Origin: Caecitellus pseudoparvulus
Lineage: Eukaryota > Protista > Bigyra: Bicosoecida
Direction: 5' to 3'
Length of the DNA: 64,000 bases
Assembly (NCBI GenBank): GCA_965644315.1
Contig: CBFFRQ010000036.1
Coordinates: 43,094 to 107,093, forward strand
The notes under the pieces are model-generated. The model was not told the origin of the DNA. It saw nothing but the letters and a program-made list of their open reading frames with translations, and ran no database searches. Shown here in pieces: positions 1 through 64,000 of this stretch; position 1 is the first letter of the stretch; each line of letters starts with the position of its first letter. A program made the position numbers and the translations under genes.

Positions 1-260
1 GCAACCCCCCGCTTGGCATGTCTGCGCAGGGGCGTGTGTTCTACGAGCATGTTGCCAATGCATGCATTTCCACAACCACGCTTGAGTGCCTGCCTGGCTT
101 GCGACCACTGAGACCCACGCTAGCAGCCGGGACCTGCTCAAAACGCAGTACCTGAGGGAAGTCAGGGGGTTGGGCGCACAGCACGAACAAGAGCGGTGCT
201 TCGCCCCAGGTGACCCGTCGCCTCAGTTTTGTCAGAGCACGCCGTGCACAGCAGGCCAGC

Positions 261-3200
261 ATGTCTGCAGCCATGCCACTGCGTGTGCCAGGCGGCGAGA
301 GCACTGGCACGCTGGCAACTGTGGGCTCCACACTGAGTTTGGGGAAGGAAGACACGCTGCCAGATAGCATCACACTCAAGGAGTGGTTTAGGAAGTGGGA
401 CTCCACGCCAGGTGAGCTGCGCTGCCTTCCGTTGGTGCCATGTCGCTGCGACGCACCGCTTGATGCTTTGACCCCGCAGGGGTGCAAGAGCGCTCACGCT
501 GCCGCTTACTGCTTGCCCTACTGGCTCGATATGACATCATCCTGGCTGCCCAGTCCTCTCAACTGAGTCGCCTGGTTCCTCGCCTCACCAGCTACCTCTT
601 GCTGCAGTTGGCAGGCGGGCGAAAAAACGCCTTGGCTCGGGCAGTGAGGCAGGAGAAAGACCCCTCCAGCGGGGAGGGCAGGTACAACTACCGCATGCCC
701 GTCCCTCTCATCTTCGCGTTGACCCGGGCACTGCAGCAGGTGTGCGAGCACCCGACGCTGGGCACGACCTGCGCTGCGTCACTGCTGGACACTGCTGCGG
801 TGCAGCAGGCCATCGCCGTGCTGCGCTTGACGCCAGAGGAAGCCAGTCTGGGCGCCGCGAACCTCACTGGCGCAGACCTTCCCCACCATGGCATGCAGTT
901 GGCTCTAGATGCGTCTCTGCTGGGCCTCCTGGGCAGTGCTGTCGCCCAAGCCAGCCCAGCTGCACGCACGCTGCTGGTGCAGGAGGGACTGGTGCCGGCC
1001 ATCGTGCATGCCATGCTGCGCTGGCGCCACTTGGACACCTTTCATGCCACTGCCCTGCGTGTGTCAGCAGCGGGCCTGCTTGATCCGGCAGCTGACGAGG
1101 GCGCAACGGCAGCTCTTGCCAGCCTTCCCAGCCGCCTGGCCTCGGACGGCATCGGCACTCTGGCGCAGAAAGTTCTCTTGGAAGCGAGTCACTCCGGCGA
1201 GTCAGTCGACGCTGATGCTGTGATTGGAGCTATGTTGCACTTGCTGCGTATGGGTGCCCCACGCGTGGGAGCTGCGCCAGTGGCCACCGCCTGCCGAGTC
1301 GTGTCGGCGCTGTTCAGCCAAATCGCACCCTCGTCGGGGGTGCGTGTTAGCCTGGATGCCTCCGCGCGCAGCCTCACACCATCTCAAACCAGCACACAGC
1401 ACTCAGGGCAGGGCGTCGTGGCCCTCGTTGCCACCCATGCCCTCATGGGCAGGCGCTGCCTCCTGCCGTGCTTGTTGAACTTGGAGCGAACGGGATCGCT
1501 GGTCACCATGCTCGCGTGCGCCGAGTGTGTGCACACCCTCATCCAAGCCAGCACCCCTGCACGGCACTCCAGTGCTCTGTCTAGTTCTCCTGCGCCGCTT
1601 TTGCGCCGGGTGCTGCGAGTGGTGGCAGGGGCGCTGTACCACACTGTAGCCATGCGTCGCGGTGTGATCGTGAAACGCCCTGCGTCACCTCGGCGTGCTC
1701 GGGGTCGGCGACACCGATCCTCCTCCCACCACGGCAGCGCTGCGGGGCGCACACTATCCAGCCTTTCCGGTGGTTTGCCCCCCGCCACGCCCTCTGTGTC
1801 GGGCACAGGGCTCGCGGCAAGTCTCGGCATGGCGCCGCCTCCAATTTCTACAGCACCACCGCCCCTGCACGGGACAGCCGTGGCCGACACCACAGCGCGC
1901 AATCTCAGTGGGGGCAGCACTCCACAGTCCATGCGAGGGGGTGCCGCTGGCCAGTTTTCCCCCATGCGTCAGCACTCCAGTGGCAGCTCCACGTGGGCGC
2001 CGGCAGAAACTGACAGCCTGGCAAGCGGCGGCACGCCTCGACGCCAGACGTCCAACCTGGCCCTGAAACGGCGCCAAGCCAGCAGACGCCACATCCGTGG
2101 CGCCATCGCCACGTCTGCCAGTGCTGAGACACTGGAACAGCCGGCAGCGGCTGCAACACAGCAGGCGCCTGAGCGGCAGGTGACGCCGCCAACACTGCCG
2201 GGGCGGGCTGAGACGAAAACAGACATGAGTGTCAGCAGTGACTCGGATGACCAGGGGGATTCTGGCTCCACTGGCAGTCCCCACCCCGGCGACGAGCGGT
2301 GTGCGTCGCCGGAAGGGGTGCGCGTCGTCGAGGCAGTTGCTGGACCCTTGCTCGACCGCGCCAGCACCCCCACGGAGCAAGCACCCCCGTCTCTCCCTGG
2401 ACAAGGCGAGGACACATTGGACATAGGTACAGGGCGCAGCAAGGGTGCCCGTGTGCAGGCCCTGCACCTGCCACAGGCCAGTCATGCGCCCAGCAGCACC
2501 GGAACTCGTGATAGGAGTGGCGCTGGCTCATCGGACAGCAGCAGCACGCCCCGCCTCCCAGGGTCGCCCACGTGGTTCCTCATGACCCCTGCCCCGAACA
2601 CCGCCCGCACGCCTGGCGGAGGGCGCAAGGTGTTCGACTTGGAAGGCGCTTCCTCTGCGAGCAGCTCCCCACACTCGCCCCGCAGCCCAGTGACGGAACG
2701 CGAGTCCGAGGTGGGCGCCGCACCCCACCATGGCTTTCCCACAGTGGCAGAACCCGTGAAGCCGAAGCAGCAGGGGCGTGCCGTCATGATTTCCCACACG
2801 TCGGCACGGGGCTCCCTGGGCACGGCAAGTGCGAGCAAAGCAGCAGCACCGCCTTCGTCGGCTGCAGGGGGCAAAGATGTGACTCCGGCCCAGCTCCGCG
2901 GCACGTCGCTGCGACCAGGCATGGCGCACGAAGACGGGCCCATTTGCAGAGCCTCCACTGCTCGCCTGAATGCCGTTCTGCGCATGCTGGCACACTCCCC
3001 TCCCGGCGGGCAAGCCCCTGGCAAACTGCAGGCAAACCTGTCGTTCCTGGTGGCCAGGAACATGACGTGTGAGGCACGCCTTGCCCTGCTGGTGTTCTGC
3101 CTCGCCTCAGCAGACACGCTGTTCGGCGCCCACGCTGCACCCGTGCACCTGCTGCAGGGCGTACTGACACAGCCGTCGGTGCTGGCTGCTCTGCTCCTGG

Positions 3201-6200
3201 CGCTGTTTGCCGCACCCCCCGCTCTCGTGGCACGGTATGCCCACGCCAGGTCAAAGTCCCTCAGCCAGCGCGCTGCAGAGGCAGTGGTGCTGGCTCCTCT
3301 CCGCAGCGCTGCACAGCACAGCGCCGCCGGCATGACTCCAGAGCAGGCAGAGGCGCTCGCGTCAGCTGTGGCGTCTCACGATGAGTCAGCAGATGCACTG
3401 CCGCCGGGCTTGGACCTGCTGCTGCCCACGGGGCCCCAAGCGGAGATGGACACACACGAGGGCGGCGGCAGCAAGTGGGAGGAAGAGGTGGACCCCGCCA
3501 AGGCGCTGAGTGTCTTGGACCCCAGCGCCTTTGAGTCCGCGGAGCAGGCGCTGGGGTCCAGCGACGTCACGACCTGTCGCCTGTCCCTGCTGGCCATCCG
3601 AGCCTTGGTGAGCCTAGCACAGAACACGGGAGACATGCACCCGGAGACGGAACACTTGAAGGAGTCGCTGCACTCCCTGGGCCGGGAGCTGTGTGGCGGG
3701 GAGGGGCTGTGGCGCGCCGTGGCAGGCACCTCCGCCACGCAGCTCGGCGTGTCCCCCTCCCAGATGTCCCGCTGCCTCGTGAGCCTGCACGCAGTGCTGC
3801 CGCTAACGCCCCATGCTGTGCACAAACATTTGACCTCAGTGCGGGCAGAACTGACACCCTTCGAGAAGGAAGCGGCCGGGTGGGGCATGCCTGATTGGGC
3901 TGACTCAGAGGCGGCTCTACTGACCCCCCCTGCTCTGGCCTGCGTGCCGGTGGACGCGCCAGTGCCCCTGCCCACACGCGACGCAGGCGCCCAGGCAGGA
4001 GACACCATCACAGCCAAGCCCACTGCGGGTCACAGTACTGGGGACAGCACCACGAACCTGCAGGCACTGGAACAGGGTCTGTCGGCCACTCATGCAGGGC
4101 AGGGGGCAATGTCAGCTGACTCTACCCTGTCCACCCTGGACCTGGGTGCCTTGGTGACTGCGGTGGGCCGCACGGTGTTCGCCTCCAAGGACTGGCTGCA
4201 CAGCATGAAGCACAGCGGGCTAGGACACAGCACCCTGCCCCCGCCTGCTGTTCTGCGTGCGTTCGGCAGCGCCGATGCACTCGACAGCGCGCGCAGCCTG
4301 TCCTCTGGCATGCTGCACAGCTCCAAGCTGCACCTGCATCCCGGCAGTGTGGCGAGCTCCTTGGGTGGCGTGGCAACTGCGACGTTGCCTGCTGCGAACA
4401 GCACAGGTGGCGCGTCGCAAGGCAGTCTGGCTCTCGCAGAGGAGGCGGTGCTGGGACCCACCACTGTGACGGGGCACCCGACACAGCCCCACAGCGAAGT
4501 GCGTGGATTCCGCCCCTTCATGATGGTGGGGCAGGTCCTTGTGGAGTCCAGCGTCGAGCAATTGCAGCGGGTGTTGGCCGAGGGGGGCGACGGGGCCCCG
4601 CACGCTGTACCACCAGACGTGCTGCAGCGCATGTCTTCCGACATGCAGGCGCACTCACGGGCCAAGCTGCGAGCATCTGCCTCCCACGCAGGGCCCCGCA
4701 CGCTGGCTGCCCAAGCGGCAGCTCGAGCCGCTGTCAAGGCGGCAAGTGGGGGTCGAGGGGGGCTGGCTGGTGCACAGGCCACAGCGCCGCCCACCACTCG
4801 CTTCCACCCCAAGGACATTGGCAAGGAGTTCCGACACCGCATAGCGCAGTTCCTGCCTGCGGACCAGGCGCCAGTGCCCCAAGATGAGCCACGAGGGGCG
4901 TCGCCTTCAGAACGCGCCAGCTCACCTGGAAACGCGCCTGACTCCGAGTCACGGAGCGATTCAGCACTGGCTGCGCTGGCACTAAACCTCCCTGGCTCGA
5001 AACCCCGCCGAGCCAGCAACATGGCGACGTCAGACCCAGTCCTGGCGCCCAAGGCGGTGAGTTTGCCAGGCAGGTCGGGTCGGCGGGCGCGACCCGCCCA
5101 GCAAACCGACAGCGCCAGCAGCCTCGCGCCGGCAGCCGCGGCGGTGCATGCCGAGAGCAAGAGTGGGCACTACGAGACTGCGATGGAGCAGGCCATTCAC
5201 AGCTCTGTCCCACACATGGCGCTGCGGACACGTGGGCCCACTGCCCGCACGACGCACGAAGGCATCGCCCAGTCACGCGGGCGCGACCTGCTCGCGTGGG
5301 CTCCCAAGGCGCCCATCACGCAGCGGTGGAAGGCAGCTGGCATGGGGGGGGTCACACAGCGCACCTCCACCACGGAGGCACACTTGATGGCAGGGCAGGG
5401 GACGCCGCATGCCCGCTCGTCCGCGAGCGTGTCGCTGGAGCATGCGACCAAGAGCCTGGGCCTGTCGGCTTCGGCACGCCTCCCGCGTCGTCGAGAGAGT
5501 GCCTTCAAGGACAAGCGCAGGGACGACGGGACGGGGGGTTCCTTTGCTCCCCTTGCGTCCACCCTGCGCACGTCTGGCGGGCGTGTTGCGGGGTATGCAC
5601 CGGCTGTCGGGGGCGGCGTCGCGACGCACATGTTCACGAGCGAGTCTGAGCGCAGAGGGCGCAAGACTATGCTGACCAGCCGGGACTATGCAGGGCATTT
5701 CCGGAACCAGGGTCGAGGGGGTGGTCTGAAGATGGACGGCGTGGTGGCTGCGGAAACGCAAGGATTCGTGGCCGAGGCAGTGGCGCGGGGTCTGCAAGCG
5801 TCCAGCTCCCGCCACCTCGCGTCGCAGGCTTCCCTTGGCTCAAACGTCTCCGCCCTCGCATCCTCCCGCACTGCCGCTGAGATCCAGGATGACCTGCAGG
5901 CTGTGAACGAGCAGTTTGCTGCGGTTGCTTCTAGTACTCGGCAGCCCCAGCTCCAAGGCTCCGATTCCACGGCTGGTCTGAGTTTCGCTGAGATCCAGGC
6001 GCAGCGGAAGCACGCCCTGGGGCACCAAGTATCCATGCTGCATGGACAGGGCGGTGACACGGGGAACGGCATCGTGGACCGCGTGCGGAAAGTCCGCTCG
6101 GCACATGTGCTCATGGCCAGCGGCCGGCGCTCTGTGCAGGGCACTGCGACGGAGCCGGACTCCGCCCCTGAACCTGCGGCAACCGCACCTCCTCCTGCAC

Positions 6201-6343
6201 ACGTCCCTGCCCTGCCCCTGCATGAGTTGCAGGCTGCATCGCCTGCTGCGAGGTCTGCTCGCAGTCTCAAGTCGGTGTTCGGCAAGCAGCCGGCGAAGTG
6301 GGGCGGGGGCGCCTCCCCTGCCAAACGCCACAGCGCGAGGTGA
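261..6343 (+). CDS. Large low-complexity hypothetical protein (~2004 aa), Ala/Ser/Pro-rich, possible helical-repeat (ARM-like) N-terminal part; model join(261..411,480..6343)
   Basis: 5.86-kb stop-free frame 482-6343. A 68-nt GT-AG intron 412-479 (CCAG|gtgagc...ccccgcag|GG) joins it in phase to an upstream frame with ATG at 261. No catalytic motif recognised; the true start could lie further upstream. Confidence 0.6.
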
Positions 6344-6395
6344 GCGGGGTGTGCAAGCAATGCACTGGAAATGAACCATGCATTTGGGATAGTGC

Positions 6396-9300
6396 TCACC
6401 GCGACTGGAACTTAAACAGGCTCTGCACCAACATCTTGAGCAGGATCATGCCCACAAGGAAGCCGGTGACGATGCCCATGTTGGTGAAGCGTGCGTCGTA
6501 GTCAAAGTCGTAGGTCTGGGCCGTGAAGTCTTCCAGTGTCATGGAGACGGGGCCGCGGGGAGTGATGGCTTGCAGGGTGAGGCAGTCCGACTTGTCGTTG
6601 CAGTGCACGGCGACTGTGATGAGTCCCTCCACGATGTACTTCAGGGGGTTCACGTACAGCATCCACACCCAGTAGTCGGGGACGAGGGGCTTGGGTGCCA
6701 GGAAGCCGCTGAACAGCATGAACAGGGATGCGCCGCCGCCTGCGATGATCTGTGCAACCTGCGGTGTCGGCGTGACGGCCATGAGCAGCTGGCCAGTGGA
6801 CACGAAGAAGAGCGCAGCCATGAAAGAAGCCAGGTAGAAGTACCCGAACACTTCCGGGCTCTTGTTCGTAAAGTCAATGAGGTTGTAGAAGGAGGCCAGG
6901 AACAGTGCCACGGCTGCTGCGCAAATGGGCACCTCCATAAGCAGCTGGGCACTGGCGTACGTGCTGGGGTGGTACATGTTCACTGCTGTCTCGCGGTAGA
7001 AGGGGGGGCGCTCCATGGCTAGCGAGGCGAAGGCCGTCATCATGCCGGAAATGCCCACGAACAGCGAGCCGATGAAGAGCACCCCCGAGAGGCTGTTGGC
7101 GCCTGCGACGGTGTCGCCCTTGACATTGGAGTAAATGAGACCGAAGATAATGCCCAGCATGGTGAGGATGCGCAGGCGCAGCCACATGTACTTGGGGTTG
7201 CGCCACGTGGACAGCACCTGGCGCCACAGCACGTGCTTGAACTGCACACTGTACGAGGCCATGTACCCTCCCTGCTCGGCTTGCGCCTTGAGGGGGGCGG
7301 CGTCGTCAAAGGCTGCAGCGGCGTCGGCGCCGCCGAGGCGTTCGCACTCGGCGGCGTTTGACGCACACAGTGCGGAGCTGGCGTACCACTGTGCGCACAC
7401 AGTGCCGTGGTCGGCCATCTTCGCGTCCTTGGTCAGCCCAGTGACGTGTCCCAGGATGCTGCGGTCGCCAGTGGCTGCCTCTTCCAGTGCCGCCACGCCA
7501 GCGGCTGTGGACTTCTGTCGCAGCACGCGGAGCATCCAGTCCGCTACGTTGGTGCGAGGGGGCAGGGGGGCCGTGCCAGGGACTGACTTGAGGAAGGACG
7601 TGAAGGTCGTCGCACGCTGCCCCATGGGGCCGAAGTACACTTGTTCTCCACGGGTCTTGAGTAGCAGCAGCGCGTCGAAATCGTAGAACAACGAGGCGGA
7701 GGGCTGGTGAATGGTGCAGACGATAGAGCGGCCCTGGGAGGCGATGCGACGCAGCACGCGCACCACCATGGCCGCAGACTGCGCGTCCAGGCCGCTGGTG
7801 GGTTCGTCCAGGAAGAGGATGGCGGGGTTGGACGCCAGCTCCACGCCGATGGTGAGCAACTTCCGCGCACCGGCGGGTAGGGCGCCGGGCGTTCCAGCGT
7901 TTCCCACCAGCAAGTCGGCAGAAGCCGTCAGGTCCAGCACAGCCAGGATGTTGTCCACAAACGCTTCCACCTGCTCGTCGGAGACGGTTTCTGGCAGGCG
8001 CAGTCGCCCGGACAGCGCAATACACTCCCGCACAGTGGACCAGGGCATGTGCTGGTCCATTTGCTCACAGTAGGCGCTGATGGCGGGCAGGTTCACGTCC
8101 CCCACCGGCTTGCCGTTCACGGTGATGGTGCCTTCCACAGTGCCCATGTTCTTGCGCTGTGCCAGGACATCCAGCAGGGTGGTCTTGCCTGCACCGCTGG
8201 CACCCATGAGGCACACCATGGAATACGGCTTGGCGAAGCCGTGAATGCCGTGCAGCAGCTGGCGCGAGGAGCCGTCTTCCAGGGGCACAGTGTAGCTGAG
8301 TGCGGACCACGCCATGGTCATGTGCGGGAATGCAATGGGCGGTGTGAACACCTTCTCCGCCATGACGTCCATGCCCACCGTGGACGAGGCATTGAACATG
8401 GGCACAGCCGGACCAGTCGTCGAATCAGGCGCTCCTTGCGCCAGGGCGGCCTCCATGCGCCGCACTCGCTGCTTGAACTGTTTGTCCAGGGCTTCTTGGC
8501 GGTCCTGCAGCAAGTCCTGTGTCGCCTGCAAGATGCCTGCCTCAGAATCCTCCAAGTGCACGGAGCGCCCGCCGCCCGAGACGGAGGAGGAGCATGACAG
8601 GGCAGCTGCCGCACAGGCAGTGAGGGCGAGGAACATGGCCAGCAGGACGGCAACAGAGTACCAGATCCACACCGTATCCGTCTGCACGTCGAAGGACTCC
8701 AGGTACACGTCTCCGCGGCGCACGGGTGAAGCGGGAGACACAGGGTCGTCGTACGCCGACGATTTGAACTCGTTGATGGTGAGGGCTCGCAAGATCCAGT
8801 TGAAGGGGGACAGGTACACCAACCAGCTGAGCCAGGAAGGCATGAGTTCCGGCGTGATGAGGAAACCAGCCAGGACGGAGGAAATGCCCGTGAGGGGCCC
8901 GGCAGCAGCCTGCGCGGCTTGCAGGTCAGGAATGGCGTGGGCTACGAAGCGGAACAGGGCGCCCATAGTCATGGACGCCAAGAACACGACGAAGAGGAAG
9001 ACGAAGAAGTGGTCCACGCCTGGCGTGAGGCCCACCATGAAGTAGGTGATGATGGAGAACAGCGACGCATCCACGACAGAAACGGGGGCTGCCATGAGCA
9101 CTGTGGACAGGACGTACAGCACAGGGGAGTACATGAGCGCGTCGCGCTGTTTGAGGACGATCTTGCGCGCGTAGTTGGTGGGCTCCACGGCGGAAATCTG
9201 GACGAACGCGACGAGGGCCGCGGCGAAGAAAATGACGCCGAACAGCGCCTGGAACTTGGTGTTGTCAGTGTCCCAGAACACACTGCCGATGACCAGTGCC

Positions 9301-11888
9301 ATGACGATGGCCTGCACCATGCGGGCGCGCAGTGCGATAGTGTCGCGGATGGTGAGCCGTGCCTCGCGCTGCAGCAGCACCGCCATTTGCTGGCAGCAGG
9401 AGGCGGTGAACTCCGGGCCGTACTGCGCCTGCACGAAGCTGGACTCCAGAGTGGTGGTGACGGAAGCCTGCCGTCGCAGGCTGGTGGCACTGATTGTGGT
9501 GGTGCCGGCAGGCGGCGTCGCCGGCATCACTTGCCCCTCCTTGCCGGGGCTGGAGTCACTGACGGCCACAGCCACAGCCTCAAGCGGCGCCGCCCCCCGT
9601 GCATCTTGCACGTCCTGTACCTGGCTGGCATTCCAAGGCTTCACAACGCCTGACGGGCGCAGGTCTGCATCCAGCACTTCCGTCGCCTCCGAGATGGTGA
9701 GCGCTTGCAGGTCAGCCGTGTGTGCTGCAATTTCCGCATCCCGCGCGTCGCCGCCTTCTTCCGTGTACAGCCGCGTCTCCGCGTCAATGAGGGCTGCCAT
9801 GCGTGGTTTGAAGGCTGCAAAGTGTTCCATGAGTCCCTGCGTGGTGAAGGTGGCCGCTTCGCGCTCCAGGACACTGCGGAACGTCGCATGCACCAGCGCC
9901 GCCCGCGCAGCCACCACTGCCGCAACAGCAGCAGATTTCCCCGCCGCCGCCACCGCCGCCTCCAGCGCAGACTCCAGATTCGTGCCTTCTTCGGCCAGCT
10001 GGGTGTATGCAGCAGCCAGGAAGGCCAGGGCGGCAGTGGGCGTGTTGTCAGGCGGGGTGAGGTGCCCGGGGCCGTACGTGACCACATCCACCACTGCAGC
10101 AGCCAACAGAGCGCTGATGGCTGAGTCCCCCGCCGTGGCGCCCGTCGCCACACCTGCAGAGGACAGCAGGGAAATGGGCACTTGGCTGGGCGAGGGCCCA
10201 GCGGTGGCCAGCGCGGCAGGCGGCAGAAACGCCAGCTGCTCCTTTGTCAGGTACTTGAAGCTTGCAGCGGCCTTCCATGCGACAGAGGCACTGCCGTCGC
10301 CATCCAACGGCTCTTGGTCAGGCCCCGTGGTCGGAGACGTGGGTGAGGGTGCCTCGCCTGCGCTGGTAGCGTCCTGTGGCGCCTGCCGCGCCGCGAGGGC
10401 GGCTTCGTGCTGCACCAACAGGGCGGCGGTTTTCTGCTTCAAGAACAGCTCCATGGGCGACGACACGAAAGCCTGCAGGAAGTCAGCAGTGTCTTCATCG
10501 GCCGGAACACTGAGGCCCAGGGAGTTCAAGAACGCCTCCACTCGGTCGCGCCGGCCGTGGTACATGATGCGGCCGTCGCGAATGAGCATGATGTGGGTGA
10601 AGGTTTGAAACGCCTCTGGCGGCGCGGCAAGCATTGACGACACGACGGTGCTGCGCCAGGCCTTGGCCAGAACACGCATGAACCGGCAAATGTCCACAGT
10701 GGTGGCGCTGTCCAAGCCCGTCGTGATCTTGTCCAGCAGCCACACACGGGACTGCCCCATGTACATCTCCGCAAAGGTCGTGCGTTTGCGCTCGCCCCCC
10801 GACACGCCGCGCAGCAGCTCATTGCCCACGATGGTGTCAGCGCACGATGTCAAGTGCAGCTCGGCCAGTGTGCGGTCTACGCGCTGCTTGATGTGTGCCT
10901 CCGCTGCAGAGGACTCCAGCTTCCCCAAGTCAGCGTTCAGCATGCGGTGGGCCAGCGTGAGCGTTTCCCGCACCGTCAGCGTGGCCAGGTGGACGTCGTC
11001 CTCGCCCACGAAGCCCACCAGACGCTGGATGTTCACGCTTGGATCATCGCCGGGCTTGCCGTTGTACGTCACCTGTGCAGTGTGTGAAGAGGGGCGGCCA
11101 GTTGAGAGATGCTGCGTTGGGAGGCAGCATTTGAAACCTGCCGCCACCACGCACCGACCCAGACAGCTTTTTCGCATCAATTCGCCCCGAAAGAGCTCGC
11201 ATGAAGGTCGACACGCCAGCCGTTCCGGGAGGGGCGATGATCTGCGGACAGGGGGGGGGCTTCCGGAACGTGATCCGCCGAAGCGGGAAGCGAGCGGACC
11301 ATTCCGCGGCCACCTCGCTGCCGCCTGCCGCAGACCCTGCCGACGCACCAGGGTCATGGTCCCAGGCTCAAGAGAACCAGACATGCCTTGCAGCACAGGG
11401 AAGTCCTTGGTCTTCGCCAGGCACGGCGGGGCAGGGGGGCCCCCAGCTGCGAGCAAGGGAAGGGTGCGGAAATTGAGGCTGGCGACACAAGGTGTCCCAG
11501 CCGCCCCACGCAATGATGGCGATCTCCAGGGGACAGGAAGGCACGGGGATGCAATTCTCATACATACATGCTCGGGTTGGTGCGGGAACCGTGTACCCTA
11601 GGTCCTTGAATTCGATCTGGAGGGTGCGGAAAGCGAGCGGAGTACAGCGGAGTGGCTGCAGCGGCAAACCCCGCAGCGGCCCGCATGCCGACGCACCTTG
11701 CAAGCTGGCATCTTGTCCATGGTGACTGCATGGTCCAACTGGCCGTCCAAGAATTCAGGGTTCCACACGCGCATGAGCTGCGCCACCTTGACGAGGCAGG
11801 CGCCTTCGCTGGCTTGGGACGCGGCATCAGGCGTCAGCTCCGCATCAGCTGAGCTGCCTCTGGCAGAAGCAGCTGCTGGCGCCGCCAT
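6396..11888 (-). CDS. Full-size ABCG / PDR-type ABC transporter (NBD-TMD-NBD-TMD), ~1700 aa; model complement(join(6396..11072,11155..11241,11349..11446,11568..11616,11697..11888))
   Basis: NBD1 has signature VSGGERKR and LLDKITTGLDS. NBD2 has Walker A GASGAGKT, LTIGVEL, FLDEPTSGLD and CTIHQPS. Two hydrophobic ABC2-type TMDs. Four phase-consistent GT-AG introns restore IEFKDLGYTV...MTL|IIAPPG...LSGS|VTYNG. Confidence 0.93.
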
Positions 11889-12236
11889 GGGTGAGCCTTG
11901 CTTGAGTGTGGTGAACTCACAACACAAAAGCATGGGGTGAATGGGGGGAGGTGGAAAGATGATAGTGAATGAGATTTGTGCCGGCCCCAGCTTTGCAACC
12001 CAGAGTACGCTGACAGTCAGCGCTCCCGCACAACACCCTCCCACTCCCTTGTCTCGTGCCCAATTCTCACCCCTGTGCTGGGCAAATTGCAGAGCATGCC
12101 AACTTGAAGCCTTTTACTTCGGCAGCATCTACCCACCCAACCTGCTGCATATTGAAACTGAAAGCAGGTCCCTTTGCATGCTGCAGTAGCGGGCCTGGAC
12201 TGCCTGGCGTGGTGGCGAGCGGAAATTGGACCGGGC
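11889..12236. promoter_or_regulatory. Probable bidirectional promoter between head-to-head ABCG and DUF89 genes
   Basis: 348-bp, less GC-rich spacer between divergent ATGs at 11888 (-) and 12237 (+). Inferred from gene geometry only. Confidence 0.45.
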
Positions 12237-13610
12237 ATGGCCGACGCCACGTCTTCTCCTGCAAAAGTGCAAGGGGCAGGTGCCCTGGACAAGGCGTTGC
12301 AAGATGCCCCTGCCCTGAGAGGTGTGGATGGTGGCTTCACTGCTACGAGCATCACACAGCGCCTGGCTCGCATCATGCGTTCAGCTTGCGCCGTCTCCAA
12401 GGCAGGCGCTTCTGCGCAATGTGGAGATGCTGTGGAGGCGCTAGCTGCAAGCATGGAAGCGGGGGGCGACATTCCCCCCCTGCAACCTGCGCCGACAAGC
12501 CTCCCTACCACGCACCGCATCGACTCTGCCTGGGCAGAGGCGTGGGAGGGAGCGTTTCCAGCCGGCAGCACCTGGCTCACTGTGCCGTGGTTCGACGTCG
12601 AAGCAGCCGCATACCGCCTGTTGCTGAGTGCACTGCGGCAGGACGGCGTGGAGGGCGCCTTGAAAGACGATTCCTTTGATCCTTTCGCGGCGCAGAAGGC
12701 TGCGCTCTTGCAGGCTGCAGAACAGCCGTGGGCGCAGTCTGTGGTGCCGCTGCTGGGGCATGCGTCTGACACAGAGCAGCTATTGCTGCGGGCACTGTGG
12801 GGCAACCGTGCCGACTTGAGTCTATCAGGAGGTGACCCTGTGACTCATGAAACGCAGGAGGCGGGCGGGGCAGCGCTTGGCCCCTTTGCTCGCGGCTTGT
12901 TGGCAGACGACTCGACTGCTGCGTTGGCGTTGCTGGGCGGCAGCTTGACTCGCGGCGTCTGCATGGTGCTGGACAACGCAGGGCTGGAACTGCTGTCAGA
13001 CCTGGCGCTGGCCGACCACCTGCTGAGCGGAAACGCCCGCCACGTGACTCTGCTGTGCAAGCCGGCTCCGATTTTCGTGTCTGACGCACTTCCAGGTGAC
13101 GTTCGCACGACCATTGACTGGCTGGCGGCGAGGGAGGTGGGTGGCGCCACCTGCCCTGCCACGCAGGCACTGGGGGCCAGGTTGCAAGGGTGCCTGAGTG
13201 AGGGGCGCCTGCGTATTACGACGCACGACTGGACTGTGTCTCGCCACGCGCTGTGGGAGGCGCCGCACGATCTTTGGTCGGAGCTGCGTGCCCACTCCCT
13301 CGTCATCGTCAAAGGCGACGCCAATTACCGCCGTCTACTGGGAGACCGCCTCGTGCCCTTTGACACGCCGTGGGCTGACGTGCTGCGTTACGCCACCGGA
13401 GTCAACCTCATCGCCCTGCGCACAGCTAAAAGCGGCGTGTTAGCCGGCACACCCCTCAGCGTTTGTGCTGCTGCCCAGGCATTCCTGGACCCCACAGCCC
13501 CGACAGTTGATGTGGCCGACTGGGACAAGGCGAAGGTGGCTCTGCTTGCGCGGGATGCCTGGTTGACGAGCGGGAAGTTCGGCGTCGTGCAGGTGCATAG
13601 GGGAATCTGA
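12237..13610 (+). CDS. ARMT1: ARMT1-like DUF89 metal-dependent damage-control phosphatase (YMR027W/ARMT1 subfamily), ~457 aa
   Basis: Family motifs WLTVPWF..AYR, DPFAAQK, ALWGNRADLSL, VLDNAGLELLSDL, KPAPIFVSD, KGDANYRRL, LRTAKS. First ATG at 12237; no intron needed. Confidence 0.88.
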   Translation: MADATSSPAKVQGAGALDKALQDAPALRGVDGGFTATSITQRLARIMRSACAVSKAGASAQCGDAVEALAASMEAGGDIPPLQPAPTSLPTTHRIDSAWAEAWEGAFPAGSTWLTVPWFDVEAAAYRLLLSALRQDGVEGALKDDSFDPFAAQKAALLQAAEQPWAQSVVPLLGHASDTEQLLLRALWGNRADLSLSGGDPVTHETQEAGGAALGPFARGLLADDSTAALALLGGSLTRGVCMVLDNAGLELLSDLALADHLLSGNARHVTLLCKPAPIFVSDALPGDVRTTIDWLAAREVGGATCPATQALGARLQGCLSEGRLRITTHDWTVSRHALWEAPHDLWSELRAHSLVIVKGDANYRRLLGDRLVPFDTPWADVLRYATGVNLIALRTAKSGVLAGTPLSVCAAAQAFLDPTAPTVDVADWDKAKVALLARDAWLTSGKFGVVQVHRGI

Positions 13611-14299
13611 GGCCTCTGTCGTTGGGTAGAAAGCTGCGAACCTGAACTTGCAATGGCTCGGTTGTGAGGTGCTGGTTAGCCGTGGAACGTGGCTCTCGCA
13701 GAGGTGGCTTGTCTTTGCACGCAGTCTGTGCCTTGCGTCAACCCTCCAATGGTTTCTGCTCTCGAGTGCATTTAAGCGCCCTAGCCGATCAGGCCATTGC
13801 GCAGCGGGCGTAGCAATCTCAACGAACTCGCCCAGCTTTGAGGCACTGCGGTTGTTGAACGCCCTCACTCTGAGTGTCTGCGAGAATTCTCTCGAGGGCC
13901 CGAACTTCGGCCCTGACGAATCCAATATCGGCTTTATCCTGAAGTACGCGACCGTGCCTGGACTTCCTCTTGCACGCCGGACTGCCCTGCTCGCGAAGCA
14001 ACCGCAGATGGGCCGCAAACCACAAGACTCGACTGGGAAGTGCTGCAGGACCACACAAAGGGCCAGCAGTAGGCGAGTCTTTGCGCTCTTCGCTCTTTCG
14101 TGCAGGCCATCGTGTGGCGCTGAGCAACGAAGCCAGTGTGGGCCAGCGAGGTGCTCCAGAGTCTGGCAACACCTGCTCTTGCAGCTACTGAGGACGATTG
14201 ATGCGACTTCCACGTACAATGTACTATGGATGCTCTAGAGTGGCAGGAACCGCTTTCTGAGCGGCAGATCGTCGCCCTGTCGCGCAGGCTGGACGAAAA

Positions 14300-17200
14300 G
14301 TGAGGCAGTCGCTGCGACGGTCGAAACGCCTCACAGCACACACGGCCGCCCCGCCGCTGCGCAGTTTGGCCGTGCCTGCCACAACAGAGGAGCAGCACGG
14401 CTTAGCGAGCCTCATGCCACTGTCCCAGCAGCCGGCGCGATGCATCCTGGGTTTGGACATGTACGAGGCTCAGGCGCTTCGGGCTCGAATTGGGCGTGAC
14501 CTTCCGCTGGCGCTGCAAGGGTTCTTCACGGAGGAGGGGTGGGAAGGCGCCTTGCTGCACCCAGACGTCATCGAGCTGGAGCCGGCCGATGGCTCAGCGC
14601 GGCGGGCCATGCGTCGGCGTGTGCCTGCGAAACGCACGCCGCTGTCCGTGCGGGTGCTGGTGCACCTGTACATGGCTGCTGCAGCAACGGTGACGGATGT
14701 CTGGCGCCTGCTGCGGCTGTACAGCCAGCAGGAGGCGGCTGCAGACCGCAGCACCACCATCATGGACCGCGACGGGTCTGTGGACTGCTCCCTCGCAGCT
14801 GCCATTGGGGCGGACCCCGGCGCCAGTGCCGAGGAGGGGGGGGCGGGGTCCGCTCCGGTGGCTGTGGGCATCTCCGAGTCCATGGTGCACCGCGTGGGGC
14901 TGGCGAGGCTGCTGCAGGAGCGAGGCGGCATGCCGTCGCGCCGTGCTGCCCACGTGGCCCTGAGCATTGACCAGTTGGTCCACTCTCCCTGGGGCCCGGC
15001 AGCCCAGCGGCGGCCTGATGCGGCAGTGATTGCCGCGGGCGGCTGCACCGCCTCTGCCGCGGTGTCTGGCGCCCTCTCCAGCGCTGCTTTCTCACAAGCC
15101 GCCATGACGGCAGGCGCCTTACACCGGGCTGCCCACGCCAAAGCGCGGCAAGCGGCGGCAGGCTTGACCCTGGCCCCGCCCAGCGAGGCCGGGAGTGGGG
15201 GTTCTGAGGCAGGCTCGGACTCCGTGACGGGGTCTGAGGCGACGCCCCGCGAGGCAGGGCGGTGGAAGGTGGGCCCATCCGTCGAGGCTGCCTCCGGCTT
15301 CCCCTCTGCCTCCACTGTGGATGCGGGGGAGGACCCGTGGGCCGCCCGCATGCTGCAGGGGGCGGAGGATGCGCCGGCGACTCGTGTGCGGTATGTGGAG
15401 GGGGGCCGCGCAGTGCGCACGCCCCACACGCCCCACACGCCCCACACGCCAGGACGGGGTGCAGGGGGCGAGCAGGGTCGCCGTTCGTCCCCCCTTCGGA
15501 CGCTGCGAGGCGCTGCCCTGGCCACCATGGCGCTGGCGTCGACAGCACCTGGCCAAGGTGCAGAGGCGGACGGTGGGGCCTCTCGCCGCCGCCACGCCGC
15601 TCTGTCTCCCGGCCTGAGCAAGTCACACTCTGCAGTGCAGGCGGGAGACTTGACGCAGCTGCTGTACGGGGGCGCGGGGTCGGCGTCGCTGCACGGCACG
15701 GTGGATGCTTGGGCGGGCAGCAAACACGTCAGTGTGCAGGCGCGTGGCTTCGTAGACACGCCTGTGGGGCAGAACCCGGAAGCTCCACTGGCCCAACAAC
15801 AGGGACAGTTCGTCGTGCGGTTGCCGGGGGGCAGCATCCCTCGTTCTGGCACCATGGCTTCGCCGCTGCTGGCGACACGTGCAGGTGGCAGCAGTTCCGC
15901 CCCACCGCCGCCCCACCGCCAAGCCCGAGCTGCCAGTGCACGTCACACTGAGTGGGCAGCCTCTGCATCTGGCAGGGCGGCACTGGCAGGTGCAGAGAGG
16001 GCTGCGGCCAGTGGGGCCACCGATGCGGCGGCGGCGAAGGCGGCTACCTTGTCGTCCTTGTTGGCAGCGGACGCTGCGACGGATGACACGGGGGCGGCAG
16101 TGGGCAGCGGCATCACACACGGCGTTCCGTTTCATTTTGCACTGTCCTCTGCAGAGAGCGTCATTCCTGGGCAGCATGCGTACCCCGACGGACCCCTGGG
16201 CCTCACCTCAGACCCTTCCGCCAAAGTCGCACCAGCCACAAAGCCGCTGCCTCCGCTGTCGCGGCCGCCGACGGCTCCTGCAGCGGCTCCCGTGAAACGC
16301 GTCATCCAGCGCCCAGGCAGGAGTGAAGATGAAATAAAGGCAGCCAAACGCGCCGCACGCAAGGCGAAACGGGCTGCGCGGAAAGCGGCAGCTGACGCCA
16401 AAGCCGCTGCGACTCTGCAGCCCTATGCGGAGACGCTGCCGACTGCACGCAGCTCAGTGGGGAGCAGCATGCTGCAGGCTGCCGACGCTGAAGCGAAGAC
16501 AGGGGCAGGGGCACACGTGCCGCCCCTGGAGCTGGCGTTGGTGGCACAGGAGGCAGTGGGCGGCGGGCACCCGTTGCGCGTGGCTGAGCTGGAGTCAGGC
16601 AGGGTCAGCCACATCTCGCCCCGGGCGTTTCTGCACCCCCTATCCCGCCTTGTAAAGCCATCGAACATCGGGGAACGCCTGGCCGCCAAAGCCTACGCGG
16701 AACACACGCAGGTGCGTGCGCAGGCTGAGGCCGAACGCCGCACCGCCTCGGCACGCGAAGCACGGCAGCCCAACGCGCCGTGGGCCGCCTCGTTGCCAGG
16801 CGACGCCACTCGCCCGCCCCAGCGCTCTGCAGAGAGTGCCCGTCCTCGCACATCTGACCCAGGGTCGGTTTCTCACCCCCTGCTCTTGGCGCTCATGCAG
16901 CGTGCCGCTGCACGGTCGCAGGGTCCGGGCGCCGACCCTGGCGCGAGCGGAATTGGCACCGACAAGGCGCTGCCTGGCGCTGCCTCTCAAGCCACCCTGC
17001 AGACATGGAGCAGCATGTCCCTGGACTCTGGCACTGTCGCGTCTCGGCTGCAACAGTTGGCGTCGCAGGGGACGCTGGTGCGCAGCGCCGAGACACAACC
17101 CGAGCCCAGCGGGCATGCCGGCGGGGTCAGTCCGCCAACCTCCCCAGTGCAGACATCACGCAACATGTTTTCCCACCAAGGGTCCAGTCTGGACAAGGTG

Positions 17201-20200
17201 CTGGGCGGTTGGTCCGCGGAGGCGCTGGAGGAGGCTGTACGGGGAGCTGCGGCTGCGAATGCTGACACGTCAGCAGCCGCTGCAGTGGCCCAGGCAGAGC
17301 TCGCAGGGGTACTTCCGGAGGGGGCGTTCATTTCTGGGAGAGGGGGGGTGAGTCTACGACCCCAAGACGTCCCGCACGCTCTTGCGTCCGTGCGCATTCG
17401 GGGGCATGGCGTGCCTGACGCTGTGGCCATGACTGTGGCTGCAGGAAACGCCCTCCGCGGCGCCTCGGAAGACCCACCCCCTGACTCCTCCACACTCATG
17501 GCGGCAGTTGCCGGGACAGCCCCTGGTGCGACGCTGGTGCAGGGTAAGCCCTCAGCCGCACAAGCCCTGGTGTCTGCTGTGCTGGCCACGCCGGCGGCGG
17601 TGCATGCTGGTCGAGCTTGGGGAGGTGCCGGGAACCCAGACACATCAAGACTGAACCACGATGCCATGAGTTTGCAGGTGCAGCGGCGTGCGATGCGAGA
17701 TCGCGAGAGTGACGTCGCCAGCCGCCGTCGGGAGGTGCTCACCGCGGCAGCCGACGCCGTTGCAGGCGGTGCGCACGCCGACCGGCTGCGACAAGCGGCC
17801 CGGGAAGCATCCACCCTGGGCACAGCCCACGGCGTGGACAGTGGCCGCACACTGCAAAAACAGCTGCTGCTCAGGCGGGGCACGACGCTGTACGCAGAGG
17901 CCGCTCGACTGGCGCGTGCGAGTCTGGAGGGTACAGGTGGCACGGCTCGCACCGGGTACCACCCCGCATCGCTCCCCACCCTGACATCGTCCATCTACGA
18001 GGCGCAGCACATGCTGGAGCGGCAGTCCCGAGAACAGTACATTCTTGCGTGCACCAACGCGCACGATGTGCCCCTTCCTTCCGTCCTGCGCGCGCTGGCC
18101 AAGCCCGCGGCAAACATGTCACATTTTGCGCTGGGCGAGGCGGGCGCGGCGGCCGTCGCGGCGGCCCTGGCAAACAACAGCACGATGTTCTCGCTGGACC
18201 TACGTCAGAACAATCTGGGGGTGGGGGGCGGCCTGCACCTGGCTCGGGCCCTGCAGTCCAACCGAACACTGCGCATGATCGAGGCTTCCGGGAACGGGCT
18301 GGCTGACGCCGCCGCTGCAGTGCTCATGGCTGTGGCAGCACACCCCACTCTCACCAGCATCACCCTCAGTGACAACAAAATCACCAACGCTGCAGCCCAG
18401 GCAGTGTACGCGGCGCTGACGGGGACGCTCTTCGAGTTGGCTCCGGCGCCCCCCCTCGCCAAACCTCGCAAGCCGAAGAAACCCGGGCCTGCGACGTGGC
18501 AGCGCAAGCCACGCCCGCCACCCCTCCCACGCGTGACGTACGTCCTGCAGGCGTTTTCCGTCGTTGGCCTCCGGGAATTGGACCTGAGCTTCAACCCGCT
18601 GGGGCCGCGCGTCGCAGAAGCCCTGGCCGCGGCACTGGGCGGCAAGGAGGCCTGGTACACCACCCTCATCCCCCAGTCCCTGCCAGCATCCGCCATCGCC
18701 GAGCAAGCGACTCCCTCTCGAGCAGTCTCCACGCTGGCGCCCGCCCAAGCCCCGCCCAAGCCCATTCTCCTCCTCGCCAAGGGTGTCAACCCTCCTCGCG
18801 CCTTCGCAAGTCAGCTGCAGCGGCTGAACGTGTCATGGTCAAACCTGGGCACGCACGGCTCCCGCAAGCTGCTCCTGGCCCTGAAAGGGAACACATGCTT
18901 GACAGATTTGAACATCGGGTGGACGCGCCTGGGGCCGGACGGGGGCTGCGCTGTGGCAGAGATGCTGGCATGCAACAGCCACTTGAAGGTGTTCGCCGCC
19001 CCGCGTTGCCGGCTGACCCCTGCAGCAGGAATGCTCATCGCAGATGCCTTGCGGCTGAACGGCACGCTGACCACCTTGGTGCTGGACAACAACCCCCTGG
19101 GGGCCATTGCAGCCGGCGCAGTGCTGTCAGCTGCTCGGGGCGGGCGGCACATTTCACAGCTTGGACTGCGTGGTACGCTGCGGGAAGACACGGGCGCCAC
19201 CTCTGGCACGGCACTGCACAGCCTGCAAGGCCCCATGCGGCACGAAGAAGCAGTCATGGCCAGCGGGGGCAGCACTGCCATCCTGAAGGATGCCCTGGCC
19301 GACGCACAGGCGCGCCAGGCGGAGCGGGGGTCGCACAAACTCAGCGAAGGCCGGCGCAGCTTCAGCGGCGGGCACCTCGCCGTCGGGCGTCGGCGTAGCC
19401 TGAGCGAAGTGTCTTCCGCGTCGGGCATCAGCACGGAGGGGGTCGTGGAGGACTTTGACACGATGATGGGCAGCATGAGTCCTGCCGCACTGCACCAAGC
19501 CTTCGACCGGTACTTGCAACGCCACCCCCACGTGCAAGCCGAGTACAGGCGGGTGGAGGCAGCGGCGCGGCACCGGCGAGAGGCGCGGGAGACTGGCACA
19601 GTCACGGCAGACACCTTGGAGGACGAAGGCAGCAGCTCGAACGCAGTTGATTTGGAAGAGGAGTTTTCTGAGCTATTCAAGCACACCCAGGTTGGCATTG
19701 TGGAAGAGGACGAAGGCGAGAGTGGCAAGCGGTCGCCGCGCAGGTCGCGGAAGCGGAAAGGGCGCAGAAAACGAACCACAGCAACGCTGCCTGCCGCTTC
19801 GGCCATGCCCACGAAACCGCCAGTCCTTGACGCCTCGTCACGGCAGAGCCCCGTTGAAGACGACGGCGATTCAGACTCCGATGGCAGTCTGGACGGTGTG
19901 ACCGGGACGGGTTTCGTGGACGGCGCACTGGGCAGGGGGGTGGATGCAGACGACCGCGCCCACCACACAGCACACCACATTGCAGTGGAAGTGGGCGATC
20001 CGTGGGCTGGCGGGCGGGACTTTGACTCTGTCATTCCCGACGCAAAGTACACGCTGTTCCTGTCCCACCCACGTGACCACGCCATTGCCCAGCTGCTGCT
20101 GGCACGTGTGCGTCGTGGCGACGCCCAGTGGAAGGCTGCAGTCCACCTGGAGTACGAGCCCAACGCCGGTGTGCAAGCCAAGGTCATGGGCCTGGCCTCG

Positions 20201-23200
20201 GCGGCAACTCCCCGGCAGCGCACGTCAGCGGACTTGCAGCAGCAGCGCGCCGACGAACAAGCACGCCGCGGCGCACGGCGGTGGCGCCTGCCGCTTGCCG
20301 AGCTGCGCACACCCTCCTTCACCCTGCCTGACTTTGGCACCTTGCTCTTCCGCCATGAATCAGTGGGCAAGCTTGAGAGCAAGGAGGAAAGCAGTCCGCG
20401 TGAGCTGGCACCGGCAGACACCAAGCCAGCCGCGACTGGGCGGCGCCCCTCTCTTGCGGGCGCCTCGGACGCAGAGGATGTGGCCGCCAAGGCTGCTGCA
20501 GCCAGGCGCAACTCGCAGTCCATGGTGCTAAAGAGCTTCTTTTCGGAAGTTCTGGTGTCGCTGGACATGGCAGACCCGGCACAGCGTGCGACGGCGCGGC
20601 ACTTGCTGTGGCGCGCGGCTGCCCGCGAGGCGACCGGGGAGAGCGTGGACGCCATGGCCCTGAACGGCTCGCCCCTGCAGCTGCAAGTGGACCCTGCAGC
20701 CCTCTCACGCACGCCCTTGTTCACTGCGAAGAACGCCATTCCCGGCAAACGCCCGGGGCCCCCGCAGCCGCGCCTGTTCGTGGGGGACGACGCCGTCCCC
20801 GCACACTCGAAGATCGCCGCGGCGTCAACCGCAGTGCGCCTGCCCCCCGAGACACGAGGGGGCCGTGCCGTCTTCGTGCCCTCCACCATCCACCACCCAG
20901 ACCAGTGGGTGCATGGCGTGCCACGTGGCACGCTCACACTCACCTTCACAAGCGCACACTTGTCGTGCCTCGCGCACTACAGCCTGAAGCTGTCCGTCGC
21001 AGCTCAACGGCGACTGGGCCAGGCATTGCTGGCAGCAGCCCACAAGCCTGCATCTGCCTTTGGTGGTGGGGATGTCATGCATAACCACAAGTGGAAGGGG
21101 CGCCCCCTGCAGCTGTCAGACTGGCGTGTGCGGCGGCGTGTCGTGCGGGACGACTCCAAAGCTCAAGGCTCAGCTGTTCTGGGCGCAGACTGGGCTCTGC
21201 CGAAGAAGGGCACCTTTTCCTTTGACTATCTTACCCGTTCGACGGTGCTGCAGGGCGGTGAGAGCCTGCAATTCGACCTGGCTCTGCCAGCGCAGCGCAG
21301 GGCCGCCGCGTGGGCCCTGCACGTCGCACGCGCACTGCCTGCTTTCCACGCATGGTTTGCTGTCTTGGATGGCATGAGTGTGGGCATTACAGACTTGCAG
21401 CTGGGGGAGTTGGCGCTGTACAGCTCCTCCCTGAGCCCGAGGCAGGCGGCGTCGCCCGTCGTCCGCACACGGCATCGGCGGCAGTCGACGGGGGGCAGCA
21501 CCACGCTGAAGCAACGCAAGGCAGCCATGCGTGGCCCGCTGTCTTTGACAATAGACGACTCAAACGTCGAAGACGACCCAGCACGGCCACCTGGCGCCTT
21601 CACGAGCGCCGCTCTCAGTGGAGTGCCAACAGGTGCTGCTGGAGCAGGCGAAGGCCGTTCAGGGGTGCCACAGCCCCCTCCAGGCCACACAGAAGTGCTC
21701 ATTCCGCCCACTAAAACTCTGAACAACGTCATGCCCACACAAGTCTTGCAGAGAGATGGCACTGTGGCAGCTGCAGATGGGGCGGGGGATGCTCTGCCAG
21801 CCCTCCCCCGGTCCGGCAAGCTGCACCTCATGACGGCTCTGACAAGCCCCCTGCACCCGCCAGATGTAGACACTGCACTGGACCAGGGCAGATCTGCTCC
21901 TGTCCCAAAAATGACTGTGGAAACGTTTGACTTGGGCATCCTCCAACATCGGCGACACTTGACCGTGCTGAGGCTTCGCACTGTGCTCTCTGCGCTGGGG
22001 GTCGGCACGACGACGGAGGAAGTCGTTGCTCGGTGTGCATCTGGCCGTGCTGCTGCGTTGAAGGCTGGTACCGGGGAGCTGCCTGGAGACGCCAGCACGC
22101 CTGCCGGCCGACTGGGTGGTCCTGAGCTCGCCGTGGTGGATACGGTGCCCCAGGCGGCATGGCTCGTGGACGACGCTAGGTACGCCACGGAAGGTCTCGT
22201 CTCCATGACCCTGGCAGAGGAGGTCGTGAAGGGCAGCACCAGTGTGAAGGTGTTCAAGGCGCCCCCCGCTGCGCCCCGCCACGTCACGTTTTTCGGGCCG
22301 CTCATGGACCCCAGTCTGTCTCCTGTGGCGGCGGACGGGGAGGGTCAGAAGCCAGAGCCAGAGGAGGGCACTCGCCTGTCTCAAGTGTCCATTTCCTGCC
22401 TCTTCGACCCCACCTGGGCCCCGCCTACGTCGGGCAAACTCACCATTCGCTACGCTTGGACACTGCAGCGACCCCCCATGCTGCCTGCACCCGTCTCAGC
22501 TCTCTGCGCCTCGCTCGCGCAGCAAGCGACAGACGTGGACAAGCTTGCTCTCCTTCGCACAGTATGTGCGCTGCCAGCGGACATTGAGAGCGTCATTTCG
22601 CAGTCCGATGCGGCGGCGTCCAAGGCTGCCAAGGTTCGGCAAGCCACAACTGTGCGCGTGGGTGGGCAAGGCACCACAGCGCACACACCCCTCCAGCCGC
22701 ACCCACCACAGGAGGCCATGCAGGGCCTGACTTCCGAAGGAGGTCGTGCAGGGAAGATTACTCGTCGTGTGACGTCCGCCCTGTCCGGCTGGGTGCGCAC
22801 GAAGATCAGTGCGGACGCCGGGGCTGCTCGGCCGAACAAGGGCCCCAAAGGCAAGAACAAGCGAGAAGCCGTCGCGCACGGCACGGCAGCGCTGGACGCT
22901 GCCGCAGCACGCGACGAAGCATCTGCGCTGTCCATGACTGCAGTGGCTGCTTCCGCTGGCTTACCTGGCGTTGCCAGCCCGCGCGCTGGAGGCAGCACCG
23001 CCCGCAAGGCGCCAGTGCGACTGGGCAACCCACGAAAAGTGGGCGGACGCTTTGCTTTTACATGTGCGGACGTCGTGCGCATCATGAGCCTGTTCAACTT
23101 TTCGCACGAACGCCGCCGGGCAGCGGCCATTCTCCGGTGCTTGGTGGTGGACTACCACGCCCTGCTGCGGGTGTACGTGGCCATGGTGGAGAGTGCTCAG

Positions 23201-23569
23201 GGCGAAGAACACTTTGAGCCATTTTCCTTCGAAGAGAGTCGCCTGGCCCTGGCGGCACAGGAGGCGGCGGAGTTGGCCGAGCGGGCAGCGCGAAGGCGCG
23301 CAGCTGCGCAGCAGAACGCCGCAGCGGCAGAGCAGTCGTCTGCAGAAGACAGCGATGCGGAGGATGACGGCAGGCTGATTGGCGAGGATGATAGGGGTGG
23401 GGTGGAGGAGGATGAAGATGAAGCCGAGGGTGTGTCGGAAGGCGAGAGCGGTGGAGGTGGCTTCAGTTTTGATGGCGAGCGTGGTCGCGCCGCGTACGAC
23501 GCAGCGCCATCCAGCCCCTCTGGGCAGCTACTAGGTCGGGAGGGTGCGCGTAAGACGTTTGATTTCTGA
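14300..23569 (+). CDS. Giant (~3090 aa) RNI-like leucine-rich-repeat protein: LRRC74-like LRR block, five copies of an unnamed repeat, C-terminal DUF4476-like motif; 5' end uncertain (upstream exons likely)
   Basis: LRR block ~18030-19170 (YILAC..HDVPLPSVLRAL..ANMSHFALGEAGA, LDLRQNNLG, ITLSDNKIT, LDLSFNPLG, LNVSWSNLG, LVLDNNPLG). DVDKLALLR...FTCADVVRIMSLFNFSHERR near the C-terminus. Acceptor-like tcgcgcag ends at 14288 in the same frame. Confidence 0.78.
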   Translation: MRQSLRRSKRLTAHTAAPPLRSLAVPATTEEQHGLASLMPLSQQPARCILGLDMYEAQALRARIGRDLPLALQGFFTEEGWEGALLHPDVIELEPADGSARRAMRRRVPAKRTPLSVRVLVHLYMAAAATVTDVWRLLRLYSQQEAAADRSTTIMDRDGSVDCSLAAAIGADPGASAEEGGAGSAPVAVGISESMVHRVGLARLLQERGGMPSRRAAHVALSIDQLVHSPWGPAAQRRPDAAVIAAGGCTASAAVSGALSSAAFSQAAMTAGALHRAAHAKARQAAAGLTLAPPSEAGSGGSEAGSDSVTGSEATPREAGRWKVGPSVEAASGFPSASTVDAGEDPWAARMLQGAEDAPATRVRYVEGGRAVRTPHTPHTPHTPGRGAGGEQGRRSSPLRTLRGAALATMALASTAPGQGAEADGGASRRRHAALSPGLSKSHSAVQAGDLTQLLYGGAGSASLHGTVDAWAGSKHVSVQARGFVDTPVGQNPEAPLAQQQGQFVVRLPGGSIPRSGTMASPLLATRAGGSSSAPPPPHRQARAASARHTEWAASASGRAALAGAERAAASGATDAAAAKAATLSSLLAADAATDDTGAAVGSGITHGVPFHFALSSAESVIPGQHAYPDGPLGLTSDPSAKVAPATKPLPPLSRPPTAPAAAPVKRVIQRPGRSEDEIKAAKRAARKAKRAARKAAADAKAAATLQPYAETLPTARSSVGSSMLQAADAEAKTGAGAHVPPLELALVAQEAVGGGHPLRVAELESGRVSHISPRAFLHPLSRLVKPSNIGERLAAKAYAEHTQVRAQAEAERRTASAREARQPNAPWAASLPGDATRPPQRSAESARPRTSDPGSVSHPLLLALMQRAAARSQGPGADPGASGIGTDKALPGAASQATLQTWSSMSLDSGTVASRLQQLASQGTLVRSAETQPEPSGHAGGVSPPTSPVQTSRNMFSHQGSSLDKVLGGWSAEALEEAVRGAAAANADTSAAAAVAQAELAGVLPEGAFISGRGGVSLRPQDVPHALASVRIRGHGVPDAVAMTVAAGNALRGASEDPPPDSSTLMAAVAGTAPGATLVQGKPSAAQALVSAVLATPAAVHAGRAWGGAGNPDTSRLNHDAMSLQVQRRAMRDRESDVASRRREVLTAAADAVAGGAHADRLRQAAREASTLGTAHGVDSGRTLQKQLLLRRGTTLYAEAARLARASLEGTGGTARTGYHPASLPTLTSSIYEAQHMLERQSREQYILACTNAHDVPLPSVLRALAKPAANMSHFALGEAGAAAVAAALANNSTMFSLDLRQNNLGVGGGLHLARALQSNRTLRMIEASGNGLADAAAAVLMAVAAHPTLTSITLSDNKITNAAAQAVYAALTGTLFELAPAPPLAKPRKPKKPGPATWQRKPRPPPLPRVTYVLQAFSVVGLRELDLSFNPLGPRVAEALAAALGGKEAWYTTLIPQSLPASAIAEQATPSRAVSTLAPAQAPPKPILLLAKGVNPPRAFASQLQRLNVSWSNLGTHGSRKLLLALKGNTCLTDLNIGWTRLGPDGGCAVAEMLACNSHLKVFAAPRCRLTPAAGMLIADALRLNGTLTTLVLDNNPLGAIAAGAVLSAARGGRHISQLGLRGTLREDTGATSGTALHSLQGPMRHEEAVMASGGSTAILKDALADAQARQAERGSHKLSEGRRSFSGGHLAVGRRRSLSEVSSASGISTEGVVEDFDTMMGSMSPAALHQAFDRYLQRHPHVQAEYRRVEAAARHRREARETGTVTADTLEDEGSSSNAVDLEEEFSELFKHTQVGIVEEDEGESGKRSPRRSRKRKGRRKRTTATLPAASAMPTKPPVLDASSRQSPVEDDGDSDSDGSLDGVTGTGFVDGALGRGVDADDRAHHTAHHIAVEVGDPWAGGRDFDSVIPDAKYTLFLSHPRDHAIAQLLLARVRRGDAQWKAAVHLEYEPNAGVQAKVMGLASAATPRQRTSADLQQQRADEQARRGARRWRLPLAELRTPSFTLPDFGTLLFRHESVGKLESKEESSPRELAPADTKPAATGRRPSLAGASDAEDVAAKAAAARRNSQSMVLKSFFSEVLVSLDMADPAQRATARHLLWRAAAREATGESVDAMALNGSPLQLQVDPAALSRTPLFTAKNAIPGKRPGPPQPRLFVGDDAVPAHSKIAAASTAVRLPPETRGGRAVFVPSTIHHPDQWVHGVPRGTLTLTFTSAHLSCLAHYSLKLSVAAQRRLGQALLAAAHKPASAFGGGDVMHNHKWKGRPLQLSDWRVRRRVVRDDSKAQGSAVLGADWALPKKGTFSFDYLTRSTVLQGGESLQFDLALPAQRRAAAWALHVARALPAFHAWFAVLDGMSVGITDLQLGELALYSSSLSPRQAASPVVRTRHRRQSTGGSTTLKQRKAAMRGPLSLTIDDSNVEDDPARPPGAFTSAALSGVPTGAAGAGEGRSGVPQPPPGHTEVLIPPTKTLNNVMPTQVLQRDGTVAAADGAGDALPALPRSGKLHLMTALTSPLHPPDVDTALDQGRSAPVPKMTVETFDLGILQHRRHLTVLRLRTVLSALGVGTTTEEVVARCASGRAAALKAGTGELPGDASTPAGRLGGPELAVVDTVPQAAWLVDDARYATEGLVSMTLAEEVVKGSTSVKVFKAPPAAPRHVTFFGPLMDPSLSPVAADGEGQKPEPEEGTRLSQVSISCLFDPTWAPPTSGKLTIRYAWTLQRPPMLPAPVSALCASLAQQATDVDKLALLRTVCALPADIESVISQSDAAASKAAKVRQATTVRVGGQGTTAHTPLQPHPPQEAMQGLTSEGGRAGKITRRVTSALSGWVRTKISADAGAARPNKGPKGKNKREAVAHGTAALDAAAARDEASALSMTAVAASAGLPGVASPRAGGSTARKAPVRLGNPRKVGGRFAFTCADVVRIMSLFNFSHERRRAAAILRCLVVDYHALLRVYVAMVESAQGEEHFEPFSFEESRLALAAQEAAELAERAARRRAAAQQNAAAAEQSSAEDSDAEDDGRLIGEDDRGGVEEDEDEAEGVSEGESGGGGFSFDGERGRAAYDAAPSSPSGQLLGREGARKTFDF
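15418..15450 (+). repeat. 9-bp coding tandem repeat (CACGCCCCA)x3.7 encoding (TPH)n
   Basis: Direct reading: cacgccccacacgccccacacgccccacacgcc. Confidence 0.8.
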
Positions 23570-23759
23570 GGCGACGGTGTGCAAGGCCCTTCAGGGTGCG
23601 AGGGAGCATGGATGTAAAGGCTGCCGGAGGAGGTTTTGCTGGTGGGTTGCAGCGCGGCCAGTGGCGCTCGAGAGGCAAATCCCACAGCCTTGAGAATTCA
23701 CTCACTGCTTCCAACAAAGCAGGGTCTCGCTAAGCGTGCCTGTTCTCCACTCCTTCACC

Positions 23760-25884
23760 ATGGCAGGGGCGCAGCCTACCTGGAAAGTGACGCGGGATGA
23801 GCTCGGACGGCATGCTGGACACGTGCAGAGCGTGCAGGAGGTGTCTGCGGCTCTGCGTGAGCGACCAGCAGACCTGAAGGTGTCTGTATCAAAGGCTTCG
23901 AGAGGGAAGTCTCACACCCCCCACGACAAGGCGTACAAGCGCAACGCGCACCTGGTGCATGTGGACAAGCTGCAGCACATCTTGAGGTGCGCAGCGCCAG
24001 AGCTCGTCTGCTTCGCTCGCACTGCACATTGCGGGGGCGTCGTGCGACATGCAGGGTCGACACCCAGGCGAGGATTGCATATGTAGAAGCTGCGGTGACT
24101 GTGGAGCAGCTGGTGGAGGCCTTGCTGCCACTGGGCCTGCTGCCTCAGGTAAGGCGTCGTGTCCAAGGTGCGAATTCCGCAGGCGGCCTGCACCCAAGCC
24201 GTCCTCCACGCCTTCTCGCCAGGTGGCGCCGGAAATCCGGGACTTTACCGTGGCAGGTCTGATTAATGGTCTTGGTATCGAGTCTTCGTCCCACCGCTAC
24301 GGGTCATTTGTGGACACTATTGCTGCGTGCGTGATGCTTGGCAGAGGCGATCACGTCACTCTTGCGTCACGCTGCCCGGTCATGGCCACCCTTCGCAGGT
24401 ACGAGGTTGTGCTGGGGAGTGGCGAGGTCATCATTGCGGCACAAGACAGCCCTGAGCACGCCGAGTTGTTCGACGTGTTGCCGGGATCTTACGGCACCAT
24501 CGGCATCGTGACTGCAGCCGCCATCAAGCTGGCCCCGGCAGGGCGCTTCGTGCGCACTGAGTACTACCTGTTGCCCAGCACCGAGACGTACTGCGCCGCG
24601 ATGAGCCGTGCCATCCAGCACGGCGAGGACCAGCCCGACTTCGTGGAGGGCTTTCAGTTCTCCCCCACCTGTGGCGTGCTCATGCTCAGCAGCTTCACCA
24701 ACACGCTGCCACCGCCAGCCTCAGCTCGACAGGCTGAGGCCAAGTGCACCTTCACCGCTGACACCGTCACCAGCAGCACTGCGCAGAAAGTGGCCCCCCT
24801 GCAAGACCTTTACGGGGACGCCGCCCTGCCTCTGGGCTCCCCGCTGGGGGAGGAGCTGCCAGACAAGGCAAAGTGCCAGGAGCAGTGCGCGTGCTTCTGG
24901 GACCCGACGGTGCTGGGGCGGCCGTACATCCACCAGCATGCACTGGAGCTGGCGCAGGCGGGGGCAGAGGGCAGACAGGAGCCGCCACAGTCGGCCCTGT
25001 TCTTGCACCGCCTTCCCTCCGGCACACCCCGCCCAGGAGTGGACTACATGACCACCACGGACTACCTGTTCCGACACGAGCGTGGCTGGCTGTGGACCTT
25101 GGAGGCCATGGTGGGCGTGCCTGCGCTCACTGGCTGCACCCTCGGGCGCAAGCTGGCGGACGGTGTCGCAAAGGCGGCGTACGCGAAGCTGGACAACGTC
25201 ATGGGTTTCGCGGGGGGCAGCACCAACCCCAGCTGGACAGTGGAGGACATGGAGCGCGTGTTCGTGCAGCAGGACACCATTTGGAACATGCACAACCTGG
25301 CCCACGGCGTGGAGTGGGTGACACAGCACTTGGACTTGTGGCCCCTGTGGCACTGCCCGTGCTACGTGCACCCCACGGACCCCACGCGCAAGACGGTGTT
25401 CACAGGCGCACACAAGTACCCGCAAGGCGGCTTCGTCGTGGACATGGGGCTGTATGGGGAGCCCATGGCAGCGTCCTTCGCCTCCCGTGACACTCTGCGA
25501 CGGCTGCAGCTGGAGGTGGACTTCCCCACCATGTTCGGGCAAGTGTACCTGTCCCCTGCGGAAATGCGCCAGCGTTTCGCACTGGACACGTACGACGAGG
25601 TGCGAGAGCGGTACGGTGCCGTGGAGCCCTTCAAAACCCTGCAGGAGAAGGTGCTGTTCTACGACGAGGCCAAGCCCGCGCAGGGCAAGATTTGGGCCTG
25701 GCGCTTGAAGAGGGAAGGGCTGCTGGCGCCTGCGCTCGGCGTGGCAGCAGTGGCTGGCCTGACAGCCCTGGCAGCAGGTGCGTGGGCCGCAGTCAAGCGC
25801 GCAGACGAGCGTGGCAGCGCCCTGGGCAGCGTGGGGCGTGCGCTGTTGCAGCTGACGGGGAAAGGGGCAGACGCAGCGCAGTGA
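23760..25884 (+). CDS. DHCR24: Delta(24)-sterol reductase-like FAD-linked oxidoreductase (DHCR24/DWF1 family), ~636 aa; model join(23760..23986,24055..24148,24223..24326,24399..25884)
   Basis: Spliced product reads LQHILR|VDTQARIAYVEAAVTVEQL..LLPQ|VAPEIRDFTVAGLINGLGIESSSHRYGSF..A|YEVVLGSG, then PGSYGTIG, DYLFRHERG, WPLWHCP, VDMGLYGEP, YDEVRERYGA, matching DHCR24/DWF1 motifs. Total length is a multiple of 3. Confidence 0.85.
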
Positions 25885-25977
25885 GGGCAGCCAAATGCAA
25901 GCCTTCCAGCGTGCCCCGCTGCGGCGGCGCCAGAGCAGGCAACCTTCCAATGCATTGCACAGCGCGTGCGAGTAGGC

Positions 25978-28311
25978 TTACTCGGCAGCGCCGCCAGAGA
26001 CGCCGAACTCGATGCCCTGGGCCAGGGGCAGGTCTGTGGAGTAGTTGATGGTGCAGGTGGAGCGGCGCATGTACTGCTTCCAGGAGTCGGAGCCGGACTC
26101 GCGGCCGCCACCGGTCTCCTTCTCACCGCCGAACGCGCCGCCGATCTCAGCGCCAGAGGTGCCGACGTTGACGTTCACCAGGCCGCAGTCTGAGCCGGCG
26201 GGGCCAACCCACTTGAACACGTTCTTCATGTCGGTGGTGAAGATGGAGGAGGACAGGCCCTGGGGCACGGCGTTGTTCGCGGCGATGGCCTCGTCCAGGG
26301 TGTCGAACTTCAGCACGTACATGATGGGGACGAACAGCTCCGTCTGCACGATGGGCGCGTCGGCGGAGATCTCCACGATGGTGGGCTTGACGTAGAAGCC
26401 GGGCTTCTCGACGTAGGGCTCGCCACCGATGAGGATCTTGCCGCCCTGCTTCTTGATCTCTGCGATGCCGTCGACGTACTCCTTCACGGCTGCGGCGTTG
26501 TGCACGGGGCCCAGCAGGGTGCCGTCCTCCAGGGGGCTCCCAGGCTCGATGCTGCCGTACGCCGTCACCAGCTTGGACACGAAGTCGTCGTACTGGGAGG
26601 AGTGGATGTACAGGCGGCGCAGGGACGTGCAGCGCTGGCCGGCGGTGCCCACGGCGCCGAACAGGGACGCGCGCAGGGCCATGTCCATGTCAGCGTCGGG
26701 CATGACGATGGTGGCGTTGTTGCCGCCCAGCTCCAGGATGGTGCGGCCGAAGCGGGAGTGCACGATGGTGGACACGCGCTTGCCGACGGCGGTGGAGCCG
26801 GTGAAGGACACCAGGCCCAGGCGGGAGTCGTTGATGAGCTTCTCGCCGATGGTGCGGCCGGAGCCCAGGACCATGGAGGAGATGGCGCCAGAGAGGCCGT
26901 TGGCCTCCAGGACAGACGCCACGATCTTGGTGCAGGCGATGGTGACGAGGGAGGTGGAGGAGGCGCCCTTCCACACGTTCACGTTGCCGGCGATGAGGGA
27001 GATGGCCAGGTTCCACCCGAACACGGCGCAGGGGAAGTTGAAGGCGGAGATGATGCCCACCATGCCCAGGGGGTTCCACGTCTCCAGCAGCACGTGCCCG
27101 GGGCGCTCCGAGGGGATGACCTGCCCGGAGATGGTTCGGGAGAGGCCCGTGGCCAGGTCGCAGATGTCGATGAACTCCTGCACCTCGCCGATGCCCTCGC
27201 CCTTGATCTTGCCCATCTCCAGGGAGATGAGGGCGCCCAGGGGCTCCAGCTTCTCACGCAGGGCGACGCCGATCTGGCGCACGATCTCGCCGCGCTTGGG
27301 CGCGGGCAGGCACGCCCACTCCTTCTTGGCGGCCTCCATGGCCACGAGGGTCTCCTCGTACTCCTCCTCCGTGGCGAAGCGGATCTTGGCGATGGGCTTG
27401 CCATTGTAGGGGGCGTAGCTGGTGTACACCTCGCCCTTGCCGCCCCACTTGCCGTTGTACACGCCGGGGTTCTCCTCCTCCAGGCCCAACTCCTTAAGGA
27501 ACTGTGTGGGGGGCGGCATTCCGCGGGTGCAACAGTGCAGCGCCGTGGCAGGTTGACGCGTGTCAGCGGCGTTTCAGGCAGCTGACCCCGCCAAAGCTTC
27601 GGCCACATGTGCAGCTGGCACGGCAAGACCGCTGGCTTCAGCAAGCTCAGCCGAGCACCAAGCGTGGCGTTTCACGTGTTGTTGTTGTACGTACAGGGTA
27701 GTCGGCGAAAGTGAGAGGCTCAGCGGCGGCCATGGTGTCTGATGAGCAGTTCCGAACAGATGGTGCTCCCTGAGGTCAGAGCGCGGTAAGGCAGCGTGTT
27801 GAGACGGTCTCGGGCGATGTGCAGAGCGGCCGGGGGAATATTTGCAGTTGAAAAGTGGTGCACTGTGAAGAGTGCGTGTTTGGGCAAGCACGGCAAGCTC
27901 GGCGCACGGGGGGTGCACCCCCCCCCACTCGTGCAATTGCTGCCACCCGGTGCGCCCGCAAGTGCACTGCTGCTCACACGCCACGGAAGCATGTGCCTGT
28001 GTGGCCGACGCTGAGCGCCACAGGCCACAGCAACACCAGCACCACTTCATGACTCCAAGAGTACACCGCTGCTTGCTTGACAGCGGCGCTAGCCACTCAC
28101 CCACTTGTGCTGCACTGCGGGGGTGAGGGGGGACCATGTGGTTGGTCGGCCTGCGACGTGAACTCAACTCACAGCCGGCGCTGTGCGTACCTGCTGCTGG
28201 CATGGAGCGTGGGTGCCAGACACTGGCCGCGGCACGGCAAGTAAAACGCCCTCCTTGACGAGCTGCACTGGCCAAGGTCCGCCTCGCAGTGCTCGTGACA
28301 GCAGCAAGCAT
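25978..28311 (-). CDS. ALDH7A1: Aldehyde dehydrogenase family 7 (antiquitin, alpha-aminoadipic semialdehyde dehydrogenase); long model complement(join(25978..27501,27695..27769,28101..28114,28191..28311)), 577 aa; short isoform from ATG 27733, 520 aa
   Basis: Motifs [67 protein letters not shown] (catalytic Cys), [38 protein letters not shown]. Exon [13 protein letters not shown]|FLKEL is phase-consistent. Very strong GC3 codon bias. Confidence 0.95.
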
Positions 28312-28464
28312 GGCAGCAGCTTGGCGTGTTGAGGCGGGTCAATTTCCGCGCCTGCAGCAGGTGCACCTTACAACTTCAGCAGGGCAGCTCAGAGTGGGAA
28401 AAGGAAAAGCGAGCGGGATGCAAGAATGTATTAGACAGGCCACTGCGCAGACTGGCTGCACGTT

Positions 28465-31008
28465 TCAGTCCAGCAGAGGTAGCTGCAGTCGGCTCACAGG
28501 GGAGGGTGGTCGCGGCTGCCCTGCCTCGTCGCGCGACTGGGACTGGCTGGACGACTCGCCGTGCAGGGCGGGCAGGAACCCCACGGGGGCCTCCTTGTCC
28601 ATGAAGGCGGGGGACGACGCCAGCGGGAAGGTGGGCGAAGGAGCCCCGCCGCGCGGCCCCGCACTGGTCTGGCTCAGCGACGTCCAGGCACGGGGTCCGC
28701 CTGGTGCACCTCCACCACTACCACCGCTGTCGCCGCCAGGCGGGGTGCCGCCGGGGACAGCCAGAGCTCCACCAGCCACACTCCACGCGGGGGGGATGAG
28801 GGTGCCCCCTTGGCGCAGCACCTCGCCTGGTGCTGCAGTGGTGGGTTCTGGCGAGGGGGACACCGCAGGGCGCAGATGCCGCTGGCCAAACGCAGGCGCC
28901 TTCTCCCCCACCGCACGCCGCACCTGCACGCCGAGGGAGGCCAGGGTGGCTTCCATCTGCTGTGCATGGGCGGCATCTGCCGCTGCACCGTCCTGCTCCT
29001 CCTCTTCCGCCAACACACGCGGGTCCAGGAGGGGCGGGGGACGGGGTGCCGGCGTCGACTGTGCCACAGCACCCACCTCCTCGCCACTGGGGGCCGTCGT
29101 GCCCAGCTCATGCCACCGGGAGATGTATGCGTCATAGGCGTCCAGTTGAATGGTGCCGGCCCACGCCAAGATGTCCTCGGCTGACTCCTGCTGCTCCCCC
29201 CCTCCTCCACCCTCACCCACCAGCTCTCCCCCGCCAGACTCAGCCCCCTGGCCCATGTACAGCGCCTTCATGCGCCGCACCCAACGCCGCTTCGCAGCCA
29301 CATGAGCCACGACGCGGTTCTTGCTGCGCTGTGCGCGGTCATGGTGCCAGGGCACATCCTGGCGGCCTGGGGCGGAGGAGGTGGCCCCAGCACGGGGAGA
29401 GGGTCCAGACTGTACCCTGGCGGCCGAGGAGACGACAGACGGCACAGGGAGGGGGGGGATGAAGGCCTCTGCGTCGGGACTGCCCAGGACACGGCCGAGG
29501 GAGACGACTCGCCACGTATTACGCGTGTCACGGCGGTACCAGCCATGGGTATCAGACAGCGACCCCTTGTCCACCCGGGTGAAGTCAAGTGGCTGTGAGA
29601 GAGCTGCGACCACCTCACCGCCCAGCTGCTGCTGAAATGCAAGCGGGTCCTGATTCCGCAGCTGCTTGAGGGCCGCAGCCTGGGCTGGCAGAGCCTTGTG
29701 GCGGGCCTCTGTCGCAGCATAGTCCCGTGGAGCAAAAGCGCCCACGTCACACACAGCAGCTGCTGTGGAAATGCGGTAGACGAGGAGGGGTGGCCACTGC
29801 CCCTCGCCCCCCCCTGCCAAGCGCAGGCGCACCACCAGGCGCGAGGCGCCATCGGCCAGCGCCGCCTCAGGCGAGCCGATGCCTTTCAGCACCGCTGCCG
29901 CCGAGCCAGAGGCGTTGAAGCGACCCACCAGTGCTGCGAGGAAGGCGAAGACACGAGCGTCTCGCCAGGCCCGCCACGCCTGCTGGATGGACCAGGCGCG
30001 ATAGTCCCAAGACACCCACGCGGAGCGGAAGGGCGGCACGCCAGGGGGGAGGCTGGCAGCCTCATGCGTAGAGGGCGCCGGCGTCACGCCGTGGGCGGCA
30101 TAGTGTGCCGCGCGCTGGGCCTGCCAGGCCCGGGTCCAGTGCAAACCCCGCCGACTGCGCATCCAGGCAGCCAGGACCTGCTGCAGCTCCAGCGCCGCCA
30201 CCTGGAACACCATGCGGCGTGGACGGAGAAAGCGCAGCCAGAACCACCACCGAGACCGCCGGGCTTTGAACCAGGCAGCGATGCGGGTGGCCGCAAGCTG
30301 CTCGAGGGTGAGCAGCGGCGGCAACGAGCGCAGGAGCCACCGAGGGGCTGAGGCGATGCTGGCATCATGCTCCAAGTGCCCTGGTTCGCGAATGGCCTCC
30401 ACTTGGGCCTCGTTCATCGCGTGCACGCCTGGGTCCGGCGTCGCAGGCAGGTGCTGCGTGAATCGCCGCCTCGTGCCAGCGGCCTCACGCACCAGAGCCC
30501 GGCGCCGAGCCAGCACCCCAGCACGGTACAGCTCGTAGACAGCAGGAAAAGGAAGACTGCGCTTTTCTGAGGGCAGTTGCAAGGGCTGCGGTTGCTGTGC
30601 CTGCCCCTCGCTGTCCTGTCCGGCGCCCTGCTGGGAGTTTGAGCGCAGCAGGCGCAGCGTGCGCCACTGCGTCTGGATTTGAAAAGCCGCCACGTGCAGC
30701 GTGCCAACAGGCAGCAGCCAAGGGGACTGCATCATGCGGCGCTGGGTAGCAAGGGGCTTCGCTAGGAAGTACATCGCACAGGGGAGCGAGGGAGGTGCTG
30801 CGGCAGCCATGGCTGTCTCGCGCTGCTTGCCTGGTCGCGGTGCGACGGGTTTCCCTGGAGGCTTAGAGCGCGGTGCATGCGGGGGGACGACTGCCTTTGG
30901 AGGGTCAACCTTCGTCTCTGTGATGTTCACAAGCTGGCAGAGCTGTGTGGCGAGAGGGAGGCTGCCCTTGCCCTGCGGCAGGGGGTCGGTCACAGAAAAC
31001 GCTGCCAC
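28465..31008 (-). CDS. IQ-motif protein with C11orf65/MFI-like domain; 5' end uncertain
   Basis: IQ-like AATRIAAWFKARRSR and SIQQAWRAW. Block EAALADGASRLVVRLRLAGG..WPPLLVYRIST..VCDVGAFAPRDY, GWYRRDTRNTWRVVS, RRWVRRMKALY and ILAWAGTIQLDAYDAYISRWHELGTT follows the conserved motif order I recall for C11orf65/MFI. Confidence 0.7.
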   Translation of the reverse strand: MAAFSVTDPLPQGKGSLPLATQLCQLVNITETKVDPPKAVVPPHAPRSKPPGKPVAPRPGKQRETAMAAAAPPSLPCAMYFLAKPLATQRRMMQSPWLLPVGTLHVAAFQIQTQWRTLRLLRSNSQQGAGQDSEGQAQQPQPLQLPSEKRSLPFPAVYELYRAGVLARRRALVREAAGTRRRFTQHLPATPDPGVHAMNEAQVEAIREPGHLEHDASIASAPRWLLRSLPPLLTLEQLAATRIAAWFKARRSRWWFWLRFLRPRRMVFQVAALELQQVLAAWMRSRRGLHWTRAWQAQRAAHYAAHGVTPAPSTHEAASLPPGVPPFRSAWVSWDYRAWSIQQAWRAWRDARVFAFLAALVGRFNASGSAAAVLKGIGSPEAALADGASRLVVRLRLAGGGEGQWPPLLVYRISTAAAVCDVGAFAPRDYAATEARHKALPAQAAALKQLRNQDPLAFQQQLGGEVVAALSQPLDFTRVDKGSLSDTHGWYRRDTRNTWRVVSLGRVLGSPDAEAFIPPLPVPSVVSSAARVQSGPSPRAGATSSAPGRQDVPWHHDRAQRSKNRVVAHVAAKRRWVRRMKALYMGQGAESGGGELVGEGGGGGEQQESAEDILAWAGTIQLDAYDAYISRWHELGTTAPSGEEVGAVAQSTPAPRPPPLLDPRVLAEEEEQDGAAADAAHAQQMEATLASLGVQVRRAVGEKAPAFGQRHLRPAVSPSPEPTTAAPGEVLRQGGTLIPPAWSVAGGALAVPGGTPPGGDSGGSGGGAPGGPRAWTSLSQTSAGPRGGAPSPTFPLASSPAFMDKEAPVGFLPALHGESSSQSQSRDEAGQPRPPSPVSRLQLPLLD

Positions 31009-31350
31009 TTGACGGCTGGCCCGTCGCCCGGAGCACTTCAGCGGTCTGGAAGGCTGGCAGTCGGAGCTGGGGGGCGCCCAGCGTTAACTCCAGCCCTGAC
31101 ACTGATGTTCAACACACCGCCGTGTGAGGGTTTGGTTTGTGCGCGCCGGCGGCACATGCATGCGAGTTGCGAGGAAGGCCTGGCCTGGCTTCGACGGGGG
31201 CAGCTGGAGCTGCACAGCGGTGGCCGGCAGTTGCGCGGACGCAGCAAACTTCCCCCACCCTGCAGTGCTCACCCCTGCACCCCACGCTTCACACGGCCTC
31301 GTTTCGGCCCGTGTGAAGTGCACCTGCTCGCTGCGACACCGCAGCCAGCC

Positions 31351-34300
31351 ATGGCTCCCCTGCTTTGGGCCTGTGTGGTTGCAGCCACTGTTTCCCTTTC
31401 TGCTGCACTACCTCTGGGCCCCGACGCGCGCGGGACGCAGCTGCAGTACGAGTACGCCTTCACGCTGCAGCACATCGACTCGACGACGGAGCATGTCGCC
31501 GCCCACGCGTCCCTCACGGCGTCTGTGACGGCGGTGCACGTGGATGCACAGGCCGTGGATGCCGGCGCTGTCGTCGCCCCTTCCAGCACGCTGTGGGAGG
31601 TGACCGTCTCGGACGTCAAGCCCGGCGAGCGTAACGAAGCCAGGGTGCTGGACCCTGACATGGACTACTCTGCCCTCTCCCTGCCCATGTATGTGGAGGT
31701 GGATGGGACCACCGGTGGCGTTCAGGCCGTGTGGAGCCACCCCTCAGACGACAAGCAGGTGAGCTCCCCAGCCTGGTCCTGTCTCGCACAGCGCCTGCTG
31801 CAAGCTGCCGGGACCCTCCCACCCCCCACAGGCCATTGCCTTCAAGAAGGGTATCTTGGACTCCCTCCATACGCACCGCTGCCACAAAGTCGGCAAGCCA
31901 GACGACCTTGGGGTGTTTCGTTGCACCCACAACGATGTCGACACGGTGCGTGCCTCGCTGCGCTGTCTCTGCCTGTGTGGGCCAGGCCAGGGCACAAAGT
32001 GCACTGTGTGCTCCCCCCTCTGCCTGAATGCTGGCCTGCTTTGTGCCGTTGTGGGCGCCAGGATGCCTTTGTGGGTGCAGGGTGCAGTTGTGAAACGCCA
32101 GGCGGCTCGGCGCTGCATTCGAGCAGGGCGCCACGCGAGAGCGCAGGGCTCAGGCTGTATCTGTTGCACTGAACAGCTTCTTCGCAGCCACTTCACGCTA
32201 TGTGTGCCTTTGTGCTTGTTCTTGCGACCGTCGAGAGCGCTGCCAGCACGATGCTGTGCGCGCCCAGCATTCCGAAGCCTTGCCCGAGGCTCTCTCTCAA
32301 GCCCCTCACGCTGCTCCGCATCTTACCGGCTGCTCGCTCGTCCATTCGCCGAAGCATGTCTGTCTTTGTGCCTCCTGTGCCCTCCTGCCCCGGCTGAGTT
32401 CCAGGGCGCGTGGGCGGCCCTCGCAGCTTGTGTGGATTGTGCGATGTGCGCCGCCGACGCTTTCCTGCATCGCCACCCCCCACGGAGCCTCTCTCCACCG
32501 ATTCTTTGCAGGTGGGAGAGGCAGTTGCCAAGACCATCGCAGAGCCGCATGGGGATGGCGTGGTGCTCACGTCACGCCGAACGCAGGCGGACTACCCCAA
32601 GTTTTTCGAGATGTCCCGTTCCTCGCCCCGGCATTCCAGGACAGCCTACGACGATGTCCAGTACGCCACAGAGCGATCCCACAACTTGGTGCACCGCCTG
32701 CCCATTTCTGCCCACGATGTGCCGCGGGATGTGGCGCTGGCAGCTGCGGCTGACGCGGCAGTGCAAGGTGCGCAGGGTGCGGACGAAGCGGAATCCGCAC
32801 GAAGCTTGCTGGAGCAAGTTCACGTTCCAGTGGACACCCTGGAGGGCCTGGTCACGGGCTCCACCATCCGCACCCTCGCACACCTGAACAACGAGGCTGG
32901 ACCTGCCCGACGTCGCACTGGTCACGTTGGCGTGGAGTCGGACCAGCACCAAGCCTTCCACACGCAGGGCACTGCAACGTTGACGCTGGTGCACGCACGC
33001 CGAGTGCTGCACGATGACGCAGAGGTGTCAAACCATGCCGGGCGCCACCTGGCCACGTTGACTACATCAGAGTTCTCCAAGTCTGGCCTGGCGATGGCGT
33101 CCTTGCCACTCACCCCAGGCCAGGCCTCTCAAGCGTACGACGCGGTGCGCAGCGGCCAGGCTGTCAACTCCGACTTCCTGAACACTGCGCCCCACCGCCG
33201 CACCTCCATACTCTCTGACAGCCAAGGCCTGCGCAGCGAGGAGATGGACCCTGCCGCCCTGGCAGCCCGGGAAGGCGCTGACGTCACCGTCATCGGCGAC
33301 TCGGAAGAGGGCGGCGACGCTGACGAAGAAGTGCCGCCTGAGACCATGCCTGCCGCTGACGCTGAGTGCCAGGCACTGCACGGACTGCTGGAGTGCGCCT
33401 TGGACAGCAAGAACTCCACCTGCGCATCTTCCATCTCCAAGCAGCTGGTGGTGAAGCCAGACCTCCTCGCACCCATGGCTGGCGCGCTGCTGTACCCCTA
33501 CGCTGTGGGCTGTGGTGGTGCCATTCCCGGCCTTGCCGCAGACGACGCCGAGCCTGGCTGCAAGGCCGCAGCCACCATGGGCGCGCTCCTGATCGAGTAT
33601 CTGGAGCCCATGACGGCTGTCGCGGCATGTGTGCACGCTGGCACCATGACGCGTCTGTCCCACCCCCACGGCGCCGCCGGGCCGCACCCTGGTGACGGCC
33701 TGGACCAGCGCACGCCCCACGCAGCATACTGGGACTCCCACGGCAACCCCACAGAGGCAGCCCTCCGAGGGTGGGACCTGGTGGACCCCGAACCCGTGAA
33801 CGCCACTGCCGCTGCGCAGGACGCGTCCGCATGGGACGGGCAGTGGTCCGATGCAGAGGACCGCGGCGACCCTGCTGCGTCCTGGGTGCCCCCCACACCC
33901 TACACAGACGTGTCGCTGGGCGCCGCTCTGGGCGTGCACCGAGGTGTGCTCGTCATGGCTGTGGGCAACGCTGCCACGCGGGGCGTGCCCGGCGCTGGCA
34001 GCCTGCTGGTCACCCTCATGTCCGCTGCCGCGGAAGTGGATGCGTTCGGGGACGACCTTGACGCTGTGGCACGGGCCATGGAGGAGGCGGAGGCTGAAGT
34101 GGCCGCGGCAGCTGCCGAGGGCCGGGAGCCTGCGCAGTACCCCGAAGAAATCTCCACCTGCTGTGTACCGTACCACTCCGACCCGCTGCAGGACATGAGT
34201 GACGTCATCACGGTCTGCTCCACGGTGCAGTACCCCTCCCTGGAGCTGGCACAGGCCATCACGAGCATTATCAGCACGGCTAGCGACCCTGGCCTGGCCC

Positions 34301-37300
34301 TGCAAGCGCTGCTCGCCGCCGCAGGCATGGCATACAAGATCCAAGAAGCAGCCGCCACGGCCACCGAGCCCTCGGCCGCCCTCACACGGCCGTACCCTGG
34401 CTACCCCAACTCCGCCTTGCGGTCGTGGGCACTGGACGTCATCGCCCACCTGCACGCCGAAGCAGCTGCGGCAGAGGACTTCACCGGCGCGCTGAAGGAC
34501 GCACACTGGGCCGCCGTGGGACAGGCAGCGTTCCACTGGCGCCGCATGTCCCTGGACACCAAGCAGCAGGTCATCTCCCACGCACGCAGCCTGGAGAGCG
34601 AGGAGCACCAGGTGGAGCAGGTGCACGCCCACCCCAGCATGGCCAATGTGTGGGATGACGTCGCACAAGAGTTCCTCTTTGACACCATGTCCCACGACCA
34701 CCTGACGGAGTCCCGGGTGGTGGAGCATGCACGCCGTGCCCTGGCCCAGGTCTCTGCTGCCGCCAAGGCGAGTGGCATGTCCCCTCACATGGCGGCCGCC
34801 GACACAGCTCGTCGACACCTGAGCAGCACTGCTGGCAGCCCCAACCACGGCACGCCCGTCGGCTCTGGCTTTGGCTCCGTGCTGCTGCGGCACCGCTTCT
34901 CCGACACTGAGCTCACTTTGGCCCAGCACGTGGAAGCCATCGTGCAGGCCATGGGTAACAGCGGGCACCCTTCGTTTGTCCCTTTCATTCTTCGCAGCCT
35001 CGCAGAGCGCAAGGTGCAACTGGCCTCCTCGGCAGTCTTCTCCCTGCGCAAGATGTACGCCTTCACGCAGGAGGAGCTGTTGGCGGCGCAGGTGCCCACC
35101 GCCCCCATCTCCCTCCAGGCCGCTGAAGAGGAGCTGGAGAATGCGTTCACCTCCGGTCACCGCCCGTGGGTGACGCCAGAGGCTTCCGAGCACGAGGCAC
35201 ACGCTGCCCGCCACCTGGAAGAGGTAGACGCCGCTGGCGTGCCTGTGCACCCGGCAATCGGCCACCGGTCGCTGCGTGCCCAGGATGGGGCCGCCTTGGC
35301 CCAGCCCCCTCACGCCCGTGTGACGGACTTCCACCTGGACATGCCCGAGTTCCTCGTCTCTGCACACGCGCGCATGCTGAGCGACGCGGCAGACTTTGCC
35401 GAGAACCCCGACGCGGAGCAGGTGGCCAGCCTGCACACGCCCATGGTGATGCACCCTCACCACAAGAGTGTCCTGGGCACCGCCTACGGCTTCCACTTCT
35501 ACTCCCCATACCACCCTCGTCGTGTGGCACACGACAACGCCGGGCAGCACTCCCGCCACCGCCGGCGCATGGCAGCAGCCGATGCTCGCGCGGCAGCTGA
35601 GCACAGCACCGGCGCTGCAGAGACCCTGCACTACTACTCCAACCCCGTGGATGTGTTCGCCGAGGACCTTGCGCTTGCGCTGCCCGCCGAACGTGCGCTC
35701 CTGCTCACCTTCCTCAATGCTCGCACGCCGCTGGCGGTGCGCCTCACGGCTCTGGAGGCCCTGACCACTGTGCCTGCCCACGAGCTGACCACGTCCACCC
35801 TGAACGTCCTGCATGGCCAGCTGCAGCATTACGCCTCCGGCGCCATCGACACGTGCCCCATGAAGTGCTTCCAGCGCCTGTGCCCCAGTGGGCACCTCAA
35901 GCGCTGCCGTGAGGAGTGCATGCACTACTGTGCTGTGGACGCCAAGCTGGAGGCTGGGCTCATCACCCTGCTGCGCCGCATCTCCATCTCCCTCCCACGG
36001 GCGCTGCAGACGACGTTGAAGGGGCACATGGATACCCTTACCACCCGGCGCAAGCTGTCCCCCCTCACGCTGCTGGACATCCGCCTGGGCCGCTCCGACC
36101 AGTGGGAGTACCGCTTTGGCTCTTCCTCTCTGGGCGCCGTCGCGTACGCAGACCTGACCAACCAGGCCTTCTTGCGCATTGGCGTGTTCGGCGGGCTGTT
36201 TGAGCTGGACATCAACGACGAGGCCAAGGTGTCTGTGTACTTCTTTTCCTGGTCCTTCCACTTCTTCTGGGCCAAGGCTGCCTTCCAGACGGGTTTTTCG
36301 TACACGTCCCTCGTGCCGCCCGACCTCCTGTACAAGATCAACAAGTTCGTGGGAGACAACATCGCCAAGGCAGTGCGCCTCGTTGCCCGCTCCCTCGACT
36401 ACTCCTTGGGCTCCAAGAAGGTCACGCTGCGCAAGATCTTCCAGATCTTCCAGGACTACGTCAAGCCCCTCGTGGACATCTTGGACGACCGCCTGGCCAT
36501 CGTGGGCCTGCTCGCTGGCGACGTCAAGCTGGGGCGCCTCATCAACGCCTTCTTGGACAAGGGCGCCGCCATCCCCGAGGAGCTGCTGGGGTGGAAGGAG
36601 CTCAAGCGCACGTCCACTCGGTGGCAGACCACTGCTCAGGAGTTCCACCCCAACGGCACTTCTGTGCGGGCCACCACCCTGCATGGCCTCGTGGGCAACT
36701 GGACAGATGTGTACCTTCCCCGTATCCAGCAGATCCCAGCGGTCTCTGCCGCAGCCGCCAACTACACCGACGACGTGCTGTTCACCCTAAACTCCACGCT
36801 GTCCCTCGGCGCGGTACCACTGGCCTCCGTGAACACCTTTGTGGGGCAGTTCGGAGAGCTGCTGGGCATCCTGGACACCCTGGCAGACAGCCAGCCTTCC
36901 TTTGAGGCCTTTGCGGAGTCCGCCGCGCAGCTGCAGGAAGTGGGCAGGTCCATCGTTGGCACCCATGACGTGTCTGGTGGCCTGCAGTCCTACCTTGCTC
37001 GACGTGGTGGAGTCGTTGTGGACCCCCTGTCCATGGAGGCCGTGGATGTCTTGCGTGTGCTGTCTCCCGACACGGTGTCTGGGACGGTGGAGACCATCAA
37101 CATGCTCCTGAGCATGGAAGGCGCCATCAAGTCCTACCGCAACCGTGCCATGGAGTTCTTTGACTCGCGCTTCGCTGCTTCCAACCACTTCCAGGACGTT
37201 CTCACCGTGGCCAACATGTCCAGCGACATGGCCTACCTGGTGTCTGCCACTGACTCCTTGGCCACTACCCTCACCTCCATTGACAGTGAGGGCCTGAACA

Positions 37301-40300
37301 CCCTGCTCATCATGCTGTCCTCTGTGCAGGGCATGCAGGAGAAGGTGGAAGACATGCCAGCTGACGTCTTGCGTGGCATCAGCAGCGGATCCCTGCGCAC
37401 GGGGCTGGGCAACGCCACTGCAGGCATCGTGCACACGCTGGCCAACGTGGACAACGCCACCGCTGCCGCGTACGAGCAGCTGAACCCGATCATGGAGGAG
37501 CTGCACGAAGGTGTGCGCACTGTGGGCAAGATGATGGGGCGTCTCGTGGAGCTGGAGCGCGTGCTCATGCGCGGCGTGCAGTTCACCCAGCGTGGCATCC
37601 TGCTGGACTTCGCGGGACAGACGAACAACAAGTCCTTCGTGTCCTTGGCGTCCGAGGCCATGTGGGCGACGAACCAGTTCGCAGGGCCGCTGCTGTCTGA
37701 CTTCAACAACACCGTCGGCACGAACCTGGTGGACTTCATCGGCGAGATCCCGTCCACAAAGCAGCAGGTGCTGGACATTGTGCTGGACCAGACCAACACT
37801 CGCCACCTGGCAAAGGTGTGGCTGCCCATCTTTCAGCGTCTGCAGAGCAAGTTGCTGGAGATGACAGACGGCGTCCGCGACAAGCTGGGGCTCTTCGACA
37901 CGATCGAGAGCATCGCTGGGGAGGTGTCCAACATCCCCTTCCTGGGCATCCTCGGCGACGCCCTCAATGTCGTCGTCGACTTCGGCGACAAGGTGAAGGA
38001 GACGCTCGACCGCGTGGACGACATGTTTGAGACTGCCAAGGCTTCTCTGCGCGTGCGCAAGGAGGCCCGCCAGTTCAACCGCACCCTCTTCCACCTGCAG
38101 GAGTTCTCCCCCAACGCACCCCACTTCATGCACGACATCGCCAACTTGACAGACGCCGCCGGCCCATTCGGCAAGATCCTCCTCGCTGCCCAGGCGACGG
38201 CTGGCCTGCCGGGGCGAGTGCGCGAGATGCACGACCACATGTTCGACGCTGCCCACAACGTTGTGGCGCCCACCCTGCGCCCTCTGGCTCGGGAGATCAA
38301 GGTTGTGGAGGCCCGTGTCGCCCGACTCAAGAAGCAGTTCCAGGCCGCGCACACCCTTGTCGTGAACCGGGACCTGCTGCGAGGCATGCTGCGCCCTCTC
38401 ATGCGCCGAGCCGGTGACGTCACCTCCATGATGGGCTCTTTCCAGACCTTTTTCGAGGAGAGCGGGGAGGCCTTCCGCCTGGGGCCCAAGTCCTTGGAGG
38501 TGCAGGAGGTGCTGCTCAGCGCTGGCACGGTCCTGGCGACGTACGCGCAAGACCTGCCGGACGAAGTGATGGAGTACTTCGCAGCACCTTGCGTGTCCGC
38601 CATTCCCGACCCCGGCACCTGCCACCGCGCCCGCTTCTACTACCAGGCTCGCGTGAACGCTGACGCCCTCAAGCCTGTGCAGGAGTCCCTCGCCCACTTG
38701 CGCCAGTTCATGCAGGCGCTCCCAGCGTTCCTGGAGACGACCGCCAAGGTCGCGTCGGTGAAGTCAGACTTCATCTCCTTCATGGGCGTCGCGCGCTCCT
38801 TCCGCTCGGCCTTGGCCAGCAAGGTGTTGGGCAACGCTGCCATCGAGGCGCTGCTCCCCAATGGAAAATCAGCCCAGGAATCCCTGAGTCGCATTGCAGG
38901 CGACGTCACCAAGATGATGGGGGATGCCAAGGCAGCTTTCACTGTCGTGACAGATCGCATGGGCGCCTTTGTTGACAACTACGTCACCCCCGTCGGCCAG
39001 GACTTCTTCAACGTCAAGTACGTCCTGCACGCGTCCGCTACCCCCGAGGCACAGGCCCAGCTGGCCTGGTTCAAGGCACGGGTGCAGGAGCACTTGGTGT
39101 TTGGGAAGGCCATGTCAGCCAAGGCGGTGTCCATGTCCCGCATGAACAACGTCGTCGGCGAGTTCATGGCCCGGCAGGTGACTGAGGGCTTCCTGAAGGG
39201 TTTCTTCGACTTCCTTGAGCGGGTGGCCAAGCCTGCCAAGAAGATCGTAGACTTCCTGGACAAGATCATCACCAAGATCATCGAGATCGTGGACAAGGCC
39301 AAGGAGACCGTCAAGGGCCGCCGCCCGCCTCAGAACCTTCCTGCCTGCCAGTCCAACTTGCTGCCTCCCCCTGGAACGCCGGCCGACTCTGTGCAACCCT
39401 GCATGCGCGTGGTGGAGCGCTCCTCCGCGCTGCACCGCAACATCATCATGCCCACTCGGTACACTTTCTTCTGGGACCACTCCACCCCTGCGCTCGTTCA
39501 AGCGGGCATCGGCAACAACAACGGCAACCGCCAGTTCAGGTGGAAGCAGCCTGGTTTGTACGAGCAGATGCAGCCAGTGGGCATGGACATCCTGAAGAAG
39601 TGCTCGGGAGGTGGTTGGGGCATCTGGCAGAGCGGCTGCGACTCGTACCCCGCCATCCTGCACGCTCCAGCTGGCAACATGCGCCACAAGAATGTGGGCG
39701 GCCCAGGCATTCCCATGCTGTCCATCATGGAAGCTAATGGCGACACCATCAAGAAGCAGTACACCCTGCATGACCACGCGGGCAACCCACTGTCTCAGAT
39801 GAAGGTGACGGACGTCGCCTTCTCTCGTGTGCACATGTTCATCTCTGTGAACTACAAGGAGAACGGTGGCATCATCGCGTATTCCATGCAAGACATCTTC
39901 AGCACCGTGGATTCGCCGCATGTGACTGCCCTGGCCGCCATGAAGCGTGGCAGCCAGCCGCTGGGCTTCTTCCTGGACTCCCGCTGTGACTTCCTGTACA
40001 TCAACTCGTCTTCCCCCGGCGAGGACATCCTGTGGGCTGGCGAGACCCACGTGCCAGGGGGCGACGGTGAAGTGCAGCAGCCCATCCGGGAGTCCCACCC
40101 TGCAGCGTGGGTGGCCGGCTACCAGCTGGGCTTGAACGACCTTCCTGGCGACAACGGCAAGGCCATGGACTTTGACCTCTCCGACTACATCAGCGCTGGC
40201 CTGTCCCTGTTCAAGGACCGCCTCAAGGCTGAGGACTTCCCGGACTGGCTGGCGCCCGTCGGCAACGTGGACGCAGATCCGTCCCAACCGAGCACTGGCA

Positions 40301-43300
40301 ACAGCAGCCAGGGCGTGGCTGAAGGCGGCGTCGCCTCCAACATGCGCGCGTACTTCCAGGAAAGCGAGCCACTGAAGCCCGATCGCCTCATCATCGGTGG
40401 GCGCTTCATGCAGGGCATGGTAATCTTCAAGCAGCTGGGCTGGTGGTGGGTTGGCATCTCCCGCTGGGCGTACCGCTCAGGTGTGGAGGCACAGATCCAC
40501 TTCTGGCGCCACCGCCGGTACAAGCAGCTTCCCAACGGCGCACTTGGCTTCCCTCTCAAACGCAAGCACGAGAAGATGGCCATGCGCACGCCTGGCGGCT
40601 TGACCTCCCTCAAGTACGACCGCTTTGACAGGTACCTGTACGCCAACTTCGATTCCGCATCTGACGCGCGCGTTCGCCGTGCGTTCCGGGTCAAGTCTGA
40701 CATCGAAGACTCTGCCTTCAAGGTGCGTGTGCCCGTGCTGCGTGGTATCAAGCCCAAGGTCTTCGAGAACACCATCTTCTTGATCTGGATGAACGATTAC
40801 GTGTACGGGCCCAAGTGCCTCATCCCCATCGGCGAGCAGTGCAACAACGGCGACTCGGCAGCCTCTGACGCGACCCCGTCGCGCCGTGGCCGAGCACTCA
40901 GCGCCTTCGCCAACTCCGCCCTCGGCGCTCATACGCGGGAGCACCAGCGAATTCTGTCTGCCGTGCGCCAACAGGCACGCGGGGCTGGTTCTGCACAAGC
41001 TGCACATGACGCGTATGAAGCTGGGGAAGCAGACACCAAGGCGCTGTTTGGGCACCGCCTGGGAGCGTCAGGGCCCAACTCAGCAGTCTCTCGCATGCAC
41101 ACGCGTGGCGCTACGAACACCATCCTGCACACGCCGCTTACGCCGCTTGGGCGTGAGCTGGGCTCAGCCGCAGTGCGCCGAGGGTCGTCCTTGGTGGGCA
41201 TGCTGCGCCGGGCGGGAGAAATGTCTCAGGAGGAGGGGTGGCACAACCCCCTTGCCGAAACACCGCTGTACCACATCGACGAAAATGGCCAAGTCGTTGG
41301 CGCCATGGATGCCATGACTGGCAGGCGCCTGGTGTCTGTGGAGCACACATCAGCTGCGCGCAGGGTGTTGGGTCACCGCGAATTTGTCTCCGAGGAGCAC
41401 CCTGCTGCTGAGCGTGCGCGCTCTCTGCTGCCCAACATGCTGTCGCAGTTCTCCAACCTGCCCAGCGACGCAGACGGCTGCATGACTGGTCAAGGCGTGT
41501 TGTGGAAGTGGGATGGCGGCAATCTGTGGCGGTCCCCAGAGTATAGCATCCCCGTTGGGCCTGTCGCGATCGTCCTTTCGGCGGGAGTGGACGCGAATTT
41601 CGCCGTGGGGTATGAGATTGGCCTGTGCCCTCTCGACTTGGCCGTCAAGGCAGCGATCATCCCGACGGCCAGCGTGTCGGCTTGGGGCGAAGCGGCAGTG
41701 TCGTTCTATGTTGTCAAGGCCGGCATTCAGATCATTGCGACGATTCTGGACACTATTCTCAAAGGCTTCGCGAAGATTGCCCTGCGCCCTGCTGGCTCCA
41801 TCGGCGTCTGCGCGGGCCTGGTCGCAGAAACCATTCCTCTTGCCGTGCAGTTCGACGCCTTCGTCCAGTTGCGCCTGTGCTTCTGCTTCAAGAAGGTGTG
41901 CGTGAAGCTGGGATTTGTCAAGGTCTGCGTACCCGTCCCATGGATCTGCTGGTGCCCCAAACTCAAGTTCACCATCTTCAAGTGGCAAATGAAGGCCCTG
42001 ACCTTCAAGCTCTTCGACACTTGTGAGGAGCCCGAGGACACCACACCGCCTATCCCGCCACCCCGCGTTGACTTCCTGCAGACTGACAACCAAACACTGC
42101 ATGTTGCATGGGCAGAGGGTGAGGACCCCGAGACAGAGGTCATGGAGTACTGGGTGGCCGTTGGTTGGGGCCCGGGCCAGGATCAGCTCGTACCGTGGAC
42201 CAACATGTCAATGGGGCTGTCCTACGACGAGACTGACATGGACCTGCCCTCGGGCCAAGTTGCCTTTGCGACTGTCTCTGCTACGAACGGCGCAGGGCTC
42301 AAATCTCAGAACTCCTCTGCGCCTGTCATTCTGGACTCCACCCCCGCGCAAGTGGTGGACTGGCAAGTCCGCTCAGGCCCCCGAGGCAACTACGAGACAG
42401 TCGGCCTCATTGACAGTGACGCTGCTCCATTCGTCTGGACGAATTCCTCCACAACGCTGTTCATGCGGTACCGAGTGCTGGAGCCTGAGGGCATGACCGA
42501 CATTAACGACGTGCAGCTGGCAAACTCCCCGGAGGATGCCACTGGCGGCGGCATCTACGACCCCCTCACGAACACTGGCGACAGGCACTCCATCCTGCGG
42601 AACAAGGACCAGTGGTCAAACCGCGAGTGGCGCTTCCAGGGGCCCTCTTCGCACTTGGAGAGCAAGGACACAAGCTTCATCAATGTTGCCATGGAGCACC
42701 AGCTGAACTTCACGACACAAACAGACGCTGCACGGGTGCGCGGCGAGAAGGTGCTGGAGCACGGCGTCGCCTACCACCCGAAACTGTACACCATCAACAG
42801 CCTCGGAACCGAGCAAATCTTCACAACGACGCCAATTAAGGTGGATTTGACCGACCCGTACCTCGGGCAGGGCGGCTTCGTCTCGCACACGCCTGACCAG
42901 CGCGTGAAGCGCTGGGACCGCTTCGGCCACGAGGTGCAGATGTTCTGGGACGGCTTCGACGATGACCTCAGCGGCATTTCTGAGTATGAATGGGCGCTGT
43001 ATGACATCACCAACGACACGTGGCACACTCAGATTGAGGCGGTGGACCACCCTCAGAAGATGGTGCACAAGCGCAAGCCCTTCTTGCTGGAGCACGCCGC
43101 GACCTACCGAGGGTACGTGCGTGCCTTGAACGGGGCCGGTCGCCGGTCTCCTTTCAAGCCTGCTCCCAAGTTCACCGTGGATCGTACGCCTCCCAAGTGC
43201 GTGGACGTGATGCCCGGCAGGCCTGTGCAGGACATCGACCCCACTGGCCGCATCCCTAACACTGAGGACTGGGTCGCAACGTCGTACATGCCTTTCTTGA

Positions 43301-46300
43301 AGGCCAAGTTCGGCTGCTACGACCCAGAGTCCGGCATTGTGGACTACATGATTGGCGTGGGGACATGCGCCGGCTGCACGGACATCGTGCCGCTGACAGA
43401 CATTTACTCCTTGCCAGGCAGCAGCGTCAGCAACCCTGGCGTGCGCGATGCTGGCAGCAACCCCAACGAGGTGAACATTGTTGAGTGGGAGACACCATCT
43501 TTCACGCCTGTGCACGGCACGGCTTACTTCGTCAGCGTGCAGACGTCTGATGGAGCAGGCTGGAATGCTGCAGACAGGTCTGACGGTGTCGTCTTCGACG
43601 TCACGCCGCCGTCCTACCTTGCACGCAAGATCATCACCTCGGACATCCCCGGCAGCAAGCGCAGGTACTCGCATGCTCGTTCCTCCCTCTCTGGTTGGTG
43701 GGATTGGGCCTTCGTGGATCCCGAGTCTGGCATCGAGTCCTATCAAGCCTGCGTGGGTTCGCAGCCCGGCACCTGTGACTTGCAGCGCCGCCAGTTTGTG
43801 GGCAAGCGTCAGAACATCACATTCAACGGCTTGCGCCTCAGGCACGCAGTCACATACTACGTGTCGGTGCGGGGGACGAACAACGCCGGCGACTGGCGAA
43901 TGGGCGGTGGCGAAGAGGGCGTGACCATCGACTTCACACCTGCAGTCCCCATCGAGATTCGCGATGGCAACCCTACCCAGCAGCACTACGAGGTCATGAT
44001 TGGCCTCATGCCGGGACAAGCCATCCCCCCTGAGCTGGGGCCACGCGACATTGACTACCAGTCCGGGAACACCTCTGTCTTCATGTCTTGGGAGTTCCTG
44101 GACTATGAGTCTGGCGTGGAGAGCTACGAGGTCGCCGTCACGAACGCAGTGGATGGAACGTACGTGTTGCCATGGACGTTTGCAGGCAACGTGAGCCAGT
44201 TCGCGGCGCAGACCACCGTCCCACTGGTGCACAAGGGGGTGTACCGCACCTGGGTGCGTGCAACGAACGGAGCCGGCCACATCAGCGACCAGGCTGGCTC
44301 AGATGGCTTCATCGTGGACCAGACGCCGCCTGCTGTGCGATCTGCAGGGGACATGTCCCAGGTCGCAGACCAGGACGTGACGGACGGCACTGACGACAGG
44401 TACTCCGGCTATGTGGAGATGTATGACGAGGAGTCTGGCATGGTTGCCCTGTCCGTCGCCGTCGGCACGTACCCAGGCGGCACAGATGTGACTGAGTATG
44501 CTGCAGTCGTGCTCCCTGCACGGGCACGCATGCCCAGCAGCACTGCCTACTCAGCTGCTGTGGAAGTCCTGGATGTGCAGTGGGTGAACAACCTGCGGTA
44601 CTACCTGAACATCCGAGCCACCAACGGCGCAGGGATCACAGGAGTCACTCATACAGACGGCATCGTCGCTGACTTGCGCCCGCCTCGCCGCGGCGTCGTG
44701 TTGGATGGGCATGGCGAGGTGGACGCACGCTTCCAGCGCTCCACTTCCTCCGTGGCTGTACAGTGGCGTCATTTCTGGGATCTGGAGAGCAACATCACCA
44801 CCTACTTCGTGGGCTTGGGGCACTCTCTCACAAGTGGGACCAACATCGCCAAGTACCGCGCTGTCCCTGGCACCCTGAACCGAACGACCATCGTGGCCAG
44901 CATTCCCAACGGCCGAAAGGTGTTCGCTTACGTGTATGCAGTGGACCAGGCTGGGCATGCCTCCCAGCCCATAATCTCCAATGGTGTGGTGGTGGATGCA
45001 ACTGACCCCCTGCCTGGTGCAGTGTTTGACGGTCTCGTTCCCTCCGTGGCGGGTGACTTGGACTACCAGTTCACGAATGACACCATTCGTGCTGCATGGA
45101 CGAGGTTCCGTGACTTGCAGTCCGGCATTGCGGATATCCGCGTGGCGGTCGGGACTGCAGGCCTGACGGACAACGTCGTGGCCTGGACCCACCTTCCGCC
45201 AGCAACCACTGCTGTGGTCCTGCCTGGCCTCGCGCTCAACGACGGCGCGATGTACACCGTGAGCGTGCTGGCCATCAACGGTGCAGGCGGCTCCACACAG
45301 GTGTCAAGTGACGGTGTGACTATTGACGCTTCCCCTCCCACCTGTACGTTCAGGAGGGTCCCCATCCCTTCAGGTGCCTCCACAGCTACGTTTAACGACA
45401 CTTTGCCCCTGGCGTGGGAATGTGACGACCCCGAGTCTGGCGTTGCCCTTGGCGAGTGGTCTGTGGACACCATTCCCGGTGGCCGAGCTGTGAAGGACTG
45501 GGCCAACATTGCCACCACGTGGGATTTGTCCTCCCCCCTGCATCGGGACCGCTTCCCTGTCGTGTCCATGCAGGCTTACTACGTGACCTTGCGCGTCACG
45601 AACGGGGCTGGGCAGGTTGGCGTGGCAGTGTCGCCGCCAGTCATGCTGGACAACACTCCCCCTGAGGTGGTCGCTGTCGGCGTCGGGTCCTGGGGCAGCA
45701 TCAAGGAATTCTGGGACCCCACTCTCGCAGTGGTTTCGTCAGCTTCAGGGGTTGATACCGTCAACCTTCCTGTGGTGTGGCGCGTGGCCGACTACGAGTC
45801 TGGCCTTGCCTCTGTTGAGGTGGGCGTGTCCTCCAGCTCGGCTGTGGACCCAGGCACCGGTTTGCCTGTGCCGGACCTCTCAGGTGCGTACTCCACTGTC
45901 TTCACCTCCAACGCGGACATCGTGCCGTCACCGGATGCCGGTGTGGTTTCCATTGACGTTCCCAGCGGGGCCGGCGCAGACGGCGTGACCGTCTTTGTGA
46001 CCGTCGTCGCAGTGAATGTTGGGGGGCAAGTCACCACATACACAGCACCTGCAACTGTTCTGGATACGACTCCCCCTGTCTGCGCATCAGTCATTGATGG
46101 CGTTGACCCTGCGGGTGTTGATGTGGATGTGACCCCGTTCCCAGTGCTGGGCGCTGGCTCGTGGTCCTGCTCCGATGCGCACTCCCCCATCGTGATGTCA
46201 GAGGCCGCCGTGGTTGGGCTCCCAACTGCAGGTGATGCCGTTGCCCATGTGACAGCAGACCCCTCCGTGCTAACGGACGTGGGGGCCACGTCCTGGATCA

Positions 46301-49300
46301 TTTCCGGTGTGCCCATGCAGGGTGGCATGCACTACTACACTGTCGTGCGCCTCACCAACGCAGCGGGGGTCACGTCTGGCTTCTTCGACTCAGACGGCAC
46401 GGTGCTGGACATTACCCCTCCTGTGATTCTGTCTGTAGGCGCTGGTCGATACCAGACTCCAGGCAGCGGCAATGTGCAGGTGACTATTGTCGCAGAGGAT
46501 GCAGAGTCTGGTTTGGTTGAGTGCACTGCCCAGCGCACGTCAGCCCCCGGCTCAGGCACCATCGGTGCAGTGGAGACAGCCACTCTGACGGCTGTGACAA
46601 CCCAACAGAGCATCCCGCTGACTTTCTCGGGGCTGACACTGTCCCACGGCGACAGCTTCTTCGTGGATGCTACGTGCACCAACGCGGCGGGCGCCGTCAC
46701 TCGCACCACCAGTGCGGCCATTACTGTGGACAACACACCTCCGTTGGATGGCACCATGCGGGTGAGCCCCAAGTTCCCCGACTCCTTCTCCACCACCCCA
46801 GCTTGGACCAGCACGCGCACGATCGAGGGCCTGCAGTTCTCCGTCGCAATTTCTCACTTCCGGGATCCCGAGTCCCTCCCTGCCTCTCAGTTCATGTCGT
46901 TGGGCTCCACCGCTGGTGCAGATGACCTTCTTGCAGAGTTCCAGCTGCCTGTCTCTGGCGCTGCCATTTCCAGCTCCCGAACAGTTCTGACCGCCCCAGT
47001 GGACATTGTCAACGGTACAGAGGTGTTCGTCAATGTGCGCACGACGAACATTGTGGGCCTGTCCGCTGTGGCCAGCCAGACTGTGCAGGTGTCTGCTGCG
47101 ACCATCACGCCCGGTCTGGTGGTGGAGGTGTGCGATGGTCTCGGAATCACATCTCCTGTTGTCAGCCAGATCAACGCGTCCTCCAGCGTCGTGGACACGT
47201 GTGCCGTTCAGCGCTCCAAGTACGGAGTGTGGTTGACTTGGAGTCCGTTCTCTGAGTCCACCGGTGCCACTCTCATGTACGAGATGGCGATTGGGACGTC
47301 CCCTGGGGCCACCGACGTGCTGGACTTCGAGGCTGTGGGAGAAGACCCCATCGGCTCTTCGTTCCGCCTGCACAACTTGACACTGGACTCTGGAGTAACA
47401 TACTACGGCGTCGTTAGGGCATCCAACCCGTCCGGTGCACGCGTGATCGTGTCCTCTGACGGCTTCCGTGTCGACAGCGAGCCGCCCACTGGTAACTTTG
47501 TGCTCGTGGGTGAAGCTGGCGTCATCACTGCTGCAGCCAGCGCTGGTGGTGCCATGTCTAGCAGTGCTGTGAACACCATCGGTGCCGGGGCCGCTTGTGC
47601 TGCTTGGTCCTTCGACGAGCCAGCAACATCCATCACAGGCTACACGCTCGCACTTGGCACCCGCCCTCAGGCTCAGGACGTATTGCCAGCAGTGCATGTC
47701 CCTGCTGGCAGCACTTTCTTTGACCCCACCACTGTGTCTGCAGCTGACCTGCAGGCAGTGGATGCAGGTGTCACGCTGGCTGACTTGAACACGGCCCTTG
47801 CCAAGTTGCAAGCACCTGGTGCGCACCTCGCTGGCGAAACTCTGTACGCGACAGTGACTGCAACGGACGAGTCGAGCCTGACAGGCACTGCCTTCTCAGC
47901 AAATGGCGCTGTGGTGGATCTGACCCCGCCTGTCCCAGGCAGCGTGTACGACTTCACCATTGTCTCTGCTTCGCCTCTCACCTCCTCCGACCTTGCTGCA
48001 GAGATTTCTCGACGCAATTCCAATGGCCAAGTCGCTGACGACCGATTTGCATCTGATGTTGGTGCCTACGTTGCTGCTCATTGGACGGGCTTCACAGACC
48101 TGGAGTCCGGGGTCTATGCCTACGAGTGGTGCATTGGCAGCTCGCCTGGTGCTGCTGACCTGATGGCTTGCACCCCTGTCGCGGGTCCTGGCACCCATGC
48201 TGTTGAGGCCGCCCCTGCCGCCTTGGCTGCACGCCTGTCGGCTGCTGGCGGTGCTTCCAGCAACGACACACAGTTGTTCGTGACAGTGGTCGGCTTCAAC
48301 GGGGCCGGCCAAGATGCACGTGCCTACTCGAACGGCTTGTCCATCGACGTGCAGGCGCCGCAGGTTGCCCCAGTCGCTGGCGTGGCTGGCCAGTTGGCCT
48401 TTGTCCCGCCTGGAACGGGTGCGGGCGCGCGCGTTGTGGCTCCCAATGACACGGCGATGTACTCCAGTGTCAGCCACACAGTGTCCGTGGCATGGCCACG
48501 ATTCACTGACTCAGGTGCTGGCCTGTCCCACTTTGAGGTGTGCTTGTCATCCGGCACAGCCACTCCTGCAGCCTGCGATGCCGTGCCCCGTCTTATCGTC
48601 GCGTCGTCCGAGAATGCGTACACGTGGACTGGGCTTGCTCTCACCGACGGTCGCTTCACAGCAGCTGTGTGGGCGGTGGACCGGGCCGGCGGACGTACCA
48701 TGCTGCAAACCATGCAGCCGCTGAGCATTGACACGACCGTGCCAGCCTTCACTGGATCAGTGCTGGACACAGACCCGGTGGAACACGCACGTACTGTGGT
48801 TGCTGGCACTGCTGCCTCTCTCACTGATGTTGATGCGTCACCTTTCGACGCTCGTGTCTCTGCTACTTTCCCAGCTTCCACTGATGTGGGTGGCTACATC
48901 GCAGCTTACGACATGGAGGTGTGCAGGACCATCGACGGCTCTTGTGTGGGGCCACGCCAGCGCGTCCTGTCGCTTTCGGAGGGTGCTGCACCCCCTGCTG
49001 ATGGGGTGTTTGCTGTTGATGTGAGTCTGCCTACCTCCTCGGCCATGGAATCAGGCGTCAAGTACTTCGTGCGCATCACGGCTGTCGATGCGGCTGGGAA
49101 TGAAGCCACTGCAAGCTCGGATGGCTTTGTTGTGGATGCGACGCCGCCTGTCCTTGGCTTTGTCGCAGATGGACCTGCCTGCGATGGGTCCAGCGCAGGA
49201 GATGCGTTCTTGTCCCGCCTGGAGCTGTGCGACAAGAACTTTGCGCCGGCAGCCACCTACGCGACCAGCACCGTCACGAGCACTGTGCCCGGGACGTGCA

Positions 49301-52300
49301 CTGAAGTCAACGGTGTCCAAGTGAACGCACTGTCAGCGTCACTTGTCACCTTGGCAGACCTCACCTGCACGGATGCTGGCACGTTTGTCAACGCCGTGTC
49401 GAACGGCGCTCCGATCGTGTGCTCCTGCACACACAATTCTGGCTCTGCTTTTGACCCAGCCGACGTCGTGGGTGCCGTCGTGCAGACACCCGCAAGTGTG
49501 CAGGAGGAGCGTGCTCCCTCAGGAACGCCGGGTTTCTCTGCCCACTTTACCCTGTTTGAGGAGCAGGAATCCTCCCGCGTGGATTACGAGTGGTGTGTGT
49601 CCACCTCCTCCAACATGATTTCACCGGCGTTGAACAGCGGCACTGCTGGCGGCATCTCTCCTGCCCTGCGTGGAGGTGCACCCACGTCAGGCTCCTGCAA
49701 TGTGCTCCCATGGACATCTGTTGACGTCACGGCCACGGGTACGCAGGTGTCTGCCCCGCCTGCGGTCATTACGGCAGGCGTTGCTGATGGCGTTGGTGTC
49801 GACCTGCGCCTGCTCACTGCAGGCACAGAAGTATTCACGTACGTCAAGGCGTGCAACAGTATGAACATGTGCAGCGTTGCCCGCTCTAACGGAGTGCTCA
49901 TTGACGGCTCAGCGCCTGGCAATGGCATCGTGTCTGACGGTCTCGTGTCAGGTGATGACCAAGATGCCGTGGGCGTGCGCAACACCTTCTCCGCCGCGTG
50001 GTTCGGGCTGGCTGACGCCCAGAGCGAAGTGACTTTGGCCTGGGACATTGTCGCGGTGCCGCAGAGCAGCTTCCCGCTGACGACCTCAGCGGTGGACTTG
50101 GTGCCTGGTGTCGATGGTGCTGTGCAGGTCATGGGCAGTACGCCTCTGCCCCCGGGCACCTTCTCCGCGACAGCACACACCGGTCCTGTAGAGGATGGGT
50201 GGGTTGTCTTCCCTCGCATCACAGCTACTAACGAAGCTGGCATGAGCACCACCATTGCCTCAGATGGTGTCATGGTAGACACGTCTGCTCCAACCTGCGC
50301 CGATTCCGCTGGCCGTTGTGTGGTCGATGTCGACCCCACCATTGTCGTCCAGAACGTGACGGCAGAGTCTGTCGTGGCCGACATCGACATCTCCGCATCA
50401 ACCACGACCATTGCCGCTGCCTGGGTGCCTCTTGAGGATGCACACTCTGGCCTGCGCAAGGTCGAGTTTGCTGTCTGCGACAGCACTAGGTCAGTTTGCC
50501 CCATGCCTTGGGCGCCCATCGCTGCGACGACGCTTGCTTTCCGCTCCACTTCCGTGGCGCTGCAGCATGGAACAACCTACTTCGTGCACATGCGCGCCAT
50601 GAACAGGGCTGGCGGCGTGTCTGAGTTCATGTCCGATGGCATCGTCATCGACGCCTCTGCTCCGGTCGTGCCTACGGGTGCAGCTGCTCGCGTACCTATT
50701 CGCAACGGCGCGCCGATTCCCGGCGGCACAACGTCGGCCCTCGGCACAGCAGACTTGGGTGTGCATGCAGACTGGAACGACATTCGTGTGTCCTGGTCAC
50801 CTTGCCAAGACGGAGAGTCTGCCATCTCTGCCTACGAAGTTGGTCTCTCCTCCTCCTCGGCCTTTAGCATGGACCTGCTGCCGTTCACCGCCGTGGGGAA
50901 CACTCTGGAAGCGACCTTGACCGCTGACCCCACTGCAGTCGCGGCACTGACTCCGGCTCCAGCTGCTGGGTCTCTTGCTGACCTGCCTCGGGTGTTTGTG
51001 AGCGTGCGATGCTGGAACCACGCAGGTGGCTCTGCCGTGTTCACGTCTGGACCTGCGATCGTGGACTCCTCGGTGCCCCCTGCCATCAACGCTCGACTGG
51101 CATCGTCCCTGGAAGCGGCTGCGGCTGCGGAGGCTACTGCACACGACCTCAACAGCTACGTGGCCCTCGCGACCAACACAGATGTGGAGTTGGACGGGCC
51201 CAGCGATGGCGAGGAGATCATCTCCTGCACCGTGGCGGGAACCAATGTCACGGTGATGGGGTACGACTGCTCTGCTGGCACGAACTGCACGTTTGTGGAA
51301 GCAGGGGCGACCTCCCCATTCACTGGCTCAAACATCGTGTGTGACAACGGCGTTGCTTGCCCCTCGGTGTCTCTTGGTGTGGGCGCTGGGTGCTCCCCTC
51401 CCTCCCCTGCCCGCCGACGGGCTCTGCAGGCAGCAGGCGGTGCCAGCGGCGTGCCTCCTCAGAAGGTGGCGAAGCTGCTGTACGTAGCAGAGCCATCTGC
51501 CACGGTGCCCATTGCATTTGACCGGCCTGGGGCGTTCTTTGCCCCTCGTGTGTGCTGCTACAACGTCTTTGTCGGCCGCCTGCCAAAGTTGGATGACGTC
51601 GCGCGGCCTCCCGAGCTGCAATGCGTCAAGAGTCCTGGCAGCAAGACCCTTCGGTACCATGGCACGCCTGACGGCTCCAGTTGGGCTGTTCGTGATACGA
51701 CGTACGTGTCTGTGGAAGTCGTCGGGTGCAACGGCAAGAGCCGGGTTGTGGATGCTGGCGTGGTGGTGGTGGATGACTCGCCACCCAACGCAGACGGGGC
51801 TGCCGTCATTGACTCCTTGGTGATCTCCAAGGTGCCCTGGATCAAGCGCCGCAAGCACTTGAAGGACGACATGGATGTCTTGCACCCACAAGACGTCATC
51901 TCTGCCCGCTGGAGTGGCTTCTTCGATACTGAGTCAGACATTGCGCACTTTGACGTTGCCCTTGAGAGCACCAACACCAACAAGCGAGTCATTGACTGGC
52001 GCCGAGCTGAGAAGACCACCACAACGGCAGGCGTGACGAGCTTGGAGGCTTTCGCGCCTGTCAGCAGTCTTGAGGTCGGAGAGAGCTACCGTCTGCTGGT
52101 CCGCGCGGAGAACTACGCTGGCCTTTCCACTGTGGTTGCATCTGACGGTTTCTCTGTGGAGCCTGACGATCTGGCAACTGGCGAGGTTCGGGAGAGCATC
52201 GGCTACATCCCTGCGTGTGATGGGGAGGAATCAGACCCGACGCCTGGCAAGCTTGGCTTGCTGCGCCGCCTCAGGTCCCGCTTGCCCCGGGACCAGGACC

Positions 52301-55300
52301 ACGCCGCTTCCTTGGGCAACTCCATCACAGTGTCATGGCGTAACGCATTGGACAAGCGCGTGAGCTACACCAGCATCGAGGCCTGCATCTCAGGCACGAA
52401 CAACTTCACAGGCAGGGCGACCACAGCCAGCGGCGCTGAGGACGACTGCAACATTCTGGACTGGAGCCCTGTCGGCGCCAAGGGCGGCGTGGCGTGCTTC
52501 CCTCCTTGGACCCTCGATGTCGCCCCTCTGGCATGCCCCAGCAACGCAACTTCTTGCCGTGCTTGGTTCTACGTCGCCCTTCGTGCCGTGACCGAGGGCG
52601 GGCAGGAAGTCCTCGTCCGCAGCGACGGGCTGCACCTGGATCGCACCGACCCTGAGCCAGTGAAACTTGACCTGACATCCGCCAGTGTGCCTCATGCGCC
52701 TGCTGCCATGCCTGACGAGCCAGGGGCGGTGCCTGCGAGCGCTCGCGCCCTCGCCTCCATCGCAGGCCTGGACGCTAGCGCTTTGGACGGCCGCCATCAC
52801 CAAGCCGTTGGCGGCTCCGGCTCTTCAGACTTCCTGCGCCGCCGCATGAAGGCTGCGGCGGTGGCCAAGGCACACCCCGCGTGGCACGCTGCCACGCCGG
52901 CCAAGGTGGCCCAAGCTCACTCACCCGTTCATGCCCGTGCACTTGCCAGCAGCCGCGCCTTGACCATTGATGAGGCTGCGCTGCTGAGCACGCCATGGCT
53001 TCAGACCAGCCTGGACTCCATCTCGTTCACGGCTGAGTTCCGCGATATCGACGCTGGCATTGAGCGAGTCGTGTGGAGCCTGGGAGAGTCTGTCGGTGAC
53101 CAGGCAATTGTGGCCAACCAGGTGCTGGGGGCTGCAGACCTGGACGCAGGACGCCTCACGACGGCTTCAGGCCAGGCCCGTGTGCTGGATGGGCGGCAGG
53201 GCTCCTTCATGAAGCGCTCAGCGGGAGAAATCGTTGGCGTGACGAAGGCCGTTGCACGGGTGCGTCACTCTGGGCTGTCCCTGCAGCCAGGGCGTGAGTA
53301 CTGGCTCACAGTGCAAGCCTTCGACAACTCAGGACGCAGCACCATCCTCAACACGCGTCTCGTGCCTGATGCCACCGCCCCTGTGCCAGGTAAAGTGGTG
53401 GAGGCCCTGAACGCACGTGCTGTGCGACGTGCTGCCGCTGAGGGGCAGCTGGCTGAGGACTTGGACTACCTTGCCCTGACAGACCGCCCACGCTTGACAG
53501 TGCAGTGGGCCGGCTTCCACGATCCGGAGGCCACCACTCAGGACGAGTGGGAGGGTGTGCAGTTCTACGAGTGGGCCATTGTCGGCTTTGGTGACGACGC
53601 TGCCTCCTCCGGTGTTGAAGCCAAGGTGCAGCGCGAACCCATTCCTGCCGATTTCGGCAACTCCTCCGCCTCCTCGTCGTCCTCTTCCAGCGCCACGTCG
53701 TTCGGATCCACGACGGGTCTGGGCGGCAACACGACTGCCGACGCCGAGCTCGCCTCCATCCGCGCGGAAGTGCTGGGCACCCTGTCAGCGAAGGAGGACG
53801 AAGTCGCCAGCAAGCACGGCGTCATGCACCTCGTCACGCCCCTCACAAATGTTGGGCGTGTACTGACGGCCTCCACCAGCGCGCTGAACTTGGTGCATGG
53901 GAAGCGGTATGCTGTGCTCGTTCGAGCCTGCAACGCACACGGCCTCTGCTCCAGCACCCTGTCTGATGGCTTCATCGGGGATGCAGGGCCAGCACCGTGC
54001 CTGTATGGCCTGCGAGACCGCTCCTTGAGCTCTCACTCTGGCGTGCTGGAGCTTCCCGCAGTGGGATCTGGCGCCAGCCGAGCAGAAGACCTCACTTTCA
54101 CCGCTCTGAACACCGAGTTTGGAGCGCAGTGGAGCGTGGGTGTCTCTGCACTGGAGGGTGACGGCTGCATGAAGCAGTGGTCTGATTCCCAGAACCGCTC
54201 CGAGTCCGGCATTGGCGGCCGCGACGTGAGTCTGTCGGCCGACGAAGTGGACGCCGCCCACATGGAGCTGTCCATGGCAGATGCGCAATTGGCGTATGAG
54301 AACATGCCACGCCGCCTGGCGCCCGTGTCTCACTTCTCCTGGGCTTTGCAGCAGACGTCAGAGCCCTACCGTGAGGATGACGACTCAGAGGCTGACTCCG
54401 GAGCCGGCAACTCCACCACCACCAGCACCTCCACTGGCATTCCCTCTTTCAACTTCACGCTGGACGCAAACAGCACTGCGACGCCCACTGACTACGATGC
54501 GTACACTGAGACGTCGACTGAGGAGCTCACCGGCACTGCCAACGAGCGCTTCTACTACGAGTCAGTGTTTGAGGGTGATGCCACAGCTGGCACTGTTGTG
54601 GACTTTGTGGGGCCAGACGAGCGCCTGGTCTTTGCTGATGTGCAGGCGGATCAGGTGTCCGCGGGTGCTTCGCGGCGCCTCGTGCAGAGCCTGAGCGGCA
54701 CCACATATGCCCCTGCAGACTCTCCCTGCTGTGACAAGTTCCAGTCCATGACCCCCACTCGCTTCCGTCCTGACGCCGTCGTGCCTTGCCCGGTATGTGC
54801 TGCCGGCCGTGTCGCCGCCTCCGATCGAGGCATCTTGGTACCTGGTGCCGATGCCACCCTGCGCAGCGCATCTGTGGTGGGCACGGATGCTGCCACTGCC
54901 AGCGGCGCTGCTGCCACCTCGTTTAGTGTCTTGCGTTCTGCCTACCTCCATGCAGGCAAGACCAGCCTCAGCTTGGACAAGCGCGCGCCGGCAGTTGGCT
55001 TGGGCGCCGCAGGGCAGGCAGCCATCATCGTGCAGGGCGGCAGCACTCCCAGTGTACACGCGTTCTATGAGGTAACGCCGGGTGCAGAGGACGGTGTGGC
55101 TTTCCTCGGCAGCGCGAGTCTACCTTCCGGTGTGGATGCTGCCGCCTTCGGAAGCAGCGGGGCAGTCGTGTGGACGACACCAGCCAGTCCAGCCAGCGCA
55201 GCCGACCCCGGCGTGCTGGTGCATGCTGCAGGCGTGGATGGCGCTGTTGTGGGTATGGTCACTGTTGCCTCCGCTTCTGGCACCGCCAGCTCCAGCACGT

Positions 55301-58300
55301 TGCCTGCGCCAGGCGACTCAGGTGTGCGCGTGGCTGCCTCAGGGCAGCTCCTCGCTGCCCATGCACCGGGAGCCTGCTCAGGCACCACCTGCCAAGTGCA
55401 CGTCGCCTCTACCAGTTCTGGGCGCCCGACCTCTTGGGCCGCCACCGATGTCGGCATTGAAGTTGGCAGTTTGGCAGGCAGCTCAGCGTACTTGAGTTCG
55501 CAGGTGGCAGTGGCTGGCACCGTGCTGGGGGCTGCCGTCGCAAACGGTGCAGGCGAGGAGGGCGCTGCCACCTTCGGTGCAGCGGCCATTTCCCCGAGCG
55601 GCGTTGCAACCCCCATCTGCTCCGTGTCACTGCCAGTCGGCGTGATCGCAGTGATGAGTGCTGCGGCGCGCGAAGTGCCATCTGAGCCAAGCGTGTCTCT
55701 GTTCAGCGTGCTGGTGGCTGACCACGGCTTGACTGCCGACTTCCCCACCAACCACAGCGCTGTCTTGCTCACAGTGAACTCTGCCACCCAGGAGTGCTCG
55801 GTGGTGGGCAGGGTCACGGCGCCTGTGCCACAGCGGCACATGGCCGCACACCTGCGTGCTGCAGGCCTGCACAGCTCAGCCAGCCCAGCAGCGTTGGTCG
55901 CAGCCTTGGAGGATGCAGTGGGCATGGTCTGGACCGCAAGTACCCTTGTGACCCACGTCTCAGCGGCACCAGGCCAGGTAGGCTGGTTCAACCGGCGCGG
56001 GGCCATGTCCACAACCGCCTTCTGCAACCCAGGCGCGGTCCGAGCCAAGGCTGAGGCGGCACTCCGCGGGCTCCCGTGGTTCTGCGATACGTGTCCGGCA
56101 GGCCTGACTTCCGCTGGCGGTGCTGCGGCCTCCTGCACGAGCTGCCACGACGTTGTGTGCTTGCCCCGCGGCGAGAACACTTTCGAGGCCGCTGCGAGAG
56201 TGGCGTTGGATGAAGACCTGGCGTACTTGTCCAAGAACGGCACCATGACTGGTACGAACTTCATGGCCAGGCGCCTGAACCCGGGCGTCCGGTACTCTGT
56301 GACGGTCAAGGCGACCACAGCATCCGGTACCTCAAACACCGGCACGACGGATGGCTTCATGGTGGATCTGACTGCTCCTCGCTTCGTGCGTGGGTCGCTG
56401 CTGGATGGCATCGTCGTCCTGCGCAACCGCACAAGCGGCGACGATGACTTCCTCTCCAGTTCGTCGGGGGAGGGCGCCGCAGAGGCCAACGAACCCGCCT
56501 CCGGCCCACTTCCAGACTCCGAGCTGGAGCAGGCCAACCAGCGCCGCATCACGTCCAAGAGCTCCGGTGATCAGGATGTCGACTACACGACCGTCACGGA
56601 CCAGCTGAGCGTGACCTGGACAGGCATGTTCGACAAGCTGTCGGGTGTCGCGAAGATTGAGGTGTGCTTCGGCACCGCACCCGGCGTGTGTGACACGGTG
56701 AACCGCACGACCGTCGCAGAGTTTGACGTGCGCAAGCGCCTGGACTTGTCCCCCAATGAGCACTACACGGCCACTGGCCTGGCCCTGCAGCCCAGCACGA
56801 GGTACTACGCGACGGTGTTTGTCACCAACGGCGCTGGCCTGACGGCTGTCGGGGCGACAGACGGCGTCATGGTGGACGCGACGCCGCCCAAGATCGTGGG
56901 TGTGTTCGACGGCCTGTCCGGCCTGGACCTGACGTCGCAGAGCCAGATGGACCTGCTGTTCGGCAACTGGGAGGTGGAGGACCCCGAGATGCAGCAGGCG
57001 CCCGCCCGCCTGCCAAGCGATTTCACCATGTCTGACAATGACGAGTTCCTGGAGGCGCTGCGCCAGGCCAACCGCTTCGAGCCCACTGACGGCGACTTTG
57101 TCTTCGAATACTGTGTCGCTTCAGACTCTGCGTGGGATGAGAACGACTACGTGCTGAACGCTGATGAAGTTCTGGAGATGAAGCCGGGTGTGGAGCCTGT
57201 GTGCGACATGGCGCCGATCACGCAGGTGTCCGCCGGCTTCACTGGTTTGGACAACTTGAACATGCAGGTGAACGGGAAGTACAGGTGGATTGTCCGCGCC
57301 ATCAACGCGGCTGGCCTGACGTCTGGGTGGTACTCCTCCAACGGCGTGGTGGTGGGCAAAGCCGAGCACGTCGTTACGCCAACCACCACGGGCCGCTTCG
57401 GCTTTGACACGTCCCCCACTGGCGGCTTCAAGGACCCGTCGCAGGTGCCTGACACGACGCCGCCTGGCGTCGTGGACCCCACTCTGTCCAACGTCGCCAG
57501 GACTGTGGGGTCTCTCTTCATCCCCAAGGGTGCCATGCCCAGTAACGAAACTGACGGCACCATCATCCGCGCCGGCACTGTCTCGCGTGACGCCCAGCAG
57601 AACCCCCCAGCAACTGGTGACGACGCAGGTGTCGCTGACCCCAGCAACCAGCCGCCTGGAGACAACTTCATGTTCAATGGGTACTCCTTCACCATCCGTG
57701 CTCTGGGCCCTGACGGCAAGCACATTGACGGCTTCCGCTTCGAGAAGCCGGTAGTCATCTCCCTTGCGTACAACACCGACGATTTGGTTTCCAACGCTAA
57801 GGCCGATGGGCGCATGGAGGACAGCCAGACCCCCGAGGACCTGGCACCCCAGCTGAACTTCTTCTCCAAGGCTGAGAGCCGGTGGATGGATGCCCGGGAC
57901 ACCTGCCCACCTGAGCAGCGCTGGTCCATGGTGGACACTGTGAACAAGCAGTACCACATCCGCATCTGCCACTTGACGCAGTGGGCAGTGTTTTACCAGC
58001 AACGCCCGGTGGCAGTCGTGGAGGGCGGCAACGCAATTGTGGTGCACTTGCGCCGCGGGCAGACTGGCGCAGACGGCATCGGCCTGGATGCGTCCAACTC
58101 GTATGACCGCGACACTGGCGTCAGCTCCGTGTCCTGGTCGTACTCTGCGGGCTCTGCGCTGGCGACAGGCGTTCCGCTCACCGCCAGCACTGGCACGACA
58201 GCTGCCCTGGATGTGGTGCAGTTGCCATGGGCCGGCATGCTGAACGCCAGCCGCACTGTGGATGCCTTCCGGCGCGGGGACAAGGCAGGTCTCTTGGCGG

Positions 58301-60303
58301 GGATGGAGCCAGTGCACCTGCGAAGCCGTGTCGGTGGCCTTGGCAGCATGGCCGGCACCTTCGGGTACGTCGGCGGCGTGCCTGCTCAGGTGGCGGGGGC
58401 GCTGTCCCCCGAGCGTGCAGCACTGTCAGTGAACAGCCTGGCGCCTGGCGAGCACACCTTCGGCGTGCAGGTGCAAGATCTCAACGCTGCCTCAGACTCC
58501 AACGACGTCCGCATCATCGTCAACTCCCTGCCCACGGCCGTGATCGCGGCGTACTTCCCGTCCATGAACGAGACTGAGGCTAGCGCGGTCATCGGGTACG
58601 GAGGCACGGAGCGCACCATCAATGGGACAGCAGGGGCCTCCGGCATCGAGCCACTCGCCGGCGCCCAAGCACGACGCATGGCGGCCGTGAGCATGGCTGA
58701 CAAGGAGGCTGCCGCTGCGGCCCGGCGGGCAGCTGCTCGGGAGGCTGCTTCAAGTTGGTCAGCCTGGTCCTCACAGGCCTTGGGGCTCGAGACAGCGGAG
58801 GGCGGCGAGGCGCCCGGCATTGACGCATCCACAGGACTGCGCATGGCGCCCCAGGGCCCCCTGACGCTGAACCTGCCACTGGAAGGGCTGGACGGCACAC
58901 ACGATGTCCTGGTGCTGGATGCTGGGTGGTCGTTTGACAACGACTTTGCCAGCGACGAGCGCATCGTGACTCCAGACGCCCTGGGCACTGCTGGCATTGT
59001 GAGCGTGTCATGGGCGCTCGTGGCTGCACCCGTGTCCAACGTCAGCCGCGTGGTGACGGTGCAGGACGGCGACCGCCTGGTCATGGACACCAGCTCGCTG
59101 CAGTGGGCTGGCACGTACACGTGGGAGGCCACGGCCACCGACCAGTACGGCGCCACTGACGTCGCCAGCGTGTCGGTGAACGTGCCGCTCACCCGCGGCG
59201 AAGGCGCCAGCAGCAGCTCTGTGGCACAGGGCCTGACGCCCCAGGGCCAGCTTGGCCTCATCGCCGCTGGAGTCGTGCTCATGCTCATCGTGCTGGCTTT
59301 CGTCATCGTCCGCCGCCGCAAGGCCTTGGCAGCCCATGCGCACAGCATGACTGGCGTGCGCCCTGTGGGTCGCAAGATGACCCTGCCTTCAGCCCGGCGC
59401 AACCCAGCCCGCGCCAGTGTCATCGCTCGGCGCCCATCAGCGGCCATGGCGTCCAAGCTGGCTGTGGCGCGTGAGCTGGGTGCCATGGGCCCATCATTCC
59501 GCCGCCTGAACACAGGTGCCCCCGAAGACAACCTGCCTGTGACTGGCACTGAGTTGGGTGCGGGCGCTGCCGTGGCGGCATCACCAGGTGGTCGCCGGCA
59601 GTCGGCCACAGGCACCGGCCTTGCAAGCCAAGAGGCAGGCGGTGCCGCCCCAGCAGCGTCAAGGAAGCGAGCCAGCAGCGGCTTCTGGGCGGTGTTCGGG
59701 TTCACTGGCAAGGCTCCCAAGACCCCTCGCAGCTCCATGGTTATGCACGACAACAAGATTGGCCGGGCACGCGGGCGATCTGTGGCTCGCCCAGCTGACC
59801 CGGCCGTCACACGCGACCAGGCGCGCCCTGCTGAAGCAACGCCCGCACGCGACCGGCGTCAAAGCAAGTTTGCCGAGGCAAACCCCATGGCCTCCCGCGG
59901 CCAGATCGCCTTTGAAGCGGAGGCAGAGCGTCGGCGCCGCGGCTCGTCTGTTGCCCGCCGAACATCCATCGGCTTCATCGGCGCCAACCCCATGCGGGAG
60001 GGACGGCGGGGCGCTGGCGCCCTGCGGCGCCCGCTTGGTGCGCCACCCCGCAGCCCGCCCAGCCCACCCAGCTCCGGTCCACGCTCATCCATGGCCCGCG
60101 TGGCGGCAGCTGGGCACGCGGACATGGATGACCAAGGGCTCATCCGGTCCCCCATGCGACGCCAGTTCGCACCCAGCGGCGTGAACCCCATGCTGACGCC
60201 ACTGGGCCGCACAGGCCAAGGGCGCCGCCTGCAGCGCATCGGCAAGGCCAAGGGCGATGCACGCCTGCAGCGCATCAGCGACGTCCGGGGCGCTGGCAAG
60301 TAA
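31351..60303 (+). CDS. Giant single-pass surface protein, ~9,437 aa: signal peptide, vitellogenin/apoB-like lipid-transport N-terminus, long amphipathic helical region, ~30 FN3-like repeats, Cys-rich repeat, GPS-like motif, PKD/K319L-like domains, TM, Arg-rich tail; model join(31351..31758,31832..31945,32512..60303)
   Basis: Signal peptide MAPLLWACVVAATVSLSAA at 31351. Phase-0 introns 31759-31831 (gtgagc..cccacag) and 31946-32511 (gtgcgt..tttgcag). Stop-free 27,792-nt third exon. TM LGLIAAGVVLMLIVLAFVIV followed by RRRK at 59251-59322. Confidence 0.88.
31430..35800 (+). other. Large lipid transfer protein (Vitellogenin_N/LPD_N)-like module of the giant protein, interrupted by low-complexity insertions
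   Basis: AIAFKKGILDSL resembles apoB/Vtg NIKRGILSAL. AIVQAMGNSGHPSFVPFI..AVFSLR at ~34940-35050 resembles Vtg LKALGNAGHP..AI.ALR. VRLTALEAL follows. Confidence 0.6.
42030..57360 (+). repeat. About 30 degenerate FN3/Ig-like ~110-150 aa repeats with motifs DxTPP..G.V.DG, W..F.D.ESG[IV]..Y..A.G and V.A.N.AG......SDG..VD
   Basis: Examples DTTPP, DRTPP, DVTPP, DQTPP, DNTPP, DITPP, DLTPP, DATPP paired with FWDGFDDDLSGISEY, WEFLDYESGVESY, WRHFWDLESNITTY, WTGFTDLESGVYAY, WSGFFDTESDIAHF. Diverged at DNA level; count by eye. Confidence 0.8.
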
Positions 60304-61099
60304 GCGCTGGGCTTTTGCTTTGCACCATCCTCACGGAAGACCCTGCTTCAGCTGTGTTCTCACAGCTGAGGAGGGGTGTTTGGCTCCCAACTCTTCCGTG
60401 CAGTGAGTGGTGTGAGGAACCATCTCTGTTTGCTGTCAAGCTGGTGCCAAGGTGTGTGTGTGTGGAGCTCTTGCTCCAGGCCGCACACTTCGGCCACCTC
60501 TGAAATCCAGCTAGCTTTGCATTGCACCACACAGCACCCCCTCTTTTACTCATGACCCGCAGAGCACCTACGCACCTTGTTACAGGCACACCCATGCGAA
60601 GTGCCGTCGAAGACCCGTGCGAATCTGAGCAGCAGGGAAGGAGGCGGAGTGGTGAGCGTGCGTGTCCGTTGGCGAGGTGGAACAGCTGACGAGGCCGGCT
60701 GCAAGCGTGTCGCTTGGGCGTTGTCTCAGACTAGCTCATCAATAATCAGGGGTATCAGACGGCACTTCCTAGGTAGAGCAATCATCACTACAACGCTGCG
60801 GTGTGCGGCTGGCCCGGCGTCACGTACAATCAAGATGAATAGCAGTGGCTGGTGGCTGTCCCAATTCCGCACCTCCCCACTCCACTTCTATCGCGCCTGG
60901 GCCCAACGCAGGGTACGGTGAAGAAATTCAGGGGGCATTGGCGAGAGCGCTGGCACTGTGGACTTTGTGGGTTACAGTTTTTGTTGCTCGACCATGACTG
61001 TTGTGGGTGTCCATCCGACCTTGATCACGCCCACAGCGCAGTTCACCGGCCCGTCACCTGAGCGCGCTCTGTAAGGAGAGTTTGAAGAGTGTTTTTTTT

Positions 61100-61315
61100 C
61101 TAGAGCTCAATTTTGCGCTAGTGAAGTGAGTGGGGCGACTGCAATGCTAGTGAGAATGCATGCCCAGAGGCACACTAGTGAGCGGGGGTGGTTGTGCTCG
61201 GTACTAGTAAATTTCGCTGGGCGAGGCGCTACTAGTACGGAGGGCCGCCCAGCGCACTACTAGCGCACCGCCCAGCTGGACATTTTTCCTAGTAGTACAT
61301 TCTTCGCTAGCGCAA
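61100..61315. repeat. Phased array of CTAG-cored short motifs with unique spacers and nested inverted repeats
   Basis: CTAG starts at 61100, 61118, 61147, 61175, 61204, 61232, 61260, 61289, 61307 (spacings 18,29,28,29,28,28,29,18). IR 61113-61126/61302-61315 (13/14 match). IR 61216-61236/61256-61276 (18/21 match). Confidence 0.8.
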
Positions 61316-61425
61316 CAAGTTCGGTCTGCCGTGAATCGATTGCATTGAAACACACCTTGACAACCTGAAGAACAATGAAGTAGCTTCAGCACGGATGGCT
61401 CGGCGCCAGGTCGAGGGAGGGCATG

Positions 61426-63467
61426 TCAGGTTATCCTGGACACAATTTTGTGCGTAAGCACGGCCATCTCCGTCTGTACGTGGTGCTTCATGCGTAACGA
61501 CGTCCACAGCATGGCCAACATACAGCACGCACGCACCTTGTCGTCAACGGTCAGGCTGCTCAGGTCCCCACAATCAGTCACCCACTGCTTGTTCTTCACG
61601 TTCAAGCAGTCGACAGCAACGTTGTACGCAGCCTCCATCCATCGTAAGACAATCCTGGCCCCTTTTGCCACATCTTCTGGGCCACTGAGCGCCGCTTCCA
61701 AACGCCTGAAGCTGGGGTCGAAACGGGGGCCGCTACTGGAGTCCTCGGATCCCCGGCGTTTGAAAACAGCCTTGATGGTGGTATGATTGACGATGGCCTC
61801 ACGGGCAACGTTGACTTCCTGCAAGCACAGGCGGTGCCTTGATCGATCAGCCCTTTTTTTGCCCCTCTCAGCCTGTGGCACAAAGAGAATGCATGAGAAA
61901 GGAGCATTCGGGCCCAGCATCACCTGTGCGGGTCTAGACTCACACACATACTTACCTTGGGCACCCAACTGTGGCGGTACTCAGGGTCCTCGGAAGACAC
62001 CTCGAAGAAGGCTGGGTCGTGGTCAAGCTGAATGCTTGCACCTCCGGTGCACTTCTCATGGACTGGCTCGTACTTCCTCTGCATCTCGTGCCACGGTTCG
62101 AACTTTCCTAGGCATTCCGAACTGCGCAATGCTCAGAAGTCTGCTATGCTGCGCTCCACGGACTCGGAAGGAGTCCTCTGGGCACTCACCTCGTGATTTT
62201 GGCGCGGCACTTGCTCCTGACATTGCTCATGGCGGCCTTCAGCCCGGCGTAACTCGCACTCTTGCTGCTCTTCGCCATGTCCTTCAGCGCGCAAAGCACG
62301 CCACCCCGCTCGGTAAGCTCCTTCTGTATCGAAACCTTCCTCGCTGCTGCTATCACGTTTTCGAGGCATTTGAACTTCCACGGTGCTGAGAACCTAGGGT
62401 CGTCTAGAGCCCGGCTCGTGGCTTGTGCTCCAACCGGCACCCCATCTCCCCCTTCCTCTGTGGCTCCAGCCACCTCTCGGGCAACGTTCTGCTCGGCCTC
62501 AACTGCCTCGATGGCTGCTCGTAGTGTGTCTACCAGGTTCTCGGGGTCTGCCAAGATGAACGAAGGGTTCTCGAGGATGAGGTCGACCACGATGCGGCGG
62601 GCTTCTGCCCTGAACTTTCGGGGCCATGGGATTGAGTCTGCGCCCCCACGGGCTCTAAGAGTTCACCCAGCTGGTCTCCCCCACGAGCTCCACGTTTCTT
62701 GGAGTTCTTTGCTTCCTGCTTCTGCGTTAGTGGACCAACCATACCCACTACCTGTGAAGTTCTGAATTGCCCCAGGCCAAGTGAGAGTTGGACAAGGGAC
62801 ATGGTGTTTGCGCTCCAAACGAAAACCTCGTTCAACAACTCGATGAGACGTTTCTCGCTGGGCGTGCCAATAGACTCAAGCAGCTCCTTCGCCGATTCAA
62901 GCTTCTCAGCAAGGTCAAGCGGCCTTGGTGCCTTGATCGGTCTGCAGCTCGCCATTGTATTTGCGGCGAAGGCTTCTGGGGAAGGGGAGCGGGATTGGTC
63001 CGGTCCAACGAAGCTTAGCAGTGGCCGTTAGAACGCTGTGGCTACCGTGACTGCAGAGCAGGTACGTACGAGCCGCAATGGCAGCACTAGAACCGCCCCT
63101 AGCTGTGCCGAATAGCTCCCTGTCATCAAGGCATGTGAGTGCGTTGGCATCACCTGCACATGATGCTAGGGTGGGGTGGGGAGGCGCTGCACGGGCGTCG
63201 ATCCTGTGGCGCGAACCAGTACGTACCATTACCCTCCAGAACGTCAGGCACCCCAACGACGGACCCAGTGCAGTTGCCAGGGTGAGATGCCCAAAGCACA
63301 ACATCCCGTCGACGTTTCCCGGCCATCACAGCTTTGGCAGCCGTGCTGCGGTTGAAGAGGTGTGCAGCCTCGAGGGGTGTGGCGATACTTAACGAAGCCA
63401 CGACACTTGCCGTTGTGTCCCCTGCATCCTCGCTGTCAGAGCCCATTTCATCAAAGTGAAGTGACAT
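61426..63467 (-). CDS. Orphan multi-exon gene, ~550 aa, unknown function; exons 63467-63227, 63153-63070, 62975-~62670, ~62605-62190, 62121-61956, 61872-61426
   Basis: Four junctions are clean and phase-consistent: 63226-63154 gtacgt..gcag, 63069-62976 gtacgt..ccag, 62189-62122 gtgagt..gcag, 61955-61873 gtaagt..acag. They join five separate short ORFs from the track. The junction near 62600-62750 is unresolved. Confidence 0.65.
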
Positions 63468-63758
63468 GGTGAATGGTTGGGGTGGGTGTGCAACAAAAAG
63501 CGTATCTGAGGACTTGGTGGGTCTGAAAGTACATGCAACGGTGGAATGTCGAGACAGACTGGAAATGCACTGGACGAGGTTGCAAGGCGCCTTCAATGCC
63601 CACAGCCCAACACACACCAACGACCAACATGAAGATGCTACGGCTGCCTGGCATTGTGTTGCGTTCTCGCCTCGCTGTGCGCGTTGCGTACGTACGGTAG
63701 GGGCGCCAACGCAAGCAACGGAACTCCGCCGGTGCCCTCACGCTACAGAAGACTCAGA

Positions 63759-64000
63759 ATGAGCGCCCGCTGCAAGCTCTGCAACAAGGAGTTCGACGAC
63801 GAACGAGCTCTTGGCGGCCATATGGTCCATTGTCGTCGCAGGCGGATGAAGGCGTACAAAGAAGCACAAGTCCAACGGCTTCGTGAGGTTCAGGAGCGGC
63901 TGGCTTCAGAAGCTCGAACTACTCGCCTTGAACGCAAGCGCCACCAGCAAGCCGCGGCGCGGCCTCAACATGATGTGGGTGCCAAGCGCATGGCAGCCGG
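63759..64000 (+). CDS. Zinc-finger protein, N-terminal fragment (C2H2/C2HC finger followed by charged helix), truncated by window end
   Basis: ATG 63759 reads MSARCKLCNKEFDDERALGGHMVHCRRRRMKAYKEAQVQRLREVQERL..., matching C-x2-C-x3-F-x5-L-x2-H-x2-HC. Open to 64000. A possible upstream exon from ATG 63629 splices in frame via gtacgt..ctacag. Confidence 0.65.
   Translation, partial: MSARCKLCNKEFDDERALGGHMVHCRRRRMKAYKEAQVQRLREVQERLASEARTTRLERKRHQQAAARPQHDVGAKRMAA

Follow-up and report, generated by a model that had tools for sequence, protein, structure and literature searches.

The locus and its phased CTAG array

The DNA analysed here (the window) is a 64-kb stretch from a eukaryote with a 30.6-Mb assembly, which is present in marine samples. 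Ordinary host genes in the window include those for an ABCG/PDR-type transporter (6396-11561), an ARMT1-like phosphatase (12174-13610) and an aldehyde dehydrogenase (25978-27519). An uninterrupted open reading frame of about 9,300 amino acids occupies positions 32410-60303 on the plus strand; its product contains beta-rich modules repeated many times and has a basic tail, and a membrane span is likely at the C-terminus. On the minus strand, positions 60724-60792 probably encode a SNORD49-family C/D box snoRNA: the C and D boxes agree, as does the guide segment, and the score of 32.7 bits (E 1e-5) falls short of the gathering score of 37. A transposon is inserted about 260 bp upstream of this SNORD49-like snoRNA, and the window contig stops at position 64000, within the element. 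The features of this terminal portion are collected in Table 1.

Table 1. Features of the element in the window
Feature	Position	Strand	Remarks
Left copy of putative 2-bp target site duplication (TSD), GC	61049..61050	+	Right copy outside window
Left terminal inverted repeat (TIR) CCGTCAC, 7 bp	61051..61057	+	Right end GTGACGG
Left 2,950 bp of family A TIR DNA transposon (6,847 bp)	61051..64000	+	Full copies L032, L034
Left subterminal array, nine YR-CTAG-TG-type sites, seven at 28-29 bp period	61100..61310	+
Imperfect dyad linking sites 6 and 7	61216..61276	.
Partner gene, exon 3, stop 61426	61426..61872	-	dN/dS 0.39
Partner gene, exon 2 (predicted)	61956..62121	-	GT..AG sites, phase conserved in family B; dN/dS 0.18
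Partner gene, exon 1	62190..62955	-	dN/dS 0.49 vs family B
Transposase gene, 5′ start, N-terminal C2H2-like finger	63759..64000	+

Nine CTAG tetranucleotides start at positions 61100, 61118, 61147, 61175, 61204, 61232, 61260, 61289 and 61307. The spacings given in the preliminary description of this DNA (18, 29, 28, 29, 28, 28, 29 and 18) proved exact on recount, and its estimate by eye of about 20 CTAGs in the preceding 60 kb matches the actual count (20 before 60 kb, 23 before 61100). Over the whole window CTAG shows no depletion, the ratio of observed to expected occurrences being 1.02. Chance at local composition does not yield the array. Neither nine sites in 212 bp nor a chain of seven at 27-30 bp arose in 20,000 local dinucleotide shuffles, and the count or phasing was matched by none of 3,000 such shuffles in each of two larger regions; when nine sites were placed at random, a chain of seven at 28-29 bp appeared in 0 of 200,000 trials. 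The distance from the end of the last core to the stop codon (61426) of the gene on the opposite strand is 116 bp, close to the roughly 110 bp noted at first.

The cores had been described as ACTAGT-like palindromes. The CTAG centre stands, but the full motif is YR-CTAG-TG, with T at +1 and G at +2 each found in 16 of 20 sites; since it reads inward from both ends of the element, the motif is directional. The spacers had been said to differ and not to form a tandem repeat. TRF accordingly found no tandem repeat across the array, but the spacers are not wholly unrelated, for sites 6 and 7 are held in an imperfect dyad (30 nt, 80%). The inner arms of this dyad, about 13 bp long, are conserved in a sister family (family B, see below) and the outer arms are different. 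The set of spacings gives a helical-phase R of 0.68 at 10.5 bp, which falls to 0.49 when the 28-30 class is left out; a rule that ties every spacing to the helical phase, being chosen once the data had been seen, is only suggestive.

Ends, copies and derivatives of the element

Searching the genome with positions 60900-61500 returned 12 identical copies together with diverged ones, all starting at or just after 61051. This multi-copy boundary is sharp and lies 49 nt before the first core, placing the array 50-260 nt inside the left end of the element. Starting from the same first base, CCGTCACC is joined by seven different left flanks. Complete copies elsewhere measure 6,847 bp and finish with the letters GTGACGG. 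Five of the six complete copies are flanked by a 2-bp TSD (AT, CG, TG, CG and AT), the one of L040 being counted if the degeneration of its left tip is taken into account. The remaining complete copy (L041; G000 C94), the only one without matching 2-bp duplication, carries a matching change at position 4 of both TIRs (CCGC.. and ..GCGG). Among other copies, L033 (G000 C49) lacks the right tip and is flanked by a target duplication of about 18 bp, not 2; L037 (G000 C19), a family-A copy, carries an insert of some 4.4 kb close to element position 2,960; and L048 (G000 C56) has a degenerate left end in which only a few cores are retained before the sequence diverges. A contig-end copy on C15, whose right flank starts with GC, may be the same insertion as that of the window.

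Distinct junctions set the number of family-A insertions at at least eight, with the proviso that some contig-end assembly copies may be one insertion counted twice. The copies are about 99.9% identical and vary at nine alignment columns; in five of these the difference is one base in the length of a homopolymer run. In the data of another study, a contig follows the flank as far as 61051 and then extends for over 2.5 kb in which the element is missing; the site is thus empty in that sample. Contig depth, which does not equal copy number, hints at very different copy numbers between samples. The element has been mobile recently.

The junctions refute one of the readings put forward initially, in which the array consists of stacked Helitron-type CTAG 3′ ends. 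At one site a hairpin is indeed followed by CTAG, as this reading would have it. The copy boundaries, however, fall at the TIR and never at a CTAG, the sites being internal to the TIR terminus and present at both ends; moreover, TSDs are found, and the element encodes a DDE transposase and no Rep/helicase.

Looking for a mirror array, a TIR and a TSD at the far end of the element had been proposed as a check, and all three are there: inside the GTGACGG terminus and its 2-bp TSD, 11 CTAGs lie within 355 nt. Their spacings range from 17 to 49 bp, which makes the strict period specific to the left end. Both ends are also kept in a 2.0-kb deletion derivative and in sister family B. The latter is represented by one 11.9-kb copy with an intact transposase and by a 3.4-kb derivative, present in at least seven copies, whose partner gene contains stops. 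The retention of both arrays in the 2.0- and 3.4-kb derivatives is expected for cis-acting ends. The family-B copy L042 (G000 C44:140502-152380) exceeds family A in length by about 5 kb and has extra open reading frames after the transposase.

Comparison of the two families separates cores from spacers. Identity reaches 77 of 80 in CTAG columns against 257 of 423 (61%) in spacer columns (Fisher p 6e-12), and the period in family B reads 28, 29, 30, 28, 28. Cores and period are therefore conserved while spacers vary, the outcome by which the preliminary description had proposed to judge the array. Conserved cores with drifting spacers are the pattern expected of selected cis-acting sites, and we regard the nine sites as putative cis-acting protein-binding sites. 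A pattern search of the 30.6-Mb genome found 96 phased CTAG triplets at 28-30 bp, every one of which is explained by left ends of family A or its sister family; the reversed-pattern control gave 7.

The spacers bear equally on the idea of a repeat-spacer guide array, or a processed small-RNA array, partnered with the protein of the adjacent orphan gene. What speaks for it is the geometry alone: spacers that differ are set at a constant period, and a gene without known function lies upstream. However, the spacers are identical in 12 of 12 family-A assembly copies and have colinear homologues in family B, which means that point substitutions, and not the acquisition of new spacers, account for their changes. 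The genome BLAST of the array stretch returned nothing beyond element ends, and at the right end the same cores occur with no such period. No Rfam match was found over the array. On the DNA side this reading fails, since identical spacers in every copy belong to the condition under which the preliminary description would itself give it up, and we hold it to be very improbable.

The transposase and its divergently transcribed partner

Intact copies of the element contain a 1,086-aa open reading frame starting at window position 63759. Its product has the catalytic layout of the CMCT (EnSpm/CACTA-Mirage-Chapaev-Transib) clade, with D390, D525, C-x2-C at 540-543, H776-x3-H780 and E800. The arrangement D..D..C-x2-C..H-x3-H..E is the mark of this clade, Plavaka included (PMC12730594). 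C543, H776, H780 and E800 are invariant across five aligned proteins; three metagenomic relatives (about 25% identity) all retain D525, H776, H780 and E800. Distant relatives keep one of the two C-x2-C cysteines.

A Pfam scan of the element's own proteins returned a weak C2H2 finger alone and did not reach the Plavaka model PF18759. One relative (P0001) matched Pfam Plavaka at E 6.7e-5 with 22.7 bits, short of the curated cut-off of 26.3. Language-model neighbours in the Atlas include PF18759 clusters, with a score of 0.91 to clusters composed to 65% of PF18759. Two AlphaFold runs were both of low confidence and the fold searches were not significant, the top Foldseek match of the structure model (pLDDT 34) being RAG1 at E 0.27. 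Only zinc fingers came back from a sequence search of the PDB, three word-indexed protein searches (covering proteins of 0.55-1.75 times the query length) yielded no new relatives, and none was confirmed in scans of JGI metagenomes and IMG/VR. Judged by its sequence, the transposase is a divergent DDE enzyme of the CMCT/EnSpm clade and probably Plavaka-like.

Twelve or more other transposases belonging to this lineage occur in the same genome (on G000 C141, C30, C190, C149, C147, C68, C161, C111, C43, C12, C18, C169, C50 and C40), and the open frames of many exceed 1,000 aa. The genome-wide pattern search found no phased CTAG triplets at the ends of these families; any arrays there need another motif or period.

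The orphan reading frame beside the array is best read as the last exon of a three-exon gene, divergently transcribed from the transposase gene and with a predicted product of about 459 aa. The window copy is one C short in a C-run at 62642. The base is present in four other copies and also in short-read contigs from two samples, and its lack in the window is probably an assembly error. An intron near 62750, our first guess, was discarded: the frame change turned out to be this one-base C-run difference, absent from the other copies. An exon-by-exon search with the partner gene gave no recognised family, and the Atlas search with exon 1 gave just weak generic helical-repeat matches. Amino-acid identity between families A and B is 50-73% for the orphan and 83% for the transposase. 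Substitution patterns indicate that the orphan gene is under purifying selection.

That the orphan is under such selection, and evolves faster than the transposase, would fit a variant of the transposon-end reading. Here the sites would be mainly targets of an orphan-encoded anti-silencing or autoregulatory protein (VANC-like, or TnpA in its regulatory capacity) and would be dispensable for cutting. There are precedents, as transposon-encoded sequence-specific regulators have been described for VANDAL and Spm (10.64898/2026.08.24.746577). The arrays, however, hug the termini instead of the divergent promoter, just 3 CTAGs being found at element positions of about 1,900-2,700, and both arrays are retained in non-autonomous derivatives. 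We consider this variant unlikely.

The position of the left array 116 nt beyond the orphan stop also raises the possibility of an additional role as a structured element, either hairpins in the 3′ UTR of the orphan mRNA or a cruciform in the DNA. The minus strand folds with a z of -5.2 against shuffles and still exceeds core-fixed shuffles (z -3.8 in family A, -3.2 in family B). This excess is due to the dyad around sites 6 and 7, and a plain ladder of independent sites leaves it unexplained. Inverted pairs of (longer) binding sites would nevertheless produce an equal signal. The covariation term is unfavourable (+2.15), conserved stem columns being invariant and the outer arms broken, and the right array has no folding excess (z -0.3). 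A structural role thus seems improbable to us.

A probable binding-site ladder at the ends of a Plavaka-like element

The array very probably represents the left subterminal repeats of a cut-and-paste transposon from a divergent, Plavaka-like branch of the CMCT group. Its CTAG sites would most likely be docking sites for the element's own proteins. An element-encoded protein would bind each site, forming a ladder; bound at both ends, it would provide specificity and synapsis of the two ends, and the DDE transposase would cut at the 7-bp TIRs and insert with a 2-bp stagger. As a 7-bp TIR holds little information, the arrays would supply the specificity, as En/Spm repeats do for TnpA. On the nature of the binder we can offer guesses. 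The N-terminal region of the transposase may equally well be responsible or not; the divergently transcribed orphan protein, in a TnpA-like role, is a serious candidate that falls somewhat short of this, and a host factor is a long shot. A 2026 preprint points out that, outside plants, the DNA-binding domain of Spm is as a rule joined to the transposase (10.64898/2026.08.24.746577), which slightly favours the transposase.

The preliminary description had preferred subterminal sites of the En/Spm type. The boundary, the TIRs, the 2-bp TSDs, the second array, the CMCT-type DDE transposase and the conserved cores amid drifting spacers all uphold the subterminal assignment. The affiliation has to be amended, the element being Plavaka-like and not CACTA proper, and protein binding remains putative.

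In En/Spm, subterminal repeats bind TnpA/TNP1, are required in cis and vary between families (PMC2613891). The element shares with En/Spm short TIRs accompanied by many short motifs, a different arrangement of the two ends, a motif that differs between families and a second protein that lacks conservation; here too the reiterated motif is present at both ends and retained in non-autonomous derivatives. Unlike En/Spm, with its CACTA/CACTG termini and 3-bp TSD, the element has neither such termini nor a TSD of that length, its own being 2 bp. The second En/Spm product arises by alternative splicing, whereas the element's second gene is separate and divergently transcribed. The element further differs in its motif of about 8 bp, near-palindromic, and in its strict 28-29 bp period with non-repetitive spacers.

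The resemblance to Plavaka (PF18759; PMC12730594; red-algal members, 10.1101/2025.02.11.637652) extends to the large DDE transposase, in which C-x2-C and H-x3-H lie after the second D and before E, the short TIRs, the 2-bp TSD and the accessory gene inside the element. The TSD is 2 bp in PlavakaA and 2-3 bp in PlavakaB (PMC12730594), and the 2 bp found here fall within the 2-5 bp of CMCT elements. The termini differ: Plavaka has TGT..ACA (A) or CATCA..TGATG (B), and the element CCGTCAC..GTGACGG. Its CCG..CGG also departs from the usual CMCT 5′-CA..TG-3′, to which PlavakaA is likewise an exception (PMC12730594). In addition, the transposase is too divergent for a direct Pfam match, the accessory gene is without detectable domain, and the host does not resemble a fungus or red alga. 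VANDAL/VANC systems are comparable in that there, as here, the transposon has an accessory protein not assigned to any known family, which could bind clusters of short motifs within the transposon itself; VANDAL, however, is Mutator-like, no sequence similarity to it was found, and the arrays here are confined to the ends.

In its basics the finding is ordinary, since elements of the En/Spm kind are already known to have subterminal arrays. The array is a known kind of feature in an apparently undescribed variant lineage of a known transposon group, marked by CCG termini, a 2-bp TSD, a divergent orphan partner and a strict left-end period. Within the CMCT clade, to which the ancestors of RAG1 belong, the end structure of elements on the Plavaka side appears to be little described, and a literature search found no report of Plavaka from a stramenopile-like protist. 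The family is young, some of its copies are intact, an empty site is known and mini-elements occur naturally, which makes end recognition directly testable; the unusual regularity of the period gives a clear spacing prediction.

A CCGTCAC-type terminus, the same or a one-base variant, is present at matching positions in three metagenomic loci (L049, L050 and L051). As these relatives are single copies, their termini are deduced from position, not from TSDs. In L049, 55 nt of flank precede CCGTCAC and a tandem array of period 29, which has a GTGAGGTGG-like motif, no CTAG, and lies about 75-330 nt inside the terminus. L050 terminates at GTGACGG, and L051 has TGACGG 730 nt past the transposase, with two 29-nt copies just inside the right end. 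The common terminus suggests a single lineage. That the period of about 29 bp, rather than the motif, is a conserved property of the whole undescribed CCGTCA-terminus lineage seems rather doubtful, the shared period comprising one clear case (L049) and one weak (L051). If true, it would imply a fixed protein ladder of about 2.7 helical turns per step, on which sequence specificity changes between families; that specificity might come from the orphan partner, which would then be a new family of DNA-binding or anti-silencing proteins. A resemblance by eye of partner exon 3 to the partner genes of L050 (3785-5068) and L051 (730-2091) failed a profile test against shuffles, and homology to them is therefore not claimed. 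Those two genes, both on the minus strand and without a Pfam family, are homologous to each other (E 8e-13).
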